Source of the DNA: Stegostoma tigrinum
Lineage: Eukaryota
Assembly: GCF_030684315.1 (NCBI RefSeq)
Contig: NC_081395.1
Coordinates: forward strand, 15,141,542-15,205,541
DNA length: 64,000 nt
Direction of reading: 5' to 3'
The position numbers and the translations under genes were made by a program. Under the pieces are notes generated by a model, which was given only the letters and a program-made list of their open reading frames with translations, was not told where the DNA came from and made no database searches. Positions 1-64,000 of this stretch are shown here, one piece after another (the first letter of the stretch is position 1; each line of letters opens with the position of its first letter).

Positions 1-52
1 CAGGTTGGAGGGCCAAAGGGCCTGTTCCTGTGCCACACTTCTCTTCTCTTTT
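1..52 (+). mobile_element. CR1/HER1 LINE 3' tail fragment
   Basis: ggagggcc.aagggcctgttcctgtgc tail, also seen at 29560-29600. Confidence 0.6.
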
Positions 53-59
53 GGTACAT

Positions 60-423
60 CATTGACTGTATATCAAATGTTAGAGAGATATTAAACAGAG
101 CAGATGAGTCGGCTAGACAGCATTTAAAAGTAGCTCAGCATGTGATGAAACAGGAAGCAGACAAGATCAATATTTTGTAGTTTCACTAGAGGAGATGAAG
201 TGTTAGTATTACCGCCAGTGGTAGGTGAACCTTTAAAAGCAAGATTTAGTGACCATTATCAAATCAAATAGAGATTGAGTGAGGTTAATTATTTGATAGG
301 AACATCAGATGTAAGGAAAACTCACAGAGTATGTTCTGTGAATATGTGAAAATTTTGATAGGGAAGGAAGACAAAAGGAGAACACAACTCAAAGTGAGAA
401 ACCAAATCCAGATGATTCTGAAA
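60..423 (+). mobile_element. Gypsy (Gmr1-like) integrase C-terminal remnant
   Basis: Translates as DCISNVREILNRADESARQHLKVAQHVMKQEADK..GDEVLVL..GEPLKARFSDHYQI..LSEVNYLI..THRVCSVNM, a GPY/F-type module. Confidence 0.7.
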
Positions 424-2366
424 TAAGAGATAACAAGGAGTGGAGCTGATTGAACACAGCAGGCCAAGCAGCATCTTAGGAGCACAAAAGCTGACGTTTC
501 AGGCCGAAACTCTTCATCAGAAATGGGGGAGGGGAAGAGAGTTCTGAAATAAATAGGGAGAGAGGGGGAGGCAGATTGAAGATGGATAGAGGAGAAGGCA
601 GGTGGAGAGGAGACAGACAAGTTAAAGAGGCAGGGATGGAGCCAGTAAAGTAAGTGTAGGTGGGGAGGTAGGGAGGAGATAGGTCAGTCCAGGGAGGACA
701 GACAGGCCAAGGCGGCTGGATGAGGTTAGTAGGTAGGAAATGGGGGTGGGGCTTGAGGGGGAAGGAGGGGATGGGGAGAGGAAAAACAGGTTAGGGAGGT
801 GGGGATGAGTTTGGCTAGTTTTGGGATGCGGTGGGGGGAGGCGAGATTTTGAAGCTTGTGAAATCCACATTGATACCATTGGGCTGCAGGGTTCCCAAGC
901 AGAATATGAGTTGCTGTTCCTGCAGCCTTCAGGTGGTATTGTTGTGGCAGTGCAGGAGGCCCAGGATGGACATGTCGTATGAGGAACGGAAGGGGGAGTT
1001 GAAATGTTTCGCAACCGGGAGGTGCATTTGTTTAGTACAAGTCGAGCATAGGTGCTCTGCAAAGCGGTCTCCAAGCCTCTGCTTGGTTTCCCCGATGTGG
1101 AGGAGGCCACTACGGGTACAGCAGATGCAGTATACTACATTAGCAGATGTATAAGTGAACCTCTGCTTGATGTGGAAAGTCTTCTTGGGGCCTGGGATGG
1201 TGGTGAGAGGGTAGGTGTAGGGGCAGGGGTAGCACTTTCTGCCGTTGCAGGGAAAAGTGCCGGGTGTGGTGGGGCTGGAGGGGAGTGTGGAGCAGACAAG
1301 GAAGTCCAGGAGAGAGTGGTCCCTCTGGAAAGCAGACAAGGGTGGGGAGGGGAAAATGTTTTTGGTGGTGGGGTTGGATTGCAGATGGCGGAAGTGTCGA
1401 AGGATGATGCGTTGGATCCGGAGGTTGGTGGGGTGGTATGTGAGGATGAGGGGGATTCTTGTTTGGTGGTTATTGCGAGGACGGGATGTGAGGGATGAGT
1501 TGTGGGAAGTGCAGGAGACACGGTTGAGGGTGTTCTCAACCACTGTGGTGGAGGGGGGGTGAAATGTTGCGGTTTTTGAAGAAAGAGGACATCTGAGACG
1601 TTCGGGGGTGGAATGCCTCATCCTGGGAGTAGATGCAGCGGAGACAAAGGAATTGGGAATAGGGGATGGAATTTTTGCAGGGAGATGGATGGGATGAGGT
1701 GTATTCTAGGTAGCTGTGGGAGCCGGTGGGCTTGAAAGGGATATCGGTTTCTAGGTAGTTGCCTGACATGGAAACAGAGAGGTCCCGGAAGGTAAGGTAT
1801 GTGTTGGAGATGGTCCAGGTGAACTTAAGGTTGGGGTGGAAGGTGTTAGTGAAGTGGATGAACTGTTCGAGCTCCTCACGGGAGCATGAGGCGGCGCCGA
1901 TACAGTCATCAATGTAACGGAAGAAGAGGTGTGGTTTGGGGCCTGTGTAGGTACGGAAGAGGGACTGTTCCACGTAACCTACAAAGAGGCAGGCATAGCT
2001 TGGGCCCATGCGGGTGCCCATGGCCATCCCCTTTGCCTGTAGGAAGTGGGAGGAATCGAAAGAGAAGTTGTTGAGTTTGGCTAGGCGGATGAGGGTGTCG
2101 GTAGAGGGGGACTGGTCGCACCTACGGGACAGGAAGAAGGGGAGGGCCTTTAGGCCATCTGCATGGGGAATGCAGGTGTATAGGGACTGGACATCCATGG
2201 TAAAACTGAGGTGTTGGGGACTGGGGAATTGGAAGTTCAGGAGTAGGTGGAGGGCATGGGTGGTGTCATGGAGGCAGGTTGGAAGTTCTTGGACCAAGGA
2301 GGAGAAAATGGATTCCAGGTAGGTGGAGATGAGTTCGGTGGGGCAGGAGCAGGTGGAGACGATGGG
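424..2366 (-). mobile_element. Penelope-like element (Neptune type), 5'-truncated RT + GIY-YIG, inserted in the Gypsy
   Basis: DVQSLYT, GMAMGTRMGPSYA and FRYIDD RT motifs; CNGRKCYPC linker; VVYCICC..HIGET..RFAEH endonuclease; pLTR tail at about 424-520. Flanked by ttctgaa at 417-423 and 2367-2373. Confidence 0.92.
491..520 (-). ncRNA. Minimal hammerhead-ribozyme motif in the Penelope pLTR
   Basis: CUGAUGA..GAAACGUC on the element sense strand; stem II is imperfect in this copy. Confidence 0.5.
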
Positions 2367-3515
2367 TTCTGAATTTGACTTTCTGCAAATTAAATTGGAC
2401 AACGAGGAAGTTCTCAAAATTTGGGATAAATTATCATGGTACCTTCCACAGGAAAATAAAAATGTCCTGAAACTGTTTATTACAATCACATGGAGAAATA
2501 TGTGGGAACAAGCTGGGAAGCAGTAAACTGATGATGTATGATGTAGACATGAAAAGTATTTTTCCAATTAGGTAACATCCTTCTCGGTTTATCACTTTAA
2601 AATCAGCACGGGTTCAAAAAGAAATGAAAATCATGCTCACAGAGGAAATAATCAAAGCGCGTTGCAATGAATAAAGTTCACCCACAGTGATGGCATCAAA
2701 ACCAGATTGGTACCCAATGATTCTGTGTGGACGATCGTAAAGTCAATGCAGTTACAAAATCCAATTCATATCATATTCTGCATTTGGAAAACTGTATTGA
2801 GAAGGTGGGGCGCGCAACTTATATTTCTAAGTTGGACTTACTGAGAGGGTACTGCCAGGTACTTTTATTCAAAAGTGTGAAGGAAATTGCAGCTTATGTG
2901 ACACTAAATGGACTTTAGCAGTTTCAAGTCATGACATTTGGTAAAATAAAAAAAGTCTATTTAAAAGACTAATCAATAAGATCATTTCAGGTTACCCAGT
3001 TGTGTGCTGTACATAGATGATCTGGTGATTTTTAGTCAAACGTGGATGGAACAATTGGAGATCTGGTGGAGGTGTTCAGGAGGTGGGCTTGGTGTTAAAC
3101 TTGGCTGAGAGTGATTTCATAAAACCCCAGGCCATGTTCCCAAATCATGATGACTATACGATGACCAATGATGAATAATGTTAGATAAGGACAGATGGCC
3201 CGACAGGGTGTGAAAACAAATGTTGCTGGGAAATTTCCCAGACCATTAATGAAGAGGGATGTACTAAGATTCCTGGCAGTAATGGTTTTTAAATATTTCC
3301 CCTGAATTTTAGCAGAGTGGCTGCTTCACTGACTGACATGTTGAAGAAGCGCAGAAATTTTTGGTGGATGGAGTAATGTCAGAAAACATTTCACAGCTTG
3401 AAAGTTGCGTGGACCACTGCTCTGCTGTTAGCAATACCTAATTACACAAAGCCATTCAAGTTGGATGTCGATGTAAGTGAAGTGGATGTCAGTATTGTGT
3501 TCTTACTAGAAGAAA
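2367..3515 (+). mobile_element. Gypsy RT-RNaseH remnant (continues 60-423)
   Basis: CVDDRKVNAVTKSNSY..SKLDLLRGYCQV..QFQVMTFG; YIDDLVIFS near 3010; PNYTKPFKLDVDVS near 3440. Confidence 0.85.
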
Positions 3516-3519
3516 ATGA

Positions 3520-3672
3520 AAAAGAAATTTGGACAAATATATGGATAGGAAACATTTAGAAGGATATGGATGCATTGCAGGGAAATGGGTTTATCATGAG
3601 TGGACATTTTGGTCAGCACACACCAGTTTGGGCCAAAGGGCCTATTTCCATGCTGTAGGACTCTATGACTCA
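3520..3672 (+). mobile_element. CR1/HER1 LINE 3' end
   Basis: gggccaaagggcctatttccatgctgtaggactctatgactc tail. Confidence 0.7.
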
Positions 3673-3697
3673 ATAAAACAAGAGGATGGAAAGACCT

Positions 3698-6600
3698 GAG
3701 ATAACACGGTGTGAAGCTGGACGAACACAACGGGCCAAGCAGCTTCAGAGGAGCAGGAAAGCTTGATGTTTCAGGTTGGGACCCTCCTTCAGAAATGGGG
3801 GAGGGGAAGGGGATTCTCAAATAAATAGAGAGACGGCAGGGGTGGGGGAGCGTGGATCGAAGATGTATAAAGGAGAAGATAGGGTGAGAGGAGACAGACA
3901 GGCCAAAGAGGCAGAGTTAGAGCCAGTGAAGGTGAAAGTAGGTGGGGAGTTAGTGGGGGGGATAGGTCAGTCCAGGGAGGACGGACAGGTCAGGGGGTAG
4001 GATGAGGTTAGTGGGTAGGGGATGAGGGTGGGGCTTGAGGGGTAGGAATGGTTAGGGAGGTGGGGACTAGCTGGGTTGGTTTTGGCATGTGGTCGGGGGA
4101 GGGGAGATTTTGAAGCTTGTGAAGTCTACATTGGTACCCTTGGGCTGCAGGGTTCCCAAGTGAAATATGAGATGCTGTTCCTGCATCTTTCAGGTGGCAT
4201 CATTGTGGCAATGCAGGAGGCCCAGGATGGACATGTCGTCCGAGGAGTTGGAGGGGGGGAAATGAAATTGCTCGCGACTGGGTGGTGCAGTTATTTGTTG
4301 CGAACAGAGCGTAGGTATTCTGCAAAGTGGTCCCCAGGCCTCTGTTTGGTTTCCCCGATGTAGAGGAGGCCACAATGGGAACTGTGGCTACAGTGTATAA
4401 TATTGACAGATGTGCAGGTGAACATCTGTTTGATGTGAAAAGTCTTCCCAGGACCTGGGATCAGGGTGAGGTATAGGGGCAGGTGTAGCACTAGATTCGG
4501 TTGCAGGGAAAAATGCCGGGTGTGGTGGGGCTGGAGGGGAGTGTGGAGCGGACAAGGAAGTCACGGAGAGAGTGGTCCCTCCAGAAAGCGGATAAGGGCG
4601 GGGAGGGAAAAATGTCTTTGGTGGTGGGTTCGGATTGCAGATGGCAGAAATATCGGAGGATGATGTGTTAGATTTGGAGGTTGGTCGGGTGGTACATGAG
4701 GACGAGGGGGATTCTGTTTTGGTTATTATTGCAAATAGGGGGTGTGAGGGATGAATTGTGGGAAATGCGGGAGACACGGTCGAGGGCATTTTTGATCACT
4801 GTGGAGGGAAAGTTGCGGTTTTTGAAAAAGAAGGACATCTGGGATGTTCGGGAGTGGAATGCCTCATCTCGGGAGTAGATATGGTGGAGGCAAAGGAAGT
4901 GGGATTAGGGAATGGCATTTTTACAGGAAGGTGGGTGAGAGGAGGTGTATTCTGGGTAGTTGTGGGAATCGGTAGGTTTAAAATGGATATCGGTTTCCAG
5001 GTGGATGCCAGAGATGGAGACAGAGAGGTCCAGGAAGGAGAGAGAGGTGTCAGAGATGGTCCAGATAAACTTAAGGTTGGCATGGAAGGTGTTAGTGAAG
5101 TGGATGAACTATTCGAGGTCCTCGTGGGAACACGAGGCAGCGCTGAAACTGTCATCAATGTAACGGAGGAAGAGCTGGGGGATAGGTCCAGTGTAGCTTT
5201 GGAAAAGGGATTGTTCCACGTAACCTACAAAGAGGCAGGCATAGCTTGGGCCCATGCGGGTACCCATGGCCACCCCCTTTGTCTGTGGGAAGTGAGAGGA
5301 ATTAAAGGAGAACTTGTTGAGGGTGAAGGTGAGTTCGGATAAGCGGATGAGGGTGTCAGCGGAGGGGGAACTGGTCAGGTCTGTGGGACAGGAAGAAGCG
5401 GAGAGCTTTTAGGCCATCGTCATGAGGAATGCAAGTGTATAGGGACTAGATGCCCAGACTGAAAATGAGGTGTTGGGGACCGGGGAATTGGAAGTTCTGG
5501 AGGAGGTGGAGGGCGTGGGTGGTGTCATGGACATAGCTGGGGAGTTCCTGGACCAAAGGGGAGAAAATGGAGTCCAGACAGGTAGAGATGAGTTCAGTGG
5601 GGCAGGAGCAGGCGGAGACAATAGGCCTAACACGGCAGGCGGGTTTGTGGATTTTGGGAAGGAGATAGAAGCGGGCGGTGCAGGGTTGGGGAACATTGAG
5701 GTTGGAGGCTGTGGGTGGGAGGTCACCTGAGGTGATGAGGTTGTGGTTGGTTTGGCAGATGATGGTTTGGTGCTCGGGGGTAGGGTCATGATCCAGGGGA
5801 CGGCAGGAGGAGGTGTCAGAGAGCTGGCGTCTGGCCTCAGTAACGTAGAGGTCAGTGCGCTGTACTACAACTGTACCTCCCTTGTCTGTGGGTTTGATGA
5901 TGAGGTTGGGGTTGGAGCAGAGGGCTGCACGTTCTGTGGGGGAGAGGTTGGAGTGGGTGAGAGGGGTGGAGAGGTTGAGGCGATCGTTGTCTCGACAATA
6001 ATTAGAGATAAAGAGGTCGAGGGAGGGTAGGAGGCCTTGGTGTGGTGTTCAGGAGGACGGGGTCCGTTGGAGGCGGGAGAAGGGGTCAGTAGAGGCAGCA
6101 TTAGTTTCACGATTAAAGAAATAAGCACGGAGGCGGAGGCGGCGGAAAAACTGCTCAATATTTGGACAAGAGTTATATTCATCAATGTGTGGGTGGAGGG
6201 GGACAAAGGTGAGCCCCTTACTGAGGACTGACTGTTGGTCCTCAGTAAGGGGTAGGTCTGGGGGGATGGCGACTACTCGGCAGTAATAATACTCTGTATT
6301 ATTATTCTGTCTCGAGATGGTGGCTGTGTAAGCGGTGGGCGGAGTGACGTCAGCAATGGGCGGAGTGTGGTCACTGGTGGGCGGAGCTACGTCAGCTGGC
6401 AAATCGAGAATGTTGATGGAAGTGGCGTCCTCGATGTCTATCTCGGCCTCGGAAACGAAGGTGGCAGCGGCATCAACAGCGTGGATGATGGCGTCGGTTG
6501 TACTGGGCGTGGCATACCGGGTGACAGCAGATGTGGGTGCTCCGAAGGTGGCCACATGGCTAATGGCGGCGGGCACATGGTGGGAAAGGTTCTGTGTTTG

Positions 6601-7035
6601 GTGGCAAGCACCAGTGAGTTTAAAGTACTTTAGGTTTTCACAATCTAATAAAGCCCAATAAAATTGAGATTTCGGGTTGTGGATCTTACGAAGGATAAAA
6701 AAAAGGAGAGGTCCTTTGCAGGTCTGGGAGAGGGAGGCTCTGGGTTGGGGTAGGCTTGATTGGAGTATTTTGAGATGCCAGCACATTGCAGCGAGTGTGT
6801 ATTTCAGGAGTTGCAGTGAGAAATGCTTCTGTGGGAGATCAATGTTCTGATTGTACCGGTCCTCGCGGTTGGAGCCAAATTTGGAAGGTTTAAATGTAGA
6901 CTTTAGTCCATTGAGGATTATCTAGTTCTGTAGGCAGGTACTGAGAAACAAAATGTGGCTGTAGTACTTGGTTTGCTTTAGGATGTGGTCGAGCAGTTTC
7001 AAGACCGCAGAAGGTCGGATGGAAAGGCCTATTGG
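3698..7035 (-). mobile_element. Near full-length Penelope-like element (Neptune type), frameshifted
   Basis: N-terminal YSHILFLSTCL (about 6930-6965), SVLSKGLTFVP..FFRRLRLRAYF, RT and LLYIGETK GIY-YIG fragments. Highly similar to 424-2366 and has the same pLTR tail. Confidence 0.9.
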
Positions 7036-7084
7036 GTACTTATCCCGAAAGTTGAATTTTCAGCCATTGAGAAAGGACATCAAG

Positions 7085-8895
7085 TTTGGTATGGATGTTG
7101 CAACATTTTAACGTGCTCTGAGGGTCAAGGATGTCTTAGGAGTGAAGGAAGAGTGGACCAGGCTGTCTTGGAAGGAACAGTCCCAGTGGCATGCTGACAA
7201 GGAAAGGGAGGAGAATATGTGTCTGGTGGTGGCATCCTGCTGGTTGTAGCATCGAAAAGATGGCTTATGTTTTTTTGTTGTGGATGCTGGTGGGGTGGAA
7301 AGTGAGGTCCAGAAGGACCTTATCAGTGTTCTAGGAATGAAGCGAGATACTGAGGGCAGAAGAGTTGTAAGGTGGATTCATTGGAATGTGTGTGATGGAA
7401 ACAGAGATGCTGGGAGAATGGAGTGGACTCTTTAGAAGAAGGAGGATAGAAGGATATATAGTCCAGGTAACTGTGGAAGTCATTGAGTTTGTAATGGGTG
7501 TCAGTGGTCAGTCTATCCACAGAAATGGAAACAGAAATGTCAAGGAAGGGCAAGGAGAAGTCAGACTAGTTGAACGTAAGAGCAGAGTAGAAATTTGAAG
7601 CAAAATTGGCAATGTTTTTCCAATTCTGGATGAGGGAGGGACGCAGCAGCAGCCATGTCATTGATATACCAGCAAAAGAATAGTGAGCACAGGCCCGAGG
7701 AGGATTAGAATAAGGAATTTTCCAAGAACCACACAGAGATAACTGGGACCCATTTTGGTGCCCATGGCCACACCTTTGACCTGAAGCATGTTAGAGAAGT
7801 TAAAAGAGAATATGTTTAACGTGAGGACAAGTTTAGCCATGTGGAAGAGGGTGGTGGTGAATGCAGACAGGAAGAAGACAGGGAATGGATGTGCAATGGA
7901 TTTCAGGTCCTTGGTGAAAAGGAGGTGGCTGATGCTCGTGAACTGGAAATTCTGAAACTAACTTTTTAAAGTGACAGAAGAATCGCAGGCATGAGTGGGA
8001 AGGGTCTGGACAAGATCAATTTGATTTGGGAATGGATGGATTCTGTGGCAGAAACAAGTGGAAACAGTAGGTCTGTCCATGCATGGTACTGAGTGTGCAC
8101 TTCCAGATGTAGCAAGAATGTCTATCTGAAGAGTGTTGATTATAACAGAGGCATCTGTGATCCTGGGTGGATACCAAACTCAAAGGATGAAATGGGTGGT
8201 GACACTATGCGGAAGGCAGTTACTGAGGAATGTAGATTTCAGGAAGAAGGTGTATGTGTTGGATTGGAGGACTGTGAGCTTGGAGTCTGTGGTGGGGGAA
8301 GGGACGGGGTGGAGCCACTAGACAAAATGAGATGAGTGAGAGTCATGGGCAGAATAGTGTGGTGTTCCATGATGGGGTCACACTCCAGGGGTGATAGGAG
8401 GAGGTGCCCGAGCTGGTGCTCAGCCTCAGAAATGTAGAGATCAGCATGTCAGGCAAGAACAGCACCACCCTAGTTGATAGGCTTGATTAGGATGTCCTGG
8501 TTCGATCTGAGAGCATGGTATGCAGTTAGTTCAGAGGCAGTGGCTCAGTGGTCAGCACTGCAGCCTTACAGCACCAGGGACCTGGGTTCAATCCCAGCCT
8601 CGGGATTGAACCCTCTGTGTAGAGTTTGCACATTCTCCCCATGTCTGCGTGGGTTTTCTCTGGATGCTCTGGTTTCCTCCCAGAATCCAAAGATTTGCAG
8701 GTCAGGTGGATTGGCCATAGGAAATACAGAGTTACAGGAATAGGGTTAGGGGGAATGAGTCTGGGTGGGATGTCATCCAGAGACTCAGTGTGGACTTGTT
8801 GGACCAAATGGCCTGTTTCCATACCGTAGGGAATCTATGGAGATAGGTTTGGGTGGACAAGGATGCTAAGGCAATGCCAAATTGATGGTTGTCAA
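7085..8895 (-). mobile_element. Older, degraded Penelope-like element interrupted by an HE1 SINE
   Basis: PFLDISVSI..TDTHYK..SYLDY and GVAMGTKMGPSY fragments. Confidence 0.8.
8536..8838 (+). mobile_element. HE1-type tRNA-derived SINE
   Basis: A box gtggctcagtgg, B box gggttcaatccc, central gagtttgcacattctcccc domain, CR1-like tail. Confidence 0.85.
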
Positions 8896-9069
8896 TAAAA
8901 TATGTGTGAAAGGACTGAAAGCAAAGCTAACAAACATGGAAACATAGAAAATAGGAGCAGGAGTAGGGCATTTGGTCCTTTGACCCTTGTTCAACAATTT
9001 ATAGTCAAATTTTTGATCAACCAACAAATCTGTTCCTATCCTTTTTTTCCAAATGCTGTTTGATACTTT

Positions 9070-12000
9070 TGGTACTGAGTTTCAATGGACAGTGCAGGAG
9101 GGCCCGCCAGAACCTAAAAATGAGTTGTCAGCCTGGTTAAGTTGCCAAACTTGACTACTTGAATGCCAAACAGCATAAGCAGCGAGTATGGACAGATTTA
9201 AGCCATCCCATAACTAAAGGATTTGCTATCTGCAATTTGCAATCCTGCCACATCCTGTCTCGATTGGTGGTGGACAATTAAATAACTCACTGGAGGAGGA
9301 GGATTCACAAACATTCCCATTCTCAAATGTGGAAAACCCCTTCACATCAGTGCAAAAGAAGAACTTGAAGCATTCGCAGCAGTTATCAGCCAGAAGTAAC
9401 AGAATCACAGAGCTGTACAGCACAGGAACAAACCCTTCCATCCAACATGCCCGTGCAGACCCGATGTCATAAATTAATTTTAGCCCCATTTGCCGGTATT
9501 TGGTAATATCCTTCTAAATCCTTCCTATTCATGCACCCACCTAGATGCTTGCAAATGTTGTGATTGTGCCAGTCTTCCCACTTCCTCTGGCAGTTCATTC
9601 CATACACATACCATCCTCTGCATGAAGAAGTTGCCCCGTAGGTCCCCTTTAAATCTTACCCCTCTCACCTTAAAACTATGCCTTATAGTTTTGGATTCCC
9701 CTACCCTGCGGAAGAAACCTTGGATATTCACACTATCGACACTGCTCATGATTTTATAAATCTCTACTAAGTCTCCCCTCAGGCTCTGACACTCCACGGA
9801 AAATAGTCACAGCTATTCAATCTCTCCCTGTACAACATTCCAACTCTGTCAACATCCTTGTAAACCTATTATGAGTCCTTTAAGATTAAACACATATATC
9901 CTATGGCAGGGACAGCAGAACAAAATGCTGTATTCCAAAAGTGGCCTAATCGATGTCCTGTACAGCCATAACAACTCCTATTATTCAATGCACTGACCAG
10001 TTAAGGTAAGTGTACCAAATGCCTTCTTCACTACCCTGTCTACCTGTGACTCCAATGTCAAGGAACTACAAACCTGTACCACAAGGTCTCTGTTCAGCAA
10101 CAAAGGACCCTACCATTAAATGCATATGTCCTGCCCTTACCAAAATGCAACACCTCACATTTTATAAATTAAACTCCACCTGCCACTCCTCAGTCCATCT
10201 GCCCATCTGATCAAGGTTCCATTATACTCTGAGATAACCTTCCTTATGTCCACTCCCTTACACTTGTGGTGTCATCTGCAAACCTACTGACCATACCTCC
10301 TATATTCACATCTAAATCATTTATATAAATGACAAAAAGCAGTAGATCCAGTACAGCACCTTGTGGCATACAGCTGGCCTCAGGTCCTCTGTCTCCCACC
10401 TTCAAGCCAATTTTGTTTCCAGATGGCTAGCTCTCTCTGGATTCCATGTGATCTAACCTTACTAACCAGGTTAACATGTGGAGCTTTGTCAAACACCTAG
10501 CTGAAGTCCATTTGGGTAATGTCCATCTCCATCTCAGCCTCCTTTGGTGGCCCTCAGCATGATAGATGCCAGTTTCCATTTGACTTGCTCCACATGATAA
10601 CAAGAAATGGTTGGATGAGTTGGATGCTGCAAAGGCTATGGGCCCTGACAACATCACTGCAGTATTACTGATGACTTATTCTCCAAAACCTGCTGCTCTC
10701 CTAGTCAAGCTGATCCAATACAAATACAACACTGGTATCTGCCTGACATTGTTGAAAATTGTCCACATATGCCCTATGTATAAAAAGCAGGACATAGCCT
10801 CTGCCCCAACAGTCTACTCTCAATCAACAGTAAAGTGGTGGAGGGGGGTCATCAGCTGGGCTATTACGCAGCACATGATCAGTAATAACCTGCTCAGTGA
10901 CGCCAGTTTAAATTCTACAAGGGCAACCGTTTCTGACCTCATTACGTGCTTGATGCAAACATGGGCAACAGTGCTGAATTCCAGAGCTGAGGTGAGCCTG
11001 ACAGCCCTTGACATCAAGCCTGCATTCGACTGAATGTGGCATCAAGGAGCCCCAGTAGAATTAGAACCAATGAGAATCAAGGAGAAAACTTAGGTCATTC
11101 TTGGCACATAGGAAGATGGTTGTGTTCATTGGAGATTAGCTGCCTCAACCCCAGAAAATGTCCTGAGCCCAAATATGGTCAGCTGCTTTATCTTCTTCCC
11201 TCCAACATAAGGTCAGACCAGGGGGTGTTTACTATGATTGCACAATGTCAGCATCATTCATGCTAAAGTACACTAAAGTAGTCACTGATCAAAGGCAACA
11301 AGGTCTGGACAAACTTGGGCTGACAAGTGAAAAGTAACATTCATGCCATACAAATGTCAGGAAATGACCATTTCCAACAAGAAACAATCTAACCACCAAC
11401 CCATGACATTCAATGACATTACCATCACTGAATGTTCACTGTCACCATCCTGAGGTCTACCATTGACCAGAGGCTCAAATAGACAAGCCGTATAAATACA
11501 ATAACTACAAAAGCATGTGAGAGGATATGAATGATGTGCTGAGAAACTCACTTTCCAACTCACCAAAGCATGTCCACCATCTGCAAGGCTCAATTCAGGA
11601 ACGTGATGGAATATTCCCAACTTGCCTAGATGGGTGCAGCTCTAACAGCAGTCAACAAACTTAACAACTACCGTGACAAAGCAGCCCACTTGATTGGCAC
11701 CACATTCACAAGTATTCACTCCCTCCACCACTGACCCTCGGGAGCAGCATTGCATACTATCTATGACATGTAGGAACTCAACAAAGATCCTTGAATAGCA
11801 CCTTCCAAATACACAACTGCTTCCATCTGGAAGGACAAGGGCAGCAGACACATGGGAACATCATCACCTACAAGTTCTGCTCAAAGTAGCTCACCATCCT
11901 GACGTGGTAATATATCGCTGTTGCTGGATAAAAATCCTGGAATCCCAATCCTGCGGGCATTGTGGACTGAAGTGGTTCAATAAGGCAGATCACCAATATC

Positions 12001-12070
12001 TTCTGAATGGCAGAAATGATGGACATTAAATGCTGGTCAGCCAGTGACGCCCACACCCCGATAGTGTAAG
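9070..12070 (+). mobile_element. Old CR1/L2-clade LINE (plus strand) split by a minus-strand CR1 at 9396-10535
   Basis: ELDAAKAMGPDNI..ALDIKPAFD RT fragment at 10611-11033 and a family-typical 3' tail at about 11800-12065. Confidence 0.7.
9396..10535 (-). mobile_element. CR1/HER1 LINE 3' part
   Basis: LRGDLVEIYKIM..FFMQRMVCVWNELPEEV ORF2 C-terminus. Confidence 0.85.
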
Positions 12071-12662
12071 AAACTGTGCCCCCACAGTTTCCTATGGTAA
12101 GGAGTTCCACAGACTCACAACCCTCTGAGAGAAGAAATTCCGCCTCACGTCAGTCTTAAATTTGTAGCCATTTCTCCTAAGACGGAGCCCTCTGCTCCTA
12201 CATTATTGTGTCAGGGAAGATATCTTTTTAGCACTTATCCTGTCAAAACAGTTAAGAATCCTATATCTTTCAATCAGATCACCTCTCATTCTTCTAAATT
12301 GCAATGAGCAGAGTCCAAGCTCTTCATATTTTACTCATCAGGCAATCTTTTCATAACAAGGATCACCGCATTCTCCTAACAACCTCCAAATTAAAAAAGA
12401 AAATATCTTTCCTTGAATATGGGGTCAAAAACCTCTTGCTTATTCCTGTGTTAGCATGACTAATGTATGACGAATGATTGCATTGGTTCAGACTATATCC
12501 GTTGCAGATCTGCAGAATAGTGGCAGTATCATGAAAAACCTTTAACATCTGATAAAACTAGTCAGGCTAAATGCAGGAAGAACAAGATTGACGACTGCAG
12601 AATTTAGAACCAGGAGTCACATATAAGAGTCACATATATGAGATTGTCACTAATGGGCAGTA

Positions 12663-12980
12663 GGGCGCCATGGTGGCTCAGTGGTTAGCACTGCAGCCTC
12701 ACAGCACCCGGGACCTGGGCTCAATTCCCAACTCGGGCGACTATCTGTGTGGAGTTTGCACATTCTCCCCGTGTCTGTGTGGGTTTCCTCCGGGTGCTCC
12801 GGTTTCCTCCCACAGTCCAAAGATGTGCAGGGCTAGGTGGATTGGCCATGCTAAATTGCCCGTAGTGTTCAGGGGTGTGTGGGTTATGGGGAATGGGTCT
12901 GGGTGGGATGCTTCAAGGAGCGGTGTGGACTTGTTGGGCCGAAGGGCCTGTTTCCACACTGTAGGGAATCCAATCTAATC
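12663..12980 (+). mobile_element. HE1-type SINE
   Basis: Full A/B box head, conserved body and ctaat tail; about the same sequence as 54767-55093. Confidence 0.9.
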
Positions 12981-13054
12981 ATTTATCACTGCCATCTTCT
13001 CCCCCAGAAGTCACACAACATCTGGTTATAGTCCAACAGGTTTATTTAGGGTCG

Positions 13055-14499
13055 TAACGTTGGAGAGATATACAACGTGGGAACAGAATCTTCAATCAAC
13101 CTAGTCCATGCCAAGCAGATATCCTCTATAGATCTCGTCCCATTTGCCAGCATTTGGCCCATATCCCTCTAAACACTTCCTATTAATACACTCACCTACA
13201 TGCCCTTTAATAGTTGCAATTACACCAGCCTCCACCACTTCCTCTGGCAGCTCATTCCATATACACAAAACCCTCTGCATGAAAGAATGGCCCCTTAGGT
13301 CGCTTTTGTATATTTCTCCTTTCAACTTTAACTATACCGCTCTAGCTTTGGACTCCCCACCCGGGGAGAAAAGACCTTGCCTTTCTACCCTGTCCATGCC
13401 CCTCATGATTTTATGAACACCTGTAAGGTCAAACATTAGTGTCCAACACTCCAAGAAAAATAAAGCCAGCCTATTCAGCCTATCCCTACAGCTCAAATCC
13501 TCCAACCCTGGCAAAATCCTTGTAAATATTTTCTGAACTCTTTCAAGTTTCACAACGTCCTTCCTCTAGCAGGGAGACCAGAAGTGCAAACAACACTCCA
13601 AAAGTGGCTGAAATTATGTCCTGTACAGCCACATCATGACCTTCCAACTCCTATAGCAATGCATTGACCAATAAGAGCAAACATACTAAATGCCTTCTTC
13701 ACTATCCTACCTACCTGTGACTCCACTTTCAAGGAACTATGAGCCTGTACTCCAAGGTCTCTTTGTTCAGCAGCACTCCTCAGGACCTTATCATCAAGTG
13801 TATTAGCCTGCCCTGATTCACATTTCCAAATGCAGCACCTTGCATATATCTAAATGAAACTCCATCCATCACTCTTCAACCCATTGGCCCATCTGAGCAG
13901 GGTTCCCTTGTACTCTGAGGTAATCTTCTTCTCTGTTCACTACACCTCCAATTTGCAAACTTACTAACCGTACCTTCTATGTTCACATCCAAATTATTTA
14001 CATAGATGACAAAAAGCAGTGGACCAAGCGCTGATCCTATGGCACACTGCTGCTCAACGACCTCCAGTCGGAAAAGTAACCCTCTACCACCGCACTTTGT
14101 CTTCTACCTTTGAGCCAGTCATGTATCCAAATGGCTAGTTTTCCCGGTATTCTGTGTGATTTGACCTTGCTAACCAGTTTACCATGAGGGACCTTGTTGA
14201 ATGCCTTACCGAAATCCATACAAATCATACCCATCTCTCTGACTTCATCAACACTCTTCATTACTTCTTCAAAAAACGCAACTAAATTAGTGAGTCACAA
14301 TTTCACAATCATGAAGCCCTGTCAACTAGCCCTAATCAGTCCTTGCCTTTCCAAATATTTATAAATCCTGTCCTTCATCATTCCTTCTAATAACTTGCCC
14401 ACCACTGATGTCAGGCTCACTGGTCTACAGATGCCTAGCTTTTCCTTACCACCTTTCTTAATTGTGGCACAATGTTAGCCAACCTACTGTCTTCTGGCA
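13055..14499 (-). mobile_element. CR1/HER1 LINE inserted in a short Penelope pLTR-type element (13005-13048 / 14500-14585)
   Basis: MDFGKAFNKVPHG, LERVQKIFTRILPGL and WNELPEEVVEAG fragments. Confidence 0.85.
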
Positions 14500-15721
14500 A
14501 ATCATAAGCTTTTGGAGCACTGGTCCTTCATCAGGTGAAGTCACCCTTATTCATGCAAGCCCAACACCAGCACGTCCATATCTTCTCGCCCCATAATCTT
14601 CCATAATTCTTCCATTATTCATTCATGGATATGGGCTGTTTGGGCTTTTTTCTGCTGGACCAGTGTCTATGTTTCATTGCTGATTGAGGTTGAGGAGGTG
14701 GCAACATTTATTTTAGGAGTTTGTGGTTACAGATGCTTATTATAGACTGTTAGCAATTTGTAATAATTACCTGATGGTATATTGAGTTTGTTTAGATACG
14801 ATACAACAATTAGTAAGGTAAAGAAAAGCTTGCAACAGTGACAATCATGGAGTCACTGATAACAGAGGACAAGCTGTTAATATCAAATGTATTGACCTCA
14901 TTAAAGTTGGGAAAATAATATCCCCCTCGCTAGCTGAGGTGCTAACGAACTCTTACATGGGTCTCATTCCTCTTCTCTAGTCGATCTTCCAACTGGATAA
15001 AATAGTTCTCAGGTTATCACCTGATGAGGACCACATGATGAGAACTTCCAAAGGAAGACTGCAGCCTACTAGGTCTGTCTGATGAGCACTACCCTCTGCC
15101 TAAGCATGTGTTGACATACTCTATAATCTGTTCTGAAGAATGCCCATTGGAACCAAAACATCAGTTCTGCTTTGTCTCCATAGGTATGATCAGATCTGTT
15201 GAGTTTCTCCAGCAGTTTGCCTTTGATCGATATATGCCATGTCTAGAAACAGTTATTTTACTCTGTATCAATTAATTGTCTCAATTCTTTTGACCAATGA
15301 CCATAGGAGAGCTACTCATGACGTTGGATGACCATTAGTCCCTTTCCCACCTCAATTTGAAGGTTAATTCTCATCCCTCCTGATTAATGTTTCATTTACG
15401 CTTGTATAAGTTCAGTTACTAATATAACAATGAAGTGAGATCTCACATTATTCGGAGAGTAATAAGTTTTGGAATGCAAAAAGCACACAGTTTTAAATTG
15501 GCCTCCAATTTCCAAGGTCACATTCCCACTTCCACCCAACCCCTTCTACTTTGAGAAGGAAATATTCTTATTGACTTCTCTCTTAATTTTTTCTAAGATG
15601 TGAATTTGTTCTCTAGTCCTTTGATATGTATTTCTAGTAACATAACAAAGTTACTAGAACTGTTCATATCAAACTTTGAGTAGCTACTAAAAAAAAGCAA
15701 ACAACTTCTCCATGGGGTTCA

Positions 15722-15943
15722 CAAGGTATATAGCTGGATGAACACAGCAGGCCAAGCAGCATCAGAGGAGCAGGAAAGCTGATGTTTCAGGTCTAGACTC
15801 TTCTTCAGAAATGCATTTCTGAAGAAGAGTCTGGGCCCAAAATGTCAGCCTTCCTGCTCCTCTAATGCTGCTTGGCCTGCTGTGTTCATCCAGCTCTATA
15901 CCTTGTTATCGCAGGTTCTCTAGCATCTGCAGTTCCTACTATC
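15722..15943. mobile_element. Palindromic Penelope-pLTR element with TSD
   Basis: Inverted arms of about 90 bp around aaatgcattt. TSD tctccatggggttca at 15707-15721 and 15944-15958. Confidence 0.88.
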
Positions 15944-16873
15944 TCTCCATGGGGTTCAACAGTCATGATAAGCCAGGTCACAGCAGGCACATTCTTCAAG
16001 CTTTTGAATTGCCCTTCTATTTCTTAGCTCAGTTGGACCACTAGATTCTCTTTTTGCTACTGATCCTACTTAGGATTGACATGAGGTTTAGAGGTAAGGG
16101 GGGAATTGAGTTGTCAATTTCAGATATGGCTTTAATGCGCCATTCTGTGAGATGATGTTTATTCTTTCATAGCTGTCTCAGTTGAAAACAGAAGGTAGAC
16201 TTCCAAATGGGGAAAATATCTCCCCCTCCCCCATCCCTTGGTCTCCTGCTTTTGGCTTTTTAACCCCCTTACATTGAGTTGATGGATATTGCGCTTTCTT
16301 CACCCTCATTTTGCACTGAAACTATGTCATGATCCATTGAGGACTTTCACCTCTTTAGCTGCCTAAGTTACATACAACTATGGCATCAGATTATATACAG
16401 ACTTAAAACAAATTCCAGATCAGCCTTTAGCAGTGCTCTTTTAGTTCTTATTTTTTCTTATTAAGCCTTGAATATATAATATATGAAAAATATTATAGTG
16501 ATTTAGTGATGGGAAAGAAATAACCGTTCCAGTGTGTGAAAGAGCACTCCTGGACTCAAAAAACCCCAAAAAGAAACTACATTTTCATAACAACAACTGG
16601 AACAAATCATCAAGGCAACAACAGCCTGAATCTTTTGGTTCTTCTGTTGCGGTAACAGTGCCTCCACCTTTTCTGGACTGTCTAATGAAAATTGCTGCCT
16701 ACAAAGACTGCCTAATGATGAATGCCATCTGCTCTTGGGCACTTTTTGATATGCACTGTCCCTAGGCAGGTAATTTATTCCATGTTTATCAACTGTCTGG
16801 ATCCTTTTGACCAATGTCCATTGGGCAGCTACTTATGATGCCCAGTCCCTTGTCCACTTCATTTTAAGGTTAG

Positions 16874-17843
16874 TGTTGTGAAGATGAGCAAAATACTTGT
16901 GGATTTGGAGGAAAGAATTTAGAATTTGGCGTTTGTAAATGCTAGGGAGTTGGGAAGTCGAGGGGGGGCATTGTGTGGTCCCTTTAAAAGATTATGTGCA
17001 TTTTCTATGCTTAAAGATTTAAAATGGATGTCTGTGAGCAACAGGCTGAAAGTTGCATCGTAAATTGAAACATTAGTATCAAAAGGCCATGCCATTAGCA
17101 GGCCAAGCAACCATTTTTACCAAGACAACAAGTTTTGAATTTACTCAATCATTTGAACCAGGCACTTAGATTCCAAAAACTAATTAAATTTAATTCTGAT
17201 GGTTTTGATACACAGGACCAATCCTATTGCAAGAAAGATTGATATGACATCAATGATATAAAAGAAAAGGGACAGTTGGACAAAACTCATAGAACTAACT
17301 GCCATCCGCCAAAGCTAACAACCCTCAGCTCTCAAAAGAGAACCGTTGGATCTTACAGACTCTTCTTTGTCTTACAGAAAGAACCATCTAAATCACCAGG
17401 GTTTGCAGAGCACAACTAGTTAACATTCCCGGTAGAAGAATTAATGGAGAAGGCAAAGAACATGCCGGAAGCCACGTAACCCTGGCTGTAATTTTGAGAG
17501 ACTTAATTTTTTTATATAAGTGTGACTTGTATTTATTGGAGCGGCATGCTGTTAGAATTTTGTTTTATTTAGGAATAGTTGTTAGTTAGAAGGGATTTAT
17601 TTGGTTTGTTAATATTTAAGTTAATTTGTTTACTGTTAGAGCTAGATAAATAAATTGTTACTTGTTGATGTGAAGTGAATGTTGGGGATTAATTTTATTT
17701 AACCACTGGAAGTTGCTGAAAGTTGGGTTACACCATTTTTCACATTTCTTTTACACTTATAGAGTGAGGTACTCTCCTATGGGTGTTTTAGCTTTAGTTC
17801 TCGGCAGGGTGGGGGGGGGAGGGTCAACCACTGCTTTATAACA
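16874..17843 (+). mobile_element. Probable solo LTR
   Basis: Ends TGTTGTGAAG...CTTTATAACA (8/10 inverted repeat), TSD-like ttag/tgag, TATA near 17514, AATAAA near 17649. Confidence 0.6.
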
Positions 17844-17989
17844 TGAGCGTTCATTCCTTCCAAGTGTTCCTTCTTATTTTTGAAAAAGTTGTACTTATAT
17901 TAGGGTAGTGTGATGCCCAATAAATCTTTTGTTTATGCTGGCAGGAGTCAGTCACTCCTTTATACTCAGAACTGTACGGGATGTTTTCC

Positions 17990-18600
17990 CAAGTCTAGAC
18001 ATTGAATGGCTTGGAGAGTAACTTGCATGTGCAATGATCCCATGGATCTGCTGTCTTTGAACTTCTAGATGATAGTTTTCATGGCAATAGAAGGTGCTAT
18101 CTAAATAACCTCAGAGGCTTTGTGCAGTATCTCCTGTAGATGGTACACACTGCTGTGGCTATATGTCAGTGGTTGAGGGAATGCATGTTTGTGGAGAAGG
18201 CTTATGAGCAGAAGCAGGCCATAAGGTAGGCTTCTAATGAAGCAGGATATTTTGTCCTGGATGGTATCAAGCCCTTTTAAGTGTTTTTGTTCTGCACTCA
18301 TCCGGGCAATTGGGGAAGCATTCTATCACTCTTCTCATCAGCGCCATGTTGATGGTGGACATGCTTTTGATAATCATGAGTTCAGTTCTTCTCTGCAGCA
18401 TTCTAGCCTGTGATGTGTTCTTGTTGCCATAGTATTGTCATGGCTGGTTGAATTCAATTTCTTATCAATATTAATGCTAACTAGTGTTGACAGAGGATTC
18501 ACCAATGTTATTTCCAGTGAAGTTCAACAGGTGACAATCGTTCAAGCCTGTCATTGCTTGGCACTTGTTTGGTGAGAATGTTGCTTGCCACTCATCACCA
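17990..18600 (-). mobile_element. Degraded CR1/L2-clade LINE 3' region
   Basis: Reverse-complement similarity to 11330-11850. Confidence 0.6.
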
Positions 18601-18834
18601 TGAATCTGCACTTTGTCCCAGTTTTACTACAGCTGAATAAAATATTTTGTGAAAAGGTTTGCAGAGAAGTTAGAGATTGAGAGGCAAAAGTAGAAACAAG
18701 TAGGGAGGGTGAGAGGAGAAAGCAATCGTGGGACCTAAAAATGGAGAGAGCATGGGAAAGAAAGTTCATCAAACGATTCACATAGCACTTGTAATCTATG
18801 TTGCATACCATCTGAGATTGAATGCCATTTCATT

Positions 18835-19745
18835 TTAGAATTGTGAAGAAACAAGCTTAATTAAAGTAAAGGGATATTTAACAATTTTCTTCAATTCTTC
18901 TCTGAACCTAGACTGTGCCACTGCATAGATAATAGTGTTTGTGCAGGAACTCAGACACTGAAGCATGTATCCAGTGTGTTCCATGATGGCAAATGGGTCA
19001 TTGTAATCTGTAAGCATAAACTGAATGCCAGAAAATTGTGTACAAATGAAATGTACAAAAGTTATCATCCATAACAGTATAAAGCAGGTAGAGATAGCCA
19101 GCAATAATATGATTGATTTCCTACGATTCTCCATCTCTGGATCATTAGGATCATCACAATTTTTCATTCCTTGTAGTCCTTTTCTAATACCATTGGCATG
19201 GATAATGTACTGTATGGTCAAAGCATTCAGCAGCACAATCAATACAAATGGTAGAAATGGTGTTAAGGTAATGTCAAAGAAGAAGTATGCTATCCATATA
19301 GGTAAATCCGAAAGATTTGATTTTACACTGCAGAACCATTCTATATTGTCAATGATTTCCTGGTGTTCATTCTCAAAATAGATTGGAATGTTTTCTACAA
19401 CGCTCAATACAAACACAGTGACTATAATTATGGTCGCAGTTCGTTCAGTGCAATACCTTTCCCTCACCTTTTGGCAGCGAATGGCAACCAATCTGTCAAA
19501 TGTGAAAGTAACAGTTAGCCAGACAGAACAATCAATGGCTATGAAAACCAGTGCAATATTGAGACAACAAACTGGTGTTTAGTCCAAAAATGTATAGGAA
19601 AAATATATTCCTTTAATCTCATACAACATGACATCAAATATTATCACCAGTAGATCTGCCACTGCCATAGCAACCAGATAACGTGTGATACATTTAGAAA
19701 GACCACATTTGCCACGGGAGAGAATTACAATCGCCACCAGGTTGC
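18835..19745 (-). pseudogene. GPR139/142-like class A GPCR exon 2, single premature TAA at 19579-19581
   Basis: tgcag|GC acceptor. Reads NLVAIVILSRGKCGLSKCITRYLVAMAVADLL..FLD*TPVC..FTFDRLVAI..DPEMENRRKSIILL..SCTNTIIY..FREE. Spliced length is 326 codons in one continuous frame. Confidence 0.9.
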
Positions 19746-20454
19746 CTGCAAGGGGAAAAAAAACAAAATAATATGGTAAATGTGCTAATAACACACAAAT
19801 GATCAGTTTGAGAGTTAATTTCTATTCCATAGTTCCAAACACAAGCTGGTTTCCTTTTGCTTCAGGTAATTTTGCATATTGATGCTTTACCTTCCACCAT
19901 CTTGGCTTTCCTGATTCCTTTTTTAAAGTAAGCTTTATACCTGTATTCTATCCTCAGTCAGATTATCTCTAGTTGAGAAAAGTCAGCTAATCAGATTTGC
20001 AAATAGCACCACTTTATACATACACAATCTGTAGCTAGTCTCCCACTGCATCCAGTTAATGTTAACTCAACTATGTACAAAGAATACCCACTATGGGGTA
20101 CAGTGACAGTCCCTTGCATCACTTCATGTACAACATGAATATTAAATTCATAAAAAGTTGAGATGACCATTGATGGCAAACTGGCAGGTGGTAAGTGAGG
20201 CATCTTGCTTTCATTGCTGTATAAGAAATTCACAGACAGGCTAAAGCTCTAGAGAAAGGGTTTGGGAATCGCACCACAGCAAAAAGCCATGAGAAAAATA
20301 GGTCAGATTCCAGTGAAGATCATGAAGTCATTCTCAGTCATCCTCATTCACTAATTTTACTTTAGGCATTGTTACTCTTGAATGCTTGACTCTTAACTGC
20401 ATTGTGAGATGACTCAGTTGTATAAAACTGTTTCAAAATCCAAAGGGAGGAATG

Positions 20455-20745
20455 AAATTGCCTCACTGCTCCAGGGACCCAGGTTCAATTCCACTGGGGG
20501 AGTTTACACATTCTCCCTGTACCTGCGTGGGTTTCTGCTGGATGATCTGTTTTCCTCCCATTGCCCAAAGATATGCAGGTTAATTGGAATGGACACATTA
20601 AATTCCCCTGTAGAGTCCAGGCTTGTGCAAGCTAGAAGAGTTGCTATATTAAATATGGAGTTATGGGGATAGGCTGGGTCTGGGTGAGATGCTTTTTGGA
20701 GGTTTAGTGCAGATTCTATTTGCACAGTAGGGATACGATGATTTT
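20455..20745 (+). mobile_element. HE1-type SINE (diverged)
   Basis: ggacccaggttcaattcc..gagtttacacattctccc body. Confidence 0.75.
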
Positions 20746-20749
20746 ATCT

Positions 20750-21960
20750 AGCCTTTCCTTATGACTCAAGCCCTCCAGTCTCAGCAACATCCTTGTAAAT
20801 CCTTCCTGACCCCTTCCCAATTCACTAATATCCTTCCTCTAACATGTAATCAAAACTGTACACAGTACTCCAAAAATGGCCTCACCAATGTCCTTTACAG
20901 CCACAACATAATATCCCAACTCCTGTACCCCATACTGTGACCAATGAAGGCAAGCATGCCAAACACCTTCTTCACCACACTACCTACCTGTGATGCCATT
21001 TTCAAGGATCTCTGTACCTGAACCCCTAGGTCCCTCTGTTCAACTACACTATCTAGGGTCCTGCCATTACCTGTTTAAATTGTGTTCTTGTTCATTTTAC
21101 TAAAATGCAACACCTGGCATTTAGCTAAATTAGACTCCATGTGCCACTCCTCAGCTAATTGGCCCAATTGATCAATTATTATCATCCCCTTAGACAAACA
21201 TCTTCACACTCCACTATACACCCAATTTTGTTGGCATGCACAAACTTACCAACCATTCTTCCTAAAATGTCAACCAAATCATTTAGATAAATGACAAACA
21301 GCGGTGGACCCAGCACCAATCCCTAAATAACACCACTGATCACAGGTCTCCAGTCCAAAAACAAACTTTCCCACATCAACCTCTATCTCCTTGCCATCAA
21401 GTCAATGTTGTATCCAGTTGGCAAGCTACCCCTGGATCCGATGTAATCTAATCGTACTAACCAGTCAACCATACATAACCTTACCAAAAGCCCTGTTAAA
21501 GTTCATGTAGACACTCTCCCCTCAACAAGTATCTTTGTCGTGTCCTCAAAAATACTCAAACAAGTTTGTGAGACATAATTCCCCACTCACAAAGTCATGA
21601 TGACTAATAAGTTCTTGCCCTTCCAAATGGAAATCCTGTCTCTTAGAATCCCCTTCAACAACTTACCCACAGCTGATATCAGACTCACCGGCTTCTCCTT
21701 GTAGACTATTTAAAATAAAGGTGCAACATTAGCCACCCTCCAGTGTTCCACCACCTCACCAGTGGATGTAGATGAAACAAATATCTCTGATATAGGCCCT
21801 GCAATTTCTTTCCTAGCTTCCCACTAGCTTCCCATCTCCTGGTATACAGCTGATTGGATTCCAGGGATTTATATACCTTTACCCTTTTTAAGGACCCCAG
21901 CACCTCCTCTTCTGTAATGTGGACTGTTTTCAAAATATCAACATTTATAGAATTCGATAG
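20750..21960 (-). mobile_element. CR1 LINE fragment in the GPCR intron
   Basis: ITEEEVLGSLKRVKVYKS; collinear with the other CR1 copies. Confidence 0.8.
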
Positions 21961-22842
21961 AATATTCCTCAATTTCCTGGATGAGTACAACTTCAATAAT
22001 GTTCAAGAAACTTAACACCATCCATGACTGAGTAGCACACTTGATTGCCATCGCATCCATAAATGTTCTCTCCCTCTCGTGCTGATGTTTAGCAACAGCA
22101 CCATCTACAAGATACACTACAGAAGGAACATTCTTTAGACAATACATTCTAAATTACACATACTCCTATCTAAAAGGATAACGGTGGCAGATACGTGGGA
22201 ACATCACCATGTGCAAGTTTCCCTCCAGCCTCTCACCATTCTGACTTGGAAATATAGCGCCAGTCCTTTACCATTGCAAAGCCAAAATCCTACAGCCCCA
22301 TTCCAACTGCAATGTGGGGGTACCTACACTAAGTAGATTACAGCATTTCAAGACAATGCCTTGCCATCAACTTCTACATGTTTGCCAGGGAAGGTCAATA
22401 AATGTGGAATCAGCCAGCAAAACATGAATCTTCTGAATGAAGAAAAAGAATTGCGTCAATTTTGATTTGTATGATGGTATGCAAGATTGCAAGTAAGCTG
22501 TGCATTGTTTTCCATTTTCCTTTCCAGTGGCTGAATTGAAATAAATCTGGAAACATGTACAACTATATGGTAGCAGAAGAAATGTCCCTGACTATTATCT
22601 ACAGACCTGATCTTCCATTGAAACAAAGAGAAATAGGCATCTAGAGTAAAATGGAACACACGGTTTGTTTTAAAATCTCTCACTTTAGTCAACCACCCAA
22701 AACTAAAAATACTTCCAAATTATCAGTTGATTGATGACTCATATAATCATTCCTACTCAGAAAATGACAGAATCACACAAGTACTATATGCAACAGTGGC
22801 TGTTCACAACAATCAGTTATGCACTGGCTCTGCAAAAAGTAT

Positions 22843-22945
22843 AAAAACAGAAGTTGCTGGAAAAGTTCAGCAGGTCTGGCAGCATCTGTGAAGAGAAAGC
22901 AGATTTAACATTTTGGGTCCAGTGACCCTTCCTGAGAAGGGTCTC
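22843..22945 (-). mobile_element. Short Penelope-pLTR-type repeat, third family (related copies near 15130, 41560, 52935)
   Basis: aaacagaagttgctggaaaagttcagcaggtctggcagcatctg..ttaacattttgggtccagtgacccttc, with a degenerate hammerhead-like hairpin. Confidence 0.55.
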
Positions 22946-23723
22946 CATAGAGTACCATGATTTATTGTAAATCCTCTGCCTTTTCCACATACCCTTGCAT
23001 GTTATTTGCATTTCAATAAGCATGTAATACGGTCCTTTGTGCTAGAGTAACTCTTCCAGGCAATGCATTCCAGAACTGAACCATTCATTGTATGAAAATC
23101 ATTTTGGTCACACCTCATTTGTTACATTTGCAAATCACTTTAAATCTGCCCCTCTCAATCTCAATACTTTTAGGAGCAGGAACTAATGCTTTCCAGCTAC
23201 TGTGTCCATCTCTCTCATCATTTTTGAAAAAGCTATATAAAATATTCTCTAAGCTTTCTGCTTTCCAAGAAGAAAGTCCACAGCAAATCCAATCTACTAT
23301 CATAAATGAAGTTTCCCAAACCTGGAATAATTTTAGCAAATCATTGGCAAAACTCCAATGTCTTCCCATAGTGTGGTCTGACTCAATACATCAAAAAATG
23401 ATGGACTGAATCTGTAAATAGTAGAGCCAATGTTCATAACATTGCAATACACTAATATTAATGAATTTTCCTCATGCACATATTGAATCAAATATTCAAA
23501 TTTGTTTGGCTAACTGTCCTGAATTAGTCAAAATACATCAAGACTTTTGGGACATTCAGTCCATTTGCTTGTATGGAAATGAGATGACATGAAATTGCAC
23601 CACAGTCAATTAAATTTAAATTTCAGACTTACATTTCTCACTTAAAACTGTTTCTAAAATATTCAGTCAACAGCTTATTAACCATTCTAATATTACAGTA
23701 TTCTTCTGTACCTCAGCGCAGCT

Positions 23724-24056
23724 TGGTGGCTCAGTGGTTAGCACTGCAGCCTCACAACGCCAGCTACCTCGGTTCAATTCCAGCCTTGAGTGACTGTCTG
23801 TGTGGAGTTTGTACATCTCCCCGTGTCTGTGTAGGTTTCTTCCGGGTGCTCTGGTTTCCTCCCACAGACCAAAGATATGCAGGCTAGGTGGACTGGCCAT
23901 GCTAAATTGCCCATAGTGCCCAGGGATGTTTAAGTTAGGTGGGTAGAAATGGGAAATGCAGGGATAGGGGAATGGGTCTGGTTGGGATGCTCTTCGGAGG
24001 GGTGATGTGGACTTATTGGGCTGAATGGCCTATTTCCACACTGTAGAGATTCTATG
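23724..24056 (+). mobile_element. HE1-type SINE
   Basis: ggtggctcagtggttagcactgcagcctcac head and conserved body. Confidence 0.88.
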
Positions 24057-24155
24057 ACAGTAAATATTAGGCAATGATACCAGCAAAGAATAATCTGATT
24101 TCAAAAACACATAAAGTAACCACAAAAATATGAGGAAAGGCCAGAACTAACTTAC

Positions 24156-24225
24156 CAGGAACTCCAATCAGTGCTAGGATGGGGTAGTAAATTTTTTCAA
24201 TGTTTGGAATTATGGCGAATTCCAT
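24156..24225 (-). pseudogene. GPR139/142-like GPCR exon 1 (MEFAIIPNIEKIYYPILALIGVP+G)
   Basis: ATG at 24225, YYPILAxIGVP TM1 motif, donor G|GTAAGT. TATAAA at 24293-24298 on the minus strand. Confidence 0.88.
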
Positions 24226-24534
24226 TCTCCAGAGGTGAAGAATTCTGTTGTTGTTTTTGAAGCACTGATAAGGAACATTAAGTTGAGACTAATTTATAAT
24301 GCAAAGAACTCTCAAATGAGAATAATACATTAAATATTAATCAACGTTAGCTACAGTTAGTTGCACAAATTAACGTGGCAGCTGGTTTTACCCTAGAGAC
24401 CCTAATGATTCATATTTCTCACTGAGAATAAGGAGTAAAACATGCAACATTTATTAGTTTTCATCAGATGTTAACTCATTTTAAAAGTTGTATTGACTCA
24501 GTTGCGGGTCATTCTGATTCACTGTTTTTTATAA

Positions 24535-25095
24535 CTCCTGGAATGCGGATGTTGCTGCTTGGCCAGCCTTTATTACCTGTCCCCAATTGCAGTTGACAAA
24601 GTAGCGGTGAGCTGTCTTCTTGAACTGCTACAGTCTGTGTGTGGGTAACCCCACAATGTCCTTAGGGAGAGAATTCCAGGATTTTGATCCAGACACACTG
24701 AAGGAATGCTAAATATCTCCAAGTCAGGATGGTGAGTGGCTTGGGGGATCTTGCAAATGGTGGTATTTCCATTTATCTACTGCCTTCATTCTCCTACATG
24801 GAAGTGATCGATGTTTGAAAGGGGCTGTCTAAAGATCTTGTGCTAATTTCTGCAGCATATCTTTTAGTTGGCATACACTATTGCTACAAACAATCAGTGG
24901 ACGTTTGTGAATGTGGTGCGAATCAAGTGTGCTGCTTTGTCCTGGATGGTGTCAAGCTTCTTGAACGTTTGTTGGTGCTGCATTGATCCAGGCAAGTGGG
25001 GATATGTCATCACATTTTGACTTATGTCTTGTATGTGATGGACAAGGCCTTGGAAATCAGGAGGTGAGTTAATTGCCAGGTATTCCTAGTCTCTA
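24535..25095 (-). mobile_element. CR1/L2-clade LINE 3' end
   Basis: Reverse complement of the tail family at 11540-12065 and 21985-22450. Confidence 0.65.
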
Positions 25096-25698
25096 CTTCT
25101 ATTCAAAATATCTCTAGCGATAACAAGTATAAAATATTTTTTTAAAAAAGAGTGCTTCATTATAAGATTAACTCTCTCAATGTTTGTGAGTAGAAAAATA
25201 TAATTTATGTAGTGGGCTGAGTTTTTACAAGGATGAAATCATCCCTCACAAAATTTGTGAGAAACCTCATTACTTTGATAACCATAAAGTACCATAAACT
25301 GATTCCAATGTGTGCAGAACCACAATCTGCCACAGATACTATGAGATGGTCAGAAGTTGATAAGATGGAGCTAGGAGCAAGGTGATTAGAATCATAGGAT
25401 TTTCGATACTGGAGCTGTGTTTATCACCCAGACCACTGAAACTTAAGTGAGCATAGCACCGGGACCTTTTCCAACAGTTCATTTTGCATTCTGTTGCATA
25501 AATAAAATTGTGGATAATCAAATGCAACACAGTATGATTTATTCACATAAATATCAGCCCGTTACTAAAATTCCTAACTTGAACATAAGTTAGCTACTGC
25601 TGTGTTCTTTGTTAACTGTCTGGGTACACTTTTGTGACTTTTTTACTCAAGTGGCTGTAAATGCTGAAAATCTGTGATAAACTTAACAATGTGATCAA

Positions 25699-25831
25699 AG
25701 ATAATGGGAACTGCAGATGCTGGAGAATTCCAAGATAATAAAATGTGAGGCTGGATGAACACAGCAGGCCAAGCAGCATCTCAGGAGCACAAAAGCTGAC
25801 GTTTTGGGCCTGGACCCTTCATCAGAGAGCC
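25699..25831 (-). mobile_element. Mini Penelope derivative (hammerhead motif + pLTR tail)
   Basis: TSD tgtgatcaa at 25690-25698 and 25832-25840. Confidence 0.85.
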
Positions 25832-25912
25832 TGTGATCAATCTGCTTCTTGTGCGAAGGTAACTGATGGGGCTTGTCCAAAGACAAGGAAGAAAGACACA
25901 TGAATTGAACTG

Positions 25913-26083
25913 AGAGAGTAGGAACTGCAGATGCTGGAGAATCCGAGATAACAAAATGTGAAAGTGGATGAACACAGTAGGCCAAGCAGCATCAGAGGAG
26001 CATGAAAGCTGACGTTTCGGGCCTAGACCTGGATGAAGATGCTGCTTGGCCTGCTGTGTTCATCTAGCTCTACACTTTGTGAT
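25913..26083 (-). mobile_element. Mini Penelope derivative with partial inverted arm
   Basis: TSD catgaattga(a/g)ctg at 25899-25912 and 26084-26097. Confidence 0.85.
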
Positions 26084-27950
26084 CATGAATTGAGCTGTTA
26101 TGCACATGGCATCCAATCATTGTTTTACTTATTTTTCAGTCAACAGGATGAGATGTGATAGTTCAGTCATCCATGGCATTTTATAGCACAGTGTTTTTTT
26201 TGAGACCGTGGGATCAAATGACTAGTTAATGACATAAACCATGGAACAGCATTAGTTTATTCTCTGAGAAGCAGCTCAGGAGAGCTTGGAAAATGCTCAG
26301 AAGGGTTTAGGTTGGAAAACTTTGAAAGCATCAAAACTTTTTTGGGAATCTGCAGAGACATTTTACACTCTCTGATTTGTGAAATGTTCATGTCAGCAGA
26401 CATGGACTCATTGAATGCCTCAGAGTCAAAAATAAACTAGAAAGACTAAGGTAAGTGGAAGCCTTGAGTCGAGGTGTGTTGTAATTTCTTTGGAATGAAG
26501 GCTCTGTAATAGATAATGTTGGGAAGAATGGTTGATTATTTGTTTTGCTCTGCATTTTAAGGTTATTATAACTGTCTTCTATTTTTGGATAGCTCTGTTT
26601 GTCTTCTTTTTATTCATATTTTCTGTAATAATCTTCAGTTTTGTTCATAAATAAAAGGCAAAGTCTCCCGTGAAAATATTTCAATGAATAGGGATCACAT
26701 TGACAAACTAAAGAGATAACTTCAAAATCCATCAGGCCAGGGATCTGAATTAAAACAGAAACAGAAGTTTTACTCTTATGCTTCAACTGCAACACATCAA
26801 TTGATCTCTTATGTACCGGTGAAAACTCTCAGCTCCTTAAGATCGGACCGACACTATTATGTGAACTTTCTATTCAGTTTCCTTCTGACTCAGATTGCGC
26901 ACTTCAGAACATGACAAATTCAGAATGGAGATGTGTAACTGTCAGTATAGAACAAAACTAGAACTGGGAGTAGAATGTGAACAATCTGCAGCAAATCACC
27001 AAGATTCCTTCAACGGCATTTCTCAAGAATGGTACCCCTACTAACGAGGAGAATAAGCTTGGCGGTCACCTGTAAGTGCTGTTACCGAAACGTTTTGCTC
27101 AAAGCCACATATCAGCCTGACTTGAAACCATCAGCATGCTTACATGAACTGCACTAACCATGTACCATATTTTCAATGAATGGATAATTCACAATTGACA
27201 TTGTTTCAAAGTAAGATATGAAATACCCAAAGAAAGTACCAAGTCCTTGTATACAAATGTAAAGCTTTTAAGGGAGGGAGATAAAAGTCAAGACAACAAA
27301 ATAAAATTTTTGAAAATGTATAAAATTACATCAAGCTTGGGAAGGCAATGAATAAGAGATCAAAGAAATATGCGATAGAAGTACACCCATAATTATGGAT
27401 TATTTTAATTTACCCAATACATTAGGCAAACCAAACAATTATATTGTGTAGAGAAATTACTTGGAGTGTGCAAGAGATGGGTTTTAGACTAATACATAAA
27501 GGAACCAAATGGAGAACATATATTTCTTAGTTGTATACTGGGTGCTGTGTAATGAGAAAGGATTAATTAATCTTGTTGTGCAGGGTTCCTGGGGAAGATT
27601 GAACATAATTTGTCATTAAAATGAAGAGTGAAGAAATAAATCAGACACTTGGGTCCTGAAACTAAATAAGGGGAACAAGGAAGTATGAGGCACAAATTGG
27701 CAAGAATTAATTTTGGAACTATGCTCAAAAAGATTGACAGCTATAGCCAATGGTTAATGTTTAAATGAAGTGCATTGAAATTAGAAAAACAGAACAAAAA
27801 ATGGATAAAGTGGAATGAAATAGCATGTGTCACCCTGTTGCGTCCCTCGACAACCATTATTGGCTGGGCATAAAGAGGACAAGAGTCAAGTCTATATCAA
27901 CTAACCACTCCTTTGTTAGTTCAGTTAAAGCAGACATACAATTCACACCA

Positions 27951-28235
27951 GAGATAATGGGAACTGCAGATGCTGGAGATTCCAAGATAATAAAATGTGA
28001 GGCTGGATGAACACAGCAGGCCAAGCAGCATCTCAGGAGCACAAAAGCTGACATTTCGGGCCTAGACCCTTCATCAGAGAGGGGGATGGGGGGAGGGAAC
28101 TGGAATAAATAGGGAGAGAGGGGGAGGCGGACCGAAGATGGAGAGTAAAGAAGATAGGTGGAGAGAGTATAGGTGGGGAGGTAGGGAGGGGATAGGTCAG
28201 TCCAGGGAAGACGGACAGGTCAAGGAGGTGGGATG
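27951..28235 (-). mobile_element. 5'-truncated Penelope 3' end
   Basis: TSD attcacacca at 27941-27950 and 28236-28245; matches 424-720. Confidence 0.9.
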
Positions 28236-28329
28236 ATTCACACCATTTGGTTAGAAAAAACTTAACAGTAAACATGCAATTCATTGTTACCCATTAAACT
28301 TGATGTTCACAGAGCAATGATAGACAACA

Positions 28330-29615
28330 TGTTTTTATGCAGGGGAGGTCATGTCTTATCAACTTAATAGAATTCTTTGAGGACGTGACAAAGTTTATTG
28401 ATGAGGGAAAGGCTGTAGATGTCATAAACATGGACTTCAGTAAGACATTTGATAAGGTTCCCCGTGGCAGGCTGATAGAGAAAGTGAAGTCGCTTGGGGG
28501 CCAGGGTGTGCTAGCTAGATGAATAAAAAAACTCCTGGCTAGGCAACAGGAGACGAAAAGTAGTAGTGGAAGGGTGTTTCTCAAATTGGAGACCTGTGAC
28601 CAGTGGTATTCCACAGGGATCTGTGCTGGGACCACTGTTGTTTGTGATATACGTAAATGACTTGGAGGAAGTTGTAGGTGGTCTGATTAGCAAGTTTGCA
28701 GATGACACTAAGATTGGTGGAGTAGCAGATAATGAAGGGGACTGTCAGAGATTACAGCAGAATATAGATAGACTGGAGAGTTGGGCAGATAAATGGCAGA
28801 TGGAGTTCAATCCGGCAAATGCGAGGTGATGCATTTTGGAAGATCTAATTCAAGGGCGAACTATGCAGTAAATGGAAGAGTCCTGGGGAAAATTGATGAA
28901 CAGAGAGATCTGGGTGTTCAGGTCCATTGTTCCCTGAAGGTCGCAACGCAAGTCAATAGAGTGGTCAAGAAGGCATACGGCATACTTTCCTTCAACGGAC
29001 GAGGTATTGAGTACAAGAGTTGGTAGGTCATGTTGCAGTTGTATAGGACTTTGGTTCGGCCACATTTAGAGTACTGCGTACAGTTCTGGTCGCCACATTA
29101 CCAAAAGGATGTGGATGCTTTGGAGAGGGTGCAGAGGAGGTTCACCAGGATGTTGCCTGGTATAGATGGTGCTAGCTATGAAGAGAGGTTGGATAGATTA
29201 GGATTGTTTTCATTAGAAAGATGGAGATTGAGGGGGGACCTGATTGAGGTCTACAAAATCATGAGAGGTATAGACAAGGTGGATAGCAAGAAGCTTTTTC
29301 CCAGAGTGGGGGACTCAATTGCTAGGGTGCATGAGTTCAAAGTGAGAGGAGGAAAGTTTATGGGAGATATGTGTGGAAAGTTCTTTACGCAGAGGGTGGT
29401 GTGTGCCTGGAACGCGTTGCCAGCGGAGGTGGTAGATGCAGACATGATAGTGTCTTTTAAGATATATCTGGACAGTTGCATGGATGGGCAGGGAACAAAG
29501 GGGTACAGACCCTTGGAAAATAGATGACAGGTTTAGACAGAGGATCTCGATCGGCGCAGGCTTGGAGGGCTGAAGGGCCTGTTCCTGTGCTGTAATTTTC
29601 TTTGTTCTTTATTCT
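28330..29615 (+). mobile_element. Relatively young CR1/HER1 LINE, RT to 3' end
   Basis: GIPQGSVLGPLLFVIYVND..KFADDTK, LVRPHLEYCVQFWSP and WNALPAEVV, with few disruptions. Confidence 0.93.
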
Positions 29616-30379
29616 TAATACCCAAGAACAGAAGTTCACACTGGCCTGGTGTCTCTTCTAGGTTTTAGGGGTCTTCTCCATGCCCAAGTGCAGGGTTGAA
29701 CTTTGCAAAAGTTGCTCTATAGAGTTTTCACTCTATAGAGTTTTTCCTTATCTTCCCAAACTGTGGTGTTTTGTTCTTGTTGGATCTTCAGCTCACCCAA
29801 AAGCATTGTCTTTCTGCTACAGTCTCTCTCAAAGGACACTTTTAAGACTACCTCATTACTCTTCCATCAAGTCAGGATTTCCCCCTTTGTTATCCCTCAG
29901 AGCTGAACCAGCTCAAGCCAACTTGAGCCAGCAGCTAGGGCTCAGGTATCTTTAGTTCACAGCTACTATCTTCATGTGTGAGCAGCCTCCAGCCACATCT
30001 CCCATCTCTTGATCCAAAGATATCTATCTTAGGATCATAATTTTCCCTTCATTCTGCAAACTGCTCATAGGATCACCGTCTATCACCAGTGCTACACCCA
30101 TGTTATGTTGATACGTGTATATAAAACATTTACCTATTTTATAATACCAAAAAACTTTAACTTCTTAATTCACAACACCCCTTGTGTTTCATCAGAGCTT
30201 CAACTTTTAACTTTAATATAATTTTATTTTTCCACCTTCTGAATTGGTATGTGTTGAGTATTACAATTACCAGTGCGCACAAGTTTAATATTGTATTTGC
30301 ATGTGATAATATTCTCACCCATGGATGTATTTGAATATTTGATCCCCAATTCTAAAATTTACTCAAAAAACCGGGGTCA

Positions 30380-31270
30380 TGCAGCACCAATTTCCCCAAC
30401 GCTATTTCTTTGCAAGGACTGATTTCTTTCATTACCAACCACTCACTAAACTCAGCACTTCCAACATGTTTGGAACATTGTTTGTTTCCTCTTCTGTGAA
30501 GACAGAACCAAAGTATGTACTTAATTGGACTGGGATCGTTTTGTTCCACATCATAAATTCCCCTGTTTCTGGCTGCATGGGACCTACATTTGTCTTCACT
30601 CATAAGCTTTTTCTCTTCACATACCTTTAAAAGCTTTTCCAATCAGTTTATTTTGTCCACATAAGCATAATCCCTTAGCTATTTTCTCCCTCTTAATTAA
30701 TTCCCTTGTACTTTTTCATTGCTGAGATCTAAACTGCTCCTAATCTGCCAGGTTTTTTTGGCCAATTTGTATGCCTCATTCAAATGGTATCCCTAATTTC
30801 CCTTGTTTTTCATGGTTCAGCCTCTTTCTCCATTTTTTTTTTAATGCCAGACAGAAATGAACAATTATTGTAGTTCCTTCACTAACTGTTTAAATATTTT
30901 CCATTGCCTTTTCCACTATTATCCCTTTAAATAATGTTCCCCAATTCATCATGGCCAGATCACACCTCATACCAGTAGTTTATTTTAATTAAAGTCAGCA
31001 CCCTCATCTCAAAATCAATTATGACACTCTCCATCTTAATGACAAATTCTACATTTATTATGGCCACTCTTTTCCAAGGGACCTGGTACAACTAGATTTC
31101 AAATTATTCATTTCTCATTATACACTATACAGGTGAAGATTATCTTTTCCTCAATGTATTTATCCAGAAAACTGTCTCGTACACATTTCAAGATTTTCAC
31201 CACCACAGCATTGTTACAGATTTGTGTTGTCCAATCGATATGCAGAAGAACGTCGCCAATAATTGCAGCT
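30380..31270 (-). mobile_element. Degraded CR1 LINE (ORF2 middle)
   Basis: tcttctgtgaagacaga and related motifs; collinear with the 34100-34900 copy. Confidence 0.55.
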
Positions 31271-32544
31271 CTGCATTTATTGGTACTTACTTATAGTTTC
31301 TATACTAATAATAAAAACTTGTGATCGAATTTGTGTGTCAGTTAGAGTCTTAGTTCAACTAACACAGAGCCTTATAGAAAGATAATGGATGCAGGAAAGG
31401 TATTAATAAAAACAAAGCCATGGTTTATTTTGAATGTAGCGATTACAGAGTTTGATGCAAGAATGATGACAAAATATTCGATAGTTAATGGATTGAAGTC
31501 AAACTTTGTATTTGATATAATAGCATCTGTAATATTAACGAGATGGATTTCACAGACAAAGCCTGTGCAACGAGATTGAACTGTGAAATATTGGAATTAT
31601 TCTGAAGTTCTGAAGGATTCTGTGAAATGAAACAGAGTTAACCTTTAATATTAAGGTCCTTCACGAGAACCACTCTCACCGATTTAAAACTGTAACACTG
31701 TTTCAATCCATTAATTTCTCAAGCTTATGTGGCACAGTTAGTGACTCTCTAGCTTTTGAGCTGTGAGATTTGAATAGGAATTCAGTTCCAGAATTTGTTC
31801 ACCATAAAGCGAGTGTTTGAATGACTGAAAACGGCTTACTAGTTACCTTCCTAAACCTTTCAGTCTTTCTACAAGTATCTCAAAGAATGAAAGGAATATG
31901 AATATTCAAACTGTATAATGTAGACTGTGAATAAATTGTTTGACCTGTTGAGCATTTTCATGATTTTTGCATTCCAGGTTTTAAGTATTTGTATTGTCTA
32001 GGTTTTGCACTAATGCATTGGAAACTGGGATTGACTAGATTATCATGGACTGATTGGTGAGAAGGTTATGAGTCTAAATCAAAATTGAAAGTTTCAAGCA
32101 CAAAACATATGGCAATAGTACAGTGATGGGACATACTCAATTACTTTTGTTCTTTGCTCTATTATTTTCTTCAACTCAGAGTTGTTAAAGGCAATGGAAG
32201 ACGGAGAAACTCTACAGTTTGTCAAGGCATTAAGATATGGGTTCACAGCGAAACGCTGTTGTCTTAACGTTCTTGCTCCTAAAATAGAATTCAAAAACCC
32301 TCTTTGGACTTGCGCAGAGAGTTATGACTACCACTTCCAAGGCATAGTGGGTCTGCTATAATAATAATCATTGAGGCTGAATCAAGTGTACCAATAATAG
32401 AGGCCACATAAAAAGAGAATGGGGGCCTAATAAACTTCAGCTTGTAATTGAAATTATAAACGTAATAAATAAATGACATTTAGATTTAGTGAAGTCCACA
32501 GTGTCAAAAAATGGAACGTTGGGAGTGGGAACACTCTTACAGAC

Positions 32545-35500
32545 ATAAGACACAGAACAGCAAGGCACAGGAACAGGCCCTTTGGAAATTATGTCTGTGC
32601 CAACTATGTTGCCATTCTAAACTAACCTCATCCTCGCACACATCGTCTGTGTTCCCCAAATTGTCTGCCTGTTTATGTGTCTGTCTAAATGCCTCTTAAA
32701 CATTGATATCATTTTTGTACCTACCACCTCCTCAGGGAGCATGTTCCAGGCATCAATCACCCACTACATTAAAAATAAACCTTGCCTCTTATGCCTCTTT
32801 TAAACCTATATCCCAAGCATACCGATTATCCACCCTATCCATGCTTCTCATAATTTTATATACTTCCATCCGGTCGCTCCTCAGCCTCTATGCTCAAACA
32901 AAAACAATCCTGATCTCTCCTTACAACTAATAAATTCCAATCCAGACAGCATCCTGATAAACCTCCTCAGCAGCCTCCTCAAAGTCTCCACATCAAGCCT
33001 GTGTTGTGGACATCAGAATGCCACACTACTCCAAAGGTGGCCTAACTAAAGTCTGCAATGTGACTTGCAAACTTTTATTATCAATGACTGAATCAATGAG
33101 GGGAAACATGCCATACACTTTCTTTACCACGTTATCCATTTGTGTTACCACTTTCATGGAGTTCTGGGCTTGGAACCCAAAATCCTTCTGTATATATCAA
33201 TCCATCCTAGGCCCCTGCTATTTACTGTATACTTTCCTGTTGCATTTGACCTCCCAACATACGTCACCTCATGCTTGTCTGGATTAAATGCCCAACTTTC
33301 CAACTGATTTATATTCAACTAGATCTTTTGACGACTTTCTACAGTATCCACAACTCTACTAATGTTTGTGTCTTCTGCAAACTTCCTAACCAGACTATTT
33401 CCATTTTCATTCCAATCATTTATACATATTTTACAAACAACAGAGTTCCCAGCACTGATCTTTGTTGAACCTGATGGTCACAGACTCCAGCCAGAAAATA
33501 TCTCCTCTACAACTACACTCTATATTCTATGACTAAGCCAATTTTTTATCTAACCTGTCAACTCATGATGGATCCCATGTGACTTTATCTTCTGGGCCAG
33601 ACTACCACGGGGAACATTGTTAAAAGCTTTTGTAAAATCCATGTAGACAACATCCACAGTTTGCCACTTCCTCAAAACAACCCAATGAAATTTGTAGGGA
33701 CCAGTCTTCCTATTCATAAAGCCATGCTTTCTACCCTAATCAGTTGATTCCTCTTCAAATACGAGTTAATCCTAACCTTAAATCCTTCTCTAATGATTTC
33801 CTTTCCACTGATGTAAAGCTCAACATTATATGATTCCCTGGATCCTCCCTTTTGCCTTTGCAAACAAAGGAACAACATTGGCTATAGTCCACTCTCTTGG
33901 ACCTCAACTAAGGTTAAACAGAATAAGAAGATTTCTGTCAAGACCCCAGCAATCTCCTCCCTTGCCGCTTTCATTATCCTGACCTAGATCCCATCCAACC
34001 CTGGGGACTTGTCTACCTTAACATTTTCCAAAACACCAATACCTCCTCCTTCCTAATATCGACATGACTGAAAATATCAAAATATCCCTCCCCAATCTTA
34101 ACATAGTCCATGTCCTGTCCCTTGATGAAAACCAATTCAAATTACTCATTAAGGACTTCAACTTCCTCTGGCTCCACCCACAAATTCCCTCCTTGTCCAT
34201 GAGTGGACCTATCCTTCCCTTAGTTACCTTCTTGCACCTAACATCTGTATAAAATGCCTTGGAGTTCTCTTTAACATATATTTCATGGCCCATTAGAGCC
34301 CTCCTAACTTATTGTTTAAATTATTTTCTGCTTCCTTTATATTCCTCAGGGGTTTTGTTTGATTTAATTTCCCATACCTTCCATATCCCTCCTTTTTCTT
34401 TTTGACTAACCTTTCAATATCTCTTATCATGAAAGGTTCCCATGGCCTGCCATTCTTACCTTTATTCCTCATAGGAACATGCCAAACTTCACATCAACTG
34501 GCGTTAATAAGAATCCCACATGTCAGATGTAAATTTAACCTTAAACAGCCAACTTCAATGTAGTTGCTCCAGTTCCTGGCCAGTACTGTTGTAACTAGCC
34601 TTCCCCAAATATAGCATTTTCACTGAGGACCAGTCTCATCCTTATTCATAAGTGTCTTAGAATTTAATGAAGTATGATCACTGTTCCCAAAATGCTCCCT
34701 CACTGAAAATTTGATCCCCTGGCCATGTGCATTCCCTAATACAGAGTGAAGCTTTCTTCCCTAGTTTCACTATCTACATACTATTACAATAAACTCTGCT
34801 GAATGCAGCTCAGAAATTTTGCTGTATCTGAACCCCTGGCATTAAAGTAATTCCTGATCAATATTGGGGAAGTTAAAATCAATGTATAGGATGGCCTGAA
34901 AGGCTAAAAGGTAATGATGATTTTTGACAGCTGCATGAGAAAATATATTGTATAGAATGGCAAAATAGGCTGGGAAATTTAATGATGATACTCGACAAGC
35001 TGTATGATGTTGAATGAGTGCTGTGAACATTTCTTTATGGGCTGAGGATGACACGTGCAGCCTGTTTTTCTGTAGCAATGTTTTCTGTACCAGGCAACAG
35101 TTCTGTCTTCTGTATCTGCTGTTCTCTGTGCCGGCTGTTTGTTACTCTGTATAAGAGAGGGAGAGTTTCATTCTGAGAGTCAGACTTCACCTCAGACTGG
35201 AATTATGAAAGTTGCCAGGAATGAACCTAAGCCACTAGACCAGCCATTGGTCAAGGGGTCCGCAACGGGCAGAAAGGCATGAGATTTGTTGCGTCTTCCC
35301 TTTTCTTTCCCATTTATTATTACCACTATCATTATTTTTATTGCTCAATAAACATTCATATTTAAGCAATCCAAAAGAAATGCTTGGATACATGCTGTGA
35401 TCCAAGAAAATCACCCCCCATAACAACCCTGTTGTGTCACATCTTTCTATGAAATACTTACATATCTTACATATAACCCCATTCCTAAATTCTACACATA

Positions 35501-35590
35501 TTGTCTCTCTTAGTATGTTGCAACATCCTCCTCAATCAGTAATGCAATTCCCCCATTGGTATTCTATTCTATCCCCCCAGTGGGCTATTC
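32545..35590 (-). mobile_element. Degraded CR1 LINE, interrupted near 34883-35407
   Basis: 3' tail at about 32550; KENSKAFYTDVRCKKVTKGRIGPL fragment. Confidence 0.75.
34883..35407 (+). mobile_element. Possible solo LTR inside the CR1
   Basis: CR1 sequence aaaatca resumes on both sides. TG start, tataag near 35150, AATAAA near 35346. Confidence 0.45.
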
Positions 35591-35774
35591 TAAGAAAATG
35601 TTTTCAATGATTTTGGTGCTGTCTGAAAGAAAAAAAAGTCATTAAATCAGTAAGCTAGTGTTTTCTGGATCCAAATCTCCCTCACATGAAGTTTAAATGC
35701 TTAATGGTTTCAGTTATTATATGACCTGTTACCACATATGTTGTTTCAGACTCCTCAAAGGAAACAAATTTCTC

Positions 35775-38125
35775 CTTATTCTGAAAGAAGTTGTGGGAGT
35801 GGACAGTGTTGGCAAAACAGCCCTGGTTAACTTCTACAGTGCATCTTTTACATTGTATATGTTGCTGCTCCTAATCTTCAATGGTGGAGATGTGAATGTT
35901 TGTGGATATGATGTCAATCCACTGGGAGCTTTGTCCTGATATCTTGAAGCTGAGCTGACTATCCTCAACAATCATGTACGTAGCACTTTGTGCCAGGAAT
36001 GACTCCACCAGTGGAGAATTTCTCCCTGAGTCCCATTGACTCAGGTTTTGCTGGACTGATATCACATTTGGTCAAATGTGGCTTTCGGGAGGTCACTCAC
36101 ACCTCACCTGTGGTCTTCAACATTGATTTAAACGTATATGTTGCACTAGAAGATTTTGGAAAGGAGCATGGGAATTTTGGAAGTGCAGGCCTTCAGTGCA
36201 TTCGTTGGTATGATGTTGGGTCTCATAGCCATTGCATGATCCAATGCCTCCAACCATTTATTGATACTACATGGAGTGAATCAAGTTAGCTGAAGACACT
36301 ATGATTTAACCAAGGCTCGAATGAGACTATGAGTTGACTTACATTGACAGAGATCAAACTGAGAGTCAGTGAGCAGGTTGTTACTGAACAATTTCTGCTT
36401 AATAGTACTGTTGATGACATCTTCACTTTGAGAGAAGTCTAAAAAGTTAGTAAGTGGTTCGGTTTGATTTGTCTTGGAATGTGTACAAAGGCCAATTTTC
36501 CACATTGTTGGGTGAATACATCTGTTGTTGTTGCACCTGAAGATTTTGGAAAGGGGCATGGGAATTTTGGAAAGGCAGGCCTTCCGTGCATTTGTTGGTA
36601 TGATGTCGGATCTCATAGCCATTGCATGGTCCAATGCCTCCAACCATTTATTGATACTACATGGAGTGAATCAAGTTAGCTGAAAACAGCTATGAAAGTG
36701 GGAAGCCAAAATGAATCATCCACACCTCACTTCTGTCTGAATATTGTTGCAAATGTTACAGCCTTATTTTTTTCACTGATCTGCTTGTGTCCCCCAATAT
36801 TTGAGGGGTGGGGATGTAGTGTGATGATTGTGGAGTCTCCTTTTCCAACGAGTTGAGATGGTATTTCACCAGTCCAGGCTGAATACAGCAGCAATGAAGA
36901 ACTCAGGTCTGCTCAATCATTTGTAGAATTGCTTAGCTCTGTCTGTCACATTTTTGCTTTTCTGAATGCTAGTAGTCCTGTTTTGTGGCTTCACCAGGTT
37001 GACACCTTATTTCTGTGTATACTGGTGCTGCTCTCTGAATGTGTTCTGCACTCTTTCACCAGGCTTGGTTTCCTGCTTGATGGTAATGGCAGAGTGATGG
37101 GTTTGCTGGCCACAAGGTTACTAATTGTGGTTGAGTAAAGTTTTGCTGCTGTTGATGGTCCACAACTCCTCATTGATATCCAGTCTCATGTTAATAAATC
37201 TGTTCAAAATCTGTCCCATTTAGGGCAACTATAGTACCTCATATGATGCTTGTATTCTCAAAGTGAAGTCTGGAGTTTGCCTCAATAATGACTGCATGGT
37301 TGTTAATCTTACCAGTGTTGTCATGGACAATTGGATCTGAAGCAAACACATTGGTGAGGTTATGGTCAGGTATGTTTTCAGCTTTATTGGCTCACTCGTC
37401 ATCTCCCACAGACTGTCTAACAGCTATGTCCTCCAGCCATTGGTCAGTCTGGCCTTTTAGCACTAGTGGTGCTGCCCAGCCATTCATAATAGTAGACTAT
37501 AAAGTCCTCTATCCAGAGTGTATTTTGCATCTTTGTCATTGACAAGTTCCAGTGCTTCTTTCAATTGGTGTTGTTCATGGAAGAAGACTGATACATTTGT
37601 CGAAGGGTAGGCGTTAGTGTGAAGAAACAATAGCATAACAATCAGTAGTAGCTTCAAAATCTGCCCTCCCCCTACCGCATCCCAAAACCAGCCCAGCTCG
37701 TCCCCGCCTCCCTAACCTGTCCTTCCTCCCACCTATCCCCTCCTCCCACTTCAAGCCCCACCCCATTTCCTACCTACTAACCTCATCCCACCCCCTTGAC
37801 CTGTCCGTCCTCCCTGGACTGACCTATCCCCACCCTACCTCCCCACCTACACGCACCTTTACCGGCTCCATCCCCGCCTCTTTAACCTGTCTGTCTCCTC
37901 TCCACCTATCTGCTCCTCTATCCATCTTCTGTCTGCCTCCCCCTCTCTCCCTATTTATTTCAGAACCCTCTTCCCCTCCCCCATTTCTGATGACGGGTCT
38001 AGGCCCGAGACGCCAGCCTTCCTGCTCCTCTGAAGCTGCTTGGCCTGCTGTGTTCATCCAGCTCCACACCTTGATCTAACAATCAGTAGTTGGTTACTCT
38101 ACCAACATCCAGCCTGATGCCATGA
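35775..38125 (-). mobile_element. Degraded CR1/L2-clade LINE
   Basis: EALDHAMAMRSDIIP..HPTMWKI fragment, homologous to 10611-11033. Confidence 0.65.
37650..38076 (+). mobile_element. 5'-truncated Penelope 3' end
   Basis: TSD taacaatcagtagt at 37636-37649 and 38077-38090; reverse complement of 430-857. Confidence 0.9.
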
Positions 38126-38889
38126 GGTCATAGAGTCAGAGAGCTGTTTAGCATGGAAACAGACCCTTCAATTCAACCCCTCCATGCCAGCCAGCTTTTC
38201 TAAATTAATCAACTCCCATTTGCCAGTATTTGGCCCATATTCCCTGAACTCTTCTTATTCATCTTGATTTTTTTTCCAAATGCAATGTTCTTCTAAATAT
38301 TAGCATTATGAACTGCAAGCAGCGAGTGGTCTGAAATTAATGCGAATGTAGGTAATTTTTTCTGCTACATAAACTTGTCTTGAGTGAAATATATTAAATC
38401 GTCAATCAAGTTGCTGTTCTCTGTTCTACAAGGCTGTTCAGAATTGTTTCAGTGCCAAGGCAAAAGAATGTTAGGAAACCAATTCTTCACTTACATGTAT
38501 TTTTGCTTTAACTTAATATCTGCGCTGAATGATTTTCGAGACGTTTGTACCTACTGCTTATATTCTCAAAGTGAACCCTTGTTCTTAGTTGAAACTAACC
38601 TATAAATAACTTTGTGATCTGTTTTCCACTGTCGCCGTGTACGTTTCATTGAAACCAACGAGGAGCTTTATGTAAATAAACGCAGAAGTATAACCCTCAG
38701 AATAGATTATTAAGCGACAAAAATACAACGAATATTTCCCCAACAACACAGAACAGTAATAAAGACGAAAATGCAAATAATTTAACGGATTGCAATACGA
38801 ATTGATTTCAAGATATTTTCTCCATTATATGAAAAGACGTCTACGTTCAGATTTCGCAAATCTTCCCTCAAATCGCAAAAACATTGTAA

Positions 38890-38920
38890 CGCGCGCGCGC
38901 ACACACACACACACACACAC
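38890..38920. repeat. (CG)n(CA)n alternating purine-pyrimidine microsatellite
   Basis: cgcgcgcgcgcacacacacacacacacacac. Confidence 0.9.
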
Positions 38921-40314
38921 AAACACGCATACCTACCTGGAGGAGTTAGAAAACACGGTTTAAATGATAAGACACGGGAACATAATGGAGAAACTGACGT
39001 TAAAACAATGAAAGTATTGATGAAAAGAAGTAAAAATATGGAAATAAAATGAATATTGACTTGGGACAATCGAAATTAATTGAGAAATATTAAAGGAACA
39101 TCCAAAAGATGGGTAAAATCGAAGAAAGAGCGAGGGAATCTGAATCTTTCAAGTAATCTGTCTCTGGAATTGAATATACCACAACCCGTTAAGCATGAGC
39201 CAATCTACCGATCGGGTAATTTATAACAAGCCCATTGTACCCGAAATGGTGCAGAAACCCAAGGTTCACTCGTACTCTCATTCTTAAGGCAGTCAATTAG
39301 TGTATTGCTGCTAATTGTTAGTTTATTGTTTTGTCGACCTTTATAATGGTTTTTAAATTTTATCATGTGTATAATCAGTTTATAGCTAACAAACAACAAG
39401 TAAGTGCTTATGTAAGGTTTTCAACATCTGGTTTGAAGATATCAAGGGCGGAATGGTAGTGTATGAATGCAAAAATGACGCCTCCAAATCAGAGTATTAA
39501 AGATTCATTGGACACGGCAGCAAGGCAATTGATGAGTAGAAACATGCGCGAAAGTAGGCTGTTTTGGAATAGGATGGACTTGGCGTCGGAGCACGTTGTT
39601 TTGCAGTGATAACCTGGACTTGTTTTTGATCACCAGTCACAGAGGAATGCTTCGGGAAAATTCTCAGAAGAAGCTATTGAGCACCTAACATCAAATCCAG
39701 TACACGATCAATATCTTTCACAGTTAGTTGGATTTCACCGTCAGACTAGGTTCGCTAACACTGTCATGTCAATTGAAATAGTAGTTCAAGTCCCAGCCGT
39801 CGCTGAGAGAGTCCCCCGCAAACGAAAGGATGTAATCTGTTGAATACATCTAAAGTAGGTTAAACTAATAGATTCATCATTGGTTTATGCCTGAAATAGT
39901 TTTTGCTAAAATATTTTGTTCCAATACATCTAAAGTGGATTAATTCAATAAAACTGCTTTATGACAAAGTGGACATGTACCCTTGGACTCATTTTAATCA
40001 AACCTCAAAGAACTATTTCATCAAAACTTTAAACCCATCTCGGCCTGATGTACAGAGTCAAAGGATCTTTGCAATTTTCTAACCTGTGCTGTCGCTTCAC
40101 TTGGAATGTTTGATGGGATGCAGTAGAGGAAAATTCCAAAAAGGATAGTCTCAGTCCCTTTTCCTTGGAACACTGGAATTTGAGTGGAGATTTCAGTAAG
40201 GTCCATAAAGATATGAGGAGGCTTCGATAAAGTCATCAACTATTTCCCTAAACAAACAAGTCAATTTTCAGTGGTCATTCAGTGAACACAATTGGAAGAA
40301 TGGCTAACTGCGAG

Positions 40315-40655
40315 GGGCAGCAGTAACCTGGTGGTATTATTGCTGGACTGTTGATCCAGAAACCCAAGTGATGTTCTGTTGAGTTGGGTTCGAATCTCAA
40401 CACGGCCGCTAGCGGAATTTAAATCCAATAAATACCTGGAATTAAGCGTCTAATGGTGACATTGGATCTTTTGCTGATCGTTGAGGAATATCCCAGCTGG
40501 CACATTAATGGCCTTCAGGGAAGGAAATCTGCTATCCTTACCCGACTCCAGACCCACAGCAAGGTGGGTAACTCATAATTGTCCTCTGGGCGGTTGGGAA
40601 TGGGCAATAAATGCTGGCCTCGCCACTTATGCCCTCACCCCGTGGATGAATAAAA
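40315..40655 (+). mobile_element. Second tRNA-derived SINE family (related copy at 48255-48500)
   Basis: B box gggttcgaatc, cagggaaggaaatctg body, and a 3' tail shared with the L2/CR1-clade LINE. Confidence 0.65.
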
Positions 40656-40856
40656 ACACATTTTCACACAGAGTGTAGGGAGGATAACTAAGAAATTGCC
40701 TGAAAGTTTGGTGGAGTCAGAATACCGGAATGCATTAAAAAAAATTATGAATGTAGGCTCGAGGCACTACAGCCAACAGGAGTTTCAGGCAGAGAGCGGG
40801 GAACCGCATTTTTTTTTTGCAGTCAGCAGTTGCAGAAGGTGAAAGTTGAAATGAAA

Positions 40857-40960
40857 CCCCATTTCCCGAAGAAGCGTCTCGGCCCGAAACGTCAGCCTTC
40901 CTGCTCCTCTGATGCTGCTTGGCCTGCTGTGTTCATCCAGCTCTGCACCTTGTTATCTCA
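40857..40960 (+). mobile_element. Mini Penelope derivative
   Basis: ccgaagaagcgtctcggcccgaaacgtcagccttcctgctcc..ttgttatctc. Confidence 0.8.
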
Positions 40961-41228
40961 GGTGAAGTGGGTTTCCTCTGTGTATTAAATCCATGATTCG
41001 TGATTCTGTTAAAGATGAAAAAAGGCTCAGAAAATATACACGGACGATTTACTCGGATTTTGCCAAGGATTTAAGAAATGGCTCACTTTTCCTCAATGTG
41101 GAAAGATTGACAGGTCATGCATAATACATTTCAAAATAATTTAAAGTTTCAAGAAGAAACGGAAAATAATGATCCCCTCGATCGATGTGTTCAACAAGTA
41201 GGTTGAACAAAATTTTTAATTAAAAGTC

Positions 41229-41500
41229 ACAGTGGCTCAGTGGTTCATGTATATGCCTCATAGTGCCAGGAACCTGGGTTCAATCCAGCCTTCCATCTGT
41301 CTATGTGGAGTTTGCACGTTTTCCTCTGGTTTCTGCTGGATGCTCCGGTTACCTCCGACGCTTTAAGGCTGTCTCGGTTAGGTGCATTGGCCATGGTATA
41401 TACGGCGTTAGAATAGGGGGCTGGGTTTGGGTGGGATGCTGTTTGGAGGATCAATGCAGACTTGATGGGCCGAACGCCCCCTTCCCACCCCCTGTGTAAG
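41229..41500 (+). mobile_element. HE1-type SINE (diverged)
   Basis: gtggctcagtggtt..cctgggttcaatcc..ggagtttgcacgtt. Confidence 0.75.
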
Positions 41501-43074
41501 TATAGACACGGACAGAATTTGAGAAGGAAAATTTGGTGCGATGGAGAACATTTTATGTGAAAACAGAAATAGCTGGAAAAACCGGTATCTGGCTGACGCT
41601 GCCAGACCTACTGAGCTTTTCAGCAATTCCTGTTTTTGTGTCTGATTTACAGCATGCAGAGCTCTTTCGTTTTTTAAAAAAAAATTAAATGTGAAGAGAT
41701 TTGTAGGGTGCCTGTATCAGCAAATTTAAAACAAATTGGACGCGTACATGGAGTGGAAAAGACTGTGTGCCCAAAGCTGAGGTGTAGGATGACATGTGAC
41801 TGTTCCTTAACAGGCACGGTTGTAAGTTTAAATTCTTCTGTGACTGTATGCCGAGATGAACTCAAATTAACTCAAATCCCAGTTTTAAACGAAACCCTGA
41901 GCCGGTTACTCGACAACTCGAAACGGCAGATCCCGCGTACATTGTCTTAAGCCAAAATAATGTTTCTGCCTTGCACTTTTGCACATGCTGTTACTAAAAC
42001 GTCACGTTTCCATTTTATTAAACTGGGCGCTGTATTGATTAAAGTTGCACCATACCCTATCCGCGATAATATCGCAACATGTCCTTTCGCTCCGTTACTG
42101 CAGTAGGCCGACTGTTCATATTAAATCAGCTTCTTTCTAAGTTACCAAAGAATCGGAGCTCATTTCGACTTTTTCTTCTTTTATAGTGATCGGTGTCTTT
42201 ATTGGGAACGTGACTATGCCCATCTTATTATTCTGGACTTTATCTCAGATGTTACTGTTGTAGAACATGGTTTTCTTTATTTTGCAAGACTATCTGCGTT
42301 TTTTCTACTGGACTATGTACCTGTGATATTACACTGGTCCTGTCTTACTTGCTACAAGTTTCAGTTTATATTTCACTCCACACTCTCTCAATAACAACCA
42401 AATCCCACATCGAAGTTGCTTCCACCATTTATTCCGACAGGCATCCAGCAGCTGGAGCGTGCAACCTGTCACATAAATACTGCATCAAATTGCGTTACAA
42501 GCGGTCATGTCTTATTTTTATACAAATCTCATGTGACCGCTATTATGAAACGAGCTGGTTGTACGACTGGACAAGTTATATTCCGGACTGAAATGTGATT
42601 TACTGAAATTATTTTATTTTTAAATTAGATAACGTTATGGTCAGTCACGGAAACATAGTCACACGACCCTGCAGCGTGTCTTTAACAACAGAGCAGAAGT
42701 TTATTACACAAATATATAATAAATTTTAAAAATGCTATCGAAATACGAAACACAGAAAGATCTTAAAACATATTTTCAACCTTTATTCCATCACAATCTA
42801 TTGCAGAAATTCAAAACCATATAAATTAAAAGACATCACTGAACTCCTTCGGATTATACTTAAATGATTCCTGTGAGTTTCTTTGTCTTGGACTTTGGAG
42901 ACAATTCGATACGTCTTTTTCCCCCAAATCCGACGACAGCAAATTTTCGTAACCACAGTATAAACAATTTGTCACTAATACATCAAAGAGGTCCACAGTC
43001 ACCTGCTTTCTCAGCAATATTCGAGAAGAGTCAGTGCTTCACACGAATTCTGGCTTTTTCTTCGACACTTCACA

Positions 43075-43455
43075 ATAGAACATAGAACATAGAACATAGA
43101 ACAGTACAGCACAGAACAGGCCCTTCAGCCCACAATGTTGTGCCGACCATTGATCCTCATGGATGCACCCTCAAATTTCTGTGACCATATGCATGTCCAG
43201 CAGTCTCTTAAATGACCCCAATGACCTTGCTTCCACAACTGCTGCTGGCAACGCATTCCATGCTCTCACAACTCTCTGCGTAAAGAACCTGCCTCTGACA
43301 TCCCCTCTATACTTTCCACCAACCAGCTTAAAACTATGACCCCTCGTGCTAGCCATTTCTGCCCTGGGAAATAGTCTCTGGCTATCGACTCTATCTATGC
43401 CTCTCATTATCTTGTATACCTCAATTAGGTCCCCTCTCCTCCTCCTTTTCTCCAC
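43075..43455 (-). mobile_element. Young 5'-truncated CR1/HER1 LINE with (TTCTATG)n tail
   Basis: Uninterrupted RRRGDLIEVYKIMRGIDRVDSQRLFPR..WNALPAAVVEA ORF2 end; atagaac repeats. Confidence 0.92.
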
Positions 43456-44629
43456 AATGATAGTGGACACGTCAGAATAAGGCAGCGGAGTGCTATGAAA
43501 ATAAATCATGGTTTGCCTTCCACCGACGGTTCTGCGACACGAATGAATTGTCAGAATTGAAAGAAACTCCACATGATTTGAATCGCCTCTCAGAAATGTG
43601 GATCTCCCCTCTTTCTTCAAACAGAGTGGAATGGCATTCTGCGTGAAGTTGCCACTGCTCGGAATATCCATCACAAAATTACCTGAATAGATTTGACAGG
43701 AAGGATGTTGAAACAGTATTTTCCTTTGTCCTTGGAACTCTGCCTTACAAATATTCTACCTCCACCACTCTCTACAAGTCATTGGTCGGACCACGTTTGG
43801 AGTTCAGTTTTGGGCGCCTTGTTTAAGAAAGGATATTAGAGCCGTGGAGACATGCAAAGGAAATTTACTTGAATAAATTCAATAATGAGAAATTTTATAC
43901 AGAAGGAAATATTAGCTAAGTTGGGCTTATTTGCCTTGAAGCAGTGAAAAATAAAAGGTGTACTAAATGGACAATAAAGATAGCAATAAAATTAAAGAAG
44001 GATATTCTGTTTCCACTAGCTAGTATATCAGTAACTAGGGGGTCACAATTTCAAGATTGCCAGTAAGAGACTTAGGAGTGAGATGGAGAGAATGCTTTTT
44101 GCTCAGAGAGTTGTTAGAATTTAGAATGTGCTGTTTGAGAGTGGTGGAGGTGGATTCCATGAGGTTTCAAAAGAGATGGAAATATGTTTGAAAGTGGATT
44201 TGGATTTGAAACTGATGAATTTAGAGGGCTACAGAGATAGGGCTGGAGAATGGGTCCGATAATTGGCCTGTTGGATTTGTCCTGCTTTTTATGTAAATCC
44301 AGATCAATATCAATTTTAAAATCACAGATCACTGATAAAATCATCGACGAATTTCCCCAATTCCAACAACTTGAAGAATAACATTAACCACAACCTGAAC
44401 AGGACCAATCATATAAACATTCTGGTTACAATGAAAGGTCAGAGACTTGGAATTCTGTGGTGAGTAACTCACCTTATAACTCTTCAAAAACTGTCCACCA
44501 TCTGCAAGGTAAAAGTCAGGAGTATGTTGAATACCCTTCACTTGCTTGGACGTGTATAGTTTGAGCAACGTTCAAGAAGCTCAAAACTAGCGGCAATGGC
44601 TCGTTGGTCTATGGGTACAATTATTGTAG

Positions 44630-44945
44630 GCAGGACAGTAGCTCAGGAGTTAACACTGCTGTCTCACAGCATGAGGGACCCAGGCTCGATCCCGCTCTTG
44701 GGTGACTGTATATGTGGAGTTTGCAAATTCGCCCCAAGTCTGCATGGAGTTTCTGCTGAGTGCCTGGGCTTTCTCCCGATGTTCCAGTTAGGTGGGTTGG
44801 CCATGCAAATTCCCTATTGCGTTTAAAGGGTATATAGGTTAGCCACAGGAAATGCAGGGTTACAGGGACAGCGTGGTGGGAGGAGGTTCAGTGTGGATTT
44901 TCTTTTAGACTGAATTGACTATTTCCACACAGTAGGGATTCTATT
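44630..44945 (+). mobile_element. HE1-type SINE within LINE fragments (43770-45270)
   Basis: gtagctcaggagttaacactgc..ggagtttgcaaattc. Confidence 0.7.
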
Positions 44946-46490
44946 CTGTAGCGGAGATGATGCGTTGCCACAAATCTCCTACAAAAGCACTTTCCGAATT
45001 TACAATCTCTCCCACCTGGAAGAACAAGGATAACAGATACATGACAATGCCAGAACTTGCTAGCTTTCCTCCAAGTTGCACATCATCCTGACTTGAAACT
45101 GTATTGCTTGTTCTTTTAATGTTTCTGGCTCAAAACACGGAAATTCCTTCACGACATTTACACCAGAAGGTCTGCATCGGTTCCAGAAGATGGCTCATTG
45201 CCACCTTCTCAAAGAGGTTTGAACAATAGATATTAGTCAAGTCAGCAATGCTAAATGAAACAAAAGAATAAAATAAGATGCGCTCAACATGAGAAATGAT
45301 TGACTTGGGTCGTGACATTTTGTTTGAGTATTGCTTTGTAAAAGCGAAGTGCTAAGTTTTTCCCCTTGCGTCTAGCAGAACAGAAACGCAAGAACAGCAA
45401 CTCTGAGAGGAATCAGAAGTTTAAACTGCATGAGGAGAAGATAACTAATTGTTTGATACGCGGACATGTGTGGTCAAAGTGTTTTAACGGATAATACACC
45501 AAGGACTAATTATCTACAAAACGTTCGTCCAAATTTAAAACGCTCGGTTCGACTGCGACAGTTTAAAGTAACGCAATGATGGTTGCACTGGAGAATGGCT
45601 GTCCCCACATTTTTACTTGGTTAAAAGAGATGCATGTCACATATATGCACAAATGATCATATTAAACAGCCCGTTGCTTCTCAGCGGAGAGTGTTGAGAA
45701 TTAGATGTGACTCCATGATTGGATTTCACATGAACCAATCTTATTTGCATTTTAAAAATCTACGAATAGCCAGGTTAGCATTTTCAGCTGGGTGTGCAGT
45801 GTGGCCCACTCTTGGGTGCCTTAAACTCCATGTGATCACCCTCAAGGCCTCAATTTTTGTCAAAACAAAAAGCTCCTTCTGGACACCCGTTCTCTGCTTG
45901 ACATCAAACAAAGATTTGGTAGTTAAATGTTGCCTGCTGCGTTCCTCATGGCAGTGCGTCTATCAAATAGAATCCAACTGCCAACCCTCTTTCCATGCAG
46001 TAGAAATTGGTGTTCCCTTCGAAATAGGCTGATTTTGAAATGCTCTCCCGGAGATTTTTAAAAAGTATATGCATTATTCATTTATGGATGTATTATTGCT
46101 GGTTTGATTAAAATGCATTGTTAGTTTAAAAACAAGCTTTTCATCAGAACAAATTCACAAGAATACTAAATTATAAATCAAACGCCAATTTCTACTGTGT
46201 GGAAGACTCAACACTGTTTTTCTTCAGTAATGCTGAGGTTCTGTACTACCAAGCAACTGAACTTCAGTCATCTCTACCAGAAACATGCAAACAGCAATCA
46301 CAATATATGATACATTTCAATTGTAGTTCTTTCACAAATTTCAAATACTATGGCATAATAGCAGTACAGGTTTCTTGCATTTATTATGGAAGTCTATTTT
46401 GACAATTACTCACAGGACAAAATTAAGATTCACAGATAAAAATCTTAACAAACAGGTGCGGAGAATCAACGATGCCAGTCAATCAAATGC

Positions 46491-46499
46491 TCACTTGAC
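46491..46499 (-). pseudogene. IGHM: IgM TM2 exon coding part (VK*)
   Basis: ttttacag|GTC AAG TGA gives the canonical KVK cytoplasmic tail. AATAAA at 46380-46385 (minus strand). Confidence 0.88.
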
Positions 46500-46630
46500 C
46501 TGTAAAAAGGAGATAAAATGTGGAAACAGAGATTTGAGCCGTGAGGAATTGACTTCTTGGTTTCCGGAAACAAATTAAGATTTTTTTTCAAATGGTTTCA
46601 GTCACATTGAATACAAGTGGATCTTCTCAC

Positions 46631-46758
46631 CTTTAGCAGAGTGACACCTGCGCTGTAGGACATACTCAGGAAGAACAAGATAATAAAGGCGGAAGCGGTT
46701 GTCCAGATATTGTCGCACTTCTCTTCAAAGTCATCAAACTGGATGCGGTCCGAGTTAT
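46631..46758 (-). pseudogene. IGHM: IgM TM1 exon
   Basis: tgtag|AT acceptor, AAG|GTGAG donor. DNSDRIQFDDFEEKCDNIWTTASAFIILFFLSMSYSAGVTLLK carries the CART motif. Confidence 0.93.
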
Positions 46759-49755
46759 CTACAAGATGTAGAGGAAAAACATATGCTCAGATTATTTAAA
46801 AATCCGGATGTGATATCATTGTTATCGTTAGTAAAATTATTGCTGTTGATATTGTTCCTTTCTCCTCTTCCTATTATACATTAGTTCTCGAATTTAGTTT
46901 TCAATGTATCTTTCATGTTATATTAATCACTTATGAATGTATCTTTATTTTATTTTATCTAAAGTCATTGTGCCTGACTCAGAAAATATAATATATTTGT
47001 CTTCAGTCCAGATGTTAAATTATTTTGATTATTGGACATTTGAGAGTTCAGTCATGTCAGACGACGTCTTTTTAACTAACATTTTAGCTTATTCGGTGAC
47101 TAAAGGTTTTGCTATATTGTATTCTAACCTCACATTTTAATACTTTATTTGTGATATGCGCCCTTTGGCCATCATTGATTTCAATCAGTTTCTGTAGAAG
47201 ATATTGCTTTTGTTTGTTTCTACTACCACTAGAGGGACTGATAAATATATTGTCTCAAGTTTTATTTATTCAGTTGAGTTTCCGGAAAAAAAGAACATTT
47301 AAAGATGCATCTAAATTGCATGATACTCTTAACTTTCCAGTACGAATGTCAGTGACTGGGCAAAGGCAGGTGCACGATATTAAAGAGAATCTCTTTTGAC
47401 GCACCTCTGAAGTAGGTAGGACTTGAACCCTGGCCTTTTGTTTCAAAAAGTACAGAATCTCGCTGACACTGCATCACATGAGCCCTGATTTTTGCATGTA
47501 ATTTGCTACCCTTTGGAATAGGATCCCACCGTTTTAAACTGTAGATTTTTCTGGATTTTTACAATTAACCTGCTCAGACACGTGCCCGGGACAAGTGAGA
47601 CTTGAACCCAGACCGTATTCTTCACAGGCAGGGACACCATACCACTGTACCTCAATAATCCATGGCTGTACATATATCTCTTGCATTATGACTGTTAGTG
47701 TTTTAAGTGCATTTATGAATCCAAGTACGTGAACCGGTGTTTATAAGTGTATTTATTTCCGTTTGATTATAGTGTCCATTTTTCCTCTCGTTGCTTGAAC
47801 ATACTTATTCCTTCTTTATTTGTGAATGATTATCTTTTATGAAGTTATACATTCTCAGAAACCTATCATAGCCAATTCCAAAAGTCTGTCTACTACATCA
47901 TCTTCATACCGCCTGAGTCAAAAGACGTGGAATACTTCATCCCCTTATTCGCTAATTTAAATTTCAACTTCATATATATACTATACTTACAAATCAAAAT
48001 GACAAGATAACTGGAGGGGGTCAGTTGTCTAGAGGACGAAAGGATGGAAGATGCATGAATGTAAGTGCGTGTCTGTGTTTTTGTGTATGCTCTTGTGTGT
48101 ATGCATATATAGGGTGCACGTGAGTGTGTTCCTGTCTGTGTGCGTTTAAACTGGCTGAGGATTTGTCTTCGTTTCATTTTTTTTCACATTTTGTATGTCA
48201 TTTCGTTTCTTGAGGTGCTTTGCTCTACTACGCGACTTTCAATGCACCCAAAAAAAATTCTGGAATGAAGGGTTTAATTATAATCATGAAGCTGTTGTTG
48301 ATTGTTGGGAAAAAGAAAACCTGTCTTGTTCACTAATGTTCTTTAGGGAAGGAAATCTATTATCCTTACCTGAATTGGCCTGCATGTGACTCCTGACCCA
48401 CGGCAATATGGTTGATTCTTAACTGCCGCCTGACCAGCTAGGGATGGACAATGAATATTGATCTGACCAGAGGCGCCCAAATCCCATGAGTAAGAAAAAA
48501 GATGAGCGTTATACTGAATTAATAATTTATCAAAGTACCTCATGCAACTCTATAACCAACTTCGTTCATTTGTTCTCAGGCAGACTCTGTATGAAAGTAT
48601 CACCTCAATCTCAAGCATGATCATATTTTGAAACATCTGACGCGCCTACAATTTTAAAATATTGATTATACGAATATATTTTATACTCATAAACCTGAAA
48701 GTTTAATTTAAAAGTTATCAGTTAGCGTTGGTTAAGATGATGGATTTGAGTTGCCAATTGTTAGGATTTTTGAGTCAGAGAGGTCTGCAGCACCGAGAAA
48801 GCCCAACGTGTCTAAACATGTCAAAAATAAGCATCTGCCTATTTCAAGCCAATTTTCTGGTTCTTCTCCCTAGTCTTGCAAGCATTAGCGTCGCAAGCGC
48901 ACATCTAAATAGTTCTTAAATGTTGTGAGATTTTCTGCCTGTACCAACCATACAGACAGTGAGTTGCAGATTACCAGTACCCTCTTGGGGAAAAAAAAAT
49001 CCCTCACAACACCTGCAAACCTCCTGGCCCTCATCTTACAATTTTGCTCTCTGATCATTGATTCCTCCACCAAAGGCCAACGTCCCTTTCTGTCTAACTT
49101 TTTCGATCTCCCTCGTCATTTTATCAATCCCAATTATGTCACCTTTCAATGTTCTCTGTTCCAGGGAAAACACCTCCACCATACCCAGTCTGTCTTCATA
49201 ACTTAAACTCTCGAAACCAGACAACATTCTGATAAGGTGCTTCTCTTCCCTCTCCACTGCCATCACACCCCTCCTGTAATATATTCCAGAACTGCATAGA
49301 ATCCTCTAGCTTTGGTATAGCCAAGGTTTGATCCGAGTCCCCACACGTTCCTTGTACGGAAACGTGGCCAGTATCATCAAGGGCATTGAACCGGGAAAGT
49401 TCTGACAAAGTGGTTTGTCGGGCGACTATTCAATTCAAAAAATATACATTACCGTGAATGTTGACAAACTGCAGCTCTTGCGGACAGTGTCCATTCAAAA
49501 ACTCTTCGATGCTTGGTTTGGAAACTTTGTTATTGAGTTTTGATATTTGTGTATCATTCGTCTCTTGTTTTGGAATCGCGTGCCTTTGCTTCTCTGTGTA
49601 TGTGTGGATCAGTTCATAAAAAATTCTTTGGTGATCGTGTTTTTGTGTGAGTGAATTTTTCCACACGTATGAATGATTCAGTTTCATGCGCTTTCACATC
49701 TGTCGTGGGTTTACGTGTGCCTGTATTTGTGAGAAAAAAAAAGGATACATTCCTT

Positions 49756-49988
49756 AGATAAGAAGGTGCAGAGCTGGATGAACACAGCAGGCTAAGCAGC
49801 ATCAGAGGAGCAGGAAAGCTGACGTTTCGGGCCTAGACCCACCTTCAGAAAAAAGATCTTCTGAAGAAGGGACTAGGCCCGAAACGTCAGCCTTCCCGCT
49901 CCTCTGATGCTGCTTGGCCTGCAGTGTTCATCCAGCTCTACACCTTGTTATCTCAGATTCTCCAGCATCAGCAGTTCCTACTACCTCT
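49756..49988. mobile_element. Palindromic Penelope-pLTR element in the Cmu4-TM1 intron
   Basis: Inverted arms of about 95 bp. TSD ggatacattcctt at 49743-49755 and 49989-50001. Confidence 0.9.
49861..49890 (+). ncRNA. Minimal hammerhead-ribozyme motif (Penelope type)
   Basis: CUGAAGA-A-GGG acuagg CCC-GAAA-CGUC core is intact, but stem I is weak. Confidence 0.55.
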
Positions 49989-50541
49989 GGATACATTCCT
50001 TGTCTGCTTCAGATTAACACGTCCGTGTGCGCGCTAATATGTGCATTTGAGGTTGCATGTGGACGAGAGCGCTAAAATATTTTGTTTTGCACCTGCAAGT
50101 TCCAAGCGACTCATCAACCTGACTTGAAAAAACACGCCATTCCTTCACTTTCACGACGTCAAGATATTTCCCTGAAAGGGTCACACTGCAGCGCATGAAT
50201 ATAGCTGTTTTCAAGAGCATCTCAGGATGGGCAATGGAGCATGAGTCCTACCAGTGTAATTTTTAAAAATGCGAAATATATTGTGATTGTGCGTTCAAAT
50301 GTGATCTTTTTCGATTTCGGCTTTTGAGGGAGGAAGCCGTTAAAATTGTTATATAACTTGAAATGAAAGACATTCAACGTTTCTTTAACGCTCATGTACC
50401 TGGGATGGGAGTGCCGGCTGTACAGACCTAAACCCTGATATAATAGATAATTCAGGCAAAAAAGAACGTCCCAAGCAAAACGGCGGGGTGGGGAATCACT
50501 TAGCGACCGTGTATTTAACACATTACTGGAAGAAAATGCCT

Positions 50542-50547
50542 TTTATT
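50542..50547 (-). promoter_or_regulatory. PolyA signal for secretory IgM
   Basis: AATAAA about 40 nt after the secretory stop codon. Confidence 0.75.
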
Positions 50548-50585
50548 GGTATTGTTGCTGATGATACTATTTAAGATGTGTAATA

Positions 50586-51001
50586 TTACTTACAAACGCA
50601 ATTGAGCACATCTGTTTGACAACAATTGACATCGTCCGCAAATGTAAGAGAAATATTTGCAAAATTCGATTTACCGCTGCATTTATTAACCATCCTGTGG
50701 ATGACTCTCAGTGAAATTGCTTCATGCGCCACCACACAAGAATAAAAAGCACCGCTGGCGCATTCCTCGGCTGCTATCGATAACAAGCTGTACATGAAGA
50801 AGGAGCTATTGCCGTCCTCCGCCATCACCTCGGTGTTTCTGTAGTTTCTGGGATTCACTGGTTTGTCATTGGTGGTCCACTCGACCACAATCTCTCGGGG
50901 GTAGAAACCTTTCATTAAGCAGCCGAGAAAGACGAACTCGTGAGACTCTTCTTCTGGTGGGGGCAGGAGGACAAACACGGACAGTTTCAGAAGACCACTA
51001 A
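50586..51001 (-). pseudogene. IGHM: IgM Cmu4 exon plus secretory tailpiece
   Basis: ggcag|TT acceptor. Reads [46 protein letters not shown]. Internal TM donor G|GTAAA at 50674. Tail is [12 protein letters not shown]. Confidence 0.93.
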
Positions 51002-51465
51002 CTGCCGAAAAAAAATAACTGCCGATAAGCTGGCAAATTCTCGGAAAAGTGAAACTAGTGCTTAAACATAACAGATATCTGGTTAGGGCTTTATTTTCAA
51101 GTTTAGGAGCCATCTGCTTTTCGACTACAGCAGCTGCCCGCAATTCTCTTCACTCATAACTTTTAAGTAATGAAGCGAAAAGACGTACGGATGTAACAAC
51201 TTAAATATTCAGCGAACATGTGTGTGCTGTTGCTCATGCTGCACAAGGGCCCCTTAAAACCCTCGTTCGTCCATTATAATTTCATGTCCTCCTATTGTTT
51301 TCTCCCTCACTGCTTAGTATTAAATGCACAATTTCTGGCTCCAGGCGTTTTAGTTGCTAAATGCGTGATTGTCCTATTGAAACTAGCGCTGAAGAGAATA
51401 GTGGCACCTGATGAACACCAGAAATACATAAAGTTACCAGTATTTTTTTTCAGCCATCCGCTCAC

Positions 51466-51771
51466 CTTCCTCCTTATGGATGGAGGCTCGTAGTTGTTTG
51501 GGCAGATCCTGATGCATCACCACACAGCAGAACTCAGGTCCACTCAACCATGCCTCTGTTGAAATGTTTATTCTGCTGATTCAGCTATCAGGATCCTCTT
51601 CCAGTTGGACAGCAATCGCTGACTTCAAGTGTTTCTCTCCTTCAATCCAAGAAACGTTGATTCCATGAGGAGAATAGGACACAACGCAGGTTAAGGTCAC
51701 GGTCCCCTCGAGCAAGACCTGTTTTATTGACAGCTGCAGTATTGTGACTGCCGTGTCGGTGCAAGAGGGAC
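51466..51771 (-). pseudogene. IGHM: IgM Cmu3 exon with in-frame TGA at 51581-51583
   Basis: catag|GT acceptor, G|GTGAG donor, 306 nt. [77 protein letters not shown] matches shark Cmu3. Confidence 0.92.
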
Positions 51772-51909
51772 CTATGAAACAAGGATTCTAACTCAATCCA
51801 AACTTAACGTTCAGATTTAGATCACCACTCCGTGTTCTGTCAAGAAATAGACATCATTTTTGAGCTATTGTCCACTTTCTCTCAGCCCTGAGTGGTGTGA
51901 CCCATATCA

Positions 51910-52310
51910 AGTAAGAGCAATACAGCAGAACAACAGACCCTTCTGCCCTTTCGTATTAAAACTGTCTTTGCTTACGGGTTCCGCATCCCTATTCCCTTCC
52001 TATTTATGTATTCATCCAGGTGCTTCTTGCATGCGCTACTGTGACTGTTTTCACCAGCTCCTCTGGTAGCGCATTCCAAGCACTCACTGTCTTTGGTATG
52101 AAAATCCTGCCATTCACATGTCTTTTAAACAAATTCCACCCCATCTTGAATCTGTGTCCCCTAGTAATTGACCCCTCCATCCTGAGAAAAGGCCTCATAC
52201 GTTCCACTCCATCCAAGCCATTCACAATCTTATAAACTTCTATGAGGTCACCCCTCAAACTTCTGCATTCAGTGAAAACAAACCAAGGCTATCCAACCTT
52301 TCTTCATTTC
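51910..52310 (-). mobile_element. CR1 3' end in the Cmu1-Cmu3 intron
   Basis: RGDLIEVYKIV..AWNALPEELV. Confidence 0.8.
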
Positions 52311-54042
52311 TTCATATCATTACCAAGAAGAGTAATAATTCCTACGTAGAGTAGAAGAGTAGAAACTGCTTCCTATAAATGTCTTGAGACATAATGCCTT
52401 CAGATTATCTCCCCATCTCTCCAAAATAGTAGGTGAAAAATGTTCACTAGTGTCAGTGCATGTTAGGAAATTCCGCACTCGAACATGGATGATCTTGTAT
52501 AGAACACACCTTGGAACTCAATTCTCCTACTTATGCTCATCACTATGGCAATCATAACAGAAGAAAACAGAACTGTACTCCTGTCTGGTGAATTTTGACT
52601 CCTGTTGCACCTGAAAGTATGCATTTCATTTTGCATACATTTTTATCCAAGCCTGACGGGGGGCAGTTACATTGTTGAAGCAGAGATGTATTTACTTCAC
52701 AACTACTCCAAGTTGATTGTCAATGCACAAGAAATAGCATGAAATGTCCTGGCATCATTGTCATGCCATTGTCGCTGAATAACAATGGGGTTTACCTGAC
52801 ACAATGTTATTCATCTCAAATGGAGTTAATGCTCTACATGAAAATTCTCCTGCTGTAGATTAAAATATTTCATGTCATTTCTTAGTTACTGGTCCAGAAT
52901 CCCCTTAAATACATAATTGAAGATCAGTATACTTCAGATGCTAGGAATATGAAATAAAAAATCAAAAGTTTTGGAAATAGCAGATTGGGCAGTATCTGCG
53001 AAAAGCAAAATTGAATTAATCTTTCTGGTCTGTGTCAGGTCTAATGAAAGGTTGCAAAACTGAAATGAGAACTGCATTACTGATTCTATTGATGTTATGT
53101 GAACTGCTGAATATTTGCACTATTTTGTTTTCATTTTCATTTTCTTTTACTGTTAGATACATCTTTTATTTATTCAGAGGATATTGGCTTGTTGGCTATG
53201 CCAGCACTCAGTACCCATCACTATTTGCTCCCAAAACGATTGTGAGCTGCCTTATCGAACAGTTGAAATCTATTTGGGCAGGACTATGCCCCAGTGACAT
53301 TGAAGGAATGGCAATATGTTTCCAAATCCAAAAGAAGTGTGACCAGGAGATGAAGTTGTTAGGTAGTGTTCCAACGTATTATCTTTTATATGGTCATGTC
53401 TACAAATTTAGAAAATGCAGATGAAAAGGTCTTGGTGAATTTGTTCAGTGAATCTTAGTTGGCACATATTGTTCCTAAGGTGAATCAGTGGTAGAGTGAG
53501 CGATTGTAGATATGGTGCCCATCAAGCTGGCTGGTTTCTTGTCCTAGGTGTTTTCAAACTTCTTGATTCAGCTATGACAAGTTACAGACTCTGCTCACAA
53601 TTTGAATAATTTAGCTGATTCTGAATTTCCTACTGGTATCTTAGTGATCATACTGTACACAGGGCCTCCTGTTTTGATTGAATACATCTATGTCTTTCTT
53701 AATTTTGAAGATCATCCTCAGCATTTCCTTTTGCATAGAAAAGGGAGGGGAGTTATTTGTTTGCTTACAATGTTAATTCTCATAGCATTCATATAAAATT
53801 TGCAACTTTTCTACTGCTCTGGTATTGTTCTTCAAATTTGGAGGTGTATACCCTCTGCTAAGCGTGACATAGAGACAAGAAATGCATGTCCAGCAAAAAG
53901 TATAACATGAAGCCCTGAAATATACATAATCCTAGACTTGATTAGCCAGTGCTTTCGAACAAATGGAATACATATTGTTTACTTATCAATATTTGTCCCT
54001 CCCCTCAATTTCTTCCCCAATTCCTGTTCCAACAACACAAAC

Positions 54043-54336
54043 CTGTCATTCTGATTATCTTAGCCAATCCATTGTATTGAACCTGGCAGCAAATGTTGTT
54101 GCTTCGCACTTCAGACATGGTTAATGTGCTGCTCTTGGTGTAAGTACTCTGCTTGTTTCTCACTGAGGCATAAGTGTTCACTCCAATGGTGATCAGTTTT
54201 CCATCTTTTTTCCAAGTAATGCCAGTGATTTTGGGGCTATAATCCATTGCCAAACAGCCATAGGTCACTGTGTCATCCACGTGAGTAGTTTCACAAGAGG
54301 AGAACAGGGCATAAAGCGTAGGAGGAGAGGCTAGCA
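54043..54336 (-). pseudogene. IGHM: IgM Cmu1 exon (open frame)
   Basis: acag|TG acceptor, G|GTTTGT donor, 294 nt. [40 protein letters not shown] matches the shark Cmu1 pattern. Confidence 0.92.
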
Positions 54337-54766
54337 CTGTGAATAAACAACCGATTAAACAAGTTACCACCAGAGATTTTTGTTGCCAATGTAATAGTTG
54401 TCCCATTTTGTCAAAGGTACAATTTAATATCAATGTTACAATGAAAGTCTCCTATTAAGAGTTTGTATAACCGATGGCAATGTATTCATGAAACTCCAAC
54501 AAGTACAAGATTAATAGGGTGTAGGAGAAGCTGGAATTCGGGGGGCCAGACAAGTGCACTTGGGCATTGGCTTAAATTCCACCATAGCAGTTCATAGAAT
54601 TTACACTCAATTCATCAATTTAGAATATTGATCTATTCTTGGTAATGGCAATGCTGAAAACTATACCTTTGTTAGAAATCTTACTAAGCCCAGAGTTAGA
54701 GATCAGCTGCTTGTGATTCATGCACAAACCTCAGGATGTGGAGAACAGATCTGTGATACATCAAAT

Positions 54767-55093
54767 GGGGCGGCACGGTGGCTCAGTGGTTAGCACTGCA
54801 GCCTCACAGTGCCAGGGGACCCGGTTTCGATTCCTGCCTCTGGCGACTGTCTGTGTGGAGTTTGCAGATTCTCCCCGTGTCTGTGTGGGTTTCCTCTGGG
54901 TGCTCCGATTTCCTCCCACAGTCCGAAGATGTGCAGGCTAGGTGGATTGGCCATGCTAAATTGCTCGTAGTGTTCAGGGGTGTGTGGGTTATAGGGGGAT
55001 GGGTCTGGGTAGGATGCTTCAAGGGGCGGTCTGGACTTGTTGGGCTGAAGGGCCTGTTTCCACATTGTAGGGAATCTAATCTAATCTAATCTA
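54767..55093 (+). mobile_element. HE1-type SINE in the J-Cmu1 intron
   Basis: gggcggcacggtggctcagtggttagc head and (ctaat)n tail. Confidence 0.92.
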
Positions 55094-55509
55094 ACATGAG
55101 CTGGAAAGAAAATCTTTGCGATTCACAACTGTTGCAATCCAAACAATTAAAGCCATCTTGCATGTTGCAAATGAGTTCACTAAGCAAAAATTGATATTTT
55201 ATTCGAGCAGAATCTTTGCACCACAAAAGCACCTTCCCTTCTGCTGGCAATTTCAAATGAGCACCTACTACTGGCAATGTCAGCAGACTGCATGGGAGAA
55301 TATATTTTCAGAAGCCTTTCACAAAAGACTTAAAATTACTATGCAATAATACGTTTTGCCTCCTTAAAAATACAGAATGTTTGCAATCAACAAATGGGCA
55401 CAAAAATTTCCATCGTGAATCAGAACAGAATAAAGGTGTGTGGGATGCAAGTGCCCAGCAAATGGATACAAATTCTGCCTGTGTAGAGCTGGTCAGTTCA
55501 CAAAGTGTG

Positions 55510-58500
55510 GAAGTGTAGAACAGAACACCACTAGAACAAGCCATGTGCCAACCATAATGTCAATCTAAACTAATCCTATCTGCCTGCACATTGTCTGTAT
55601 TTCTCCATTCCCTACTTTTTCATGTTGATGGGATAGTGTAGGGGGATGGGCTTAGATTAGGTCACAGGCTGGCGCAACATCGAGGGCCGAAGGGCCTGTC
55701 CTGTGCTGTATTGTTCTATGTTCTATGTTCTATGAGTCTTGTCAGACTCATGAAAATATGGCTATCGTAGCTGATTCTACCACTTCCCTGGCAGAGTATT
55801 CCAAGCACCTAACACTCTCTGGGAAAAATAACACATGTTCTTCAAACTTTCCTCCCTCCCTCACCACACCTACCAATATCTGACATTTCCACCTGGGAAA
55901 AATGTTCGGACTATCCATCCAGTGATGCTTCTCGTAATCTTATATGCTTTCATCAGGTCATCCTCTCAGCTTCTGATGCTCTAATGAATTTCATTCAAGT
56001 TTCTCCAAACTATACTCATAATTAATACACTCCATTCTAGGCAATATCCTAGTAAACATCTTGCACACCCTCTCCAAAAGCCCCACATCTTTTCTATAGT
56101 GTGGCGAACAGAACCATGCACAACAATCAAAGTGCGTAAAGTTTCGTACAGCTAAAGTTTTGTACAGCTGCAACATGACTTACCAACTTTTATACTCAAT
56201 GCCCCAACCGATTAAAGCAGGCACACGATATGCTTCTCTACCACTTTATACACTGATGTGATCACTTTCATGGAACTATGGACTTGCATTCCAAATTCCC
56301 TGCATATCAATATTTCCAATAGTCCTGCCATTTACACAATACTTCTCTCCTGTATTTGACCTCCCAAAGTGCATCATCTCATACTTGTCTTGATTAAAAT
56401 CCAGCTGCTACTTCTCCAGCCAAATTCCCAACTGATCTATATCCTGCTGTACCTTGTAACAATGTTTCTCACTATCCATAACTCCAGCAAATTTTGTGTC
56501 ATCTGCAATATTACTAATCAGACCACCTACATTTCATCCAAATCATTTATATACACACATATAACAAACAATAGAGGTCCCTGCACTTGATCCTTTGAAA
56601 AATCACCAGTTACAGACATCCAGTCAGAAAAATTCCATTCCACAGCCACATCCTGTCTTCTATAACTAAGGCAATTGTGTATCCAACTTACCAACTCACT
56701 GTGGATTACATGTGACCCAATCTTCTGGACAGCCTTTGATAAGGGTCCTGGTTAACAGCTCTTGTAACATCCATGTAGACAATATTCACTGCCCTGGCCT
56801 CATCAGTCATCTTTGTCGCTTTCATTAGAAACTCAACCAAATTTGAGCAACAAGATCTCCTCCGCACAAAACCATGCTAACAATTCCTAGTAAGTTCATT
56901 CTTTACCGAATGCAAGTAAGTAATTTTCCACAAAAGACTTCTCTAATAATTTCCCCACTATTGATGCAAGACTCAATGGTCTATCATTTCCTGGGTTATC
57001 GCTGTTCCCTTTCTTAAACACAGGAACAAAATTCACTATTCTCCAGTCCTCTGCAACCTTGCCTGCCCTTTGAGAGGAAATGAAGAACTCTGTCAAGACC
57101 CCAGCAATATCCATCCTTGCCTCCTTCAGTATCCTTGGATATATGCCACCAGTCTCTGAAGACTTACCTACTTAATGCTTTCAAGAGCCACAACAACACC
57201 TCCTTTGTCATATCAACATGCCCAAGAATATCAATATACCCCAACCTCATCTTATGTATCCTTCTCTTTGATTAATACAGATGTGAAGTGTTCATTAAGG
57301 ACCTCACCACCTCCTCTAGCTTCACACATAAATTTCATCTGTTGTCCATGAGTGGACCTACTATTTTACTAGCTACGTCTTACTGCAAATACATGCTTTG
57401 GATTCTCCTTAATCTGACTTACTAAGGACATTTAATGGCTGCTTATTTTTCTTTCCTGCTTCCTCTCTATTCCACAAGGACTCCGTCTGACTTCAGTTTC
57501 CCAAATCTCACGCATTCTTCCTTTTTCTCCTTCACTCTTGAAACAGGATTTCCAAATCTTGCCATCCTTTTTCCTTAATCCTCAAAGGAACACGTAGCTT
57601 TTGAAGTCTGATCAATGGCCCTCAAACAACTGCACCAGTCTAATTTCTCCAGTTCCTGCCTAATGTTGATGCAATTAGCTTTCCTCCAATTTGGAACTTC
57701 CATATGAGGTCTGGTCTGAACTTTATCATGACTGACTTAAAACTTACAGATTTACATTCAAAGAACAAAGAACAGTACAACACAGGAACAGGCCCTTCAG
57801 GCAACCATGACTGCGCCAATACATGATGTCTTTCTAAATTAAAAAACATTTCCTTTTACGTGGTCCATATCGCTCTATTCCCTAACTTTTTCATATATTT
57901 GTCAACATGCTTCTTTAATGTTGCGATTGTAACCGCCTCTATTGTCTCCTTTGGCGGCGCATTCCAGCCACTTACCACAATCTGTGTAATATTACATCTC
58001 CTTTACACTTACTATTTTACCATAAACCTATCATCTAGTAGGAAAAAAGACTGTGCCTATCCATTCCATCTGGGGATATCTCAAAATTTTATTTTTAGCA
58101 GGTTTCCCCTCATCATTTGACGTTCAAGTGGAAACTAATCAAGATTTCCCATCTTTCCTCGTAGCTCCATCTCTTAGTCTCCTCAACCTTTCCTCAATCA
58201 CCCAAAGTAGCAGAGGAGTAGCAGGGCTGCATATGGGCTCCTGTGCTTTTCTCCTTTTACTCTTTATTTTTCTTTTTTCTCTTTTTCCTTCCTTTCTTTC
58301 TCTTTTATCCCCTTTTAAGCCTTTTGTGGCAGAGTCGTAGACATCAGCACAGCAACGACAGCAAGTCGTGCATGCAGCATGAGCAACCTCCCAATGGCAG
58401 GAGTCAGCGGCAATAAAGTTGCAACGCCCCTGGTGACCGATGTGAGACTCGCAAGCTGGCTGAACGTCCATTCACCTTTTTTGAGATGGGATATTAGGAA

Positions 58501-60640
58501 CTGGGTGCTTTTTCTTTGCTTTCAGTTCAGTTTCTTTTATTTCACCTGTTGTTTTCTTTAAATTTTGCTTTTGAAACCAAGTTGGGTCACAGAATTGTGA
58601 CGTTGTACACTTTTGACTGTACTCATATTCCTATATTTGGGTACATGTGACAATAAAATCCGATTCTAGTTAAACCCTTCAAACCAGATAACATCGTGGT
58701 AAACTGTGCTTTACCCTCTCCAAAACCTCTAAATCCTTCTTGCAGTGTGGTGAACAGGACTGTGGGTAATATTTCAAATGTGGCCTGACTAAAATTCAAT
58801 ACAGCTGCAACATTACTAGTCAATTTTTATACTCTTTGGCCCACGGCAAGCATTCTAGATGATTTATTGACCACTTTATCCACTTGTGTTGGCACTTTCA
58901 GGGAGTTGTGGATTTGAAATGAACGTCTAGATCATTCTGCAAGCTGATGCTACTAACAGGTCTGACGTTTACTGTCTACTGCCGTTCCGATATTAGATTT
59001 TCCAAAATGCATCATCTCACATTTGTTCAGATTAAATTCCATCTGTTTGTTCTCCAACTGAGTCTCCCATGTATCTATATACTTCTGTATCCTCTGACAA
59101 TTATCCTCACTATCCGCAGCCACCCCAATATTTGTGTCACCTGCAAACACATTAACCAGGCCACCGATATTTTCCTCTAAATCATTTATGTATATTACAA
59201 ACAGGAGCACCAGTGGAAAAGCAACGGGCACAGATCTCCAGTCAGAAAAAAGCCTCTTCCATTGCTGGTCTCCATCTTCTGTAACAAAGTCAGTATTGTA
59301 ACCATCTTGTCAGATGATCCCACTTGAATTCATCTTTTGCATCTGCCTGCCTTAAGGCACCTTGTTAATGGCTGTTCACAGTTCGCAAAATACTCTGCCA
59401 CTGAAACTTCGACCAACTAGCCAGGCTCATTCTCAATACGTCGTCTGGTACCACCCCCTCCCCACTGAGATGATCTGTATGTTGCTTCAAGAAACCTTCC
59501 TGGATGTACCTAACAAATTCTGCTCTATCTAAAGGAGTCTCAGTTGATATTTGGGAAGATAAACTAACCCATTACAACAATGCCATTGATTTTATGTCTG
59601 TCCATAACCTGCTTGTATATCTGTTTCTCTGTCTCCCACTGACTGTCGGGAGGCCTGTAGTACGACTGCATCATTCTAACTGTTCCTTTCTTACTCCTCA
59701 GTTCAATCATATGGCCTCACTGGATGAGCCTTCCAAGATGTTCTCTCTTATTCCAACTGTGATATTATTTTTAATCAGTAATGCAACCCTTTTCTCCCTT
59801 TTGCGCACTTCTCTATCTCGCCTGGTACATCTAAACCATGGAATGTCAAGATGCTAGTTCTATTCTTCAAGTTCTATTTAATCAAGTTTCTGCAATGTCT
59901 ACAAAATTGCAGTTCCATGCACTAATCTAATCTCGAAGCTCATTTGCCTTATATATTACAGAACTTGCAGTAAAATAAATACACTTCAGATCACCAGTGT
60001 GTTCATTAACCGGGCCCTGCCTGTTCTTCCTGTTAACTTACTTGAAACGTCAATCTTTTCGCACACATGTGGCCTACTGCTGTCTTTCCCAAACCCTGCC
60101 CTATCAGTTCAAACACTCCTGCGAGCACTAGCAAACTTCCCCACAAGTATATTTGGGCCTCTTCAGTTTAGGTTTTATCTTTTTGTACAGGTCCCACATG
60201 CCCCAGAAGCGATTCCAATATTGTTCCTATTAAACTTTGCTGAACATCACCCTTCTCTTCAATCGCTCGCTGACTTCCTGCTCTGGTTCCCACTCCTTCC
60301 TGGGTGGCACTAGCAATTCTCCCTGAAGGATCTAGGAGGATTCTCCAATTTAGCTGCAACTGATCCTTCATATGCAGGTCCCTCCTGCCCTTGAGAAGAT
60401 CCTAATGATCCAGATACAAAGCCCTCCCTCCTACACCAGCTCTTTCGTCACATATTCAACTGTGTTACCGTTTTATTTCCAGCCCCACCAGCACGTGGCA
60501 CAGCCATTAGTACTGAAATTACAACCACAGAGGTCCTGCTTTTCAACCTCAACCTAACTCGCTAATTACCTTTGCAGGACTTCATCGCACTCTCTGTCAA
60601 TGCCGTTACCACCAATATGGACCACGACATCTGGCTGTTC
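55510..60640 (-). mobile_element. Stack of degraded CR1 LINEs filling the J-Cmu1 intron (nested plus-strand CR1 tail 55628-55735; Rex1/L2-like tailed insert about 58200-58665)
   Basis: EDWRIVNFVPVFKKG..RPLSLAS and LFVIYINDLEE..FAGDT fragments; multiple 3' tails. Confidence 0.75.
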
Positions 60641-61252
60641 GCCTATCCTTTTCAGGATATCCTCACTCCAGGATGTTGCCATCAAAAATATGTCCAGCCT
60701 ATCAGATAAATGAGTAATTTTGAAAATGAATTTCAGTGTATGATGCTAGGTATGAATGCGACATGTCCCAGAGATTGGAGCAACATATTAAACAGCATAT
60801 CCCTTAGTCTATTCACAGAAAGCACACTATTGACCCGGCCAAACCAGCCGATGTTAGCAAAATACACACAGTGTCTAAAGTTAGATGAATCCTGCGATCC
60901 CAGAACTGTGCACAATATTCGAGCTGTAGCTGAATAATGAATGCATACAAAATTACGCTGATAACCGAATCAGGATTGCCAGTAGGACTCGCAATGGGAT
61001 GCATGTGCTGTAAATTATATGTATTGATATGTAGGGCTCAGGTCTTTCAGGCAGAAAGAACAATTGATATTAAATCTCAGTTGTGCATTCTACAACTCCC
61101 TGGCAGAAGAATTATTTGTAATATTGCAAAGAATCTCAACCAAATCCAACAAACTCACAATTCATGAAAAGACGAATAATTAAAATTTAAAACAAGGATA
61201 AAATTTTAAAAAACCCACCACCATCGGCACTGCGGTAGGGCATATTTCTAAC

Positions 61253-61616
61253 CTTCATTCACTGTCACCATGGTTCCTGGTCCCCAGCAGCCGCTGGCGC
61301 ACTCCCAAGAGTTTGTGTCTTGCACAGTAGTAGATGGCGGAGTCTTCCGTCCTGAGATTTTCCATCTCCAAGAAAAAAATGATTGAAATATCTTTGGATG
61401 CAGTAAATTGATTCTGAGCCTGCGGAGCGTACGAGTTCAAAATTGTACTATAGTAGGAAACCAAAATCTCCAGTGTCTGCCCAGGCATCTGTCGGAACCA
61501 GTTCATGTACGTGTTGTCCAGGTCAAAACCACTTGTTTCACACCGAAGAGTCAGGGAGCCGCCAACATTCGCGGTCTCCGCCGCTGGCTGAATCAGCACG
61601 AATTCTGACTGAGCAG
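61253..61616 (-). pseudogene. IGHV: Germline-joined IgM VH-D-JH exon, junction out of frame (+1)
   Basis: Acceptor ttttccag|CT. Reads [54 protein letters not shown], then 37 nt from Cys to J-Trp, then [11 protein letters not shown] in a shifted frame and donor G|GTTAGA at 61252. No RSS between V and J. Exon length 364 nt is not a multiple of 3. Confidence 0.93.
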
Positions 61617-61753
61617 CTGGAAAATAAAGTTTTCAAGAAAACGGAAGGTTAATCTAGCTGAAACGAATCCTGACTCTGTAACATTCTGGAGCCAACCATT
61701 ACTTAATTAGCACTGCGTTAACAGTGAGAACCTGGAAAATAAAAATTACTTAC

Positions 61754-61799
61754 GGGATAAGAAAGTCAGTAGCAGACCGATTAAAACGGTTGGCCTCAT
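61754..61799 (-). pseudogene. IGHV: IgM heavy chain leader exon (MRPTVLIGLLLTFLS+C)
   Basis: ATG at 61799, hydrophobic signal peptide, phase-1 donor C|GTAAGT at 61753. An in-frame upstream ATG is at 61811. Confidence 0.92.
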
Positions 61800-61890
61800 C
61801 CTTCTTATCATTTGGAGGGAAAGTGTTCTTCCAACAATTAACTGAACAAAGAGCTCCTAGGCTGTTGTAATGTAGTTCCGATGAGTGATG

Positions 61891-61953
61891 TTTAAATAGT
61901 CGGCAGGAAGGGGCGAGTTTGTAAGAGCCGCCTATAATTCCCTGATGCAGGTG
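61891..61953 (-). promoter_or_regulatory. Candidate VH promoter elements (TATTTAAA, E-box CACCTG)
   Basis: TATA-like TATTTAAA about 90 nt upstream of the leader ATG and an E-box about 55 nt further up. No canonical octamer seen nearby. Confidence 0.35.
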
Positions 61954-62229
61954 GTAGTTACATTTAAATTTCACATTCCATTTCACCTAATTGCAATTAT
62001 TTAAAGTAGAACTTTGTTGCTATCTAGAAATACACATTTGGCACAGTATAAATGCAACATATAACTATTTAGCAAAGGACAGTTGTCATTGTCTTCATAA
62101 ATAATAATTGCATTGTAGACGGCCATTTAAATTCCTTTATTTCTTCAAAACGTGAATTTACAATGTTTAAAATCACTGCAATAACTTATCACTCCTTATC
62201 TCACCATCTTTGCCTTCCAAGCTTTCCAG

Positions 62230-62740
62230 TTAGGAGGTTATGCTGGAATGGTACCAAACATTGGTTAAGCCACAGCTAGAGTATTGTGCACAGATCTGAA
62301 ATCCACTTTCTCGGATGGGCATGACTGCATGGCAGAGGTATACCAGGATGTTAGTGAGCTGGAAATATTTAGTTATGAAGGGAGATTGATTAACTGGCGT
62401 TGTTTTCCTTGAAGAAAAGGAGAGTGAGGCATGACATGATTTAGATGCATAAAATTATGAGTGGCATAGATAGGCTAGACAGGAAAGAAATTTTCCTCTT
62501 TGCGGAATGATAAATTACCAGGGGCATAGATTTAAGGCAACGGGAAGGAGATTGCATGTAAGTTTGGCAGAAGCATAATCCTTCATGCATGTAAGAAGAA
62601 TTTAGATATACACTTGAAATGCGAGCCATACAGGGCTACAGACCAACTGCTGGAACGTATGATTAGAATAGTGTTTGCATTTGACTGGTGCAGACTCAAT
62701 GGGCTAAAGGGTCTTTTCTGTGCTGTTGACCTCTATGACA
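62230..62740 (+). mobile_element. Degraded CR1 3' end
   Basis: gccacagctagagtattgtgcacag..gggctaaagggtcttttctgtgctg tail. Confidence 0.7.
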
Positions 62741-63048
62741 ATACATGTAAATAAGCTCACCCCTATTTTGGAATTAGAAAAAACTGACAGAACTAAATTA
62801 AACAAAACAGGTTCAATTCACCCTGTTAATGGATGTTACTGCACAATTCATTGAGTTTTGAGTAAGGCCTGCAGATGATTAGAAACATTTCACGTCATAG
62901 AACACCCTTTCACTCTTTCTCTGAATCTCCTTGCATTTCCCTACCTGTTCCAGCAAGTACAATACTGACCTTTGACCATTAACTGTAAAAGTCGTCTTTT
63001 CTTATAATTAGGGACGAGTTGACAAAAAAAGGCAAACCTCATGTCCAG

Positions 63049-63175
63049 AGATAATGGGAACTACAGATGCTGGAGAATCCAAGATAACACAGTGTGGAGC
63101 TGCATGAACACTGCAGGCCAAGCAGCATCTCAGGAGCACAAAAGCTGATGTCTCGGGCCAAGACCCTTAGAGAGA
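63049..63175 (-). mobile_element. Mini Penelope derivative
   Basis: TSD catgtccag at 63040-63048 and 63176-63184. Confidence 0.85.
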
Positions 63176-64000
63176 CATGTCCAGTTTGAAATGCCAGTGT
63201 CTGTGAATGACAATAGGTGTGGAGATCTGCAAAAATATCACTCAACATCCAAAACATTACGATTCGTCTTTTCCAGCAACAGAATATAAAACTTATTCTG
63301 ACATCAAGGACATGGTTCATCCAACTTTAAGGCCATACCACAGAATATCAGAAGAAAAAATATTATATCTTTCATGCAAAGATATCATGATCTTTTAATT
63401 TCTCTATGAAATGGCTGCAGACTGTTGAAAGATTTATTAGGAAATAAAGCTCGTATTAAACTCACAGGGTTGTGAGACTGAAGTGGCAGAGTGGTAATGT
63501 CCCTGCTGCTGGGCTACTAGTTCTCTGGTTCTCTAGCTCTACAGGTGTATAACAATGTCTTTGACATGATTATTTCGAAAATAATTAAGCTCATGGGGTG
63601 AAGCTGTTGTCAATTCTTGAAAAGTCCTTTGCTGAATGTGGTTCACAACTCTTGAGATTATTCAAGTGCAGTCAGTTCAAGAAAGTTCCATATCTTATTT
63701 ACCTTACATTTCCCACTTATAGACAATCATTTTTTTTTCAGAACTTCGTACAGTGCTGAATAGATATTGGGTGTTATCACGAGATATTTAATTGCCACAA
63801 GGATCAATTTATTTGTTTGTGATCCCAGTTAATCTGTCATTAACTTTCAATTTACCAAAAATATTTGTAAAACGTGTTGTCTTGTTTTTTAAACAAAGTG
63901 TTAAGTGACATTTAAAAGACGGAAAGTAAGGTCAACATTTAATAGTTTAAATCTCATATTTGTCCTCTAATTCACACTGTTCTATTCGACAAGGAATTTG

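What the first reader, a model, noticed from the sequence alone, without database searches (positions are those of the whole stretch)
46491..61799. IgM gene with Cmu1-Cmu3-Cmu4 and no recognisable Cmu2: IgM1gj-like three-domain heavy chain, with TM exons
Seen: exons matching shark Cmu1, Cmu3, Cmu4/sec, TM1 and TM2, all phase-compatible. The 2.27-kb Cmu1-Cmu3 intron holds repeats and no intact Ig exon that I can find. Established: nurse shark IgM1gj is a germline-joined IgM heavy chain lacking the Cmu2 domain and expressed early in development. Inference: this is an IgM1gj ortholog or paralog, or an independent convergent loss, and it retains intact membrane exons (CART motif, KVK).
Basis: partly seen in the sequence, partly recalled or inferred. 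Interest (0 to 1): 0.78.

Follow-up and report, generated by a model that had tools for sequence, protein, structure and literature searches.

The report
Dead three-domain shark antibody gene
This shark antibody heavy-chain gene is pre-assembled and lacks its second constant domain, like the known newborn nurse-shark antibody IgM1gj, but it carries a frameshift and a stop codon and is likely a recently dead member of a separate old lineage rather than that antibody's direct counterpart.

Summary
The anatomy is real. The gene has a leader, a joined VDJ, Cmu1, Cmu3, Cmu4 with secretory tail, TM1 and TM2, and no Cmu2 or remnant of it; 19 of 19 other Cmu1-bearing IgM clusters found in this genome keep Cmu2. 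So it is a pseudogene. It is probably not the 1:1 ortholog of nurse shark IgM1gj: both lie outside the conventional carpet-shark IgM clade, but a forced shared branch has length 0.001, whereas simulated branches of 0.15 or more were recovered in 79 of 80 runs; AU tests do not reject sisterhood (p 0.06-0.30). dN/dS near 0.3 along a long branch, intact splice sites and few lesions point to long function and recent death. Best reading: a second, old lineage of Cmu2-less, germline-joined IgM, now dead. Whether Cmu2 was lost before death is inferred, not shown. The scan noted pre-joined shark IgM genes in other genomes, none lacking Cmu2.

The parts
61754..61811 (-). Leader exon, starts MIRRM as nurse shark IgM1gj does
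   Evidence: GT donor
61253..61616 (-). Joined V(D)J exon, 364 nt, out of frame; 31-nt junction with no recognisable D or RSS; stop TGA 61257-61255 in the V frame
   Evidence: Pfam V-set E 1e-14
54043..54336 (-). Cmu1 exon, open; ends in phase-1 G without the terminal Cys codon, like the horn-shark type and IgM1gj
51772..54042 (-). Cmu1-Cmu3 intron, 2271 nt, no Cmu2 exon or remnant, no gap
51466..51771 (-). Cmu3 exon with in-frame TGA at 51583-51581
   Evidence: spanned by single contigs of runs X1 and X2
50586..51001 (-). Cmu4 exon with secretory tail; internal TM donor after 50675; tail extended by 9 residues and ending Cys-Lys-stop; a conserved Trp is replaced by Cys
46631..46758 (-). TM1 exon, open
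46491..46499 (-). TM2 exon (VK-stop)

Best explanation
This is a broken IgM heavy-chain gene with a pre-joined VDJ and no Cmu2 exon, likely the recently dead remnant of an old lineage of three-domain IgM that is separate from nurse shark IgM1gj. Shown: the exon set, the missing Cmu2, the frameshift, the stop, and a position outside the conventional carpet-shark IgM clade. Inferred: the lineage split off before carpet sharks and catsharks/houndsharks diverged and stayed under purifying selection for most of its history. It lost Cmu2 by genomic deletion while still functional; all C exons are phase 1, so Cmu1 splices in frame to Cmu3. Its V, D and J were joined in a germ cell by RAG. It would have given a fixed-specificity, IgG-length chain in secreted and membrane form, as IgM1gj does in neonates. 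Today any transcript would stop at codon 140.
For: No Cmu2 by protein or DNA profile, while 19 of 19 other Cmu1-bearing clusters found in G000 have a Cmu2 match. Two lesions. Single contigs of runs X1 and X2 cross Cmu3 with 2 and 3 other letters in about 1600, none listed at the stop. In the three C-region trees the gene and IgM1gj both fall outside the conventional carpet-shark clade (support 100/99, 100/99, 99/99) and are not sisters. A forced shared branch is 0.0014 long, against about 0.3 on the conventional lineage between the same basal node and the nurse-shark/own-genome split; simulated stems of 0.15 and 0.25 were recovered 39 of 40 and 40 of 40 times. Identity to IgM1gj (V 56, Cmu1 49, Cmu3 54, Cmu4 68%) is no higher than to other shark IgM. 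Branch dN 0.18, dS 0.47-0.66, dN/dS 0.28-0.39. All splice sites are intact, and three internal deletions (V, Cmu1, Cmu4) keep the frame. Neutral decay of 0.04 per site would leave at most two lesions in 0.1% of simulations, decay of 0.01 in 62%.
Against: The date of the Cmu2 loss is not shown; the introns are too diverged to find breakpoints. AU tests do not reject a clade with IgM1gj (p 0.078, 0.30, 0.18, 0.061). Weak shared traits exist: the MIRRM start, J ending in Glu, and 3 near-exclusive V residues, the most of 30 rows compared; a similar leader start also occurs in a catshark IgM. Only one IgM1gj sequence, as protein, was available, and the gene sits on a long branch. dS is near saturation and the third taxon (L016) is itself a pseudogene. 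Cmu4 is only 65-68% identical to other IgM, where IgM1gj's Cmu4 is 80-85% identical to its closest matches, so relaxation may be older than the lesion count says. The tail differs from related organism B by 5 replacement and 2 silent changes, about the flank's rate. The VDJ frameshift was not checked against reads. The decay simulation assumes one indel per seven substitutions. No intact ortholog was found in protein collections.
Confidence: 0.55

Rival explanations
1. Ordinary decay: a four-domain orphan IgM died first and lost Cmu2 afterwards by a neutral deletion, so a three-domain protein never existed.
For: The gene is dead. This genome holds several broken IgM clusters and loose fragments, for example five orphan Cmu4 copies and a Cmu2-Cmu3 fragment. 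No feature proves adaptation to the loss.
Against: The neutral period looks short (about 0.02 per site or less) against a branch dS near 0.55. None of the other damaged clusters with Cmu1 lacks Cmu2. No Cmu2 remnant exists and the neighbouring exons and splice sites are untouched.
Confidence: 0.18
2. A rearranging (split V-D-D-J) three-domain IgM cluster that was killed recently by an out-of-frame germline RAG join; the Cmu3 stop came later. It was then never a fixed-specificity antibody.
For: RAG joins are often out of frame; in nurse shark light chains 4 of 6 germline joins were in frame and 2 genes were pseudogenes (PMC2193156, passages). It explains the single frameshift lying exactly in the junction.
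Against: The junction shows no significant match to D or RSS sequences of 13 clusters (best shuffle rate 27 of 200), and the J has drifted, which fits an old join. The J-frame reading of the junction has no stop.
Confidence: 0.13
3. The true ortholog of nurse shark IgM1gj, whose shared signal was erased by long branches or gene conversion.
For: The same rare pair of traits in the same shark order; adjacent tree positions; MIRRM leader; AU tests not rejecting. G000 holds no better IgM1gj candidate. IgM1gj Cmu4 is 83-85% identical to conventional IgM, which hints at conversion.
Against: The forced shared stem is 0.0014 on Cmu1+Cmu3 alone, and simulation shows power to see the expected stem. CDR3 length and sequence differ, and the Cmu1 cysteine pattern differs.
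Confidence: 0.1
4. A functional gene whose lesions are assembly errors or are bypassed by splicing.
For: The junction has a short A run where a one-base error is conceivable, and it was not checked against reads. The promoter TATA-like box, splice sites and TM exons are intact.
Against: The Cmu3 stop is carried, as far as the listed differences show, by contigs of two runs that differ from each other and from the window elsewhere. It differs from the conventional codon at all three bases. Two independent lesions are needed to be wrong.
Confidence: 0.04

Closest known systems
Nurse shark IgM1gj (AAK07642.1, P0004; described in reviews PMC5192425, PMC4279169, PMC6795676)
   Same: Fully joined VDJ, no Cmu2, Cmu1-Cmu3-Cmu4 with secretory tail, MIRRM leader start, position outside the conventional carpet-shark IgM clade.
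   Different: Out-of-frame VDJ and stop in Cmu3; only 49-68% identical per domain; no shared branch; different CDR3; extended tail; expression unknown. Whether IgM1gj has TM exons could not be checked.
Germline-joined IgM clusters of cartilaginous fish (VD-J, VD-DJ, VDJ)
   Same: V and J fused in genomic DNA within a single V-C cluster; many such genes are non-functional.
   Different: This one also lacks Cmu2 and lies on another scaffold (C54) than the main IgM array (C55).
Conventional four-domain shark IgM (nurse shark groups; 18 clusters on C55 and one on C54 of this genome)
   Same: Exon order, phase-1 C exons, Cmu4 internal donor, TM1/TM2 ending KVK.
   Different: They have Cmu2 and mostly split V-D-D-J with RSS; the carpet-shark ones form a well supported clade that excludes this gene.

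Membership tests
IgM1gj | Cmu2 absent from the gene | tested here: met
IgM1gj | V, D and J joined in genomic DNA, no RSS between them | tested here: met
   germline rather than somatic origin is inferred from its presence in the assembly
IgM1gj | Joined VDJ in frame, open reading frame through Cmu4 | tested here: not met
   stops at 61257 and 51583
IgM1gj | Common descent with the nurse shark gene (1:1 orthology) | tested here: inconclusive
   Not sisters in four trees, forced stem 0.0014, but AU p 0.06-0.30; leans against
IgM1gj | Expression in neonatal spleen and epigonal organ; pairing with a germline-joined sigma-2 light chain | not testable with these tools
   no RNA holder listed
Elasmobranch IgM heavy-chain cluster | VH, Cmu-type C1-set exons, secretory tail in Cmu4, TM1 and TM2 in one cluster | tested here: met
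Conventional carpet-shark IgM clade | Four Cmu exons and placement inside the clade | tested here: not met

The most novel reading that the evidence does not exclude
Sharks evolved an IgG-like, Cmu2-less, germline-joined IgM at least twice, or keep an ancient family of such genes older than the carpet shark/catshark split. This locus is the fossil of the second lineage, and an intact, expressed ortholog with a longer, cysteine-rich tailpiece survives in close relatives.
Probability: 0.3. Interest if true: 0.7.

Novelty: new variant of a known kind. Interest (0 to 1): 0.45.

Why it matters
The reviews read here name only the nurse shark IgM1gj as a three-domain shark IgM (PMC6795676, PMC5192425, PMC4279169; passages). 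A second, phylogenetically separate gene with the same two traits suggests that Cmu2 loss together with germline joining either recurs or is much older than one species. That bears on why IgG-like shortening evolves and on whether hard-wired neonatal antibodies are a general shark strategy. It gives a concrete locus to look up in related genomes. Its value is limited because the gene is dead here and the order of events is inferred.

Tried and rejected
Cmu2 in the Cmu1-Cmu3 intron, the J-Cmu1 intron or the flanks (about 10 kb on one side of the window, 20 kb on the other): none. Mis-assignment of the second C exon as Cmu2: rejected, it matches Cmu3 at 53-66% and Cmu2 at under 30%. Deletion breakpoints by alignment to conventional clusters: introns too diverged. 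A first impression that the junction retains an RSS heptamer and spacer: not above shuffled controls. Expression: no RNA holder listed; run X16 (guessed RNA) gave only short, mostly repeat, pieces. Organism B (run X11, 54% read) covers the tail and part of the intron at about 92-95% but not the lesions; holes prove nothing. The VDJ frameshift remains unchecked against reads. Intact orthologs in protein collections: none above 62% for Cmu1 among the 150 listed of 191 representatives, none scored among 34 candidates, best 73% for Cmu4 among 11 hits; these are weak negatives. The Atlas returned only generic C1-set clusters. The primary papers PMC29333, PMC2590587 and PMC420240 were not held. Literature searches found no report of a Cmu2-less IgM outside nurse shark; the library lacks most subscription papers. 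No supplements were read.

Full report
Observation. The gene lies on the minus strand. Exon borders, all GT-AG, are leader 61811-61754, VDJ 61616-61253, Cmu1 54336-54043, Cmu3 51771-51466, Cmu4 51001-50675 (secretory form to 50586), TM1 46758-46631 and TM2 46499-46491. The window has no N. Domains cut from nurse shark, horn shark, catshark and bamboo shark IgM match the same-numbered exons at 49-72% identity; Cmu2 queries match only across domains at 32% or less.

Cmu2 is absent. Six Cmu2 proteins give no hit better than E 0.49 in the 2271-nt intron. A DNA profile of 10 Cmu2 exons of this genome finds nothing better than E 0.83 in the window, while the Cmu3 control profile scores 1.4e-49. In G000, 20 IgM-type Cmu1 exons were found, this one included; 19 of the 19 others have a Cmu2 match 1.7-4.3 kb downstream, two of them partial. 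These searches score only the best candidates, so the counts are lower bounds.

The VDJ exon has 364 nt. After the V-end motif YYCAR come 31 nt and then the J motif WGPGT in another frame; the spliced frame ends at TGA 61257-61255, codon 140. Cmu3 has TGA at 51583-51581 where four conventional clusters have Val. Single contigs of runs X1 and X2 span 50400-52016 with 2 and 3 other letters; the listed ones are at 51911 and 51241 and none is at the stop. Only 40 of 110 difference rows were shown, one letter per run and one gap in X2 are unlisted, and one run may be the assembly's source, so this is good but not complete confirmation. The VDJ frameshift was not checked against reads. The secretory tail runs 9 residues past the usual stop and still ends Cys-Lys-stop; related organism B keeps the same frame and stop, with 5 replacement and 2 silent changes.

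Context. The window is G000:C54:15141542-15205541. Eighteen complete IgM C regions lie in an array on C55 (2.79-4.87 Mb), and one degenerate four-domain IgM lies about 1 Mb away on C54. The own conventional clusters group with nurse shark IgM, and L001 groups with a whale shark protein, so the host is inferred to be a carpet shark. No better IgM1gj candidate exists in G000.

Relationship to IgM1gj. Nurse shark IgM1gj was retrieved as P0004. Trees were built on Cmu1+3+4 (26 rows), Cmu1+3 (20 rows), V (24 rows) and all four domains (19 rows without batoid and chimaeras). I left out near-identical C55 copies and fetched 15 of the 19 other Cmu1-bearing C regions. In the three trees with C domains, the gene and IgM1gj both lie outside the conventional carpet-shark clade (100/99, 100/99, 99/99) in a deep unresolved node with horn-shark-type and catshark/houndshark IgM. 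They are never sisters; the V tree is unresolved for this gene. AU tests do not reject sisterhood (p 0.078, 0.30, 0.18, 0.061). The more telling test is branch length. Orthologs separated by the nurse-shark split should share a long stem, because about 0.3 substitutions per site separate the basal node from that split on the conventional lineage. The forced stem is 0.0014. Simulated stems of 0.05, 0.10, 0.15 and 0.25 were recovered 26, 31, 39 and 40 times of 40; a zero stem 15 times, never with support of 0.9 or more. So 1:1 orthology is unlikely. A duplication right after one ancient Cmu2 loss and two independent losses both fit. Points for kinship are weak: the MIRRM start, J ending in Glu, three near-exclusive V residues, and a Cmu1 exon end of the ancestral type.

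History. Pairwise dN/dS against own-genome clusters is 0.18-0.41 in all four domains. A three-point estimate gives the gene's branch dN 0.18, dS 0.47-0.66 and dN/dS 0.28-0.39, like functional branches (0.28-0.32) (simple counting method, dS near saturation, third taxon itself dead). Three internal deletions keep the frame and all splice sites are intact. With one indel per seven substitutions assumed, at most two lesions are left in 62% of runs at 0.01 neutral change per site, 16% at 0.02 and 0.1% at 0.04. Organism B differs by about 5-8% in non-coding DNA, so death probably came after that split and relatives may keep an intact copy. Against this, Cmu4 is unusually divergent (65-68% to other IgM) and the tail has changed at about the neutral rate.

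Mechanism. Shown: architecture, lesions and tree position. From established knowledge: germline joining is ascribed to RAG activity in germ cells, and such genes are expressed early in life (PMC2193156, passages; PMC4279169, passages). IgM1gj is the neonatal three-domain IgM of nurse shark (PMC5192425, PMC4279169, PMC6795676; passages). Inferred: Cmu2 was deleted while the gene worked, giving a fixed-specificity V-Cmu1-Cmu3-Cmu4 chain in secreted and membrane form, and the gene died recently. I give this 0.55; loss of Cmu2 after death 0.18; a rearranging three-domain cluster killed by an out-of-frame join 0.13; true ortholog 0.10; functional gene 0.04.

Literature seen. Passages only of PMC5192425, PMC4279169, PMC6795676, PMC2193156, PMC2435157 (nurse shark groups 6-8 are pseudogenes) and PMC12227049 (nothing on this locus). 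The primary IgM1gj paper (PMC29333) and PMC2590587 and PMC420240 were seen only as reference entries; nurse shark pseudogene groups 6-8 could include an ortholog and could not be compared. Six searches found no Cmu2-less IgM outside nurse shark. No supplements were read. Earlier notes of this scan describe pre-joined shark IgM genes in other genomes, none lacking Cmu2; they did not change the reading.

Verdict. The feature is real and IgM1gj-like in build, but it is a pseudogene and probably not the IgM1gj ortholog. It is a new variant of a known kind. Interest 0.45; 0.7 if an intact, expressed ortholog is found in a relative.

Noticed in passing
window 18838-19821 (-): Single-exon rhodopsin-family GPCR (Pfam 7tm_1, E 3.5e-14) with an in-frame TAA at 19581; probably a pseudogene.
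   Followed up: partly
window 50586-50675 (-): The secretory tail is extended by 9 residues that look like a duplication of the last codons; it keeps a penultimate Cys and has four Cys in all. The frame and stop are the same in organism B.
   Followed up: partly
L021 and L003 (G000:C55:3057300-3074600): A second fully joined VDJ IgM in this genome: junction in frame but J Trp replaced by a stop, Cmu3 disrupted, Cmu2 present.
   Followed up: partly
L017, L016, L020 (G000:C54:14160000-14185700): Dead four-domain IgM whose C region groups with the horn-shark type and whose V groups (100/98) with L037, a V from the part of C55 that I take for IgW; a possible V-family swap between isotypes.
   Followed up: partly
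G000:C55 3430824, 3545900, 3662448, 3779161, 3897727: Five orphan Cmu4 copies about 15 kb downstream of IgM clusters; two were checked and have no other C exon nearby.
   Followed up: partly
L001, L018, L019 (G000:C55:2767700-2796500): Intact Cmu1-Cmu4 with no V found in 20 kb upstream; the tail stop is read through by several codons.
   Followed up: no
window 49753-49956: 98-nt inverted repeat, 90% complementary, 8 nt apart, in the Cmu4-TM1 intron; matches a common short repeat element.
   Followed up: no
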